A stretch of 64,000 bases of DNA from Adineta vaga (lineage: Eukaryota > Animalia > Rotifera): NCBI GenBank assembly GCA_021613535.1, contig CP075497.1, positions 7,812,001 through 7,876,000 of the forward strand. The letters are read 5' to 3'. Positions 1 through 64,000 of the stretch are shown here, one piece after another. The position numbers and the translations under genes were made by a program. Numbering within the stretch: the stretch's first letter is position 1; the number at the start of each line of letters is the position of its first letter. A model generated the notes under the pieces. That model was not told the origin of the DNA, ran no database searches, and saw only the letters and a program-made list of their open reading frames with translations.

Positions 1-1147
1 GGGGACACCAGCTGGATATACATCAGCACGTTTGTATAAATGTAAGAATGTCATAAACTCTAGTTGATTCTGAATCGAATGAATTTCAATATTTTTTCTT
101 TAGTATTTGGTGGTGAGAATAGAAAGAAAAATGTGATGATGACAGCCGTCGCTTGTCCTGGGTAATGAACAACTACTGAATACAAATTCAGATATATATA
201 TTCTGAGTTATTTTAGTGTTATTTTTGGTATATTTTTTATTTTGAATCTTGTTCTATGGGCAAATGGTAGTTCTGCAGCAATTCCTTTTACAACATTTCT
301 CGCATTATTAGCTCTATGGTTTTGTGTATCAACTCCATTGGTATTTTTTGGAGCTTTTCTTGGTTTTCGAGCTACAGTAAGATGAAAGTTAACAAGTATT
401 TTTAATCTTCATATGAATTATTTAGCCTTTGAGAAATCCCATTCGAACAAATCAAATACCTCGACAAGTACCTGAACAAACATTCTATACTAAATTGTTT
501 CCAAGTAGATTTTCATTCGTATTTTAAAACTATCGAATGAATTAAAATTTTCGTAGGTGTTATCATGGGTGGTATACTTCCATTTGGTTGTATTTTTATT
601 CAATTATTTTTTATTTTAAATAGTATCTGGTAAATTGTTTTTTCTTATATTTAATTAGATATACTTCTTTGATTGTAGGGCTCATCAATATTATTATTTC
701 TTTGGATTTTTATTGGTTGTTTATATCATTCTGATTTTAACATGTTCTGAAACAACTATTCTTCTCTGTTATTTTCATTTATGTGCTGAAGTATGTGTTT
801 GAATTCGATTTCGAACGAAAAGTAATCTTAAATTTTAGGATTATAATTGGTGGTGGCGTTCATTTTTTACATCGGGTTTTACGGCTGTTTATTTCTTTTT
901 ATATTCAATTTATTATTTTGCATCAAAATTAGAAATATCTGAAGGTACATCAACATTTCTCTATTTTGGTTATACATTAATGTTAACATTTATCTTATTT
1001 TTATTTACCGGTAAGTTCAACAAATATGTATGCAAACGAAGAAGAAATAAAATCTCATTCGTTTTCTTTCTATTCAAAGGTACAATTGGTTTTCTTGCTT
1101 GTTTCTGGTTTCTTCGTACAATTTATTCTGTGATTCGAGTAGATTAA
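1..1147 (+). CDS. TM9SF2: Transmembrane 9 superfamily member (TM9SF2-like), 3' exons only; gene starts upstream of the window
   Basis: Spliced translation gives GTPAGYTSARLYK-FGGENRKKNV, NPIRTNQIPRQVPEQ, MGGILPFGCIFIQLFFILNSIW, YFHLCAEDYNWWWRSFFTSG and the C-terminus TIGFLACFWFLRTIYSVIRVD* (TAA 1145-1147). Introns are short GT-AG. Confidence 0.93.
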
Positions 1148-1825
1148 AATAAATAATATACTGTTAGTATATTTATTATACAATCTCCTATTCATTCTTT
1201 TTTTCATTCTATTTGGATTTAATAGTGAAATATGTCGTATATTTCGTCAGTTCTTTTGCTTTCGTATCATATATATATATATATATATAACGTTGATATT
1301 TTTTGCGTTCGTTTTCCTTTGTCCGCTGCGTACATATCGAATATGTTCTACATGAGCGATAAACAGACTGATCATTCATTCTCAGTTAATGATAATAATA
1401 CATAAAAATATTTGTTTTTTAAATCTGTATTTTTTTGTTGTGATTTTATTTGAATTCTAATCTTTCTTCGTCTTAAATCTCTTTCGTTTGTTATGATAAA
1501 ATAAACAGAAGAATAAAATATGAAATAATGTAGGAATTGCATAGCATCTAAGCAGACAACCGAATAGGAGAGTATATACAATATTGATTTGAAAAAGAAA
1601 AGAAAAAACTAGTGAAGCATACAATTACTACTTATCAATGGTTTTTTATCTAAAATATAAATAGATTTCTACTTTTTTTTCGTTCTTCAATTAGACAAAA
1701 AACCTAAATATATATATTGACACTCCACCTCCTCATTTACATATATCGCTACATACATATCTGTGTATATAAACGACAGTAATATTCATGATTTCATTGT
1801 ATAACCTATTCCAATTTTAGATTTG

Positions 1826-4738
1826 ATGCTTCCAACTGTTGCAACGCTCACGAACATCTGTGAAGATGCTCTTTTGTCAGCAAAAATTGATCAAATCGAT
1901 CTCAAACCTTTTAATCGTCAATTCATTAATGAAGAATATTTAAATAGAACTTCAACGAATTGTGATGATAATATTGATACTTCATCATTATTCTCTCCAA
2001 CAACGAATTATAAACATTTTTTTCGTATATCACATATCCACGTTTCACATCCATCACGAGCATCATTATGGTTTAATCTTCTTCGACAAGATCAAGCAAA
2101 TCATCGACATAAATTTCAACAAGCAGTAGAACGATATCCAGAAGATATACGGTATGTTATCTTTTTTTTCTTACTGAATGAAATGTACCTAATTATGAAA
2201 TGTAGATCGTAGACATACTTCGTTCCCCCGCGGTATATTACGTAGCGATTTTTATCATATATTTCTTTCGTTCGGAAGTTTTTTACCTGATAAACGAGTA
2301 GTTTTTGAAACAGGAAAAGTATCTGGCCTCAAGGTAAAGAAAAAACCGGTTCTCGAGCAAAATAAAATATAACGACGCAATACAAGGTAGAGATAGTGTA
2401 TGAAATATGCAGTTAATCATTCAAAAATTAGTCCCTACGATTTGAATATTATTCAACGTAGATAGTTGGAAATTTGTTTTGATCATCATCTAACGTCAAT
2501 ACTTTAAATGAAATGTAAAACATCTATCTTTCTCAGATTATGTAGGAGGTTACTCAATTAATATTGAAACTTGTTTTTTTGATACATGACTCACAATGTT
2601 ATGCAGATTAGACTGAAAAAATGTGCACACTAGCTAGAGCAATTTATGATTGTTATAATATACAGAAACACTAGTTGAAAAATCGATAGACGATCTATAT
2701 TGAAACGGCATGTATTCGATGAGTATATAAAGTTATTGTAAGATTCATTTACATTTTTGCTAATAATCAATTGAACAGATATGAAAAGATAAAAAGAAAT
2801 GCATGATTTCTAATCAATTCGTTTCTACATTTGTTTATGAATGTTTCTATAAAGATTCCATCAAGTACGAATGGTGTATGTTTTCTTTTCAGAAATATGT
2901 TTGGTCGTCGAAATGATATCACTGTTCGTATTCCATCATGTGTCGACGCTAATCATTTACCTCATTATCATTTAAATCGTCGTGGTCAACATGCTATTAC
3001 TCGAATCTTAGGTGTATTCGCCTATTATCATCCTGATATAACATGTGCACCATTACTTGCACCAATAACTGCTTTGTTTTTGCATTATATGACCGAAATC
3101 GATGCATATGAATCCATATTAATTCTTACAAGCACCAATTATAAAATTATCACACAAACTGAAATACAATTTCAGTCATTAACATTAGCATTTCGTACAT
3201 TATTACGACGACATTGTCGTACAACGTATGAAATACTTGCTAAACACAGTCAAGATCCATCCATATTCGATGAGTGGCTTTGGATTATATTTGATTATTT
3301 ACCATTTCAATATCTTGTATCCATTATCGATTGTCTTTTAATTGAAGATATGAAAATTCTTATACGATTTAGTATGACATTATTTCATTTTTTTGTTAAA
3401 CATGGTCTCAATCAACAAATAATATCAGTTAAACAACGAAGACGTGATTCCTTATTTCGTCGATCGAAATTTGGTCGAGCATCTGGTCGATTACAAAATT
3501 CAACTTCACCAACATCGAATCGAGCGACTGCAACTATTTATGATAATTTAGTTGCTTATATTCAGCATTTTGATTTACCAATGGAAAAAGTATTCAAACA
3601 TGCGTTTGCTATACATCATTTACAACGAAAGGAAGTTTTTCGAGCTATTGAGGTACGTTTACATATTTTTCTTTACGAATAATGTCAGTCTTAGCTTGAA
3701 CTTTTCGCACTCGACTGTATTTCTTGTTTATTCATCCATATCAAAAATAGAAAGTACATGACGAATTAGGCGTTGCCTTTTTCCTCAATCACTTCTGTAC
3801 GTCGTCATATACGAATAAACATATCTTTTCCTATTGCTTTTCGAATCGACATGAGTCAAAAGTCTGATTCGTATAGTTTGAATTTATCTAAATCCAAATT
3901 AATCCAAAAAATTGCTCGATCATCTTCGCTATTGAAAAAACTTCATATTGTAAGTCTGCCGAATAAGTTAAACAAAGCATTGTTTTTTTTCATCAATTTC
4001 TATCTTTTTCTTTGTTTTTATTAGATAGAAGAAGAAAAAATCAAATTAGATCGTCGACGTATTATGCCACAATTACGTCGCTCATCATCAACCGGCAATC
4101 ATCATGTTATAACGCCAACACCAATACCGAAAGCATTTGTATCTCGTCCATTACATCATCAAAATTCGATGCCCATTATAATGGTTCGTGAATTTGATAC
4201 AACAACAGCAAGTCATTCTGACTTTGCATATCTATGGTCATTGATACCTAGTCGTTTAGCGGATTTTCAACCTGAACGTATTTATTCGTCGAATATTCAT
4301 GGCCGCCGTTTACGAACATTGTATGATCATGTCGAATATCATGAATATTGTTTAATTATAATTCGTAATGAAAAACAAGAAGTTTTCGGTGGATTTTGTA
4401 CAGGTCAACTAGCAAATCGTACTAAAACACGTGCATGGTTTGGAACAGGTGAATCATTTCTATTTACAATCAAACCTGAACGACAAGTTTTTAAATGGGT
4501 CGGTTATTCAACAGCACAGAAAGGTAGTACACAAGCATACGAAGATTATTTTATTTATGCTGACGATGAACGTTTACAAATGGGTGGAAGTAAAGAACCG
4601 CTGAATATTGGTTTATCCATCCAACAGGATTTAAATGAAGGAAGTACAAAATCATGCGATACATATGGAAGTAAATCATTATCAAGCATAGAACATTTTC
4701 AAATCATGGAAATTGAAGTCTTTGGATTTACACGATAA
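1826..4738 (+). CDS. TBC1D24: TBC1D24/Skywalker-like protein (TBC domain + C-terminal TLDc domain), 3 coding exons
   Basis: Exons approx. 1826-2151, 2892-3652 and 4025-4738. The atypical TBC region reads YYHPDITCAPLLAPITALFLHYM. TLDc motifs include IYSSNIHGRRLRTLY, VFGGF, WFGTGESFLF and FQIMEIEVFGF. Confidence 0.88.
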
Positions 4739-5347
4739 AACACATTTGTTTCGGATATTTTATTTTAGATAAGATATGTATACAAAACAAAACACGTAGT
4801 TATATATATATCTATATATCTCCGAGTGATGATGCTGTTATATATTGTATAGATACGAATCACAGAAAGAGAGACAGAGAAAAAGCATCTCTCGTTTTGT
4901 GTTCATGTGTGAATTTATTGGTTCCTCTTTTTCTTTTTTTTGATTTTTCTTTTTACTGTGAATTGCTTGAATCATTTTAAAGAGTGAATCAAGTAAAAAT
5001 TCAAAACATTAATATTGAAAGACTTTCTTTTATGTATATAATGAATATAAAAATAGATCAATGAAATTTATCTATGAAAATATCTCTTTTCTTTTCGTCA
5101 TTGAATCCATTATTTGTTGTAAATGATATGATATTTTCATCATATGACTAAAAACATAGAAAGAACACGATTTGAACCGTCTATAGAGTCCAAACAATAG
5201 CTATCTTACTTGTTCTTTGTCACGTTGAGTGAAGTGATTAAACAAAGAAGAAAGTGTGGATGCTATCAAATTACAACTAATGTTTTCAAGTATATTCAGT
5301 CGAATAATGAACAGTCAATGTTCATCACATTTATCGAACGAAACAAC

Positions 5348-6421
5348 ATGTTGAACGTATATCAACATCTTTTTATTCTTTCAATGTTCATTACAGTAAT
5401 AAATTCTAGAAAAATAACTAAATGTATTTCAAATACGCCGTGTAATTGTTATTTAACTGAACGATCATTTGCTCTTTTGAATTGCTCCAATTATTTACCT
5501 GATTTACCAGTATTTAATTCAAATTTATCACTTACAATCACGACAATTTTTGCACGAGATGTTTTAAGTCGTTGGCCATTACATTTGTGTGAATATTCTC
5601 ATCTTCAAATACTGGATCTAAGTGGATCGGATTTTCATTTGCAATCAATCGATTTATCATGTTTAGTACAATTAATCTATTTGAATTTAAGTCATACTCA
5701 ATTAAATCAAACGCCAAATTTTACGAAAGTATCTTTGAAAAATTTACAATATCTGGATTTATCATCGAATCAAATTGAATATTTCAATGGAAATCATTTT
5801 CGCTCAATGAATAATCTGATGGAATTATTTCTTCATAATAATCCATTGAAACAAATTGATTCTTTCGAACAATTTCTTAGTTTACCATCTCTTGAACATC
5901 TGAATTTGAATTTTAACTCTTCAAATTCAATAATACCAATGAAAAAACCATTAACCATTAGTCAATGGATTTATCTTGCTCATAAATGGAATAATACAAA
6001 TAAAGTCTTACAAATTCGTACAAATACTATTCCCTTGCAATCAATCTTTCCTCCCTCGAATCAACTTCATTTGATACCAATAGAATCAATGAAAATTATC
6101 TTAAATATTCTATCCAATTCAACATTTACTATACTACCCTTTGCATCGAAATGTTATTGTAATGAATTACAAAACTATCAACGTATATTTTCATTTATGA
6201 ATAATGAAAAAAACCTTTCGACTTTGGTTCAATCATCAACTTGTTTAATGCCAGATGGAGTTGCTCATGTATCTTTATTCGATCATCGAATATTAACGGA
6301 TTTAAATTGTACATCCATTGGCAGAATGTATAGTCAATCAAATAATCAAAACTCATGTTCATTACGAAACTTTGATCTGTTTATTTATATAATTACAATT
6401 TATGCAATTTTTTATTATTAA
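5348..6421 (+). CDS. Single-exon extracellular leucine-rich repeat protein with signal peptide, LRRNT, about 5 LRRs, LRRCT-like region and hydrophobic C-terminus (possible GPI anchor)
   Basis: Likely start MLNVYQHLFILSMFITVINS (signal-like). CISNTPCNC..C forms an N-cap. Repeats include LQILDLSGS, LIYLNLSHTQL, LQYLDLSSNQI, LMELFLHNNPL and LEHLNLNFN. A CYC...C...C C-cap is followed by the end FDLFIYIITIYAIFYY*. Confidence 0.82.
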   Translation: MLNVYQHLFILSMFITVINSRKITKCISNTPCNCYLTERSFALLNCSNYLPDLPVFNSNLSLTITTIFARDVLSRWPLHLCEYSHLQILDLSGSDFHLQSIDLSCLVQLIYLNLSHTQLNQTPNFTKVSLKNLQYLDLSSNQIEYFNGNHFRSMNNLMELFLHNNPLKQIDSFEQFLSLPSLEHLNLNFNSSNSIIPMKKPLTISQWIYLAHKWNNTNKVLQIRTNTIPLQSIFPPSNQLHLIPIESMKIILNILSNSTFTILPFASKCYCNELQNYQRIFSFMNNEKNLSTLVQSSTCLMPDGVAHVSLFDHRILTDLNCTSIGRMYSQSNNQNSCSLRNFDLFIYIITIYAIFYY

Positions 6422-8351
6422 AAATAGGAATTAAAATAATTGTTATTGAATGGAGGAGTATAGCCATAGCTTGAACCATATTGTTGATAACCTGGATATG
6501 ATGATGGTGGAACAAGATTTCGATTGAATTGATCTATAGTAAGATATCCATTAGAAAAACCAACTAAACAAAAACAATATTCAAGAAAATCTTTGTCTTT
6601 GTCATTTTGAATACTTACAAAGATTGTCATTTGCTTGAAATTGATCAAAAGGTGGAGATGAAGAATTTCCTAAGAAAAAGATTAATATCATTTTTTAAAT
6701 TATACATTGAAATTGAAATATATTTACTTCCAAATGATTCTTGATATTGATTCGTATAGTCATGTCGTGAGAAAGTATTTCCTAATGATCAATAAGAAAG
6801 ATAGTTTTTCATTGGAAAGTAAATCTTTCAACATACCTCGATAAGTTTGATATGGATTCCAAAAATTGTTGGAACCACCTTTATGATTATTTTTGTTAAA
6901 ACCATTTGAAAAGTTATTTTCTAAAAACAGATTCAGGTCAGATAATAACATTAAAGAAAGAAAGAAATAATCAAACCTTTATAAGATCGATATGGATTCC
7001 ATGGTTCATTAAAATTATTGTTATTATCATTTTGTGAAAATTGGTATTCTAAATAAATGAATTCAAATTAGAGATGAATACATTTCAATACTAATCAAAC
7101 CTTCGTATGATTGATATGGATTCCATGGTTGATCGAAATCATCTTTTCGATTATAATCATTATTATAATCATCGTCATCAATCGTTTCAATTATTTCACT
7201 ATTATCATCAATAATATTATTCGGAAGTCGATCATTTTTCTTTATACGTGAATAATTAATCATATCTTCAATATCCCAATGTTCTTGACCAAAATTATCT
7301 GTTGCTAATTTTCGAACTGCCCATGCATCGAAACATAGATTTTGATTTGTCATATAGTCATATGGAATATAACAATATCCTTTGTCACCCTACAAATATC
7401 GTTTCATTATCTTGTCTATTTTTGAAATGATCAAATAAGTTTATTCTTACCCATTGTTCTCCCCAAGAATTTCGTACAATAAATGCTCTCGATTGATCAC
7501 TATAACCAACAGCTAATAATGCGTGACTAAAATAGAAAATCAAACATTGTCGTAAAATCTTTGTTTACCAATTAGAAATCTAAACAAACCTTCCATGTGC
7601 TTGTCGACCATCATCGCCGTAAGCTGGCATTGGTACAACACCTGTTTTTGATGCTTGATCAAATGTAGTGTATAATTTCAAGCCAAATGCAAAAGGAAAA
7701 CCTTGTGCCAAACAAGATTTCATTTCATAAAGATTAATATTCACTCGAAGTGCTTCAGTAATCTTATGACGTTTCGCTTCATCATAAGACTGATCATTTG
7801 GACGAGAATTAACACGAGAAATATCGTATGGCCAAAGAGTTTCAAGACATGTACCCATTTCTTCTAATGCTTCAATAGCACTTGTCATTGTGCAACCTGA
7901 ATCGATCGGATTTTGTGTTTTTTGATCTTTAACACGAGCATTATAATAAATGAATAAACGACTAACATCCGTATTTCGACCATTAGCTTTCTTTGTTAAA
8001 TATTCATATGCTCCTAAAAAAGAAATAGCAATGTTTATCATTCGATATTTATATCTTCTTACCAGCAAGACAATTTGCTGCACTAAAAAACAAAGAAATC
8101 AAACAATATTTAGAAATATTTATGTAATGGAAATGAACTTACCAACTACCAATTCTTGATTGATCTTCTACAGGTGTCATATCTGAACGAAGATCAACTT
8201 TTGGTGGAAGTTGTTCAGCTCTGTAAACGATATGTTCACGAAATGTTTGACATAGTTGTAATTTGTTTGGTAAATGTGTTGATGGTATCAATCCATTGAC
8301 ACGAAATTTTGAAGAATTGAATTTATTTACTAAAAATGTTTTGAATGGCAT
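6418..8351 (-). CDS. Papain-family (C1A) cysteine protease of bacterial xylellain-like type with N/Y/Q-rich repeat tail, 10 exons
   Basis: Spliced protein: LPPKVDLR..PVEDQSRIGSCAANCLAGAYEY (catalytic Cys), SRLFIYYNAR, SHALLAVGY (His), FIVRNSWGEQWGDKGYCYIPYDY (Asn). There is no signal peptide or I29 prodomain. Exons: 8351-8143, 8082-8063, 8013-7590, 7526-7451, 7389-7101, 7048-6977, 6920-6837, 6781-6728, 6669-6619 and a last exon to TAA at 6418. Confidence 0.9.
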
Positions 8352-9253
8352 GGTATCGTAAGCTAAAACCGAATCGTATGAGATATCTTCAAGCAATTGC
8401 TTTGTATTGTGTATGGTCAATAGTGATCGAAAAACTTGCCTTAAAATACACTTTCTGATAATGATTCATCGATATGCAGAGGTGTATGGGAATAGCTTCC
8501 TTTTTTTTCAACTGAAACAATATTATTCATACTTTTCACCAAGGTAAGTTTATGCTCACCTGTTGTATACTAATCGTTAAGAAATGCGGCCAATGAATCA
8601 TAATTAATATTCCTTATCGCCTACTAAAATTGAATATCAGAGAATGAGTAAACAAATTAAATGCTAAAAAACGTTTACTCAGAAGTTTATGCGATGTTCT
8701 ATTATGATTTATGTTGAAGAAAAGTAGTTTAGTAAGGTATTAAATTAAATTAAGCAATGATTAATCAAATGTATGTACGAAATTAAAATACTGAGTTGAT
8801 AAGAAATATCTGTCAAACTTTTGTACCTAGTTTGGTTGTGTAAACATGTTTTCTTTAGATTTTCGATCTATAATATTTAACCTCGTTTGTTCATTATCTC
8901 TGTACAGTAACACTGGTTGTTGTTGTTGTTGTTATTGTGTGAAGTTCAAATTCATAATATTCAATTGCCATACATATGATTTAGGAAATTTGAGAAAAGA
9001 TTGAAAATTATCTATCGTCATCTAACATATCATTTTTATTGAGCAAATATACGTATATATGAAAATATCTTTTATACAATTCATCGAACAATTACATAGA
9101 TAACAAAGGGAAGAGAGAAAGAAAAAAAATAACATCTGATTGAATCATCGGGTTTTGTCAAGGAAAAAATATAGATGTTTATCTGACAGGAAAAATAATT
9201 TTCTATTTATACAAAAATAATATCTGATTGGTTTTTAGCAATGTTGATTGCAT

Positions 9254-12482
<3,229 letters not shown>

Positions 12483-12671
12483 CTAGAAACAAAGAAAACA
12501 AATTCTTAGCTAATTGAATATTTTTTTTCCTGTTTTTCTCTTGCATTCTTTTGCCTACAAAAAAAATGTTCATACACACTTCTCCCACTCACTCACTCTT
12601 TGTACATACACACACAAAACAAACAAACCAACAAACAAAAACTGTACGAGTGCGTGTATGGTTTAGGTAAA

Positions 12672-12687
12672 TCCAACGCGGAATATA
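12672..12687 (-). promoter_or_regulatory. Possible E2F-like site upstream of MCM5
   Basis: Minus strand reads TATTCCGCGTTGG about 190 bp upstream of the MCM5 ATG. It is a CG-containing motif resembling TTTSSCGC in otherwise AT-rich DNA, and MCM genes are classic E2F targets. The match is imperfect. Confidence 0.25.
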
Positions 12688-12794
12688 AGCACAAAAAAAG
12701 AAAACGAAGAAAAGGAATAGGATTGAACAAAAAAAACTGCTTTCAATAATATATAATAAATAATAATTATACAAATGTGCTCGTTTAGTTGATT

Positions 12795-13582
12795 TTAAAT
12801 TCTTCGAACACGTTCAGCTTGAACAACAGGCATATTTTTACGTATTTCATTTTGACCATGTTCTTTATAATCAAATGTACATTTATGTTCATTAGCATAA
12901 CGATGTAATGAACAAAATTGACCACCACACCGACAATCAAACCCTGAATACAGAAGACATTTTGGTGAATAAAATTTTTCTAGAATGAGGCATATTTTAC
13001 CAGTTAATCCAAGTTTTTTATTACAAGTTTCCCATGTACATCGATTACGTTTTTTCTTCTCTACACTCGATGAATTCGTTGGAGAAGCACCTATAGATTA
13101 AATAAAAAATAAATCTTTCTCTACAAATATTCTTAGTCTTACTTAGTGAACTACTTTCAGCGATATCTGAGTCATTTTTCATTGATGAATTGAGGGTAGT
13201 TGATATTGTGGGCGCAGATGCAACATGAAGAAGAGGACTAGCATGATTTTCTTGTTTCAATTGATCTTCACTGTTATCATTTTCAATTGGACTAATTGGA
13301 CTAATTATATTGTCTGCAACATCATCATCTTCAAGAAGATTCGCAGAAGTTACAGGAAGATTAGAGGATGAATAGAAACCTTTTAAAAAAAAAGCAATTT
13401 ATTTCCTTTCCCTTTCAAAGAATTTATTGAAACCTACTGGTACATGAATTCGTACGACCAGTATTGTATGAGCGATCAACTTGTTCACGAAAACATTTTG
13501 AACACATTCCTTCAAATTGTGAGGAACCATAAAATCCGCAATTATTTGTACAAAATGTTGGGTTAGATTCTGGTTGTTCCAT
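12795..13582 (-). CDS. A20/AN1 zinc finger protein (ZFAND5/6 family)
   Basis: N-terminal A20 finger CTNNCGFYGSSQFEGMCSKC. C-terminal AN1 finger [41 protein letters not shown]. Ends PVVQAERVRRI*. Confidence 0.93.
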
Positions 13583-14881
13583 TGAATTAAAGTTTTACAG
13601 AAAAAGACAATATACAATGTGTTTCAATACTGTGATGAAATAAGAAATCTGAAAAAAACCAAACATTTATAGATATAAAATAATGACGTATGTATCGAAT
13701 CATGTGTGAGTCACGAGGAAATAACAGAGCGTCATACCGTTGACATTGTAAGAGTACAGAAAGGAAGAAAGAACTTTTTTTTTACTGTTCTTTGTCTAGA
13801 CAAAAATCGATGATACTGAAACGGAAAAAAGAGGGACCGCAAACAGCGACAATGATTCGTGATAACCGATTTGTAATCAAGGTCATCGAAGTACTTTTTT
13901 GTCATTTAAACGAAAAAATAAATATTAAAAAGTGAAATTAAAAAAAGAAAGAATCAGTTTTTTTCAAGGTTTTTCTACTTCTTTTTCTTCTTCTTGTTAC
14001 ATAATCTAACAGCCTTGGCGGATACATCATATGATATCTGATCTAGCGAAAATACTAAAAAGAAAATCTGACTAAAACTATAACTCACGTAAGTTCAAGA
14101 ACCTGGAATATGATAAGGCACAGAAAGAAGTAATGGACGATATTCTATGTATATATGAGAAGAAATGTATATAGAGAGAAATAGACAGAGAACAAAAAAA
14201 CAATGAAATCACATGTAATCAACCATTGGATAGAAAAATTTGCCTTTAACATGATGTTAATTTAGAGAAAGAAAAACGAATGAAAGATGTCGTTGGATAC
14301 AAAACGTTTCTTAAATATACATAGTTAACAGTTTAAAGTGACGTAAAATCGATTATTCATTTTTCCAAAACATACTCGACCATTCGACTTCTAGTATCTT
14401 CTATCTTCATCACCACTACTTACTCATTTCCAACAGATTAATTCTCCTCGTCGAAACTGGAATATTCCATAAAGTTAAAAGATTTCCAAACTTACAGATG
14501 AAATAAAGATTATTAAGAAAAAAATTCTTACAGTAATCCTAAGTAGTAGCAAGAAAAAAAAAGAATTCCTTTCAACGACAACAAAATATCTGTTTCTCTT
14601 CGAGTCAAAACAATTGTCCTTGGACATGTATTATTATTTGTTTTCATCATTAAACACTCACAGTCAAGGTTAAAAACATTTTCTTTCTTTTGCTGAAAGC
14701 AACTGGTTTAACGATGACATCGTTCTACTGAGATTCTTTCAACAGAATGAATCAATACTTGTTATATAAATCATGAAATTTATTTTCAAAAGACAAAAAA
14801 AATAATAATCTTCATATGAACAAACAATTGAAGACAAAGCGAGTTGATAATATTAAATGTTCATTAGTGAGAAAAAAATCT

Positions 14882-17409
14882 CTATGAACAATCTAATTGA
14901 TCCATTTCATCGCAATCATCTATAGAAAAGGAAAAAAGTAAAAAGAAAATTTGAATCAAGAAAAGATCTGATTACATTCAGGAAATAGTGATGAACGACA
15001 AGATGAAGTTGCTGAATCGGCTGATAGACGTTTTTGAGTCTACAAACAGGAAGAGAACTTGAAGACATTTCATTTCAAAATCTTCTTACTGGGAAATTAT
15101 TTGAATTTAAATGATCGATAAGAAGATTGACTTCACGATGAATTTCTCCTGGATAGTTTTTCTTAAGTAATCGTTCTAAAGTCTTTGAAAATAAACACAA
15201 GATAAATCATTCGTTTATCAATGTACATATCCAAATTTCTTACGGATAATAATTTAGTTGAATTAAATATTGGTAATAAGATTTCTGTATCTTTTTCATT
15301 GAAAAGATTCCGTAATAATGATAACAAACATATTAGAAATTGTTTATCCGTAGATTGTTCAAGAAAAGAATAAATACGTTCAATTGTTAATCCTAATTCG
15401 AAACTTAATTACATTTTTATGGAAAAATTTCATGTTTTACCATTTAAAATATCTTGTTTGGTTTTTAGTGTTGATAAATATGAAAGATTTCGTAAAGCCC
15501 ATATACTATTGATTGATAATTCCTGATCTGAATGTGTTAAAAACGTGAAAAGTATATTAAGAATACCACCATGAAGTAATCTCTAGATGAAAATAAAATT
15601 TCATTTTACTATTTCAAAATATCTAACTAAAACAATTTTACTGTTCGACATATGGAAAATTCCAAAACACTATTACTAATAACGGAGGAAGCAATTTTAA
15701 CTAAAGATAGATCACACGATTTAATAGCATCCAGTAAAATATCACAAATTGTATCATTGAATGTTGTACGAAGTTGATGAACACTACGAGATAAACCATG
15801 AAATAAACGAAGTGAAGCGATTTGTAATGATAAATTCGAGGAACGATAACATTCAATTGCTGTTGTGATTAAATCTATAAGATAAATGAAATTAACATTC
15901 CTTCTCAATAGATTTACATGTCTAATTTTATCTATTTAAATATTTTCGACAACCTCAAGGAACTTTTATACCATAGTAAATCTTACTTTCTTGATCTGCA
16001 ATTCGTTTTTTAATATCTTCATGATGTGATGATAAAACAGCTAATAATGTTAAAGCTGATGATCGTATCTGTTCGAGAATAGTTTCATCAAGGTTTTCAT
16101 TGAAAAGTTTATTTGGTGTAAATAAATAACGAAATAATTGACTTAACAATTGTTCTGTATAGATCGCTGTATGATGTAATGAACTATTTCCATTTAGTAA
16201 ATAAATCAATGTATCTAGACATTCAATATACAAATAAACAGACTGATTTAGATTTGATTTTGTACATAAATGAATCAATGTTGTTAAAGCTTGATGTGAA
16301 ACATAGGGATCATCACATGTCAATACTTTCGTTTTACAGAGATTAACGAAAAATTTCGATGCATAGTACGATATAATCATTGATCGATTGATTTTCTTTA
16401 ATAAACTCGATATGATTTCACATAAAGTTCTATTTGTTTCAGATGAGATTGTTGAATATACTTGTTGAGCAATTAAAGAGTTTTCATAAGATATTGAACA
16501 GAGAAATTTCAAACAAACTTCAATGAGATATTCATTACGAAGACTAAAAGAAAAAGAGAAAATGAATTGTGAAATTTTTGTATATCTATATCATTCATAC
16601 GTGACTAGATGAATCCCTTTATGATAGAAGATATTTTCTATAAGTAGATTCATAATAATTTCAACGAAATCTTTGTTCATAATTTGTTCTTGTCGTTGAT
16701 TATTCACACATGCACAACAAAGAATTTCTATAATTGAGATTTGTGTTGATTTCGAAATGGATAATAATCGATGAAGAATATCGAGTGATTGAGAATTTTC
16801 AAAGAGAATATCAACAGGAGATAATTTTGAATATGATAAAGATTTGTCAGTAGGAATAATGGTTGATATCGGTTCGAATTTATTTTGATCGCATAAAAGT
16901 ATAAATGGTATAGGAGTTAAATAAGGATTCGAAAATTTTTTTGAAAGAAAAAATGAACGAAGACAACGAAGAGATGATTCATAAAAGAGTTTCGATTGTT
17001 GTTCATTTGTTAAGAGAAATAAAATTTGTTCAATAAATCCTAATTCAATTAAACGTTTAAGTAAATTTTTATCATTGGATTTAGCAAATGATGATATACA
17101 ATCGAAAATTTGAATAAGAATATCAGTATCGTTTGATGAAGAATATTCTTTTAGTAAATTATAAAGAACATCTAATGTTCCAACACGATAAAATGTAGTT
17201 TTACATCGTTTTGAACCGAGAATTAAGTTTTTGAACTAAATAGAAAAGAAACAAACGATATTGATTTTTTGAATCTTTTTTGCATTTCAAAAATTAAATA
17301 TTACTTCAATCAGTGCATGAAGTCGTTCTTGTCGATCGATATTATCAGTAAATTTTTGAAGTAAAATTTCTTCTTGTTGAGTAGGTAAATCATCATCATA
17401 CGACGGCAT
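14882..17409 (-). CDS. ARMC8: Armadillo repeat-containing protein 8 (GID5/CTLH complex subunit)-like, about 9 exons
   Basis: Motifs ALIEFKNLILGSKRCK, CMKFLCSISYENSLIA, LAVLSSHHEDIKKRI and ASLRLFHGLSRSVHQLRTTFND...ASSVISNSVLEFS resemble ARMC8. The 3' end was inferred by manual splicing and is less certain. Confidence 0.85.
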
Positions 17410-18898
17410 GCTTGATTTATTTTGATATTATTTCGAAAATAAACCAATATAATATATCAATGACACAAAAAAAGGTCAAAATCGTTGATTGGTTGAAAGA
17501 AATAACTAATGAAAATTTATTGATTTATTCTCTCTAGAGAATTAATGAACTATTTGCATTAATAATTTGCGTTATTTGTAATAATAAATAAATGAGTATA
17601 GTTAGGACATTTCAAGAAAGGTTTAACAAGATTTTCTCTCGAAATTTTTTTAATGCATTGATGAGTTAGCATTTTCAATTAAAGAAACGATATTGATTAG
17701 TTAATTGATCGTATCAAAAAAATATATTCGTTAACTGTTCATTTTATTTAGTAAGTTGTTTCCAGATACGATATTCGTTCAACGTCGCTATTGAAAAAGA
17801 TCGGTTGCTTGGACACAAGCTGTCTATCACTAGAGGGTAAGAAAAGAAAGAGAAAGCGAGAGAGAGAGAGAGCGAGTGCGAGAAAAAGAAAGTAAAAGAA
17901 GAAATATAAATGCCTAAAGGAAGCTCGATTCGCATTTGTTCTTTTACTTTCTCTCCCTCTCTCTGTCTTCTTGTTAACCCTTTTCTTCTTTCTCGTCGCC
18001 GTTGTTGTGCACATTGTACTATGCCCTGTATGATGTAGACGACATGCATTACTCATCGTATGCACACATCCATCTAACCGTTTTTCTTTTTTTTCTCTCT
18101 CTCTTTCCATTGTTTATTCTCACATACATATAGACATACTAGTTGTAGCAACAAAACGATTCGAATGTTGTTAGTTTATTTTCTTGTTCTCTTTCTTATA
18201 TCAAAGAACTATCCATTCAATAAATAGTAGACTCTATTTTTGATGAATCATACTTTTCAAGGCTAGAGACAGGAAAAAAAAAGTTATCATTCTTTTTTCT
18301 TCTCTTATAGGTCACAACTGTGCTATCTTTTTATGTATCGGGCATGTTTGGCAGCTCGTGTGACGTTGACCAATCGAGCTCAATTGTTATTGTCGTTGTC
18401 TATTAACAGGTTATTTTTCATATTTAAATCTTTTCTTATATACATGTAGATATATATTCTATCGTTTTCGTTTTGTTTTTTTAGCTTCGTTATCAATTTT
18501 TGTTGTTAAAAACATATTAAACGTGCTCGAATATTTGATCATGTGTGCTGTCGTCTACATTCCTTTTTGATACCGTTTCCTGTTGTATTTTCTCATCCTA
18601 AACGTAAGAATTTCTCTAAATTAGATGAAAAGAAATGAAACAATAATAACAAACAAAATGATTTTGTAATTGGATTTTCGTTCTTCTTTAGAAAACCAAA
18701 TATTCTTCAAATTGTTCTCAAATTAATTCGTTTTTCTTGTACTACAAAATTCTAATAATCCACGTGTTTTGTTTTCTGTTCATTTTGCAACGCATTTGTT
18801 CACCACATCTAGACAATTCATCTTGTTATCTTCATCATATACATATTATTCACACATATCTATAGACAGTAGTTCAATTTTGTTTCTTTTTTATCAAA

Positions 18899-21800
18899 AT
18901 GACGCAAGCAACAGTAAGTCAAATTTTTCATTCTTTGTCCTTTCTTTTCCTTTTTCTTTCATTTTCGATAGTTAACGAAAAACGTAAACTTGTTATAGGA
19001 TTTCTCTTTTTCCCTATTTCATTCTTATATATCCACATATAAGCACATGTATTGTTCGATTTTTTGCTCTAAATTTCGGATGAGAATAGAAAAACGTTTT
19101 TTTTTGTCAACACAATCAATAGATTTATTGATGTTGACGATGATGCCGGTGTTATCATGAAAATTGTTGACAACGAAGGTTTATCCTAAGTAGTATTAAT
19201 ATTTTTCCTGAGAGAACATTTCTTCGTTATTATTTGATTATCGATCAGAATTCTCCGACTATCAATGGAGCATGAGGCAGTTGAAATTCACTTATATGGC
19301 TATAATACATATATTACATCCGATTTTAACACCAAGGAAATTCTATTTTGTATACAAAATGCCAATATCATCGGTGATACTAAGAGTTATGGCCAATACG
19401 ACCTTGTTAACAGCGACGATATCTATCTTCCACCATTGTTTCTAGTTGATCAAGAAGACACTGTTGTCTTTCATCCATATAATCATCATGTGAGAAGAAG
19501 AAGAAGAAGAAAACGAGAAGACAAAGCTCTTGTCCTTCGAATAAGAGTATAGTTAGAATAGAGGATAGATGGTAAGACATCAGACAAGCCAAAAAAACGA
19601 GAACAAGAAAATAGACAGAGACGATAGAGTAATATAAAAAAGACGAAGAAGAAGAAAAAGGGAAAAAGAAGAAGAAGAAGAAGAAGAAGAAGGCAACAAC
19701 AAAATATTTGTTTGTTATACATAATTTTCTTTTTTGTTCAAGGTAAATGTCGGCAGTAGTGTCGTCAAAAATCTCAATCCTAATGCTCAACATTTTTCGA
19801 CGAGCGATTACAACAACGGAACAGTACCGGCCGGATCGATAGTACCCAGTGGTATGTTTTGATTAGTCTAATTATTATGATTACTGTTTGAAAGAATGTA
19901 TTGATACAAATCGTTTTTTAATAGATGATTTATACAGAGAGCTTATTGATAATGGAACGGGATCTTATCTTCGACAACATCAATCTCATATGTATCCAGG
20001 TAAATTTTAATTTTCTTATTTCATTTTATTGATAATGATATTAATATGTATTTGTCTGTATCTATTGATAATTCAGGTTTTTATTATGAGGGTAAGAGAT
20101 AACATATACATTTGCGTGTGTATGTGTGGAAACATTGCGAAGGAAGATAAATGCAAAGGGGAGCAGTCATTCAGTTACTTTTTGTTCTTTACCATGCTTC
20201 TTTTTCTCGGTTATGTGTCCCGCTACTCATTTCTCAATCTTTCTCTCTCCCTCGCGTTCTCCACACACGAGTGCGCGAGAATACGTAGCTTCTTCTCCTC
20301 CTGATTGCCAACACACATACACACTATTTGCTTTGAACAACACATATACATACTTATTTTCTCTCTCTCTCTCTCTTCTTCATTGAACGCATTTATGATG
20401 TGTATATTCATCTAACTATCTTATTTTCATCTTTCTTATTGTTCTAGTCGATCCATCGTCAATTGACGCTCTTCAACAACATCATCAACAACAACAACAA
20501 ACAGAAGCGAACTTTGCCGTTCCTGAACATGCGGCCATGCTCGAGACAATGGATCATCAACAAACAACAATGTTAAATCCAAATCATCTTCATCATCCTC
20601 AATCACATATACATCAGCCAATGCCAGGTAAAATATAACTAATAACAATAATATAGGAAAGAAATTATAGGTGATGCAATCTTAATGATAGAGACCATCG
20701 ATCATCATTCTTCGTATATTAAGGCGTGTATATATATATATATATATATGCAATGAGCCTGTCAGCATACTCTTCTTCGTTATCACTTTAGTTCAATACA
20801 AAAAGAGAAAAAAAACCGCAGAGAAAAAGAAAGCATTTAATTGTTGTTGAACGGGAGCCAAAATGATGAACGGTTTATACATAGCGGATAACCGTCGTCG
20901 GTTTGTGTTCGCGCGGACGAGAATGAGAGAGAAGAACAGAACATATACACCGTCTGGTTTGAATTGCAAGCTACGTGCACATACATACACACATACACAC
21001 ATACACACTTCGAATTGTTTTGCTTCGTCGTTCTTCTTTTCTTCTTCTTTCTCTCTCTCTCTCATGCGTATGTACGTATGTGTATAACAATCGAAAGAGA
21101 ACATCACCGAAAGAGAACGCGTACGAGAGAGATAGTGTCGGCACCATGTCTTCCTTCACTTGACGCAAGTTTTTTTTGTATATGTGCATATTTTAAAGAA
21201 ATAACAACTATAAAGATGATCTATGAACGAAGACGTGTTGTTAATCAGCAATCAGGTTTCTTTATTTATTAAATTGAAATAAAATTTTTATTTAATTTAT
21301 TTATTTTCAAAATAATTTAGACGACGAACAAGCTCATCAATTACAATTGACACCAGAACAATTACGACAACACTTAAGAAAACAACTTGAATATTATTTT
21401 TCTAGAGAAAATATGATTAATGATAGATATTTAAAGTCACAAATGGATGCAGAAGAATATGTACCCATATTTGTAATTGCTAATTTTAAACTTGTTAAAC
21501 GTCTTACACATGATTTACAATTAATAACTGATGTTCTAAAAGGTAGTTTATTTTCGAAAACAAAAGCAATCATATATTTATGATGATGATGATTTTGTTT
21601 TGTGTTTAGAATTGCCATCAGTTGAAGTCGATCCTGAAGATAAAAAAGTTCGTTCAGCTGATGAAAAAAAATATCGTCCAACTGGTAAACGTTGTATTAT
21701 TATTTTACGTGATGTACCATTAGATGCAGCCGAAAATGAAGTATCAGAATTATTTTTAAATGAACATTGTCCTGTACCAGCAGTTGCTTGTGAAAGAGCG

Positions 21801-24800
21801 TTAGAATCAGGTACATCCGATTGTTGGTATGTGACATTCAACAGCGAAGATGATGCACAAAATGCATTTTTATATTTAACAAGAGAAAATGTTTCAATAC
21901 GTGGCCAAAAAGTCTTGGTATGAGAACTCTTAGTTAATTCATATAGAACGTTTTTGTTTTGTTTTAAGGCTCGAATGAAAACACGTCTATGGCAAAAACC
22001 ATCATCTGTACCAAGTACAAATCCTTCTACACCGGTTTCCCCACCTATGACAACAACAAACAGTGGTGCAACGAGTCCACCACCTCCACTACAACAACAA
22101 CCGATTCAAACGTATCCAAATTCAACATTTATTTCACAGCAACAAATTCAACCTCCTCTACCACAGTACTCATCTCATGCTCAGCAACAGCAACAATTTA
22201 ATCAACCACAAATTCCTCCACAACAACAAGCACAACAGCAACATGCTCCTGTCTATATGCCAGCATCAACAAATCCTCATTCGAATCAAACACAAATTTT
22301 AGGAAATCTTCAATCACAAACAAATAACTATCGTCATCCAATACATCCATCGGTTGTTCCATCTTCGCAACCACATGTTGCAGCTCAATATTCAAATACA
22401 AATCAAACACAACATCCACCTTCAATTGATCAAACACAAGCCTTACAACATTTACGTATGGGTTATCCAAATTATGGCGCTAATCCACAATTTGATCGTG
22501 CTACATGGGCAACAACACATTCACAAGGTGTTCAAGCAACTCCAACGGCACTTTCATTTGCTACAACTGCTCAACAAGCGAACATGGCTTCCTATCCAAC
22601 ATCAATTCATCAACAACCACAATTTATCACGAATGTAAGCAAGAACAAATGAATAAAAAATTTATTATTATCTTTTTCATACTTATGATTTTCTAGTCAA
22701 CTGTATATCCTGGTGGAAATCTATGGTATATGTCTTCTCCATATCAAACAGCTGACCAATATCCAACTATGGTACGTTCGATAAATAGTTTCTTCCTATA
22801 AAATCGATACAAATCAGATATGAAGATGACAAAAAACGGGCCTAATCTTTTTTTTTATAGATTGTGCCTCTCAATTCTCTAATCAGAGTACGAAAAAAAC
22901 ATTTTTTTAAAATACTATTTATCATTACTTTTATATCTCTTGTGGATGTTTTGATGTGCGTGCACACCCCAAACCATATTCTTCGCTAAGTTCGAATTCG
23001 TTGTTTTTGTTTTAAAACAAACATTTACGGAAAGTCTTATAGTAGAATTCAAGAGATCCTCTTCCCTTCGTTTTTTCCTCACTATGTATTTGCATGAAAT
23101 ATATACATACTTGTTATTCATCACGAGGATCTCTTTATTGTGTTTAGAAGAGTTCGAGTAAGAAAAATACGAAATTAGAAGATTTAAGAACGAAAAAAAT
23201 ATAGTTGATCAAAATAGTTAGCATGTAGCTTCATTTTTCTGTTGTTTTGACGCTCGTATCAAGACTATCGTAATAATCTACTTCCTTGATGACTGAGATT
23301 TTGTTTTCTCTAGGCTTATAATGGTGCCAACAAGCAAAAAGCTCGAATAACACGTGACTATCCACCAACAACGAAATCACGGTAAGTTTCAATGAAATAA
23401 ATTTTCATTTAATTTGATCAACTTCATACTTTTAGTAATTCTGCGAAACCGCCTAATACACGTAATTCTCGTCATGATGGTCTTCAAATAAATAATGAAC
23501 ATTCAAATGAATTACTCGATTATTGTCAACACAGTACTCCACAGTTCGTATATTTTGTTGATTTCATGGATTACATATGAACATAACAATTTCTTAATCT
23601 ATGTTTAGTTCCGAAGGTAGTAGTTCACCAGTCCCTCGTGCCGAAGCAGTAATTAATCGTACTAACGAATCAATAACACAACCAGTATCGAATACATCAT
23701 TACAACATGTTCAGACGTATCCTCCAAATACAATTGAAACATCCGGTAATGATAATATTGATCATTATCATCATCAACCAACAAATGATGTGTAAGAAAC
23801 AGAAATAATTCTATTTATTGGAAAATATCTCGTTGTTGTTGCCATTATCTGATTATAGTTTATATAATAATGCGAACAGTCACGTCCAACATTCAGGATC
23901 ATCTGATATCAGTTCATCCCAAGATCAAACTAATGATTCACAAAATTTAGGCAAATTCTCAAATCAATCCTCTTATTCAACAGTAAGATTTTGGTTCGAA
24001 AAAGAGGAACTAAATCCTTATGAAATATCTTATATTCTAGTCATCATCCGTGGATAATTCAAAGATAAATTATCAACCATTAGAACAACGAAAACCATCC
24101 ACAATTAATCAAGATCAACAACAACATTCTTCAGTTAATGAAAATCAACAACAACAACAGCAGCAGCAATCAAATAAAAAAGCTAATCAGCAACAATCAT
24201 CAATCCGTCCATTGATGCCACGTGAAAATCGATCAGCACAAAATTCCAATCGGCCATCATCGTCATCGCAACAAGGTCGATCTCAACAACAACAACAACA
24301 GTCTCGAATGAATTCAAATTCATCAACACCATTGAGTGTTTCAATACCTAAAGTATCATCAGCTACTTATTACAATCAAACATCATCTTCCTCTCCACAA
24401 TCACCAAATTCAAATCAAAAGTAAGTCTTATATTTTAAGAATGCTATATTCAATAAGAAGTATTTTCTATATTAGAGCTCAACAACAGCAAGCTAATGAT
24501 AATAATGGTCCACGTACTTATGCTGATATGCTTAAAGTCAAACAAACTCCACAACAACAAACTGAATCAACAAAATCTCCGACCAATGAAACTAATGATC
24601 TATCTTCATCTCGTGCTCAATCGCCTATAAACAATACTACTAATAATACTAATCCTAAAACTGATTCTGTTTCCGTAAATCCCGAAACAAATGGACCATT
24701 ATCATCATCATCATCCGATTTATCTCCATCGAATCAAACGGAACCACCTGGAGCTTCTCAATCATTAACTATAAATGATTCAAATGCTGCTCGTCGTAAT

Positions 24801-25196
24801 AGTTCAGCATCAGATCATCCACAACAACAACAACAACAACAACATTCATCATCACCATCACATCAACAGTATAATAATTCACGAGGTCGCGGTGGTGGTC
24901 GTGGAGGCGGTGGTGGAGTTAACTATCGGTATTCAAATGAACGTCGTTCTGGTTCAAGTAATAGTTTAAATCGCGGCGGCGGTGGTCGAGGCGGTGGTCG
25001 TCGTTCAGTAAATAACAATGCGGGTCCGAATGGACCACCATCCTATCAACCACGTGGCAGTGGTAGTCGTGGTAATGGACGATTTTTTGATCGGCCACGT
25101 GGTGGAGGTGGCAACTATCACAATAGTAATCAAACGGTGCACCGTTTCACCGGCAACACAGGCAATGTTGAACCACAGGTTCACTATGCCGAATAA
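18899..25196 (+). CDS. LARP4: La-related protein 4 (LARP4/4B family): PAM2, La motif, RRM-like domain, Q/S/N-rich tail with RGG region
   Basis: In-phase exons MTQAT|VNVGSSVVKNLNPNAQHF (PAM2). La motif LRKQLEYYFSRENMINDRYLKSQMD. RRM KRCIIILRDVP...WYVTFNSEDDAQNAF. PRTYADML motif and RGRGGG repeats lie near the C-terminus. Confidence 0.92.
19265..19489 (+). CDS. Possible alternative coding exon of LARP4
   Basis: An open, complex-composition 75-codon stretch (MEHEAVEIHLYGYNTYITSDF...VFHPYNHH) ends at a phase-0 GTGAGA donor, compatible with the phase-0 acceptor at 19742. Confidence 0.5.
19666..19692. repeat. (AAG)n microsatellite in LARP4 intron
   Basis: About nine perfect AAG units seen directly in the sequence. 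Confidence 0.9.
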
Positions 25197-26295
25197 ATAT
25201 TAAAAAAAACACTACATGATTTGTATCTTCTCGAGTTGTTCGTCTTTCGTTGCTTATTTATTTGTAGTTCCTGTCTCTTGAAATGAACCCAAGAAAAGCA
25301 AAAATAGACAAAAAAAAACAAGAAAAAATGTCAGAAAAAAATACTAAAAGAAAACGTTTGTGTGTGTGTGTGTGTTTGTTCCACTTTCTTTTTCTCGCGT
25401 ATCGTCTACTTTTTTGTAACGATTTAAAAAAAACCAAAAAAAATTTCTTTCTTCTTTGTTTCTGAACCCTCTCTCTGTATGCGTGTGTATGTGTGTTTGG
25501 TGCTCTTGATTTCTTTTGCTTTTTGTTTTCTCTTTTCGTTTTGTCTTCCGGAGATAAAAGTTTTTGTCTTTGTCTTTTTGGATTTCACCGCTCAACCCTC
25601 TCTTTTTTTTTCGGACTCGCACACAAGAAAACAAAACTTTATAGTCTCCCGGTGTGTGCTTTTTCTTTTTGTTTCTTTCTTTTCGAAACTCTTCATCTTA
25701 TATGTTTCTTTTCTTTTGTCAACACAAAAAAACTACATGGTTGTTTTGCCTCTCTTCTAATTTTTTGTTTTGTTCAGTTGGCCGATTTCTGTATCTGTGT
25801 GTGTCTGTACGCGTCAAAGGTTCTTCTTCTTCTTCTTTTTTCCTTTGTTTTTGTTTGTTTATGTCCAGAGAAAAAATGATGGTGATGTTTGCAGGCGTGA
25901 CCAAAGTTGATTGAGAACGAGAGAGAAAGAGAAAAGAAAAAAAATGGTAAGATCGATTTTTTTTATACAATTAATAAAAGATTCATGACTTTCTCTCTCG
26001 TGGTAAATATTTTGTATTTCGTTCTATTGCTTCAATTGCTAATCGAACACGATTTATTGGTGTAGATTTAATTATATTAATGATTGGTTGCGATAATTTC
26101 GGGTTTTCATTTGACAGATGAACAAAAGATGGAATCTGAAATCAATCATCAATCTATTTTTAGTAAAAAAAGATTGTTATTGTTCGTCGGATAGATAGAT
26201 GATTGTCTACTCTTGATTATATCAACACTCAAAAATTGCTCATTGGACGTTATTGAGATTATATTCTTTACAGACAACGATGTGATAATAGTGTT

Positions 26296-27144
26296 TTAGA
26301 TAGAAATCTTCGTATAACTTACTAGAGATTCTTCTTTCTTTTTCGCTAATGTAAATGACCAACTTAGATTTGATTTATGTACAAATTTTGCTTCATTATC
26401 ACCCGTTGCATTATCAATAGCTTTGATTTCGATATCTGACAAGGATTGTTCTACATGTATTTGATCTGTTTCGGTTTGTCGATGATGATGTTCATTAGGT
26501 AACCAAGAAATATGAAATTTATTTTTATCTTTCCATTCATTGATATTTTCTTGAATATTTATCATCGAAAGAGAAATCTTTTCCTGATTTTCCGATGGAA
26601 TAATCTTGGAAAATAATTGCATACTTTCAATAAATATTTTCATGTATTCTTGTTCGATCGTATCCATTTGTAAACATAATTGTTGATAATTTGATTGAAA
26701 TAATGAAAAATCTTTTGAAAATTTTCTCGATAGTTTTGTTTTATAGGAAATTATGGATGAATTTTGTTCTTTAAAATCAATAAATAGATCTAATTGTTTA
26801 CGAGAGTGTTTTAACTGAGAACGAATCGATTTAGTCGAATGATTCTTTGACCAAATCAAACATTTGATTGTTAAACATTCAAGTTCATACAAAAGTTTGG
26901 TAATCGTTTCTAATCGCATCTTTAACTGTGAAGTAAATTGAGATAAATAAACTGTTTTAGTATTATACATAAGATGTTTATTGAACTTTGATAAAAGTCT
27001 TTCGATTTGTTCATGTTCCTCAATAAGAATGTTCTCAAATATCAAAGAACTTTTACGTATTAGTTTCATCATTTGAATAGATACATTGAAACGCTCAATT
27101 AAACGTGATGGATGTGATGTAAGACAACATTGACAAGAGGACAT
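26296..27144 (-). CDS. Helical/coiled-coil protein, possibly a degenerate PACSIN-type F-BAR domain; true start uncertain (possibly 27344)
   Basis: 282-codon ORF in AT-rich DNA. The segment YQQLCLQMDTIEQEYMKIFIESM...NIQENINEWKDKNKFHISWLP echoes the end of PACSIN F-BAR domains. No SH3 domain is seen. Confidence 0.5.
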   Translation of the reverse strand: MSSCQCCLTSHPSRLIERFNVSIQMMKLIRKSSLIFENILIEEHEQIERLLSKFNKHLMYNTKTVYLSQFTSQLKMRLETITKLLYELECLTIKCLIWSKNHSTKSIRSQLKHSRKQLDLFIDFKEQNSSIISYKTKLSRKFSKDFSLFQSNYQQLCLQMDTIEQEYMKIFIESMQLFSKIIPSENQEKISLSMINIQENINEWKDKNKFHISWLPNEHHHRQTETDQIHVEQSLSDIEIKAIDNATGDNEAKFVHKSNLSWSFTLAKKKEESLVSYTKISI

Positions 27145-27477
27145 TGGAAAAAAACAAACGATGTGTATATAAATACAGAAACAAATGAAAAGTTATATTG
27201 AAACAATACGCGCATTATTAAATATACTAATCTATCGAAATAATGATAACAATCATTAAATGATATGAAAGAATTCGATTGATTTCTTTGGTATTTTTCA
27301 CACTTCGATGTTGTAGACAATGCAACCATGAGTACTGGACTCATTCATTCTTTGCTTATTTAAACGATGTCACTGGTTGTTAAGCGTCGCTTAGGATTTT
27401 ATTGGTTGAAAAGAATGATCAAATAGCATTTTATTTTCAAATATTCTTCTCTTTTGTTATTTTTTTATTTTGTGGTT

Positions 27478-30384
27478 ATGGACACAGTCGTATCATCAAC
27501 ACATCATTCGAGTTTATTCAGTAAAAATATCTATTTAAGAATAATATCCAATAATCAAACTGAAGAAAAGTATTTCAAAGAAAAGAAACTAAATTTAAAT
27601 CTCATTTTTCTAATCAATCTATTTAGATGTCGAAATATTCATGTCACTGTAGAATTTCAAACAGGAAGTTCATTGCAAACAGTTTGTATTCGTTTTTTCT
27701 TCTTCTGCAAAGAATCTGATTTATTTTTATAGGAACTAGTGATCAAATTAACAGATGATGATGATCCATTTTTTCTCTATGAAGTTCATATTAATGCAGA
27801 AGATTTTAAAAAGTAAAAACAAAAGAAAAGAAAAACAATCGATTTTTTTCTTTATTTATGTTAATTTTAGTTTAAAACAAGAAGAAAAGATTGTTGTTGA
27901 TTTCAATGCATTTCCTGAACATGTTATTGGTTATTTGAAATTATGTATTCGTGATCAACATATTGATGTTACTCCTGGAAAGTAAGAGAAACTTATTGAT
28001 AGAAAAATATAAATCATAGCAATCTATTGACTCTAGTGGTTCTCGTTATCAATTGCAACTTGTTAGTGGTGAACCACAATTAGCAACGGGTCAAGTTTAT
28101 GTACGTGTGGTGGAAATAAGTTCATTCAAACATTTAACACATTTGTCTTTGATGTTTACATCTGCAAATGATTATGAAATCAAAAATTACCTTGCACGAT
28201 GTTTACAAATAAAAAAAGTAAAAAAAATGAGACTTGTTTTCTTCTTTAATCGCATTTTGTTTTGTTTAGACGGATTATAATCAATTATATCATGAATATG
28301 AGAGAATGAAGAAAGAACTTGAATCCACTCAATTGGTAGATTGAAATCTTGATCTAATTGTTGTATTGATCATTGTTTGTTTCAGGAATTGAAAGAAAAG
28401 AATACTAATTTTGAAAAACTTAAACTTGAATGGGATTCAAATACTAGCAGTATCATTGGTAAACATATGCAAGAATTAGCGGAAGAAAAAGAAAAAGCAT
28501 TACAAGTATGTCATCAAGATATTCCTAATAATATGACTTTTGTTTTCTTTCTTTCAAGGAGCGAACAAGTATACAACAAAAAATTGAGAATGATCGTCGT
28601 GAACTTGAACAAGCACATACACGAAATGCGTGATATGCAAGAACGTTTAACTAAACTTGAAGAAACGACAAAAGTTTGTTTTCTTATATTCTTATTCGAC
28701 AATAAATACAAAACACTTTTTTTGTTCAATTCTTTAGGAATTAACAAGTTTGAAATATCGTAATGAAATAACGATTAGTGAATTGAATTCAAAATTAACA
28801 ACATTAACTGAAGAACATCAACAGGCGAAAGAAGATATTACTAAATATCGAAAGACAAATACAACACTTGAGAATGATATTCATCAATATGAAAAAACGG
28901 TCAATCATTTACGAACAAAAATTGCACTTGTAGAACAAGATATTAAAAGTAAACAAGAAGTTCTTCATCAAACAAATGATCGAATTGCCAGTGAACAAGA
29001 ATCCAAAGTAAACCCTAAGTTTCTTGTTGACTATATCCATCAGATTCAAAGATAGTAGGATAAAATATGAGTTATTTTCTTTTTCAACGGAATATCAAAT
29101 ATCAAAAATAGGGAAACTTGATGCGTTCGCATTTTGAGAAATAAGAGAAAATAATTTGATTTAGAAAAAATATGAAGAAACAGTTCAAATGAAAATGGAA
29201 AAAATGTTGGAATTAAAACGAGATTTAGACAAAGCCAATGAAATTATCATTCGATTTGGTACTGATTTGAAAAAATATCAAAGTGATTTACAAAAGAAAC
29301 AACAAGATTTAGCGAAATGTGAAGAAAAAGTAAAGAAAACAAACACAAGTTTCTTTGTTTTTCTATTTCTCATCTTCAATTGAACATTTAGATGAAAACA
29401 AAAGATCAAATTGCGACAAAACAAGAACGTATTTTACAAGAAAAAGAACGAGAATTATCAACAATTCAAAAAGAAAAAACTGATATGATAAATAAATTAG
29501 AAAAATCTGCTGATTCATATAAAAAATTAACTGAACAACATAATGAAGCAAAAGAAATTCTAAAAAAAAATGAAGCATTAATTAATTATTTAAATCATAA
29601 ACTAACTGAATATCAAAATACTTCATCACAACAACAACAACAACAAGCACGAATATTAAATGGAAATATGACTCTAGATACGTCTTCAACAACAACAACA
29701 AATCATTTTCGTCCATCATCATTTCTGGTATTTGATTTGCAAAGACTTGTTTTTTGAAATAATATAGAATATTTTAATTTTTTTCCAGTCGAATTCACAT
29801 AGTAATAGTGAACCAAATTCAATGAGACATATAGCACAGTTTCCTAGTTTACAAACACATTACGAACCAATGAATAAATCTCAAGTAAGACAATAATTTA
29901 TTCGATAAAATAAAGTCAATTTTCGTTGATCAACTAGGGAACAACATGGAATAGTTCAACAACAGGTCACCAACATGTGATGAGTAGTACACAAATGCCG
30001 AACTCATCGACATCAACTAATGTAAGACATCATTCAGCTAGTAATGGTGATCTCAAAGATACAATTGAATCGAAGTATGACTTTCAATGAAATATTTTTT
30101 ATGATTGTATTTATTAAAAATGTTTTAGTTCAATAAATCCACCGATTAGTTCTCGAATAGATCCAAAATATTTTCAATTCAATTCTACAATGGCAACCAA
30201 CAGTCTCCCACTTCGATCATCCATGTCAGCAGGAAATGTACAAATTTCTGCACGTAGTAATACAACGTCAGCCTCATCGGTTATGAATAAACCAGTGTCT
30301 GCTCAACAAAATCGATCTGCTCGTCAACATTCCGTCAATACAACTCCACTTGCTTCAGCATATTCTTCGGAAAAACAAATGTAA
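27478..30384 (+). CDS. SASS6: Spindle assembly abnormal protein 6 (centriolar cartwheel protein), multi-exon
   Basis: N-terminal head motifs ELVIKLTDDDDPFFLYEVHINAEDFK, LKQEEKIVVDFNAFP and VVEISSFKHLTHLSLMF. These are followed by a long coiled coil, ILKKNEALINYLNHKLTE and a disordered tail. Confidence 0.92.
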
Positions 30385-32308
30385 CTTTAGTATAGATTCT
30401 TTTTTTTCTGCTTCTCTTATTATGATCTTTGCTCCGTCCATGTATTTGTCTTTCTCAGGTTGAAAACCTTTGCTCTCTTTGTTCCGTCCATATATAGAGA
30501 TATCGAATGTTTGTGTATAAATTAATGTTTTCTTTCTGTATGTTTGATCAATAGGAGTTCGAATGAATGAATAACTAATGAAGTAAAATGATCTTGAATG
30601 AAACCTTTTTTTATTCAGAAATGTATGTGTGTTATTGCTTCAATTAGTTCTAATATTCTATTCTTTTTTCCCATTCCTATATCGATGACTAGATGATGCC
30701 TAGATTTTCCTCAATGTCCTTGTGTGTGTGTATGCGTGCATGTTTCTTTTTCCTCTCATTCTCTTTATTCCGTTGTCCATAAACAGTGTCAAACATACAT
30801 TTTTTGTTTATGGTTTCATATAAACGTCGTCTCGACTTTACAATGATCTCTCATCTTTCTATATCTTATGATTCGCATGAGTTACGTTCACATTGAGAGA
30901 AAGAGAGCGAGAGGGAAAAAAAACAAATATTTAATCCATTCTGTCGTTTTTTTGTCTTTCAATGTATGCAGCTGTGACTAGCAGTTGTTTTCGCTCGCAT
31001 ACATCGTCATAGACTCTTCTTTTTCTATTTTTCTTTTCTACGAGATATTTTTCTAGGTTGGCAAGTTATCGAGTAAGGGAGAAAAACACAATTTTGTGCT
31101 AACACGCAAATAGTACTCTTTGAAAAGAGAAACAGTATAGAATGGAAAGAGTAAGCGCCGAACCGAATGATAAAGAGATGATGAAGACGAAGAAGAAGGA
31201 AGAAAAGACTGTTAATTGGTATTCTCTTTGCTTTTTTTTCTTCTTATATATAAATATATATATATATGTGTGTGTCTGTGAGACATAAAAATGACGAAAA
31301 CACGGTAAAAAATCACATTTCTATCATAAGCGAGGCCATTCCGGAGAGAATACTATTGTGTAAATAGGATATTTATATAAGATCTTTTGTTTTAGATGTT
31401 CTATTTATAGTGGACATTAGAATAAATAACTACTTATTTATTTAATCAATTGTCAATCATCAAGTTATTTTTTATAAGTATGTTGAATATAATATATATT
31501 TTTATCTCTTTGAATTGATATTCATATCAGCTGTGAGTTGAACTTTAAAAATTTGAGGAAAAAATGTAATAAAAATGAGTGACGTATGTAAATCTCTCAG
31601 GGCCATCACCAGTGACATTAATTGAAAGGAAAAGACCAAGTGTAATAAAAAGACGAGAAGAAAATAGCTATAGAAAGAAATAAGGAAGAGAAAGATAAAA
31701 CGAAATTCCATTTGAATTTGTCATATATTTATCAAAACTATTGTTGCTTTACGATCGAGAAACGAAAGACTTTGCTTCTAAAAAGAAAAGAAGCCATTAG
31801 TATGTATAGATTTAATTTGAAACAAAGAATTCCTTTTGACAAAATAATCTATTATCGTTATCATTTCTCACATTGACAAATGCATCCTATGTGTTTACCG
31901 TCGAATATCTCGACATATCGAGAATGTATGATGCGATATGTCAATAATGATACAAGTTCTTTTCCTTTCGAAGATATTCTATACATTTGCGAAACCCTGG
32001 ATATTCTTCGATACAATGTTCTAGTCAAGGTGATTGTGATCTTTCGCATTATTATTGATGCCATTGATGCATATAGAAAATGTAATTGTTACTAAGAGAA
32101 AATGAAAAAAGTATTTATTATTAATAAGTTGTCATATACATTCAAAATAAGATCGATTAATAAAGACAAAAGTCTTTTGTAGCAATAGTTCTCGAAGTTA
32201 ATCGTGTTCTTTCTTCTATCAGTTACTTCTACGAAAAGATCTATTGACGTCATGTTGACGTCAGCGATGTCGTACAAATCCGACATGACAAGAGTATAGT
32301 TTCATTTC

Positions 32309-32330
32309 TGTTGTTGTTGTTGTTGTTGCT
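32309..32330. repeat. (TTG)n microsatellite
   Basis: Run of TTG units seen directly. A similar run lies at about 8916-8932. Confidence 0.85.
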
Positions 32331-32923
32331 GTTGTTATTGATGTTTATATATACGCAACATCGTCATTTGTACTGAATTTGACGCTTAAAAGACAACTAA
32401 TTTAACGTTGTAAAGAAATATATTATTCATCTCTTTTTTTCCCTTGAAATAAAACATTTGTCTACGTATTATTTCATGAATAAGATGTTAAACAGAGTAA
32501 AAGAGAAAGAGAAAAAAAAACTTGACCAGGTTTTAATTTAATAAACAGGCATAATTTCTTTGCTTTTCTTTTCTCATTTTTCCAACATCTCATCCCCACG
32601 TGTAACAACGACATCGAGGTATCGAAGCTATACTCGTTTTTTCTTTCTTTCTTTCCTTCTTTCTCTATTCAATTCTCTAATACACCTTGTTTCACGATGA
32701 GAGAAAAAGCATGACATTTTTCCTTTGCTTTTGATTTCAAGGACGTCACCAATCAACACATATACATACACATACACATACACACTGTAATCATCCTTCG
32801 ACGTATTTCAATTATCAATTGCGCTTACGAATTGTTTATTTCAATACCCTGGATGTTATCTTTCTCATCTTATTCATCGAATAGTTTCTAATAGTTCAAT
32901 ATTCCAGATTCTTCGTTTCTTCA

Positions 32924-34400
<1,477 letters not shown>

Positions 34401-35523
34401 TTATTCGACGGTGATCTATTTTTTATTGAATTATATTAACAAAACAAAAAACGGTGGTTTGTTTTTTCTTCTTCTTCTTCTTTTTTCATCTTTTCTTCTT
34501 TTTCCCCACGTCATAACTTCCACTCTTTCAATCAGCAAATCCAGAGAAAAACAAATACTAAATTATTTTATTTGTTCTTTTTAGTCAATGTGTCTTATCG
34601 TATTGTGAAATGTATATCATTTTATTTATAATTACTGTTGTTTTCATTTTAATGTTGTACATCTGCTTGTAAGCTCTTTTCAACTGTGGTTATATTTATA
34701 AATATGTATAAGTATGATTAAAATAAGAAGATTTTCTTTCAAATTAAACCAAATATACATTACTTTGATTTCGTCCGATAAGTGTGAAATAGCTTAAGAA
34801 ATTAAAGAAAAAACAAAATCATTTGATAGTAGGAAGAGAAAGAAAACAACACTTTATTTGCTGCGAAATACATGAAGAGACTCGTGATAATTAACGCTCT
34901 AGGCTTGCTTCCTACTCAAATGATTTATCGAAATAAAAATATCATTACATGGCAATGATCATCGATAAATTATCTATTATTTTTGATCGTATTTACATTT
35001 ATTATTTCTCTCTTGAGACTATGTTTTTCTTGTTTATCGATTGTAATTTCTCCAAATACATATAGATATCACGCAATTTACTGATAAAAAACCCTGACTT
35101 ATTTTAGATACTATCCAATGAAATCGAAAGCAAAGCTTCGTTGTTTGAATATCTACGTCATTTACTACGTATTTAATTTTTTTCAAGGTATATGAATGAT
35201 TGTATATCATTATTTATTTTGACTTAGATTAATTCAAGATTTCATGTTGAAATCAAACCGAAATAGAACTTTATCGCTCATATGTTTGCGTTCTCGAAGG
35301 TTTCAAAACAAATGATGTCATGTGGGATTCAAATGATTCGATCGAGAATCGAAAAATAAAAAAAAGAGCAATACTTATTGACATATATGCTTGATTATTT
35401 TGCGAAGAGAAAAGAAAAACAAGAATGTATTTTTTTACATCTGCTTTAGATTGGACTATGCCATGATGATGAAGAAGAATTAACGGAAGAGATTAAGTGA
35501 GAAGAATAACAGATGTATTAACA

Positions 35524-38500
35524 ATGACAACATTATCTGATTTGATTGTTGCATCGGAAAAATATCGATTTGAAACATTTGCAAAGTAATTAATTTCATG
35601 AAATAGCATATGATTATCAAATGATTTCTTTAGTCTTTTGAATTTTCCTGAAATAACACGACGTCAATTAGCTCTTGCTGGTTTTATTTATCAAGATTGT
35701 CAATGTTTATGTCGGACATGTGGAGTGACAATTAATTTAATTACTTTAGATGAAGATCTAACATATGCTTCGAATTATTTTCGAAAATTACATCGAGAAA
35801 AAATTTCACATCTTGGTAAACGTTGTGCTTTTCTTCTATGTGAATCAGGTACAAATATTGATGATCTTCGCCCTGAATTATCCGAAAAACTAGTATGGGA
35901 TGATGCTGAACAACCAGATTTTCTTGATTATAATGTTCGTGTACAAACATTTCAATCATGGCCATATAGTCAACAACATCAAGATAATACGTTTGTTACA
36001 TCAACTACAATGGCAAAACATGGATTTTACTATTCAGGTAAATCATTTCGAATTTCATCTTATCAAGTTTTATGAAATATTGATCTACGTAGGACCAAAT
36101 GATGGTGTAACTTGCTTTTATTGTGGTAATACATTGATTGATTGGTCAGATGCGATCCACTCATCGAATGAAAAGATTGTTCAACTTGAACATGCAAGAT
36201 TTTTTCCTTGTCGTTTTATAATATATACAGCTGGAGGGAAATTTGTAACAAATGCCGGTTATTTTCATGTCGTTTCCGATCGAGGTAAAGAAAATTATTT
36301 AGATGATTTGAATATTTCGTTGCAATTTTTTTTGAGAACGTCGTGCTCGTAATCCAATGATATCAAAATCAATGCTCGTAACAGATAAACCCCAATCCAT
36401 TGATCAATGTTTATTAACATTTGAAAAGTGGCCTGATTATGCTCCAATATCTGCGAAAGATCTTGCGGAAACTGGTTTTTATTATTTAGGATCTGAGTTA
36501 AAAGTCAAATGTTACATGTGTGATCTTGAAGTTGATGATTGGCATCATGGTATGACTGCATTTGGTACACATAGTCGACGTCAGAATACTTGTGAATTGA
36601 TTCAAGCAATTCTATCGACGAAAACTAATGATTGTCAATGTGTTAATGAAAAATGGCGTTTGAAAACGCTTGATGGATTAACATTCGGTTCGAATTGTGA
36701 TGAACGTTTATGTCGAGAATTAGCTGCATGTGGTTTTTATCGTTTTAAAAATACGAATAATATTCGTTGTGCATATTGTGGAGTTTTGATTCAACCAAAA
36801 TCAGATTCATCAATTATGTTTCAACATCGTTATTTAGCAAAACAATTACGAAAAACGACCGTTCTAGATTGTTTAATGGTTCGAGCACAATGTCCAACAA
36901 ATGTTGTCATTCCTGATCGAGAACGTTTTCCAGAATATCCAGATTATCAATCTGTATTCGATCGAATCAAATCATTTGATAGTTATAAAGAACGATATAA
37001 AGTTATGGACGATTATATACGACAAAGAGCGGATGCAGGATTCTTTCTTGATAGTAAAACATATCTTTTTTAAGATTCGAAGATTTTTCACCGTTAACTT
37101 TTTCTTATATAGCTTTGAAACGTATGCGATGTTTTCAATGTGGAAATACATTATCTGTTAATGACAAAAAATTATATGAAAAATATCCACAATATGATAT
37201 TACAAAATTACATGCACATTTTTATCCAACATGTGAATGGGTTAGAGAAATATTAGGTTGTAAATATATTGCACAAGTACTACTAGATCGAACGAAATCA
37301 CGTAATTTCTTTTTTGCTATGATGTGATGTTATATGTTTGCGTTTCTTTTCTGTTCATTAGATCAAATAGAACATCAAAGATCGTATGATACACAATTTT
37401 CATCAGCATCGACTCCGAATGTGTTACAATCATTCTCCTCTATTTCAACAATACCAAGTACAATTGAACGACGATCTTCGAATGAAGTGAACATGTCTGA
37501 TTTTTCAGAAGAATCGAATGACGAAGAAGATTACGAACCAGTTGCAACACCATTTCGAGCATATTTTATTGAAAATCTATCCCCCACGCAATCACCTGCA
37601 TTACCTATGACATCATTGCATGAATCGTCATCAGATCCGGCTGCACAAGCGTGTACTGATATGATTACATCTACTAATCATGGTCAATTGACATCACCAA
37701 TTGTATTAAACCAAACAAATCCATTTCAACAATTTCAATTACCAACAAATTCACCAGCTTTAGATATTACTTCTACTAGTCTTTCACCTGTTGATCCACA
37801 GGCTTTTTTTTCATATGAATCAAATCGTTTAGATTCATTTAAAAAATTAAATCGTGAAACTTTCGCTCAGATGAAAATTGGTGAACTTGCTTATGCTGGA
37901 TTTTATTTGAATGCCGAAGGTACAAAAGTTCAATGTCCATGGTGCATGCTTGAATTAACTGAACCAATGTTCGAAAGAATTCTAAATCGACGACCTATCA
38001 TTCCTCGTTCACCCTTAAATGATGAACCATGGACAGCCACGCGTGTACATAGACATGTAAATGGACAAAATACAAATAAAATGCATTCATGGTGTCCATA
38101 TGTAAGACGAGAAGTGATCGGACTCTATTCAAACAGTATTATGGTAACTAAATTTCGATAGCCTTTTGATTATTTTTTTACAAAACTTCATGTTTTTTTT
38201 CTAATATAGCAACAAAGTCATATGCAATATCCGGAATATCCGTCGTATTCCATAGTAGAAAAACGGATTAAATCGTTTGCTTCTGATTGGAATTATCCAA
38301 GTGGTAGTCGTTTATCGAATTCTATGATGGCAGCTGCTGGATTTATCTATTTGGGTGAAGGCAAAGTATGCTGTTATTATTGTGGTAATCGTTTATTCAA
38401 TTTTGAACCGCTGTAAAAAAACGTTTTATATTGAGAAAACTAACGTTCAAGTTCAATTTTTTTCTAATTTAGTGATTGTCCATTCGAAGAACATGCAATA

Positions 38501-39054
38501 TTTCATCCACTGTGTGAATATATCATACAAAAACGTGGTATATCTTATATTGAACGTATATTAAAAGAAGCACCACGAAGTATATTGTTTTTGAAGAATG
38601 ATAGTTACTGTAAAACAAATTGTTTTAGTTCCACATGCCCGACAGAAATATGAAATCAATGGTACACAAAAAATTAAGTGTATTTATTTCGATAAAACCG
38701 GTATGAAAGCTGTATAATTATCGTTATATATATTGATATTCACTAATTATTAACTTCTTTTCAGCTCTAACAGATAATAAAAATAAACGAATACCAGTCA
38801 AACAGATCAATTCACGATCGTTAACAACAACTAATCGAAGTATTTCCCATCCAACAACAAATAATTTCAATACGAATGAAAATAATTGTCATCTATGTTG
38901 GGACAATCTTGCTACGTATTCATATGATCCATGTCAACATTGTCCAATGTGTGGAGAATGTTTTGCAAAATTAACTGAAGAACAACATGAAAAATGTTTT
39001 TTTTGCCGGCGTCGAGCGACTATAAATTCACTTGCTCCACGAAATTTGTTCTAA
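35524..39054 (+). CDS. Inhibitor of apoptosis (IAP) protein with seven BIR domains and a C-terminal RING, about 1000 aa, 10 exons
   Basis: All exon junctions are in phase. Seven segments carry the R..(T/S)F...(A/C/T/H)GF...CxxC...H...C signature, with BIR3 lacking the Arg. The RING reads CHLCWDNLATYSYDPCQHCPMCGECF...CFFCR. TAA at 39052-39054. Confidence 0.9.
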
Positions 39055-39129
39055 ATAAATAATCGTGTTTTTATTCTACACCGAAAAATAAAGTCAAGAA
39101 CAAAGAGATAATGTTTTGTGTTTTTTCAG

Positions 39130-40628
39130 ATGGCTAGTTCACTTGGACGAACGATAAAAACAGTCACTGTAATTGGTGGTGGTCTGATGGGATCAGGCAT
39201 AGCTCAAGCAAGTTTAGATTCAAATTTGTTGTGTTTGAGATTAAAAATAAATTGATTGAATAGGTTGCTGCTGCAACAAATCATCAAGTTATACTTGTTG
39301 ATCAAAAACAAGAATTACTCGATAAAAGTTTGAATATAATTGAAACAAGTTTGAAACGTATCATTAAAAAGAAATTTGATAAAGATCAAGAAAATGGCGA
39401 GAAATATTTGATAGAAGTTCGAAATCGTATTCAAACAAGTTTAGATGTTAATGATGCTGTAAAATCAACAGATATTGTTATCGAAGCTATTGTAGAAAAT
39501 TTGAAAATTAAACAAAAATTATTTAAACAAATCGATCAAATTGCACCGAAGTTTGTTTCATTTTTACATAGTAAACTTGAAGATATTGTCAAATCTTTAG
39601 ACATACAATTTTAGCCAGTAATACATCATCATTACCAATAACTGAAATTGCTAAAGATGTTCAACGACAAGATAAATTTGGTGGTTTACATTTTTTTAAT
39701 CCAGTGTAAAGAAAATAGATTTAGCAGTATTAGTTATATTTAATTCGATCAGTATAAGAACGTAATTAGGATGACCGAGCAGATCAGTGTGCATGCATGT
39801 TAGTTATTTATGTAGAATGAATAAATAACGAATAGCATGGATGATTCTTAATCCAATTAGAATGAGCTTAGAGAACAATGGTTGTAGTTTAGAAATCTTT
39901 CTGAATCAGTGGTCTCGATCGATCGTGTTTTGCGTGCAGAGATAATCAGATTTTGTCAAAATCGCATCAGAAACCAATAGAACATAGAAGTGTTGGTTTG
40001 AATAGAATATCTCTCGATTTCATCTTGATTTACATATAATGTTTTAACCTGGAGTTATGATAATTAGAAATCTTCAGTTCAATATACTTATTTATCTACT
40101 AGACCAATTATGAAATTACTTGAAGTAATTCGTACAGCATCAACGAGTGATGAAACAATTCAAACATTATTAGCTTTTGGAAAGGAATTAGGAAAAACAA
40201 CTGTTTCTTGCAAAGTTTGTTTCTCTAAATTAATCAACATCATCATTTCTGTTTTGCAATCTAGGATACGCCTGGTTTTATCGTCAATCGATTATTGATA
40301 CCATATTGTTCCGAAGCATTCCGTATGATTGAACGTGGTGATGCCACGGCTGAAGGTAATGATATTCATTTGAGAATCAAGCAGAATGAAATCCAATGTA
40401 ATTGTAGATATTGATATTGCAATGAAACTAGGTGCTGGTTATCCAATGGGACCAATTGAATTAGCTGACTATACTGGTTTAGATACATCAAAATTTATTA
40501 CCGACGGTTGGCAAGAACGTTTTCCCGATGAACCATCATTTCGTACAAGTAATCTAATTAATAAACTGGTTTCCGAAGGCAAACTTGGTAAAAAAACTGG
40601 TGCCGGTTTTTATAAATATACCAAATGA
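39130..40628 (+). CDS. HADH: Short-chain 3-hydroxyacyl-CoA dehydrogenase
   Basis: Motifs [69 protein letters not shown] and [14 protein letters not shown]. The first intron is GC-AG (39208-39263). Confidence 0.96.
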
Positions 40629-40741
40629 ACGTTTACAAAATTCTACACATATTTATTTTTTATCATATAATCAACATTTTACAAAAATTTCACCGAAAAA
40701 AAAACACATTGCAATAAAAGAAACTAAACATTTCCATCTTA

Positions 40742-42591
40742 TCAGGAACAACATAATGCAATATAACTTGCACTATATAATACACTTTTGTTACATTTTG
40801 GACAAAATTGTGCTTTATAGGTCCATTTTTCTAATATATCTACAACACATCTGAAAAGAAAGATGTAGCTTTAGGAAACATTTTCTCATTTATTTCTTCT
40901 TTACCTTTCATGAAAAAGATGTGTACATGTTAATGCTTGAATATGATCTGGTTCCATTCCCATTGGTTGTTCACAAATTTTACATAGAAGATCAGCATCT
41001 TGATAAAGACGGTGTGCTAAATCAAATGCTTGTCGTGCATCATCTACTTGATTCTCGACGGTAAGTATACGTTCATTTAACAAATGACATCGTGCTTGCA
41101 TTAATTTATTTCCCATTGCAACTGAAGTTGATAAAGCTGTGGCAAGTATTTCAGATGCCTAGTAGAAAAAAACAAATATTCAGTTTTGTTTTGTTTTCTT
41201 TACTTAAATCAATAGATCTACGTGCTTATAGATCATTCGAAGTGTTTTCCTTAACTATCGTTCTCTACAACATGTCTCAACCATCTACTGATCATACAAA
41301 TCAACTATAATTCCATCCGGCTTTTCTCGATTATAACAGATAAAATAAATAGTATTCGAATACATACACGACACTCTCATTAAAGATCTTGATTAGAATA
41401 CAACACAACAAATAACAAGATGATTTTTTTATTAAACAAAGCATCGCATAAAGATGTTAATTTGAAAAACATTCTTCTCGTATTTCACATACAATGATGT
41501 TTAACATCATAGAATTATATACAACACAACTAATCACTTACCATTTGTGTGTGTGTACCGAGTGCTAATAAAGTTTTGACTAGACCAAGCATGGCTAACG
41601 TCGAACTGTATCTGTCATTCATGTCTTGTAACATTTGAATAGCAGCTTCATATTTTTTGCAAGCAATCTTTTCAGATAAAAAACAAATGCAACATCGAAT
41701 ATATTTATTTCTTATAAATTTTGATTTACTTCATAATTTTTTTGAGAACGTTGAATATCTCCAACACAAACAAGACATTTCGCTTGTACAGGTCGATCAC
41801 CAATACTTGATGCAGCACGCATTGCTTCCTGTAAATAAATCCATCTTCTGTCTTTTCTTCTGAAATCAAAACATTTCAATAGTTACTTCGACAGATTTTG
41901 TTGCACCTTCAAAATCACTCATTAATCGTAATGGTGTTGCTAATTTTAATTTAGTTAAACGTACAAATTTAGCACAATTATCAGTATTTTGTTCACCGGA
42001 ATAGGCATTCGTTGATACGGCTAATTCGTGTGCACGACGTTGATAAGCTAATGCTTTTGGAAAATCTTTCAAAGCAAGAAAAACTTTAGCTGTTGTACTC
42101 AATACTTGAACTTCCATTAGATGATCTTCTGTTTCATGTGAAATACTTAAAGCTTTATCAAGACATTCTAATACTTTAGGAAAATTACATAGACCAATAT
42201 AAGAATCTGCCATAACTAAAAATGCGTAACCTTGTATAGCATCGCCTGTCGGTGAATATTGTATAGCGGAACGTGAATAACTGACAGCTTTAAAATAATC
42301 TGCAAGCATTTCATTAGCACGCGATAAATTCAAATAAGCTTGCGAACGAAGTGTATTATCGTCAAGTTCATGTGCAATATCGATTTGTTGAACAGCATGT
42401 ACAAGATAATCTTTATTTCGTCCACGATCACGTGATGCTAAAGCTAAATATCCCAAAGTTGAAAATCGTAAGCGACTATCTTTCATTTTAGGTAAGGCTG
42501 TTGTCCATTTTTTAATTGCTGCATCATAATTTTTTTCCGCATATAATTCTAAACCTTCAGCAACTTGTCGACGAGTCATTCGTTGACCCAT
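40742..42591 (-). CDS. RAPSN: Rapsyn (43 kDa receptor-associated protein of the synapse), 5 coding exons
   Basis: MGQ N-myristoylation start and EGLELY, followed by TPR repeats (SQAYLNLSRANE) and a C-terminal RING-H2 (CKICEQPMG...LTCTHLFHERC...CPKC). Confidence 0.92.
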
Positions 42592-45500
42592 GACAATGAA
42601 GAGGAACGAAGTCTTTCGATACTTTTTGTTTTGTTTAATGTGCGCACGAATAGTTCAATTTATAATGATGTTGACAATAATAAAGTTAACAAATCAATCG
42701 TGGAATGACACTAAGTTGTTAACAAAATGATAATGAGAAGCGAGATAATAATTAGATGAACGTCTTCATTTTCGTTAAGAGTCGTTTGTGATGATAATGC
42801 ACGTTGGTACGGTGGTATTTCTTCTGAAAATCGTTGATCAAACTGGCAGAAAAAAAAACAAGAAAATATGAGATGAAGAAGAGGAACAAGAAATGGAACG
42901 CGAAAGAGCTTTAGTCAAATAGCAACAAGAGAGAATATTATATTGTCATGTCTCATCTCTTCTCTTATCAGCCATATAACGATGATCGAAAAGAGAAGCT
43001 AAACGAGAGAGAAATAAAGAGAAAAAAAAATAGAGAAACACCATGATTGAAAAAATTATTCGTTAAGAAAAGATTTCTCGAAGCCAGATTTGACTCCTAT
43101 TGGTTACAATATGCACATGTGTAGTACATCAAATATTAGCTGATATCAATCAGATTAATTTGTTCGAACTCCATCGATAAACATATATAACTATATATAT
43201 ATTTACATGTGTATATGAAATAATAAAATGAACATTAATGCATTTCTCTGCTCGAATGAATTTTTTCAGTGTAAATTTGGCCAACATGGAAAAACATAGA
43301 GCAATGATGGATCATAGTAGTTTGTTCGCTTTTACATTTAACAATATTTTTATCTAATCAATGTATCGTAGTCTAAGCACTAGAGGCATACTTATTCGCG
43401 CATCTCGCGTGTCGTATTTTCTTCTAACTATCTTTCTTTCTCTAGAGATTCTAACCCTTACAATAAAACATCAACAGTAATAAAACGCATGTGCTCTCAC
43501 ATTGAAAATGATGATAAGTGTCATATGAATATAATCAATTAAGCAGATGAATACGTATCATTCTTTATGGTCATATTTACACTGGTATGGATCAAGAGGT
43601 CTATTTTAAAATCATTAACCCAATAAAAAAATCATTCACTATAGATCACTGGTCTCGAAAAGTCATCTACCATGAAAAAACTCTTCGCTCGTTTATTCTC
43701 TCTTTCTATCTCTCTCTCTCTTTCTCTCTGTTTCTTCTCACACTTCCTCTTTTACTCAATTATTTATAAAAAATCAATTTTCCAAACGTTTATTCTAGCC
43801 GTTATTCGTCTCCCTATTTTTTTTCATTCTTTTCTTAGACTACTCCGTCTTTTTATCGGCTGTTACTTTAAGCTCAGAACACGCGTCGGATAGAGCTCGA
43901 CTCTCCTCCTTCTATTGTCATCCGATATATTTCCATGCTGTACCCAACAGACACACACACACACACCACATTCTTTTTTCCCGTTGTTCAACATGAGAAA
44001 ACACTAAGCACATACATCTCTACTCTCTTTTCTTTGCATTACAGTTAACTAGCAGGGTGAACATACATGAGATTTATTGTCTGTGTCTTCTTACAAGACG
44101 ACAAAAAACAGGAAACTAAAAGGAGCAAATTTTACCGTCATGTCAAAAGCTGTCTAGTTTTCATTGAACATACTTATTCTAAATTGAACTCTCGAGCATT
44201 GTTTATGTAAGTGGCCGAGTGTGATCAAGATTTGATTGTTTTTTTCGGACAATGTTTGTTTTATCCTTACTAGAAAAATGAACGAAAAGAGTTAAATCAA
44301 CAAGAAACGAAGAAGAAAAAGGCTGTTAACAAATCTCCATGAACTACTCTAAACTGACAAACACTAGTTATAATAATGACGATGAATAGATGATAACAAA
44401 CATATAGTTAGAACATGAACGAATACATGGGTGATAATTGATTTCCGTCTTAACGAGTTGCTTTCATTTTTCTCTTTTCTAGTTATTAATTTTCATTATT
44501 TTTATCTCTTTCATATTGGTGAAATAAAAGGAAAAAGAACAGAAAATGCAATTTTCAACAAACATCAAACAAATATATATTGATTAAAATACTAATCGTA
44601 CATAACTTTATTATAACAATGTGACCTTATTTATATGCATCATAATAATGAAATTTCTCTTCATAGATATGTCTAAAAGTGTCAAATAGTTATATACAAG
44701 TTCGGATGAAACAAACAAGTGTAACGAAATCTAATTATTATTTTACGGATATTATTTGGAAAAGTTTTCGTTGATTTCTAGTATAAAAAATAGTTACCAT
44801 TTGTCCTTTGGCGAAAAGCAATACTGTAGTTTTCTCTCCCTGTATTTAACCTTTTCTTCATCGCTCTGGTATCATCTGTTATTACTGAGTATTTTCAACG
44901 ATAGTTTCCAAAAGGTTATCAAACGTAGCATCTTCACTATGTTATTATTGCGGAACTCTATTTTCAATCAATGGCTCAAATTTTGCTCACTCGGAAGACT
45001 AATCGAAAACAAAAAGTAATAAAAACAAAAAAAGAACTTCACTCAATAGAAATAATATATATTCCTCATGGAAAACACAATTAAGAAAATAGATAAATAC
45101 GCAAAAGAATGAAGATATTTTGTTCACTTAGTAGTATATCAATGAAGAAAAAAAAATAGTGCGTGATTATATATGACACGAATTTATGTTTAAATGTCAC
45201 ACTTCTACTAAGAAATCTATTGATTTAATTAGACATGAACTATTTTCTCAAATGAATTGAACCTTTTCCTAATAATTTCAAATGCTTTTTGCGTCTTTTA
45301 TAAGCTCTATCTAATCATGAAATGGATCCAAAGTCATTCTAAAACCAATTTTTCTACGTATAGAGCTTTAAATAAAGACAAGAACTCTTCTTTTTTTCCG
45401 AAACTAATAGACAAAATCCAATGAAATACTCGAATGCAATCGTTTTTTCTCCATCATTAAATACATTCACATGTCAAAAAACAAGAAGAGATATAATTGA

Positions 45501-46576
45501 TGAAAAAAAAACAACATCTTGAGGTGCTTCTTTTTCCTCTTATTCACTTAATATAATTATATGTAACATGACAAGTAAAAGGAATAAATAGGTTTCCTAT
45601 CGAAAGGACGTGTTGAAGAAATCCTTCATACAAGATTTCAAATGACATTTCTGTTTGAAAGTAAAAAAGAGCAACATTTCCCTTGATAAATTAGAGTTTA
45701 TATCTCGTGACAAGACTACGAAAATGATCTTCATATCTCTCCATTTAATTAAGAATTCCAAACGATCAATAGAAACGATTTGTTTCTTTTTTTTTCTTGC
45801 CTTTCATCGATTTGATTTGAAATGTATGAATAAATGACTTCTGATAATATTAGATTTTACTAATGATCTATTTCAGATCTTCTTTCCACCGATCAACTTC
45901 TTTAGAGATCATATGACGTAGTTTATTGAAAAGCATCACCTTTTCTTTCTTTTAATTTCTGAATGAACCATAAAAATCGCAAGAGACTTCTTGTTTGACC
46001 TTACTCTTACAGATTCGTATCAAAATGTCAATGAATTAGTCTGATAGAAAGAAAAAACGAAATGTAAAAATTTGACATTTCATTCATCCATTCTCCATTG
46101 ATTGAATAGAAGCCTGTTCAGTTCTGTTCTTTTCCTCGAATAACATCGTTCTCTCATACATCTCTACGAATTAAAAGGTGACACGAAATCGTTCATGGTA
46201 TACGAGGACACGACCGCTACTGTTCGTAACGATGCCACTTTTAACATTCATATTTTACTCTACCTTCGTCTGTTCTGTTCTGTTCTCTTTTCAGAACAAT
46301 GAATCGAAAAGAAAAATAGATGAATTGTTCACCGTTTCGTTCTATCATTAACGAAAAAAATTCATATTGAACTTTCTATGCCAATATTTAATCTGATAGG
46401 TAGTAGAGGCACAGTAATCAATAATGGTCTAATTCCTACTTTTACTTATTTACCTTTAGATACACATTTATTATAATAACAAAACGATTGGCATGATCTT
46501 ATCAACAACTTAGCTATATTAAACTGTTATCAAAGTCATAAACATTACCTTTTCTTTTCTTTTGATTTACAACAAG

Positions 46577-47030
46577 ATGTATCGATGGTTAATTATCTCT
46601 ACAACATTTTATATCTTTCTGTTTTTATCAGTTGATGCTGCAAGGAAAAAAGCATATTGTAAGAAATTGATAAAATAGAAGCGAGATAATTTCATTGTTT
46701 GTGTTCAATTTTAGCAACGGGTATTGCTGATCTTGTTCGAACAGCATTTCAACGAAGTTTTAGTCGATTAGTTATGCGTCAAACATCCTATGATTCTGAT
46801 GTATTTCGTTATACTCAATTATCGCAACGTGGAATAGGAGGATTATATGCAGGTAATAGTAAATGATTGATTTGATTTTTGAAGATAAAAATATGAACTA
46901 TTTTCTAGGTGAATCTTGTCGTTTATCCGCGACAATCTGTTCACATGATGAACAATGTTGTTCTGGCCGTTGTATATGTCGTCGATGGACAACAATGGGA
47001 GAAGAACGTTGTATTCGAAAATGTTTCTAA
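46577..47030 (+). CDS. Secreted cystine-knot (ICK/knottin, toxin-like) prepropeptide, 113 aa, 3 exons
   Basis: Manual splicing over two phase-1 GT-AG introns gives MYRWLIISTTFYIFLFLSVDAARKKAYSTGIADLVRTAFQRSFSRLVMRQTSYDSDVFRYTQLSQRGIGGLYAGESCRLSATICSHDEQCCSGRCICRRWTTMGEERCIRKCF*. It is absent from the ORF track. Confidence 0.85.
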
Positions 47031-48911
47031 CATGAAAATAGAAGCTTTAACTAAATGATTGAATTGTGATATCTTATTTGTAGTTAAAGACCTGATTATA
47101 ATTGAATTGTGTACATAGTAATAAAAATTTTCTCTTGTTTAATTATACGAATAAAATGTAGAAAAGTAAATCGCCAAGTTATCAGTTATCGATTAGAAAA
47201 ATTTGAAAAATAGGCAATGATCCAAAGAAAATGTAGCTTTGAGAATGAGAATTTGATTTTTTCAAACATGATAGTAGAATTTATTTGCATGAAAGTTTAT
47301 ATGATAAGGTTAAGATAAAGTTTCGTGACAATCTAGATAATTTCAATAGCAATATGTAATAAGAGAAAAGGTTGAAATTATATTCATTAACCAAATATCA
47401 TAGTTTAATCAATCATTACAAGAGAATTTGATTTAACTCTATATATACTCAAGGTATTCTGTCTATTTGGTGATTAATTCGATAAGAAGAATAAACGTAT
47501 TGTATATCGATGTAATTTATCACTTCTATGATAAATTCTAATGTAAAATCTAATCAAATAGATTTAGCATTATTTCTATTCAATATTTGAACCTTGAAAT
47601 AAAGGATTTCTCAAACGTGAGTTAAAGGAAGAAAAAAAATGAATGACCGACAAATCATTTCGGACAGATATTCCTCTTCTTCTCTGTTTCTTTCTTGTTT
47701 AGAACAGTTTAATCGCTTTTGATTACATGAAACTTTCTGAGAAAATCATTTCTCATTCTCTTCAATGACATTCATACTTCAATCAAGTAAGTTTTTAAGC
47801 AATTTGTTCAACTTCAAGAGAGCCTCAATCCTATTCCTCGTGTTGTATATTGAACTTGTTCTATTTGGACAAAATGCTTGAGGCAATTAGACAATAATTA
47901 ATCAATTGATGAGGAAAACATAGCCACAAGCAATTTTAAATTTGCCTCTTTTTTTTACGAACAATTGAAAGTGTACTATCGCTTTTCTTCAAATATTCAA
48001 TTCCATTTTAATTTCTTCATAAAATACACTTAACAATTGATCGATTTACTTTTTTTTCTTATTCTTATCATTAATTACTGAATTTTCATCAAGTGGAGTG
48101 ATTTTTTTTTCTCTCCCTAAGAATACGATGTCTATCTCATCTACGTGTGAAGTAGCTCATTTGTTTGATGAACATATCTTAAGAGAAGAAAAGAAAAAAG
48201 AAGTATAATTGAATTGCTTCGTTTTCTTTTCATATTCTCAGTACCATATGGACACATCTAGATCATCACGAAAAGAAAATGAGATTGAACATCGATGTGA
48301 TCTTTGGTTAATGTATGCAAGCTGTGCAGCATTAGTTTGTCATCCATGAGATATAGACATCGAGTACAATGCAAATAGTGAAACGATTATTGTTCAAGCT
48401 GATGCCCAAGTGTACATCGATTAGTTGTCTTCAGTAAGAAAATGAAAAAGAAAATGACTCCATTCATTGATATTCATTGTTCGAAGTATGAAGGAGAATT
48501 ATTTCTAAAAAAAAGATTTAGTCGTCTTATTTCTATTTTCGAAGATTGATCTACTAAATTGACAATCAATTGACCGACAACAAGCCATGCAAATAGTACA
48601 ATAATAGCGTTCCTATCATTTTTTTCCTCTCTGTCTATTGTTCTGTTCTTTAATTATCAATTCTCCCAGACTATAGCCCGACGCAAGGCCAATATACATT
48701 ATATGTATATGTATATATATGCATAGGCGTGCGTATCGTTCAATTCAAGTGGTTAGAGAACTGGCTGCTTGATCGTTCGAATAGCATGTGCATGCATGCA
48801 TACAATATATGTATATAAACATAAATTCTCAATATACAGCTCATTTTGTATTTGCCATCGTCGAATATATATTTTATCATACAAGTTTGTCCCTTTTTTT
48901 TCTAGAAAGAA

Positions 48912-49967
48912 ATGCTTTCTCTCGATTTATATCTTCTGGCAATGTTTTTAACACTTAGTCAAGCATCGAACATCATCTATTTGGAAAATTGTACATACGC
49001 AATCGATCTTTATAAACAATATTTAAATCTTCTATGGTCATCTAATGATGCTCATACAGTACATATTCAAGCTGTGTATTCATTATCATCAAATCAGACA
49101 TTAATACCTGGACATATTTACACTTATTTATCACAATCCGTTGCTTTAATTCCATTTTTTGTTCGTTGTACATATCCCGAAGATTTCTCTTCGAAATCAT
49201 ATTTACCATTTACACAATGTTCATCGACAATAACGAATTTTCTAACGAAATCGAATCATGAATCCACACGAACATATTTAAAGTTAAAACCTATGCTTCG
49301 AATGTCACAAGTTCCTCTCATCTATACAGGTGAATATAATCTTCTGTTATCAAATTGTTCATTTCAAATGAAATCGAATATTTATCAATTAATGCCTTAT
49401 GATATCTTTACATTTCGTATTGATTATGAAAGTTCGCTCGATACGAATGTTACTTCATGTTCTACCTGTAATCAACGTACGACATTATGCAATGCGAACA
49501 AATGTTTATGTCGTCCAGGTACCATACCATGGAAACTTTATCAAAACAAAGAATATTGTATTGATATAACATCGAATTGTTCGTATGATAGTCAACGTTG
49601 TTTTACTTCTCAATCAAATCTTATTTTAACGAATCGTTCGACTACATTTCTTCTTATATTAATTTCTATTATCTGTTTTCTTATTATTCTCTTAATCTTT
49701 TTATTTTGGTGTTTATTTCGTAATACATCTATGACACATACATTTCAAAAACAAAAAGACCATTCGTCGAATCAATCGATTTTTATGATTAATCGACACG
49801 AACGTACTCCATCGACCATTTCAACATCGGATTCAACTAAATTAAGCGATTTTAATCAGATTGATCAATATATTTTAACAAATGAATATGTTAGTACATT
49901 CTATGAAGAATACCCCAAAATTCTATCAGATAAAAATAATGGCGAAGTTGTTTTAATTTTAGCTTAA
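48912..49967 (+). CDS. Orphan type I membrane protein with a Cys-rich (EGF-like) juxtamembrane module, single exon
   Basis: Signal-like MLSLDLYLLAMFLTLSQA, Cys cluster CSTCNQRTTLCNANKCLCRPG...YC...C...C, one TM helix FLLILISIICFLIILLIFLFWCLF, and a cytoplasmic tail with Tyr motifs. Confidence 0.78.
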   Translation: MLSLDLYLLAMFLTLSQASNIIYLENCTYAIDLYKQYLNLLWSSNDAHTVHIQAVYSLSSNQTLIPGHIYTYLSQSVALIPFFVRCTYPEDFSSKSYLPFTQCSSTITNFLTKSNHESTRTYLKLKPMLRMSQVPLIYTGEYNLLLSNCSFQMKSNIYQLMPYDIFTFRIDYESSLDTNVTSCSTCNQRTTLCNANKCLCRPGTIPWKLYQNKEYCIDITSNCSYDSQRCFTSQSNLILTNRSTTFLLILISIICFLIILLIFLFWCLFRNTSMTHTFQKQKDHSSNQSIFMINRHERTPSTISTSDSTKLSDFNQIDQYILTNEYVSTFYEEYPKILSDKNNGEVVLILA

Positions 49968-50395
49968 ATCAATATTATTTCTGTTCCTTTCTTCGTCTTT
50001 TTTTACTAGTCATTCCTTTTTTTTTCAAAAAGAAAAAAATCTCTCTATATATATATGTAATCCTTCGATAGTGTGTGTGTCTGTGTGTTTGTTTGTTACA
50101 TTAATAAAGAATATTATCTAAATAGATGGCTTGCCTCGACTACTGGCAGGGTATTCATCAGCGTGCTGTTCTCTTTCTTCAAAAGGAAAAATATTAATCA
50201 GAGAACGAAATAAAGTATATAACACGATAAGAGGTAGCTGGAAGGCATACGATTGTCCTCTTACTGTATGTGAGTGTTGCGCACGCGATTCTTTTGGCAA
50301 AGAAGATATAGTATCAAGATGCACGATCACATGTTGTTCTACATCGTTCTTTTTATTATTTCTTTTTAACATTTAGATAGTTTAACATCGAAATT

Positions 50396-52705
50396 ATGGT
50401 CAAATCGACTGAAAATAATGCTGATAAATCAGCAAAAGAACAACTAGCTGCACATCCTGCACAAATTCCAACGCATCCAGATGAAAAAAATAAATTACCA
50501 CCACCGAATGTTATTCCTGATGGAGTTTCACCACCAATTCGACATCCATTAGATCCATTGAATGGCGGTAAAAAAATTAGTCGAAAAAATTCTATGGAAA
50601 GAAAACGTTTTTATTTTATTTAGATGAAATAAATTTAACGACACGATTACTTCAGGCATCAACGAAATATCAACCTTATATGCGTATTATTACGATAACT
50701 CCAAATGAACCCGAAGATAAAGAGGCTGTTCGAAACTATAAATTGGGCGATCCATTAGATCGACATGCAAATGCTTTAATTCGTGATCCCAAAGGTCGAA
50801 CGACTTACCTTGCTGTTATAGATTTAACCAAGAAGTCAATTGAAAGTTTTACAGAATTTAATCATGTACAACCAGCTTTAACATTCGATGAAATGATTGA
50901 AGCTGATGATGCACTTCGAGCAAGTGAAGCTTTACAAGCAGCTTTCGCTAAGAGAAATGTGAAGATGAGTGATGTCGTTTTCTATCCATTTTCATCTGGT
51001 TATCGTGATGATCAAGATTCTGCAGCCAAACGACGAATCTTTCGTCCATATGCTGCTGTTAGAAAATCGCCTGAAGATAATTATTATGCTCATCATATTG
51101 ATGGTATTGTTATCACCGTCGATTTAGATTCATTTGCTGTCGATGTCGAAGATCATCTTCTAATACCTATTGCATCGAAAACTGGTAATTATGATCCTGA
51201 AGGTATTAAATCACCAGATAATGTACCATATTTTCCTGATGGTGTTCGAAAAGATCTTAAACCTTTTATTATCACTCAACCAGAAGGTCCATCGTTTCAA
51301 ATTGATGGTTATCAAATAACCTGGCAAAAATGGCGCTTGAGAGTAGGATATAATGTTCGAGAAGGTAAGAAAAACTAGTAGGTAGGAAAATGAATAAATT
51401 TATCTTTCTTTTCTTAGGTATGACAATGAATATGGTTGAATATTTTGATCAAAATCGTTGGCGATCAATTTTCTATCGAGCTGCTATCGATGAAATGTGG
51501 GTTCCATATGCTGATGTTAGTGCTGCGCATAACTATAAGAATGCATTTGATGTCGGTGAAGCTGGTCTTGGTTTATTAACAAATAGTTTAGTACTTGGTT
51601 GTGATTGTCTTGGTGAAATTCGTTATATGGATGCAGTCGTTAATAACAATCAAGGCCAGGCTTTATTATTGAAAAATGCAATTTGTATTCATGAAGAAGA
51701 TGTTGGATTACTTTGGAAGCATACTGAGTAAAAGAAAATTGCTCTATTTCTTTCGATAAGATGAAAAACAATATATCTATATATTAGATTTGTTGAACAA
51801 CGTACTCAATGCCGTCGTTCAAGACGTCTTGTGGTTTCTTCAATGATCACAGTTGGTAATTATGAATATGGAATATTCTGGTATTTCTATCAAGATGGTA
51901 CAATTCAATTCGAAAATAAACTGACTGGAATTATTGCTCCAGGTAAGAAGCAAGAGAATAGTTTTCAATTAGAAAAATGCATGGAAAATTTATTGTAGGT
52001 GCATACGAAGTTGGCAAACCACCTGGATCTGGTGGAATGGTGGCTGAAGGATTGTATGGTTCACATCATCAACACTTTTTCAATATGCGTATACATTGGA
52101 TGTTAGATGGTGTTAAAAATTCGCTTGTAGAAATTAATTGTGAAACTTTACCAAAAGGATCGAATAATCCAGCTGGAAATGGTTGGATAGCAAAAGAAAC
52201 AGTTTTAGAAAAAGTTGCCGATGCACGTCGATGTCATGATGATAGGAAAGGCCGATATTGGAAAATTATTAATTCACAAGTGAAAAATCATGTTGGTCAA
52301 CCAGTCGCTTATAAACTAATTCCATCTGGTCCAGCATGTTTTCCATTATGTGATCCAGAATCATGTCAAGGTCGTCGAGGTGTTTTTGCACGTAATCATC
52401 TATGGGCAACACGATATCGTCCTGATGAATTCTATGCTGCTGGTCTTTTTCCTAATCAATCAGCAGGTGACGATGGTGTTTCTGTTTATAGTGAGAACCA
52501 TAAAGATGAATCATTAGTTGATAGTGATCTTGTTACTTGGTATACATTCGGTGTTAATCATATTGTTAGATCAGAAGATTGGCCTGTCATGCCTATTGAA
52601 ACTGTTGGTTTTCGTTTACAACCTGTTGGATTTTTTGCTGGTAGTGCAGCAATGGATGTTCCACCATCAGTTCCAAAGAAATGTAATGGAGAGCATTGCT
52701 CTTAA
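50396..52705 (+). CDS. Copper/TPQ-dependent primary amine oxidase of bacterial (Arthrobacter-like) type, 5 exons
   Basis: Motifs [15 protein letters not shown], the catalytic Asp in [21 protein letters not shown], the TPQ motif TVGNYEY (Tyr codon 51861-51863), and Cu ligands in HQH and [13 protein letters not shown]. No signal peptide or TM segment. Confidence 0.93.
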
Positions 52706-53226
52706 CTGTATTATTCGTGCCGTTGAATAGAACAGAATGACTTTTGCAGTCTAAAAATATTTCATTTTTTGGCAAATATTATGTGTGTTTTTACATTATC
52801 TTTCAGAGAATTAAGTTTTTCAAAATCATTTAAACTCATTTTCATATAGAATACTTTGACTCGACTAGTAGCGTCCTCTATTCTCTTCATCGAACTACCA
52901 GTATATTATTTTCTATTTATATTCTTCTGATTCATTTTTTTCTATATTATCATATTTTATCTTGTTTTTGAGAGAGAAACTCTTTTTTTCTGGTTTTTGT
53001 TAGATAGATATTTATCTAATTGATTAATAAATCATACCAATCTGGACGGTGATCTCTAAACCGTCTGACTAACAGCAATATTGACATGTTCTTCGTCTTT
53101 GTTCTATTGTTTATATTCATTGTTATCTGTTACAAATTTCGATTCTATTATTGGTTTCTAAGTCTCCTACGAGAGTGCTATTTTTATATTAGATTTCATG
53201 TTTATCTTTATAAACTGTTGCGAACA

Positions 53227-54940
53227 ATGAATACTGCGGGTGAAGATGAAGAGAAAAATTGAACGAAGAAAACTAATAAATTTTTCTTTTTTTAGCCTTC
53301 AATTTAGCCGCTTCCATGTTTGAAAGTTCCACTTCTAATAATAATAGTTTATCAGATACGGATACTGATTCATATATTCTTGGTATTAAATATAAAACTT
53401 CAAATGGTACGAATGATTGATAATACATATATTCGATAGTATCAAAATCATGTATTTCTTAGATGCATATGCTATTAATGGTGATGTAATCAGTAGATTT
53501 TGGTTTACATATCGAAGTGGATTTGCACCAATTGGTATGAAAGATTTGTAGATAAGAATATGTCATTGTATTTATGTAAATATTTAGGTGGACCATCAGG
53601 TCCAACGAAAGATACAGGATGGGGTTGTATGATGCGTTGTGGTCAAATGATGTTTGCAGAAGCCTATCTTCGATTTTTTATACCAGCTGGTAGATGTACG
53701 TAAGGATAAGTCAAGTTTCATGAATACAAATTATTTTCTCGAATAGATTTTCGATGGCGTGCAGATCTAACTGATTCGACGTATTGGGAAATTTTAAATA
53801 TGTTTAGTGATAAACGTCATTCAACATACTCAATTCATCAAATTGGTTTGTAATGTTAGTGAATGAATTGATCGAAAATTGTTTTTTTTTTCGTTTTCTA
53901 TATTTATTTTAGTGCTTATGGGAAATTCTGAAGGAAAGAGTATTGGACAATGGTTTGGTCCAAATACAATCGCACAAGTACTTCGGTAAGTAAAGACGAA
54001 TGGATTGTAGAGATATCATACTCTTTTATTTAGACGAATTGCTTCAAATGAATTTGATAAACAAGTTCGTGTTCATGTTGCAATGGATAATACACTAATT
54101 CTTGATGAGATACGTGAGTTTTTTCTCATATATTTAATGTTCAACAAATTAATATGGGATTCTTCAGGTAAATTATGTCAAATCACTTCTCAAATACCAA
54201 CTTCAATCAAGAAATCGAATGATTCACCAACGACTTGGAAACCATTAGTAATTATTATACCTCTAAGATTAGGTTTGAATGGAGTTAATGCAGAATATAT
54301 TGATCAATTAAAAGTAAGATTGTTGAATTGAATATTTGAAAATGAATTCATTGAATGATGTACATAGTTATGTTTTCGTTTGCCACAAACATTGGGATTT
54401 CTTGGTGGAAAACCAAATCATGCACATTACTTTATTGGTTATGTTGAAAATGATGAACTTTTATATCTTGATCCTCATGTAACACAAGCACATGTGGATG
54501 CAAATGTAATTTCTGATGATTCTTCCTATCATTGTGATAGAGTGAATCGAATGAAATTTTCCGGACTTGATCCATCTCTTGCTTTAGTAAGGAAATTATT
54601 TTGAATGATTTCAAAACAAATTCTCTTATGATTTATATTTCAGGCTTTTGCATGTAAAACAGAAAATGAATTTGATGATTTAATTACGAAATTACGACAA
54701 GTTCGTTTTAAAAAATATTTCGTTACAGATTATAACTGAAGATTGATTTTTTTTGTTTCAGAATCTTCCATCACGACCAATGTTTGAAATATGTGAATCG
54801 AATCCATTTGATGCTTTAGCGGAACAAACAGATGAACATGAGGGTACATATAATTCTTTTCAATTATCAATATTATATCATTGTTTGTGTCTATTCTAGT
54901 GCTAACTTTCGATTCGGATGATGATTTCGAGCTTGTCTAA
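53227..54940 (+). CDS. ATG4: Autophagy cysteine protease ATG4, many small exons
   Basis: Motifs SRFWFTYRSGF, DTGWGCMMRCGQM (catalytic Cys), GQWFGPN, IPLRLG, GGKPNHAHYFIG, YLDPH (Asp/His), DPSLAL, and the C-terminal LIR-like DSDDDFELV*. Confidence 0.95.
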
Positions 54941-55248
54941 TAATATATCCTTTTTAAATCTTTATTATATATATATATTTTTTTTCGTTGTGCAGAACTG
55001 AAAGTATTAACATATAAAAAGAGAAATAAATATGTATTTCTCATTTTTTTTGTTTGTTTTTTTGTTTTCTTCTTTCTTCTTCAATTACACACGAATTAAC
55101 AGATCATACTTTTAATGATATGTTGATACATGATTTGGTAATTTACAATCCACAAGAGAGAGAGAGAGAAAGAAAGAAAGAAAGAAATAAGACAATGATT
55201 TGGTCCAAGATGCTTACATTTGTGTATTATATCCTATTATTGTAGAGA

Positions 55249-57230
55249 ATGAAAATCGAAGAATTACCAGGTGAATTATGGTTTCTTATTCTTTCATATT
55301 TATCACCTTTGGAAGCTTTTTATGCATTTAATAATGTAAATAATTCTCGTATACATTCAATTCTCACTGATATGTATTTAATTCGACGTGATGATGACAA
55401 TAGTTCGTCTGTATTAAATATCTCTCTTGTTCATGTACCATTATTTATGTATAATTTTGCTATATCGAATGTTATTTCATTTTATTCGAATATTATTCAT
55501 TCCTTAACATTATCGAATGATCAAACGCCAGGTGAAATCACGAATTTTCTTCAAAAATATTCTTTTAAATACGATTTTCCATATTTAAAATATTTACATT
55601 TGATTGAACCAACATCAAATGAATTTAATACAATCATCGATGATCTTTTCAATATAAAAATAATCGATATTCAATCCAGACAAATACATTTATTCAATCT
55701 TGATATAATTCAAAAACTTCTCTATTCCAAATCATCCATTATCGATTGTCGTTTGAGTCAATTTCGACAAGATTTTATCTCTCAATCTTCAAATGCATTT
55801 ATCCGAAAATTAAGTATTCATTCTTGTGATTATTTATCTTTTGTTAATATAATAAGTCATTTTGCTCTCTTGGAATATTTATCGATTCAAACACTTTTAA
55901 TGTCACGTCATGCCATTTTAACATCAATTCATCGTCTGGATAAACCGATAGTATTGAAATATTTAAAACTACGTGCATTTAGTATTCCATTTGAATATCT
56001 TCAAATATTATTTCCTTATCTGGAAAATCTACAAAGATTTTCATTAGCAATTCTTTGTGATGAAGGTTTGTCAATAAATTCTGTTAGATTTTTCAAGATT
56101 TGATTTACTTTTTCAATAGGTTTTGATTATGTTAATAGTAATAAATGGCAAATGATTATTCAGAATTATTGGCCATTATTGAAAACATTTGAACTTTATT
56201 GTGAATTATGGCATTTGACACCATTTGATATTGATGAATTATATCCACAATTATGGTCCTTTCGAAATAATACATTTTGGATTGAACGTCAAATGAAATT
56301 TATTATTGATTTTTATCAAGATAAAAGTGATTTTCATTTGATTTTTTATTCAAATCCATATTCGGATGAGAAATATTCAAATCAGTAAGACAATCATTTT
56401 CTTTATCATAAAATATTCGGCTTTCATTATCTTTTCTAGATGGGGCTATCCAATTGATACGGTTTTCTCTTTAACAAATACGAAAGATTTATTTTTAATT
56501 AAAAATATTTATCGAAATGTTAATCGTTTGCTTTTAACCATTTATAATAATAAACATATGAAATATGAAATTGATAAATCTTCATGTTACTTTCTAAATA
56601 TTGAAACATTAACAATACGGTTTGAACAAAGTATTTCCAGTGCTTTATTTGGTTTTTATATTAGTAAAATAATGAATCTCAACTCTATCAAACATTTAGT
56701 ATTAAATGATAGATCTCATACAGTTGGAACTTTATATGAACTTATTCGACGTAAGTTTAAATGACTTCATCAATCTTCTATTCTAATTTAAATGTACTAT
56801 GATCTTCTCAGGCCTTCCAAATATGACGAAATTAACTATTACTAGTAATCGACGCATATTAATCAAACAGATCTTTCAAAAACGAAATGAACCTTTATTA
56901 TTATTATTAGGTGAACGTCTTTTCTATTTCAATTTATTATATGATGGTGTGATATCTTATGAAACAATTCAAGCGATAGGTTATTATTTTCCGAATTTGA
57001 AATTCTTTTCAGCTTGTCTACCACATTTCGAAGATTTTCGAGATGCCATTCCATCGTTTATACAGAATATGAAATCTCTTCAATATCTTCGTATTGGTCT
57101 CGAAGGTGATAATGATAAGAAAAATTTCGCTACACAAGATATGTATGATTGGTTTCGACGACATAATATTCTCCAAGAATTGAAATTATCGATTGATACA
57201 TATACAAATTCGATTCAGATTTGGTTATAA
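55249..57230 (+). CDS. F-box-like N-terminus plus degenerate LRR protein, 4 exons
   Basis: The start IEELPGELWFLILSYL...AFYAFNNVNNSRI is F-box-like. It is followed by repeated FPYLKYLHL, LENLQRFSL, LPNMTKLTI and FPNLKFF solenoid-type motifs. Confidence 0.8.
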
Positions 57231-57270
57231 ATCAATGATAGATAGATATTTATTGTTCGTTGTATTATAT

Positions 57271-58166
57271 TTATTCAATAAAATAATGAACGAAAAGAAA
57301 ACTGATGAAAGATAGAAGAATGGAAATCGAAAGAAAAGAAGCCGATGAAAATCCTATTTCATTTCGACAAAATCGACTGCCGAGAGATATTTGTGTTTCA
57401 TTTGCAGTTAAATTTGCACCTGAATTTTGATAGGAACAATATCGTGGCCATGGTTTAATTGCGTCGATTGTACCATTACCTGGACTGAAAAAGAATACTT
57501 AATAAAATATGGAATATTCATTCGAAGAAAAAATTTACCATTCTGTATAACCGGGTCGTTGTGATTGTCGATGTGTAATGATATAATATTCGTTTTTGAC
57601 GTGTCCTTGTTGAACACCACAATCAATCCAAAGTTTAACGGCATCTAATGCTTTTTGATTTGGTGATTCAGTACGAAAATCACCAATAATACAAATACCT
57701 TAAGAACTCAAGAAATAACTTTTGTATATATGTAGTTTAATTGTTATTGTTACCGAATGCATCATTATTCCAACCTGGCGCATGTGCACCTTGTCGATCC
57801 CATCCTCGTCCTTCATAAACTTTACCATTTTCACCTACAAGAAAATGGTATCCAATATCCACCCATTCTCGATCATTTTGATGAAGATCTTGAATCCATT
57901 TTACACGTTCAACACATGCTGCATCATCATAACAGCTAAAAATAGTCGAATTAAATACATAGTTCTACGTTGAAAACTATTAACTTAGATGGTTGGTAAG
58001 TATGATGAATAACATAGAATGAAAATGGTTTTCCTGTTAGATTTGTTATTGACTTAGGAGGACGTGCACCCCATTCAGCTCGACTAACAAATGGAACTTG
58101 TTCACAAGGTGATTGGCCATTGACAACAATGGTCAATAGGAGACAAATTGAGAGTATATTTCGCAT
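57271..58166 (-). CDS. Peptidoglycan recognition protein (N-acetylmuramoyl-L-alanine amidase) with signal peptide and hydrophobic C-terminal tail, 4 exons
   Basis: Spliced protein: MRNILSICLLLTIVVNG, VSRAEWGARPP, VIHHT, WVDIGYHFLVGENGKVYEGRGW, GAHAPGWN, GICIIGDF, THRQ, TECPG. It ends SSASFLSISILLSFISFLFVHYFIE*. Confidence 0.93.
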
Positions 58167-59074
58167 TAGATATTTTAGAATCGTGTGCAAATGACAAAGT
58201 ATTAAGTTATGAAAAGAGAAAAGGATTTTGTCGTTCTTACTAAGGTCTGATTAAGAGAACGAATATTTGATGGTGTATTTCGTCTACTTGTCCATAGAAT
58301 TTAGAAGATATAAAAAATAAATTTCGAGAGTATATATATAGCATTGGTAAGCAATAAATAAAGATTAAGAAATGATAGCAACAATAAAAAAAAATGTGTT
58401 TGATTCAATAAATAACATTCAGATTAAACGATAATCAAATGAGTACTTAAAAACATCACAGTTAAGAATTATAGATTGATTTATATTTTCTACGTTTTTC
58501 TCTCTTGTCTAGATACTTCTTGTTTGAGGTAATAATTCCCATAAGAAAAGATTTACTAATCTTTTTAAATTGTTCCTACATTTCAGATAACAATAGCACA
58601 CATTTTTATGACACTATGATTGGTAGAAAGGTCTATAAACGACTGAAAGATAAGATTCTGTAGCACACACTTTCACAATTTTGATATCTCAACACTATGG
58701 ATGTGACCACACCCTCAAAAGACTGGTGCCAATGAACAATCAATCCATTCAGTTTTGTTTGAAAAGAAGATTAAAAATTCATCATATGAACGATGAGACA
58801 CATAAACTATCATGAGGTTAAATCAACTGACCTTTGATAACACGTGAAAGTATATTGCTATTTTGTACATGTTATTTTTACCGAGTGCAGTAAAGCATTG
58901 AATTTTTTTTGTCGTTCTCTTTACCACTAGATTTTTTTTCTTCAATATGTACACGTTGAGGTCATTGTCGTTATTCTTCTTCTCTCGTTCGTACATTGTA
59001 TTTCAGTTGATATAATATACAGTAACATAAAAACAAGAAACAAAATGTAATTACAATTTTATTCGAGCAGAAAA

Positions 59075-60233
59075 ATGCTTGGATATTTTCGTCGATCATT
59101 TAGTCGCCGATCCCCATTGAAACGATCTCGATGGCGTTCTCTCCGTCGTGCATGTATTCTTATTATTTCTATAGTAACTCTTACTCCTTTCATTATTTCA
59201 ATTTTCTATTCAATGCTTATCTTACAATCCAATTCTTATGAATCGGATCTAATAGATGTTATCGTTTCATTAACAACTACCTCGACACGTTTTCACTATG
59301 AACTTCCGTATGCGATTCATTCATTGCTAACTCAAACACAACTACCAAAACAAATTCGAATCTATCTATCACCTACTTCTTTCATCAAAGAACAACCAAA
59401 CTTAACATTGATACATTTGAAAAGTTCTATACAACGTCTTGATTCGTCAGAAATCGTATCAAGATCATTTGATAAATTAGTACAAATTCGATTGGAAGAC
59501 GAGAATTATGGTCCAGCAACGAAATTTATACCAATTATTCAAGAATTTAATAAAAAATCTCAACCACTTATGATTTGTGATGATGATCAGTATTATCATC
59601 CATATACTTTAGCAACACTATACAAATATTCAAATCAGTATCCAAACAGTATTCTTGGTTTTCGAGGTTGGCGAGGTAAAACATTCTGTTTGTCGAAAAA
59701 AATTTGATCTAGCCTGTTATTTTTTAGTCCGTAAAGATCTTATCTGGGGTGTTGGCGGAAAATATGAGATGGCATATCATATTATTGAATCATCTTATCT
59801 TTCTGAAATTTATCGTGTCGGTGTTGTCACTGCGAATGATGCTTATCTGATTCGTCCATCATTCTTTGATTCACAAATTTATCAAGATTTTAGCGATGTT
59901 CCTGATGATATTCGTCATGTTGATGATATTTGGTTAAATGGTCAAGCATCTAAACGAAATATTAGTCGTTATGTCATCCCATCTTGTTGTTCTCATATAA
60001 CTGTCACTCGAACTCATGCATTAGAAGAATATCTTGCACGAAATCGAATGAATCGGTTTTCAGCAAACAATCATGCATTACAATGGTTTGGCAATAGTTG
60101 GGAACAGGATCTATGGTATAAATTTAATGGTGAAAATGCACCGAAATATCGTAATTGGTTAGTGATGATCTATCGAGAATGGGTCAGTTTGATATTGAAA
60201 TTAAAATTTATTATTTATTTTGGTAATATGTAA
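59075..60233 (+). CDS. Type II membrane GT-A fold glycosyltransferase-like protein, 2 exons
   Basis: Basic N-tail plus TM anchor, followed by VSLTT, DENYGPATKFIP, the DxD-like ICDDDQYY and VDDIWLNG. One in-phase intron at about 59676-59727. Confidence 0.75.
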
Positions 60234-60275
60234 TTACAAAGAATATTTCTTTTACAATAAAGTGAAATATATATT

Positions 60276-61092
60276 TTAAAGTCGAACTGGATTGGAAGTT
60301 GGATGGCTATCAAATAAAGGTGTGACATAAGCATGAAGACTTGGTCGACTAGTTGGAATACAAATAGCATGATTCTGATCAACGACTGGACGAAACCAAA
60401 ATAACGGTGCACTAATATAGCGTGTAGCTGATTGTTCGTTGTCCATCTTCGATACCGTGTCTGGATAGAAATAATATTGATCGGAAGGAGTAACATACTT
60501 TCCTATGGTACTGTTTGCTGATGAAATACCGGGATGTTCATGAAATCGACTATTTTTTATTGCATATAAACGTTCATTTTGATTTTGAATAGAATCATTC
60601 GAGCATTGTGATGTTGGTTCATAATCATGTGGAAAATCTATTGAAACAGCTAGTTCATCTAGTCGTTGTACATGATAACGTGACTGGGTGGAATTATCAT
60701 TAGAGATTGTTTGTTGACTATTAGTCGAATCATAATAATGTTTTTCTGTTTGTTTTGCTATTGGATAGAAAACTAGAAAATGAAAATATTGAAAAACGAT
60801 TGATTGTAAAACTTTACTTACTATCATAATCAGTGACAGTATCGATAATAACATCATAATACATAGGAATAATATTCTGATTTGTTGGATAACCGAGTTG
60901 TGCATTTGGATGAGGTGGTGGTAGAATATTATCAAAGGAATTCTCTTTCGTATAAATATATGGAGATGATTCTATCATCTTTTCATTTGGTTTATTCGCC
61001 ATTAGCATTGGAAGATATAAAATAGAATTTGATGGCGCATTTAAAAATGCTCGTGCAATATCTCGATCAAGTTTCGATATAGATGAATACAT
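60276..61092 (-). CDS. Orphan Tyr/Pro/Ser-rich protein, 2 exons
   Basis: ORF 61092-60822 joins through a phase-1 GTAAGT..AG intron to the ORF ending at 60276. No domain recognised. Start uncertain. Confidence 0.55.
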
Positions 61093-61206
61093 ATGACAAT
61101 GAACATAGAATGATGAAGAGAACTATTTATACGTCGAAAGACACGTTTTGTTAAAATGTTAATGTTTTGATCTATTTTTCTAGATAAAATTTTTGTTTAT
61201 TTTAAA

Positions 61207-62970
61207 TTATGTAAATCGAGTATCAGAGGGTAAAGCTATAAATAGTTCATTAGTTGCATCCATTAAAATAGCACCGTCGGCATTAGATGAATCGATTTGA
61301 TCAACTAAATGACTTCCGCCCTCATGAGAAAATGGTGCTGGTGGATATGGAAAATTTGCTGGTTTTTTTGGTAGAGCAGGTGGAGGTGGAGATGATGGTG
61401 ATGATTCTTTTGTTGTTCGAACAGCATGAACAAGTGAATTATATGTTGTATCATCGTCTGTTGATAATGTTTGTTTACGAGGAATTTGTTGATTGTTATT
61501 AGTATGATCCTGTATAGAAAAAGAAATATGAAAAGTTTTTTTTTCTTCTGTTTGATATAAATGAAAAAGAATACGAACAACACTGGTAGCACGTTGTTGT
61601 TTATAATTATTTCGTTTTTTAGCTGCTGATGAACCTGAACGATAACCTTCATCCGCTGTCGTTGTTGTCGTTTGATCATCTTTGATCGTTGATTTTTGTT
61701 CAACGCTTTGTGATCGCTTATAACGTTTAAATTGCTCATCAACCGCTGTTGGAATTTTTGGTTGACGCGTTCGACTACGATGTGAGGATGTATCAGGATG
61801 AGGTTGCATGAGAATACGACGAATTTGCATATCGAATGATTGAACAAATATTTGACAACTTGAAAGAATATTTTGCATTTGTGACGATGATGAAGATGAT
61901 GATAATGATGCAACAACAAATTTCAATGATGTATCTGTTGGAATAGCAGAGATATTCGAAGATGACAATGATGCACATATAGCAAAACTTTCCGAACGTG
62001 AACCATGTAATTGTAAATTACTATTAAAATCTTTATATGCATATGAACCTAGACATAACAGACAAAAATAATCAATAGTTCTTTTGTCAATGAAAGAAAT
62101 TTACCAGGTAGTTGTGCTAATTTAATATTGATTGGCATTGGAAATTGTTCAATAAGATTATGAATTGTTTGTAATTTATTTACATTATTTGAACCTCGTT
62201 GTCCGACAGGAATTAAATTAACTTCATCGATTGATGAACATGAAACATAACATACTTGTTGTTGAGGTAAAATACATTTCAATGCATCTTCATTACGACT
62301 TAAAATATGTTTACCAAAACAAAACCACCATGAAAATTCATAATCATCATCAGTTAAATCATCATCTATCGTCGGTGTATATTCAACTTGAACAAGTTTA
62401 TCAAATAGAATGGTTTGATTCGCTTCAATCTGATGCCATACACGATGATTTATTCCTTCCTCATTTTCTTCAACTGTATAAACACGTATTGGTGATGCAA
62501 TATAAAATGCTTGAGGTCGATGATCAACTTGCATCCGTTCAACAATCGAACGAATATTTGTTTCAGGAACAACACCAGATTGTTGTCCTGAAAAAAATGA
62601 TTATCAAATGAATAACAATTTAAAAGTTATTCTTACGATTATTTCGTGATGGTAAACATTCGAAGTATCCTAAATATGTATTACAGAATAGTAAAAATTT
62701 GATAATCGTGTGTAACGTACCGGGATATTTTATAGGTACAGCTACTAATTCTGAATCAATCGGTCGATAAGATGGATATTCATTTGATGTTGATTGACTA
62801 ACTCTTAGAGCACGACCAAATGCAAAGGTACTACGTAAGACTGAATGCAAAATGATCGGTCGATTCGAACCACGAAAACCTGGTGCTGATCGAATTGCTA
62901 CCGGTAATTTGTATTTATCAGCAATCGAATGAATTGTTAATGGTTGTGATGTCCATTCAAAGGTCGTCAT
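61207..62970 (-). CDS. CABIT-domain adaptor protein (Serrano/GAREM/THEMIS-like) with proline-rich tail, 5 exons
   Basis: FEWTSQPLTIHSIADKYKLPVAIR, PIILHS, VAVPIKYPGYFECLP, IHNLIEQFPMPINIKLAQ and ISAIPTDTSLKFVVA fit CABIT subdomains. The tail contains SPPPPALPKKP. Ends DTRFT* followed by AATAAA. Confidence 0.72.
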
Positions 62971-64000
62971 TGGAATGTATATATGAACAGTTTCGTTCTA
63001 TGAGATTATATAACCTTCCACGTTCAAGGCTTGTTTTGTCTATCTAATAGAGAGTGAAAGTAAAAGTGAGTAAACATATAATATGTGCTATTTTACTTCG
63101 AGAAGAAGGAAAAGCAAAAAAAAGTAACATACCGTGACAAAGAATGAAAATATTCCTGACTTTCATCACTCATCATTTATACATTTTTTTGTATTTATTA
63201 CACGTTATGATTATCATATAGGAAGAAAAAACAGTAGGCAACTTTTTTATCTTATTATTGATCATATGATTGTCTTTTCAGTTAAATAAGTTCGAATATA
63301 TTTGTTTGCTTTTATCATATGCATAATCAGAAAACAAATGTCGAAGGACAAGAAATATATAAATATATATATTCATATTTTAATGACATATTTATCATAC
63401 CTGACTTATGTTTTAAAGGAAGTCATTAGTTATCAAAGAACATGTTTGTTTTTTTTTAAATTTATTTCTTAAAATAGAAGAAAATATTGTATTGTTATCC
63501 AGTTTAGCAATGTCGATAAATGTACGTTCTTTAAAACCATATGACATATTTCATTTTGTTTTTGTCATGTCAAATGAGTAAGGGTCTATAGTTATGACTG
63601 TACAGTTCTGTTAAATTATTTTCTAATTCGAGTAATATACCAAAACATATGACGATCGTTGGAGAAGATAATCATGAATGGAACATATTATGAATAATGA
63701 AAATATGAATAACTGTTTATAATTTGTTCTAAGGTTATCAACGATCATATCAATATCTTTCACATTTTTTCCTTATATATTGAATTAATTTGTCATTAAC
63801 AGAAACGAAGTACAGTATACGATAAAATCGAATGATATAAGTGATATTTTTATTTTCAAATTTACCCAAGATGTACTCAGTTTATTTCATGTATCAAATA
63901 GAAATATCGGGAAAGCAGATCATTTCCACGTATGACGTGACATTTGATGAATACATGCAGATATATCGTAAAATTCATCCTTTAAATATCATACATAGCA

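Follow-up and report, generated by a model that had tools for sequence, protein, structure and literature searches.

Results

Gene structure and transcript support

Within the stretch of DNA from the bdelloid rotifer Adineta vaga analysed here (64,000 nucleotides, hereafter the window), an IAP gene of 10 coding exons lies on the forward strand (35524..39054, +) and encodes a protein of 1005 amino acids. Its start codon ATG at 35524 and its stop codon at 39052-39054 are both correct. The exons (35524-35585, 35634-36037, 36093-36284, 36337-37053, 37113-37301, 37362-38143, 38210-38412, 38473-38579, 38629-38700 and 38765-39054, all on the plus strand) are separated by nine GT-AG introns of 48-66 nt, and removal of these introns leaves a single 3018-nt frame without an internal stop. 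The encoded protein comprises seven BIR repeats with a Ser/Thr/Pro linker, followed by a C3HC4 RING. The window is AT-rich (~30% GC) and gene-dense, with introns of 48-66 nt. An ERK-type kinase gene lies upstream of the IAP gene, the gene for 3-hydroxyacyl-CoA dehydrogenase (HADH) directly downstream, and a rapsyn-like gene nearby on the opposite strand. Four Rotaria models show an IAP fused to HADH; such a fusion was considered here and rejected: HADH is out of frame and 76 nt past the stop, two AATAAA motifs lie between the genes, and no joint connects them.

Transcript contigs of 3315 nt from run X1 and 3289 nt from run X3 each contain 9/9 of the exon joints at uniform depth, a transcript contig not being the same as a single molecule. 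Both span the region from the 5' UTR to position 38999 and are interrupted there, within the RING exon, by an allelic bubble. Six of the nine joints were recovered from run X5, which belongs to a different study than X1 and X3 (one study), and none of the nine from the unspliced run X13; because spliced joints are present in X1, X3 and X5, we regard these three as RNA runs. The locus had been proposed, in a preliminary description made from the sequence alone, to hold one in-phase spliced gene, and the nine introns, the 1005-aa frame and the full set of joints in one contig bear this out. The A. vaga database model I4U23_029718, a protein of 688 aa with five BIRs and without a RING, is identical letter for letter over aa 227-909 and then runs into intron 9; since all nine introns are spliced in one transcript contig, this model is truncated at both ends.

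That two or three adjacent IAP genes were taken as one could be argued from the NCBI model, which spans aa 227-909 only, and from the fused IAP predictions reported in other animals (PMC13159474). Against this reading stand the contigs of X1 and X3, each of which reaches by itself from the 5' UTR into the RING exon, the uninterrupted 1005-aa frame, full-length models in three genera, and a relative whose 989-aa ORF lies on a contig of 3010 nt. Separate genes behind the contig are very unlikely, and the annotation artefact, to which we assign a negligible probability, is already largely refuted.

Seven BIR repeats with conserved zinc ligands

Searched with a profile of 357 canonical BIRs, which came from 114 unrelated proteins of other organisms, the IAP protein gave exactly seven domains, with scores of 22, 52.5, 67, 19, 32, 28.5 and 63 bits for BIR1 to BIR7; in the shuffle control, the top of 216 domain hits from 200 shuffles reached 4.3 bits. 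The profile covers BIR1, BIR4 and BIR6 over its first two-thirds to three-quarters only. With the Pfam profile PF00653 (cut-off 22.9 bits), the exon ORFs scored up to 79 bits and the database protein, corresponding to aa 227-909, scored 159.8 bits. Taken alone, BIR6 reached 28.4 bits, whereas BIR4 (22.6 bits) and BIR1 without its exon-1 part (15.3 bits) fell below the cut-off. Pfam alone under-counts the BIRs: among 12 homologues scanned, it marks 5-7 stretches in the ten longest. The earlier reading of seven BIR signatures and a RING therefore stands by the canonical-BIR profile and by a RING score of 33.7 bits on PF13920 (cut-off 27 bits). Every repeat scores as a BIR with our own profile (7/7, 19-67 bits); PF00653 misses BIR4 and the exon-1-less BIR1.

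The CxxC motifs of the seven repeats lie at aa 47, 163, 278, 364, 465, 713 and 837. No variation is seen at any of the 28 zinc-ligand positions in 21 homologues wherever the residue is present in the 22-row alignment, 17 rows of which cover all seven repeats; the fourth ligand in BIR1, BIR4 and BIR6 was assigned from conservation, not from structure. Canonical C-x2-C-x16-H-x6-C spacing is found in two of the seven repeats, namely BIR3 (36399..36602, +; aa 241-308), with C-to-H and H-to-C spacings of 16/6, and BIR7 (38255..38524, +; aa 798-867; 16/6), a canonical type II repeat. BIR1 (35554..35835, +; aa 11-88) is atypical, with ligands C47, C50, H74 and C85 and a spacing of 23/10. BIR4 (36645..36881, +; aa 323-401; 15/14), also atypical, has the inferred fourth ligand C398, and its H-to-C gap is 14 aa here versus 22-27 aa in the paralogue clade described below. 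The third atypical repeat, BIR6 (37814..38104, +; aa 673-769), shows the longest spacing (34/14). BIR2 (35926..36220, +; aa 119-198; 22/5) and BIR5 (36954..37243, +; aa 426-502; 23/6) are of the C-terminal, or BIR3-like, type and carry insertions of 6 aa and 7 aa, respectively; the normal spacing previously ascribed to BIR2, BIR5 and BIR7 applies to BIR7 but not to the other two. Between BIR5 and BIR6 lies a Ser/Thr/Pro-rich linker (37298..37807, +; aa 521-670; S 18%, T 10%, P 9%), which is poorly conserved and predicted to be disordered, with pLDDT <50 in an orthologue model.

In the full AlphaFold model of the Rotaria orthologue P0007, a helix, three-strand, helix pattern is predicted in all seven repeats at a block pLDDT of ~60-85, the BIR1 equivalent having BIR-like secondary structure at pLDDT ~75-80. 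The packing of the domains is modelled without confidence (pTM 0.29), and the interval between the BIRs and the RING is predicted as a beta-hairpin plus disorder. The BIR7 model superimposes on cIAP1 BIR3 with Z 13.5 and an rmsd of 2.5 A over 97 aligned residues. BIR4 folded alone gives a core at pLDDT 82-89 and a stretch with the fourth ligand at <50, and in a Foldseek search all 37 of the 37 listed matches of this model were BIRs (best E 0.004). The models thus predict a BIR fold for BIR7 and for the BIR4 core, the zinc closure of BIR4 being putative.

Distribution and evolutionary origin

Relatives of the seven-BIR IAP were found in three Adineta species, five named Rotaria taxa and Didymodactylos, and in the family search 28 of the 40 listed matches scored at least 565 bits, the next one scoring 143 bits. 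Full-length seven-BIR relatives occur in Didymodactylos and in an intronless record. The Adineta and Rotaria sequences form two clades (SH-aLRT 100 and 99) with both genera in each, and Didymodactylos falls outside both under midpoint rooting. Bdelloids are reported to be anciently tetraploid (PMC8494291), and the two clades would fit such an event. No named non-bdelloid orthologue appeared in the homologue searches, and a diverged monogonont one may exist. Judged from these alignments, the layout of seven BIRs and a RING is intact and fixed across Adineta, Rotaria and Didymodactylos.

Between the paralogue clades, identity is 66% for BIR1, 68% for BIR4, 59% for BIR6 and 71% for BIR7, and 34% for the linker. 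These similar BIR values indicate that the degenerate repeats are constrained as strongly as the canonical repeats, and their equal conservation points to a function without an IBM groove.

The preliminary description had suggested repeated duplication of a pair of one atypical and one typical BIR, and our results support this: BIR2, BIR5 and BIR7 are of one type by tree, profiles and intron phases. They are mutual best matches in hhalign comparisons (96.8-98.9%) and fall inside a clade of C-terminal BIRs from three-BIR IAPs (SH-aLRT 94), in which BIR5 and BIR7 group together (support 92). BIR3 is placed among N-terminal BIRs of other IAPs (support 86). The underlying tree comprises 179 rows and 85 columns, drawn from eight proteins of the family and part of the remaining matches, and many of its forks are unsettled; its BIR1/4/6 clade was not relied on, having a support of 80, long branches and a tool warning. 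By profile comparison, only BIR1-BIR4 is a good match among these three (91%). An intron four codons past the GF motif, identical in codon and in phase (phase 1), is common to BIR2 and BIR5, and further phase-1 introns lie 24, 22 and 21 aa past the last Cys of BIR2, BIR5 and BIR7. Because tree, profiles and shared intron phases agree, we infer internal duplication of modules arranged as (BIR1-2)(BIR3-4-5)(linker-BIR6-7)-RING, probably formed before the bdelloid families split. Duplication from a XIAP/DIAP2-like gene to give (x-C)(N-x-C)(x-C)-RING would be the simplest reading.

Comparison with known IAP architectures

In the largest survey, which covers 2,843 IAPs from 312 species, the number of short BIRs ranges from one to six (PMC13159474), and no rotifer terms were found in the accessible main text and supplement of that source. 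Five BIRs are reported from kuruma shrimp (PMC2838849) and aphid IAPs (PMC7768685), a five-BIR IAP has been published for Hermetia, and novel BIR types are described in oysters (PMC8917759). The premise that characterised animal IAPs have one to three BIRs thus holds only for model IAPs, up to five (PMC2838849, PMC7768685) or six (PMC13159474) being published, and the rotifer protein exceeds the maximum of that survey by one. Its likeness to published high-copy IAPs lies in a BIR count increased by intragenic duplication; it differs in that its layout is fixed class-wide and in both paralogues rather than species-specific, and in that its repeats are strongly diverged from one another.

A census of BIRs in 116 non-family proteins (114 from the best 150 of 7044 matches, plus two Xenopus cluster members) listed 13 with five BIRs, three with six and two with seven. 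Both seven-BIR records represent one Xenopus BIR-FIIND-CARD locus; X. tropicalis LOC100492519 shares the seven BIRs but carries FIIND and CARD. Haemaphysalis XP_077525638, with six BIRs and a RING, looks like a doubled 1-2-3 triad, and five BIRs with a RING occur in database proteins of sponges, a sea cucumber, Ornithodoros and Ca. Endonucleobacter. Unlike the rotifer IAP, these five-to-seven-BIR proteins have canonical repeats in clades of their own. Our repeat-specific profiles for BIR1, BIR4 and BIR6 reached at best 26, 21 and 30 bits on them, versus ~185-220 bits within the rotifer family, and given these low scores none of the listed proteins counts as an orthologue. Seven BIRs are therefore rare and not unique to rotifers, and the combination with a RING was not encountered elsewhere among the best 150 of 7044 matches. 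A literature search with a minority of subscription journals in its scope returned no description of a seven-BIR IAP with a RING or of a rotifer IAP.

XIAP/DIAP2-like IAPs are reported to have three BIRs of subgroups E2, E1 and C followed by a RING (PMC13159474). Like them, the rotifer protein closes its BIR array with a C-type BIR ahead of a C3HC4 RING, its BIR3-4-5 form a triad of N-type, middle and C-type repeats, and its BIR7 resembles BIR3 of XIAP and cIAP1 in sequence and fold; unlike them, it has seven BIRs, five of which carry insertions within the zinc motif, and a RING tail without an aromatic residue. No Pfam match to UBA, CARD or death domain was obtained in 12 family proteins, UBA being a domain that profiles are reported often to miss (PMC13159474). 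NAIP is the top sequence and Foldseek match, through summed BIR matches, but combines three BIRs with NACHT and LRR and has no RING, whereas the rotifer IAP has a RING and neither NACHT nor LRR. Pfam scans of the rotifer IAP likewise returned none of the marks of NAIP, Bruce or survivin (NACHT, UBC, a single long BIR). By its sequence, the seven-BIR rotifer gene is a clear IAP-family member with a new domain architecture.

Predicted IBM-binding repeats

The IBM groove is described as G306, L307, W310, D/E314, E/Q319 and W/H323, and that of XIAP BIR2 as shallower owing to K206 (PMC6360406). We placed the equivalent residues by their distance from the zinc ligands, a placement that is less certain in the insertion-bearing repeats. 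BIR7 carries L844, F847, E848, D851, E856, F860 and H861, giving L, F, D, E and F at the listed sites. Its site 306 is basic, as in XIAP BIR2, to which it aligns there (Lys or Arg in 18/19 sequences), and Phe replaces Trp at 310 and 323; the Lys/Arg306 together with Phe310 and Phe323 could weaken IBM binding. In BIR2, equivalents of L307, W310, E319 and F323 are present in 20/20 sequences and there is no acid at 314, which with the 6-aa insertion leaves IBM binding by this repeat uncertain. BIR5 has lost the equivalents of W310, D314 and E319, and in BIR3, for which no IBM groove is predicted, the equivalents are M314, T319 and R323. Across BIR1, BIR3, BIR4, BIR5 and BIR6, W310 occurs in BIR3 only, none has an acid at 314 as counted from the His, and site 319 is L, T, Q, L and V, respectively. 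A full groove set, aromatic though not identical, is thus predicted in BIR7 only and partly in BIR2, no such groove being expected in BIR1, BIR3, BIR4, BIR5 and BIR6, and the protein would offer one or two IBM sites, not seven.

These results weigh against the proposed role as a multivalent caspase/IBM sponge keeping apoptosis down during desiccation or DNA damage, a proposal that we now regard as highly improbable. It draws on the descent of BIR2, BIR5 and BIR7 from the IBM-binding C-terminal BIR type, and on a gene given only as 'apoptosis inhibition' in a set of 58 A. vaga genes induced by radiation (PMC10809525). Measured against the published residue list (PMC6360406), however, five of the seven repeats are without the groove residues, BIR5 among them despite its C-terminal type. 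Nor is a stress role favoured by the wider context: R. magnacalcarata, described as a non-desiccating species (PMC5916493), has all seven repeats intact, and p53 is reported to be missing from A. vaga, with apoptosis unlikely after radiation or desiccation (PMC10809525). Desiccation tolerance is probably ancestral, hence the argument from R. magnacalcarata is weak.

The RING domain and its tail

The C3HC4 RING and its tail (38887..39051, +) comprise the RING at aa 951-990, R991, which corresponds to the linchpin R606 of cIAP1, and a tail of 15 aa, as compared with ~13 aa in dimeric IAP-type RINGs. All eight ligands are kept in this RING and throughout Adineta and Rotaria. The activity of cIAP1 is reported to need the tail aromatic F616 (PMC6349121), and at the corresponding +11 site the rotifer protein has Pro. 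An aromatic at +11 is present in 0/18 family RINGs versus 83/93 RINGs of other IAPs, the linchpin Arg in seven of 18 family RINGs and in 0/9 of the paralogue clade, and the Arg at +9 (cIAP1 R614) in 14/18. Identity between the paralogue clades is lower in the RING (49%) than in the BIRs (59-71%). On the cIAP1 precedent, this is an IAP-family RING without the tail aromatic needed for dimeric E3 activity, and this feature, together with the absence of the linchpin from 9/9 members of the paralogue clade, favours a non-standard or partner-dependent E3.

The same two features could also mean that the RING is inactive alone and that the protein is a ligase-dead or partner-dependent adaptor, acting as a decoy or as a heterodimer partner, possibly of its ohnologue in an MDM2/MDMX-like manner. 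We rate this quite unlikely, in that the eight ligands are kept in both genera, the +9 Arg persists in most family RINGs, the protein of the window itself retains R991, and monomeric RING E3s are reported to exist (PMC6349121).

Discussion

The reading we favour, with a confidence somewhat better than even, is that the seven-BIR IAP is a scaffold in which a single IBM site predominates and the E3 is non-standard or depends on a partner. The protein would serve as a signalling and ubiquitin scaffold in which BIR7, perhaps with BIR2, binds IBM-bearing caspases or IAP antagonists, the five remaining repeats provide non-IBM docking surfaces, and the RING recruits E2-ubiquitin by a non-standard route. 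Its partners and pathway may lie in cell-death or NF-kB-type signalling, by analogy with DIAP2 and cIAP.

A simpler, DIAP1-like apoptosis brake would have BIR7 capture a caspase or antagonist and the RING ubiquitylate it, BIR1-6 mainly tuning or auto-inhibiting this activity. BIR7 adjoins the RING and is the best structural match to BIR3 of cIAP1 and XIAP and to DIAP1 BIR2 (Z 13.2-13.5), and in both flies and mammals C-subgroup BIRs are reported to bind caspases as well as antagonists (PMC13159474). We nevertheless consider such a brake unlikely: the RING tail is without an aromatic, six further repeats under equal constraint are many for mere tuning, damage-induced apoptosis is reported as unlikely in A. 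vaga (PMC10809525), and other IAPs are present in this species, with at least 12 PF00653 rows reported (PMC12220480).

An extension of the scaffold reading, which we offer as speculation and hold to be decidedly unlikely in its entirety, is that the insertion-bearing BIRs (1, 4, 6 and 5) represent a new non-IBM zinc docking class within a fixed seven-module scaffold that bdelloids made from an XIAP-like gene, that the ohnologues, one with and one without the linchpin Arg and both without the tail aromatic, form an obligate heterodimeric E3, and that the complex sets a cell-death or innate-immune threshold in a p53-less animal.

Variation in BIR number is a known theme, and a new mechanism is not demonstrated here. 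What the gene adds is an extension of the range of IAP architectures past the range of one to six short BIRs given by the largest survey, in whose accessible text rotifers do not figure, together with a correction of the truncated database model I4U23_029718. Its natural BIR variants with long insertions and its RING without a dimer tail are material for structure-function work. It indicates that many BIRs in one protein can be an old, fixed trait rather than the product of a recent species-specific expansion, and it provides an expressed candidate for studying how bdelloids control cell death and ubiquitin without p53.

Coding variation and zinc spacing in the IAP gene

Among the sequencing runs compared over this locus, 32 coding differences were found in the seven-BIR and RING gene (IAP) between window positions 35809 and 39042, comprising 16 silent and 16 replacement changes, and none of these 32 differences affected a zinc ligand. 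At the end of BIR2 (36192-36213), the A. vaga protein has an H-x5-C spacing, whereas Didymodactylos has H-x6-C, and thus the one-residue deletion in this repeat appears to have arisen within bdelloids.

Other proteins with high BIR copy number

Several other database proteins carry six or seven BIR domains. The Xenopus tropicalis protein (P0055/P0174) combines seven BIRs with FIIND and CARD domains, and a protein with six BIRs is present in Ca. Endonucleobacter (P0100). Six BIRs and a RING are found in P0048 and in a Haemaphysalis protein (P0041), the latter of which looks like a doubled 1-2-3 triad.

Genomic neighbourhood and linkage to HADH

The IAP gene is preceded, 1.1 kb upstream, by an ERK/MAPK-type kinase gene (32885-34400), and a rapsyn-like gene lies downstream on the minus strand (41866-42654). 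In the directly adjoining 3-hydroxyacyl-CoA dehydrogenase gene (HADH), intron 1 (39208-39263) is of the GC-AG type and was found in all four runs. Within 39642-40132, low-depth contigs cover the 397-nt HADH intron (39706-40102), and in one run a joint of the CT..AC type is present at 39641-39690. These observations hint that the intron is retained or that a spliced antisense RNA exists.

At the boundary between the two genes (39055-39207), the IAP stop is separated by 76 nt from the start of HADH, which is out of frame with IAP. Transcript contigs from four of four runs span this gap without a break or a joint, and two AATAAA signals are located nearby, at 39054 and 39087. The unbroken cover could reflect overlapping UTRs, given the two signals, or read-through. 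In four Rotaria database models (P0005, P0006, P0010, and P0017), IAP and HADH are joined as one protein; these fusions are probably prediction errors, but the four models show that IAP and HADH have stayed linked in both of the paralogue clades that make up the seven-BIR family in Adineta and Rotaria.
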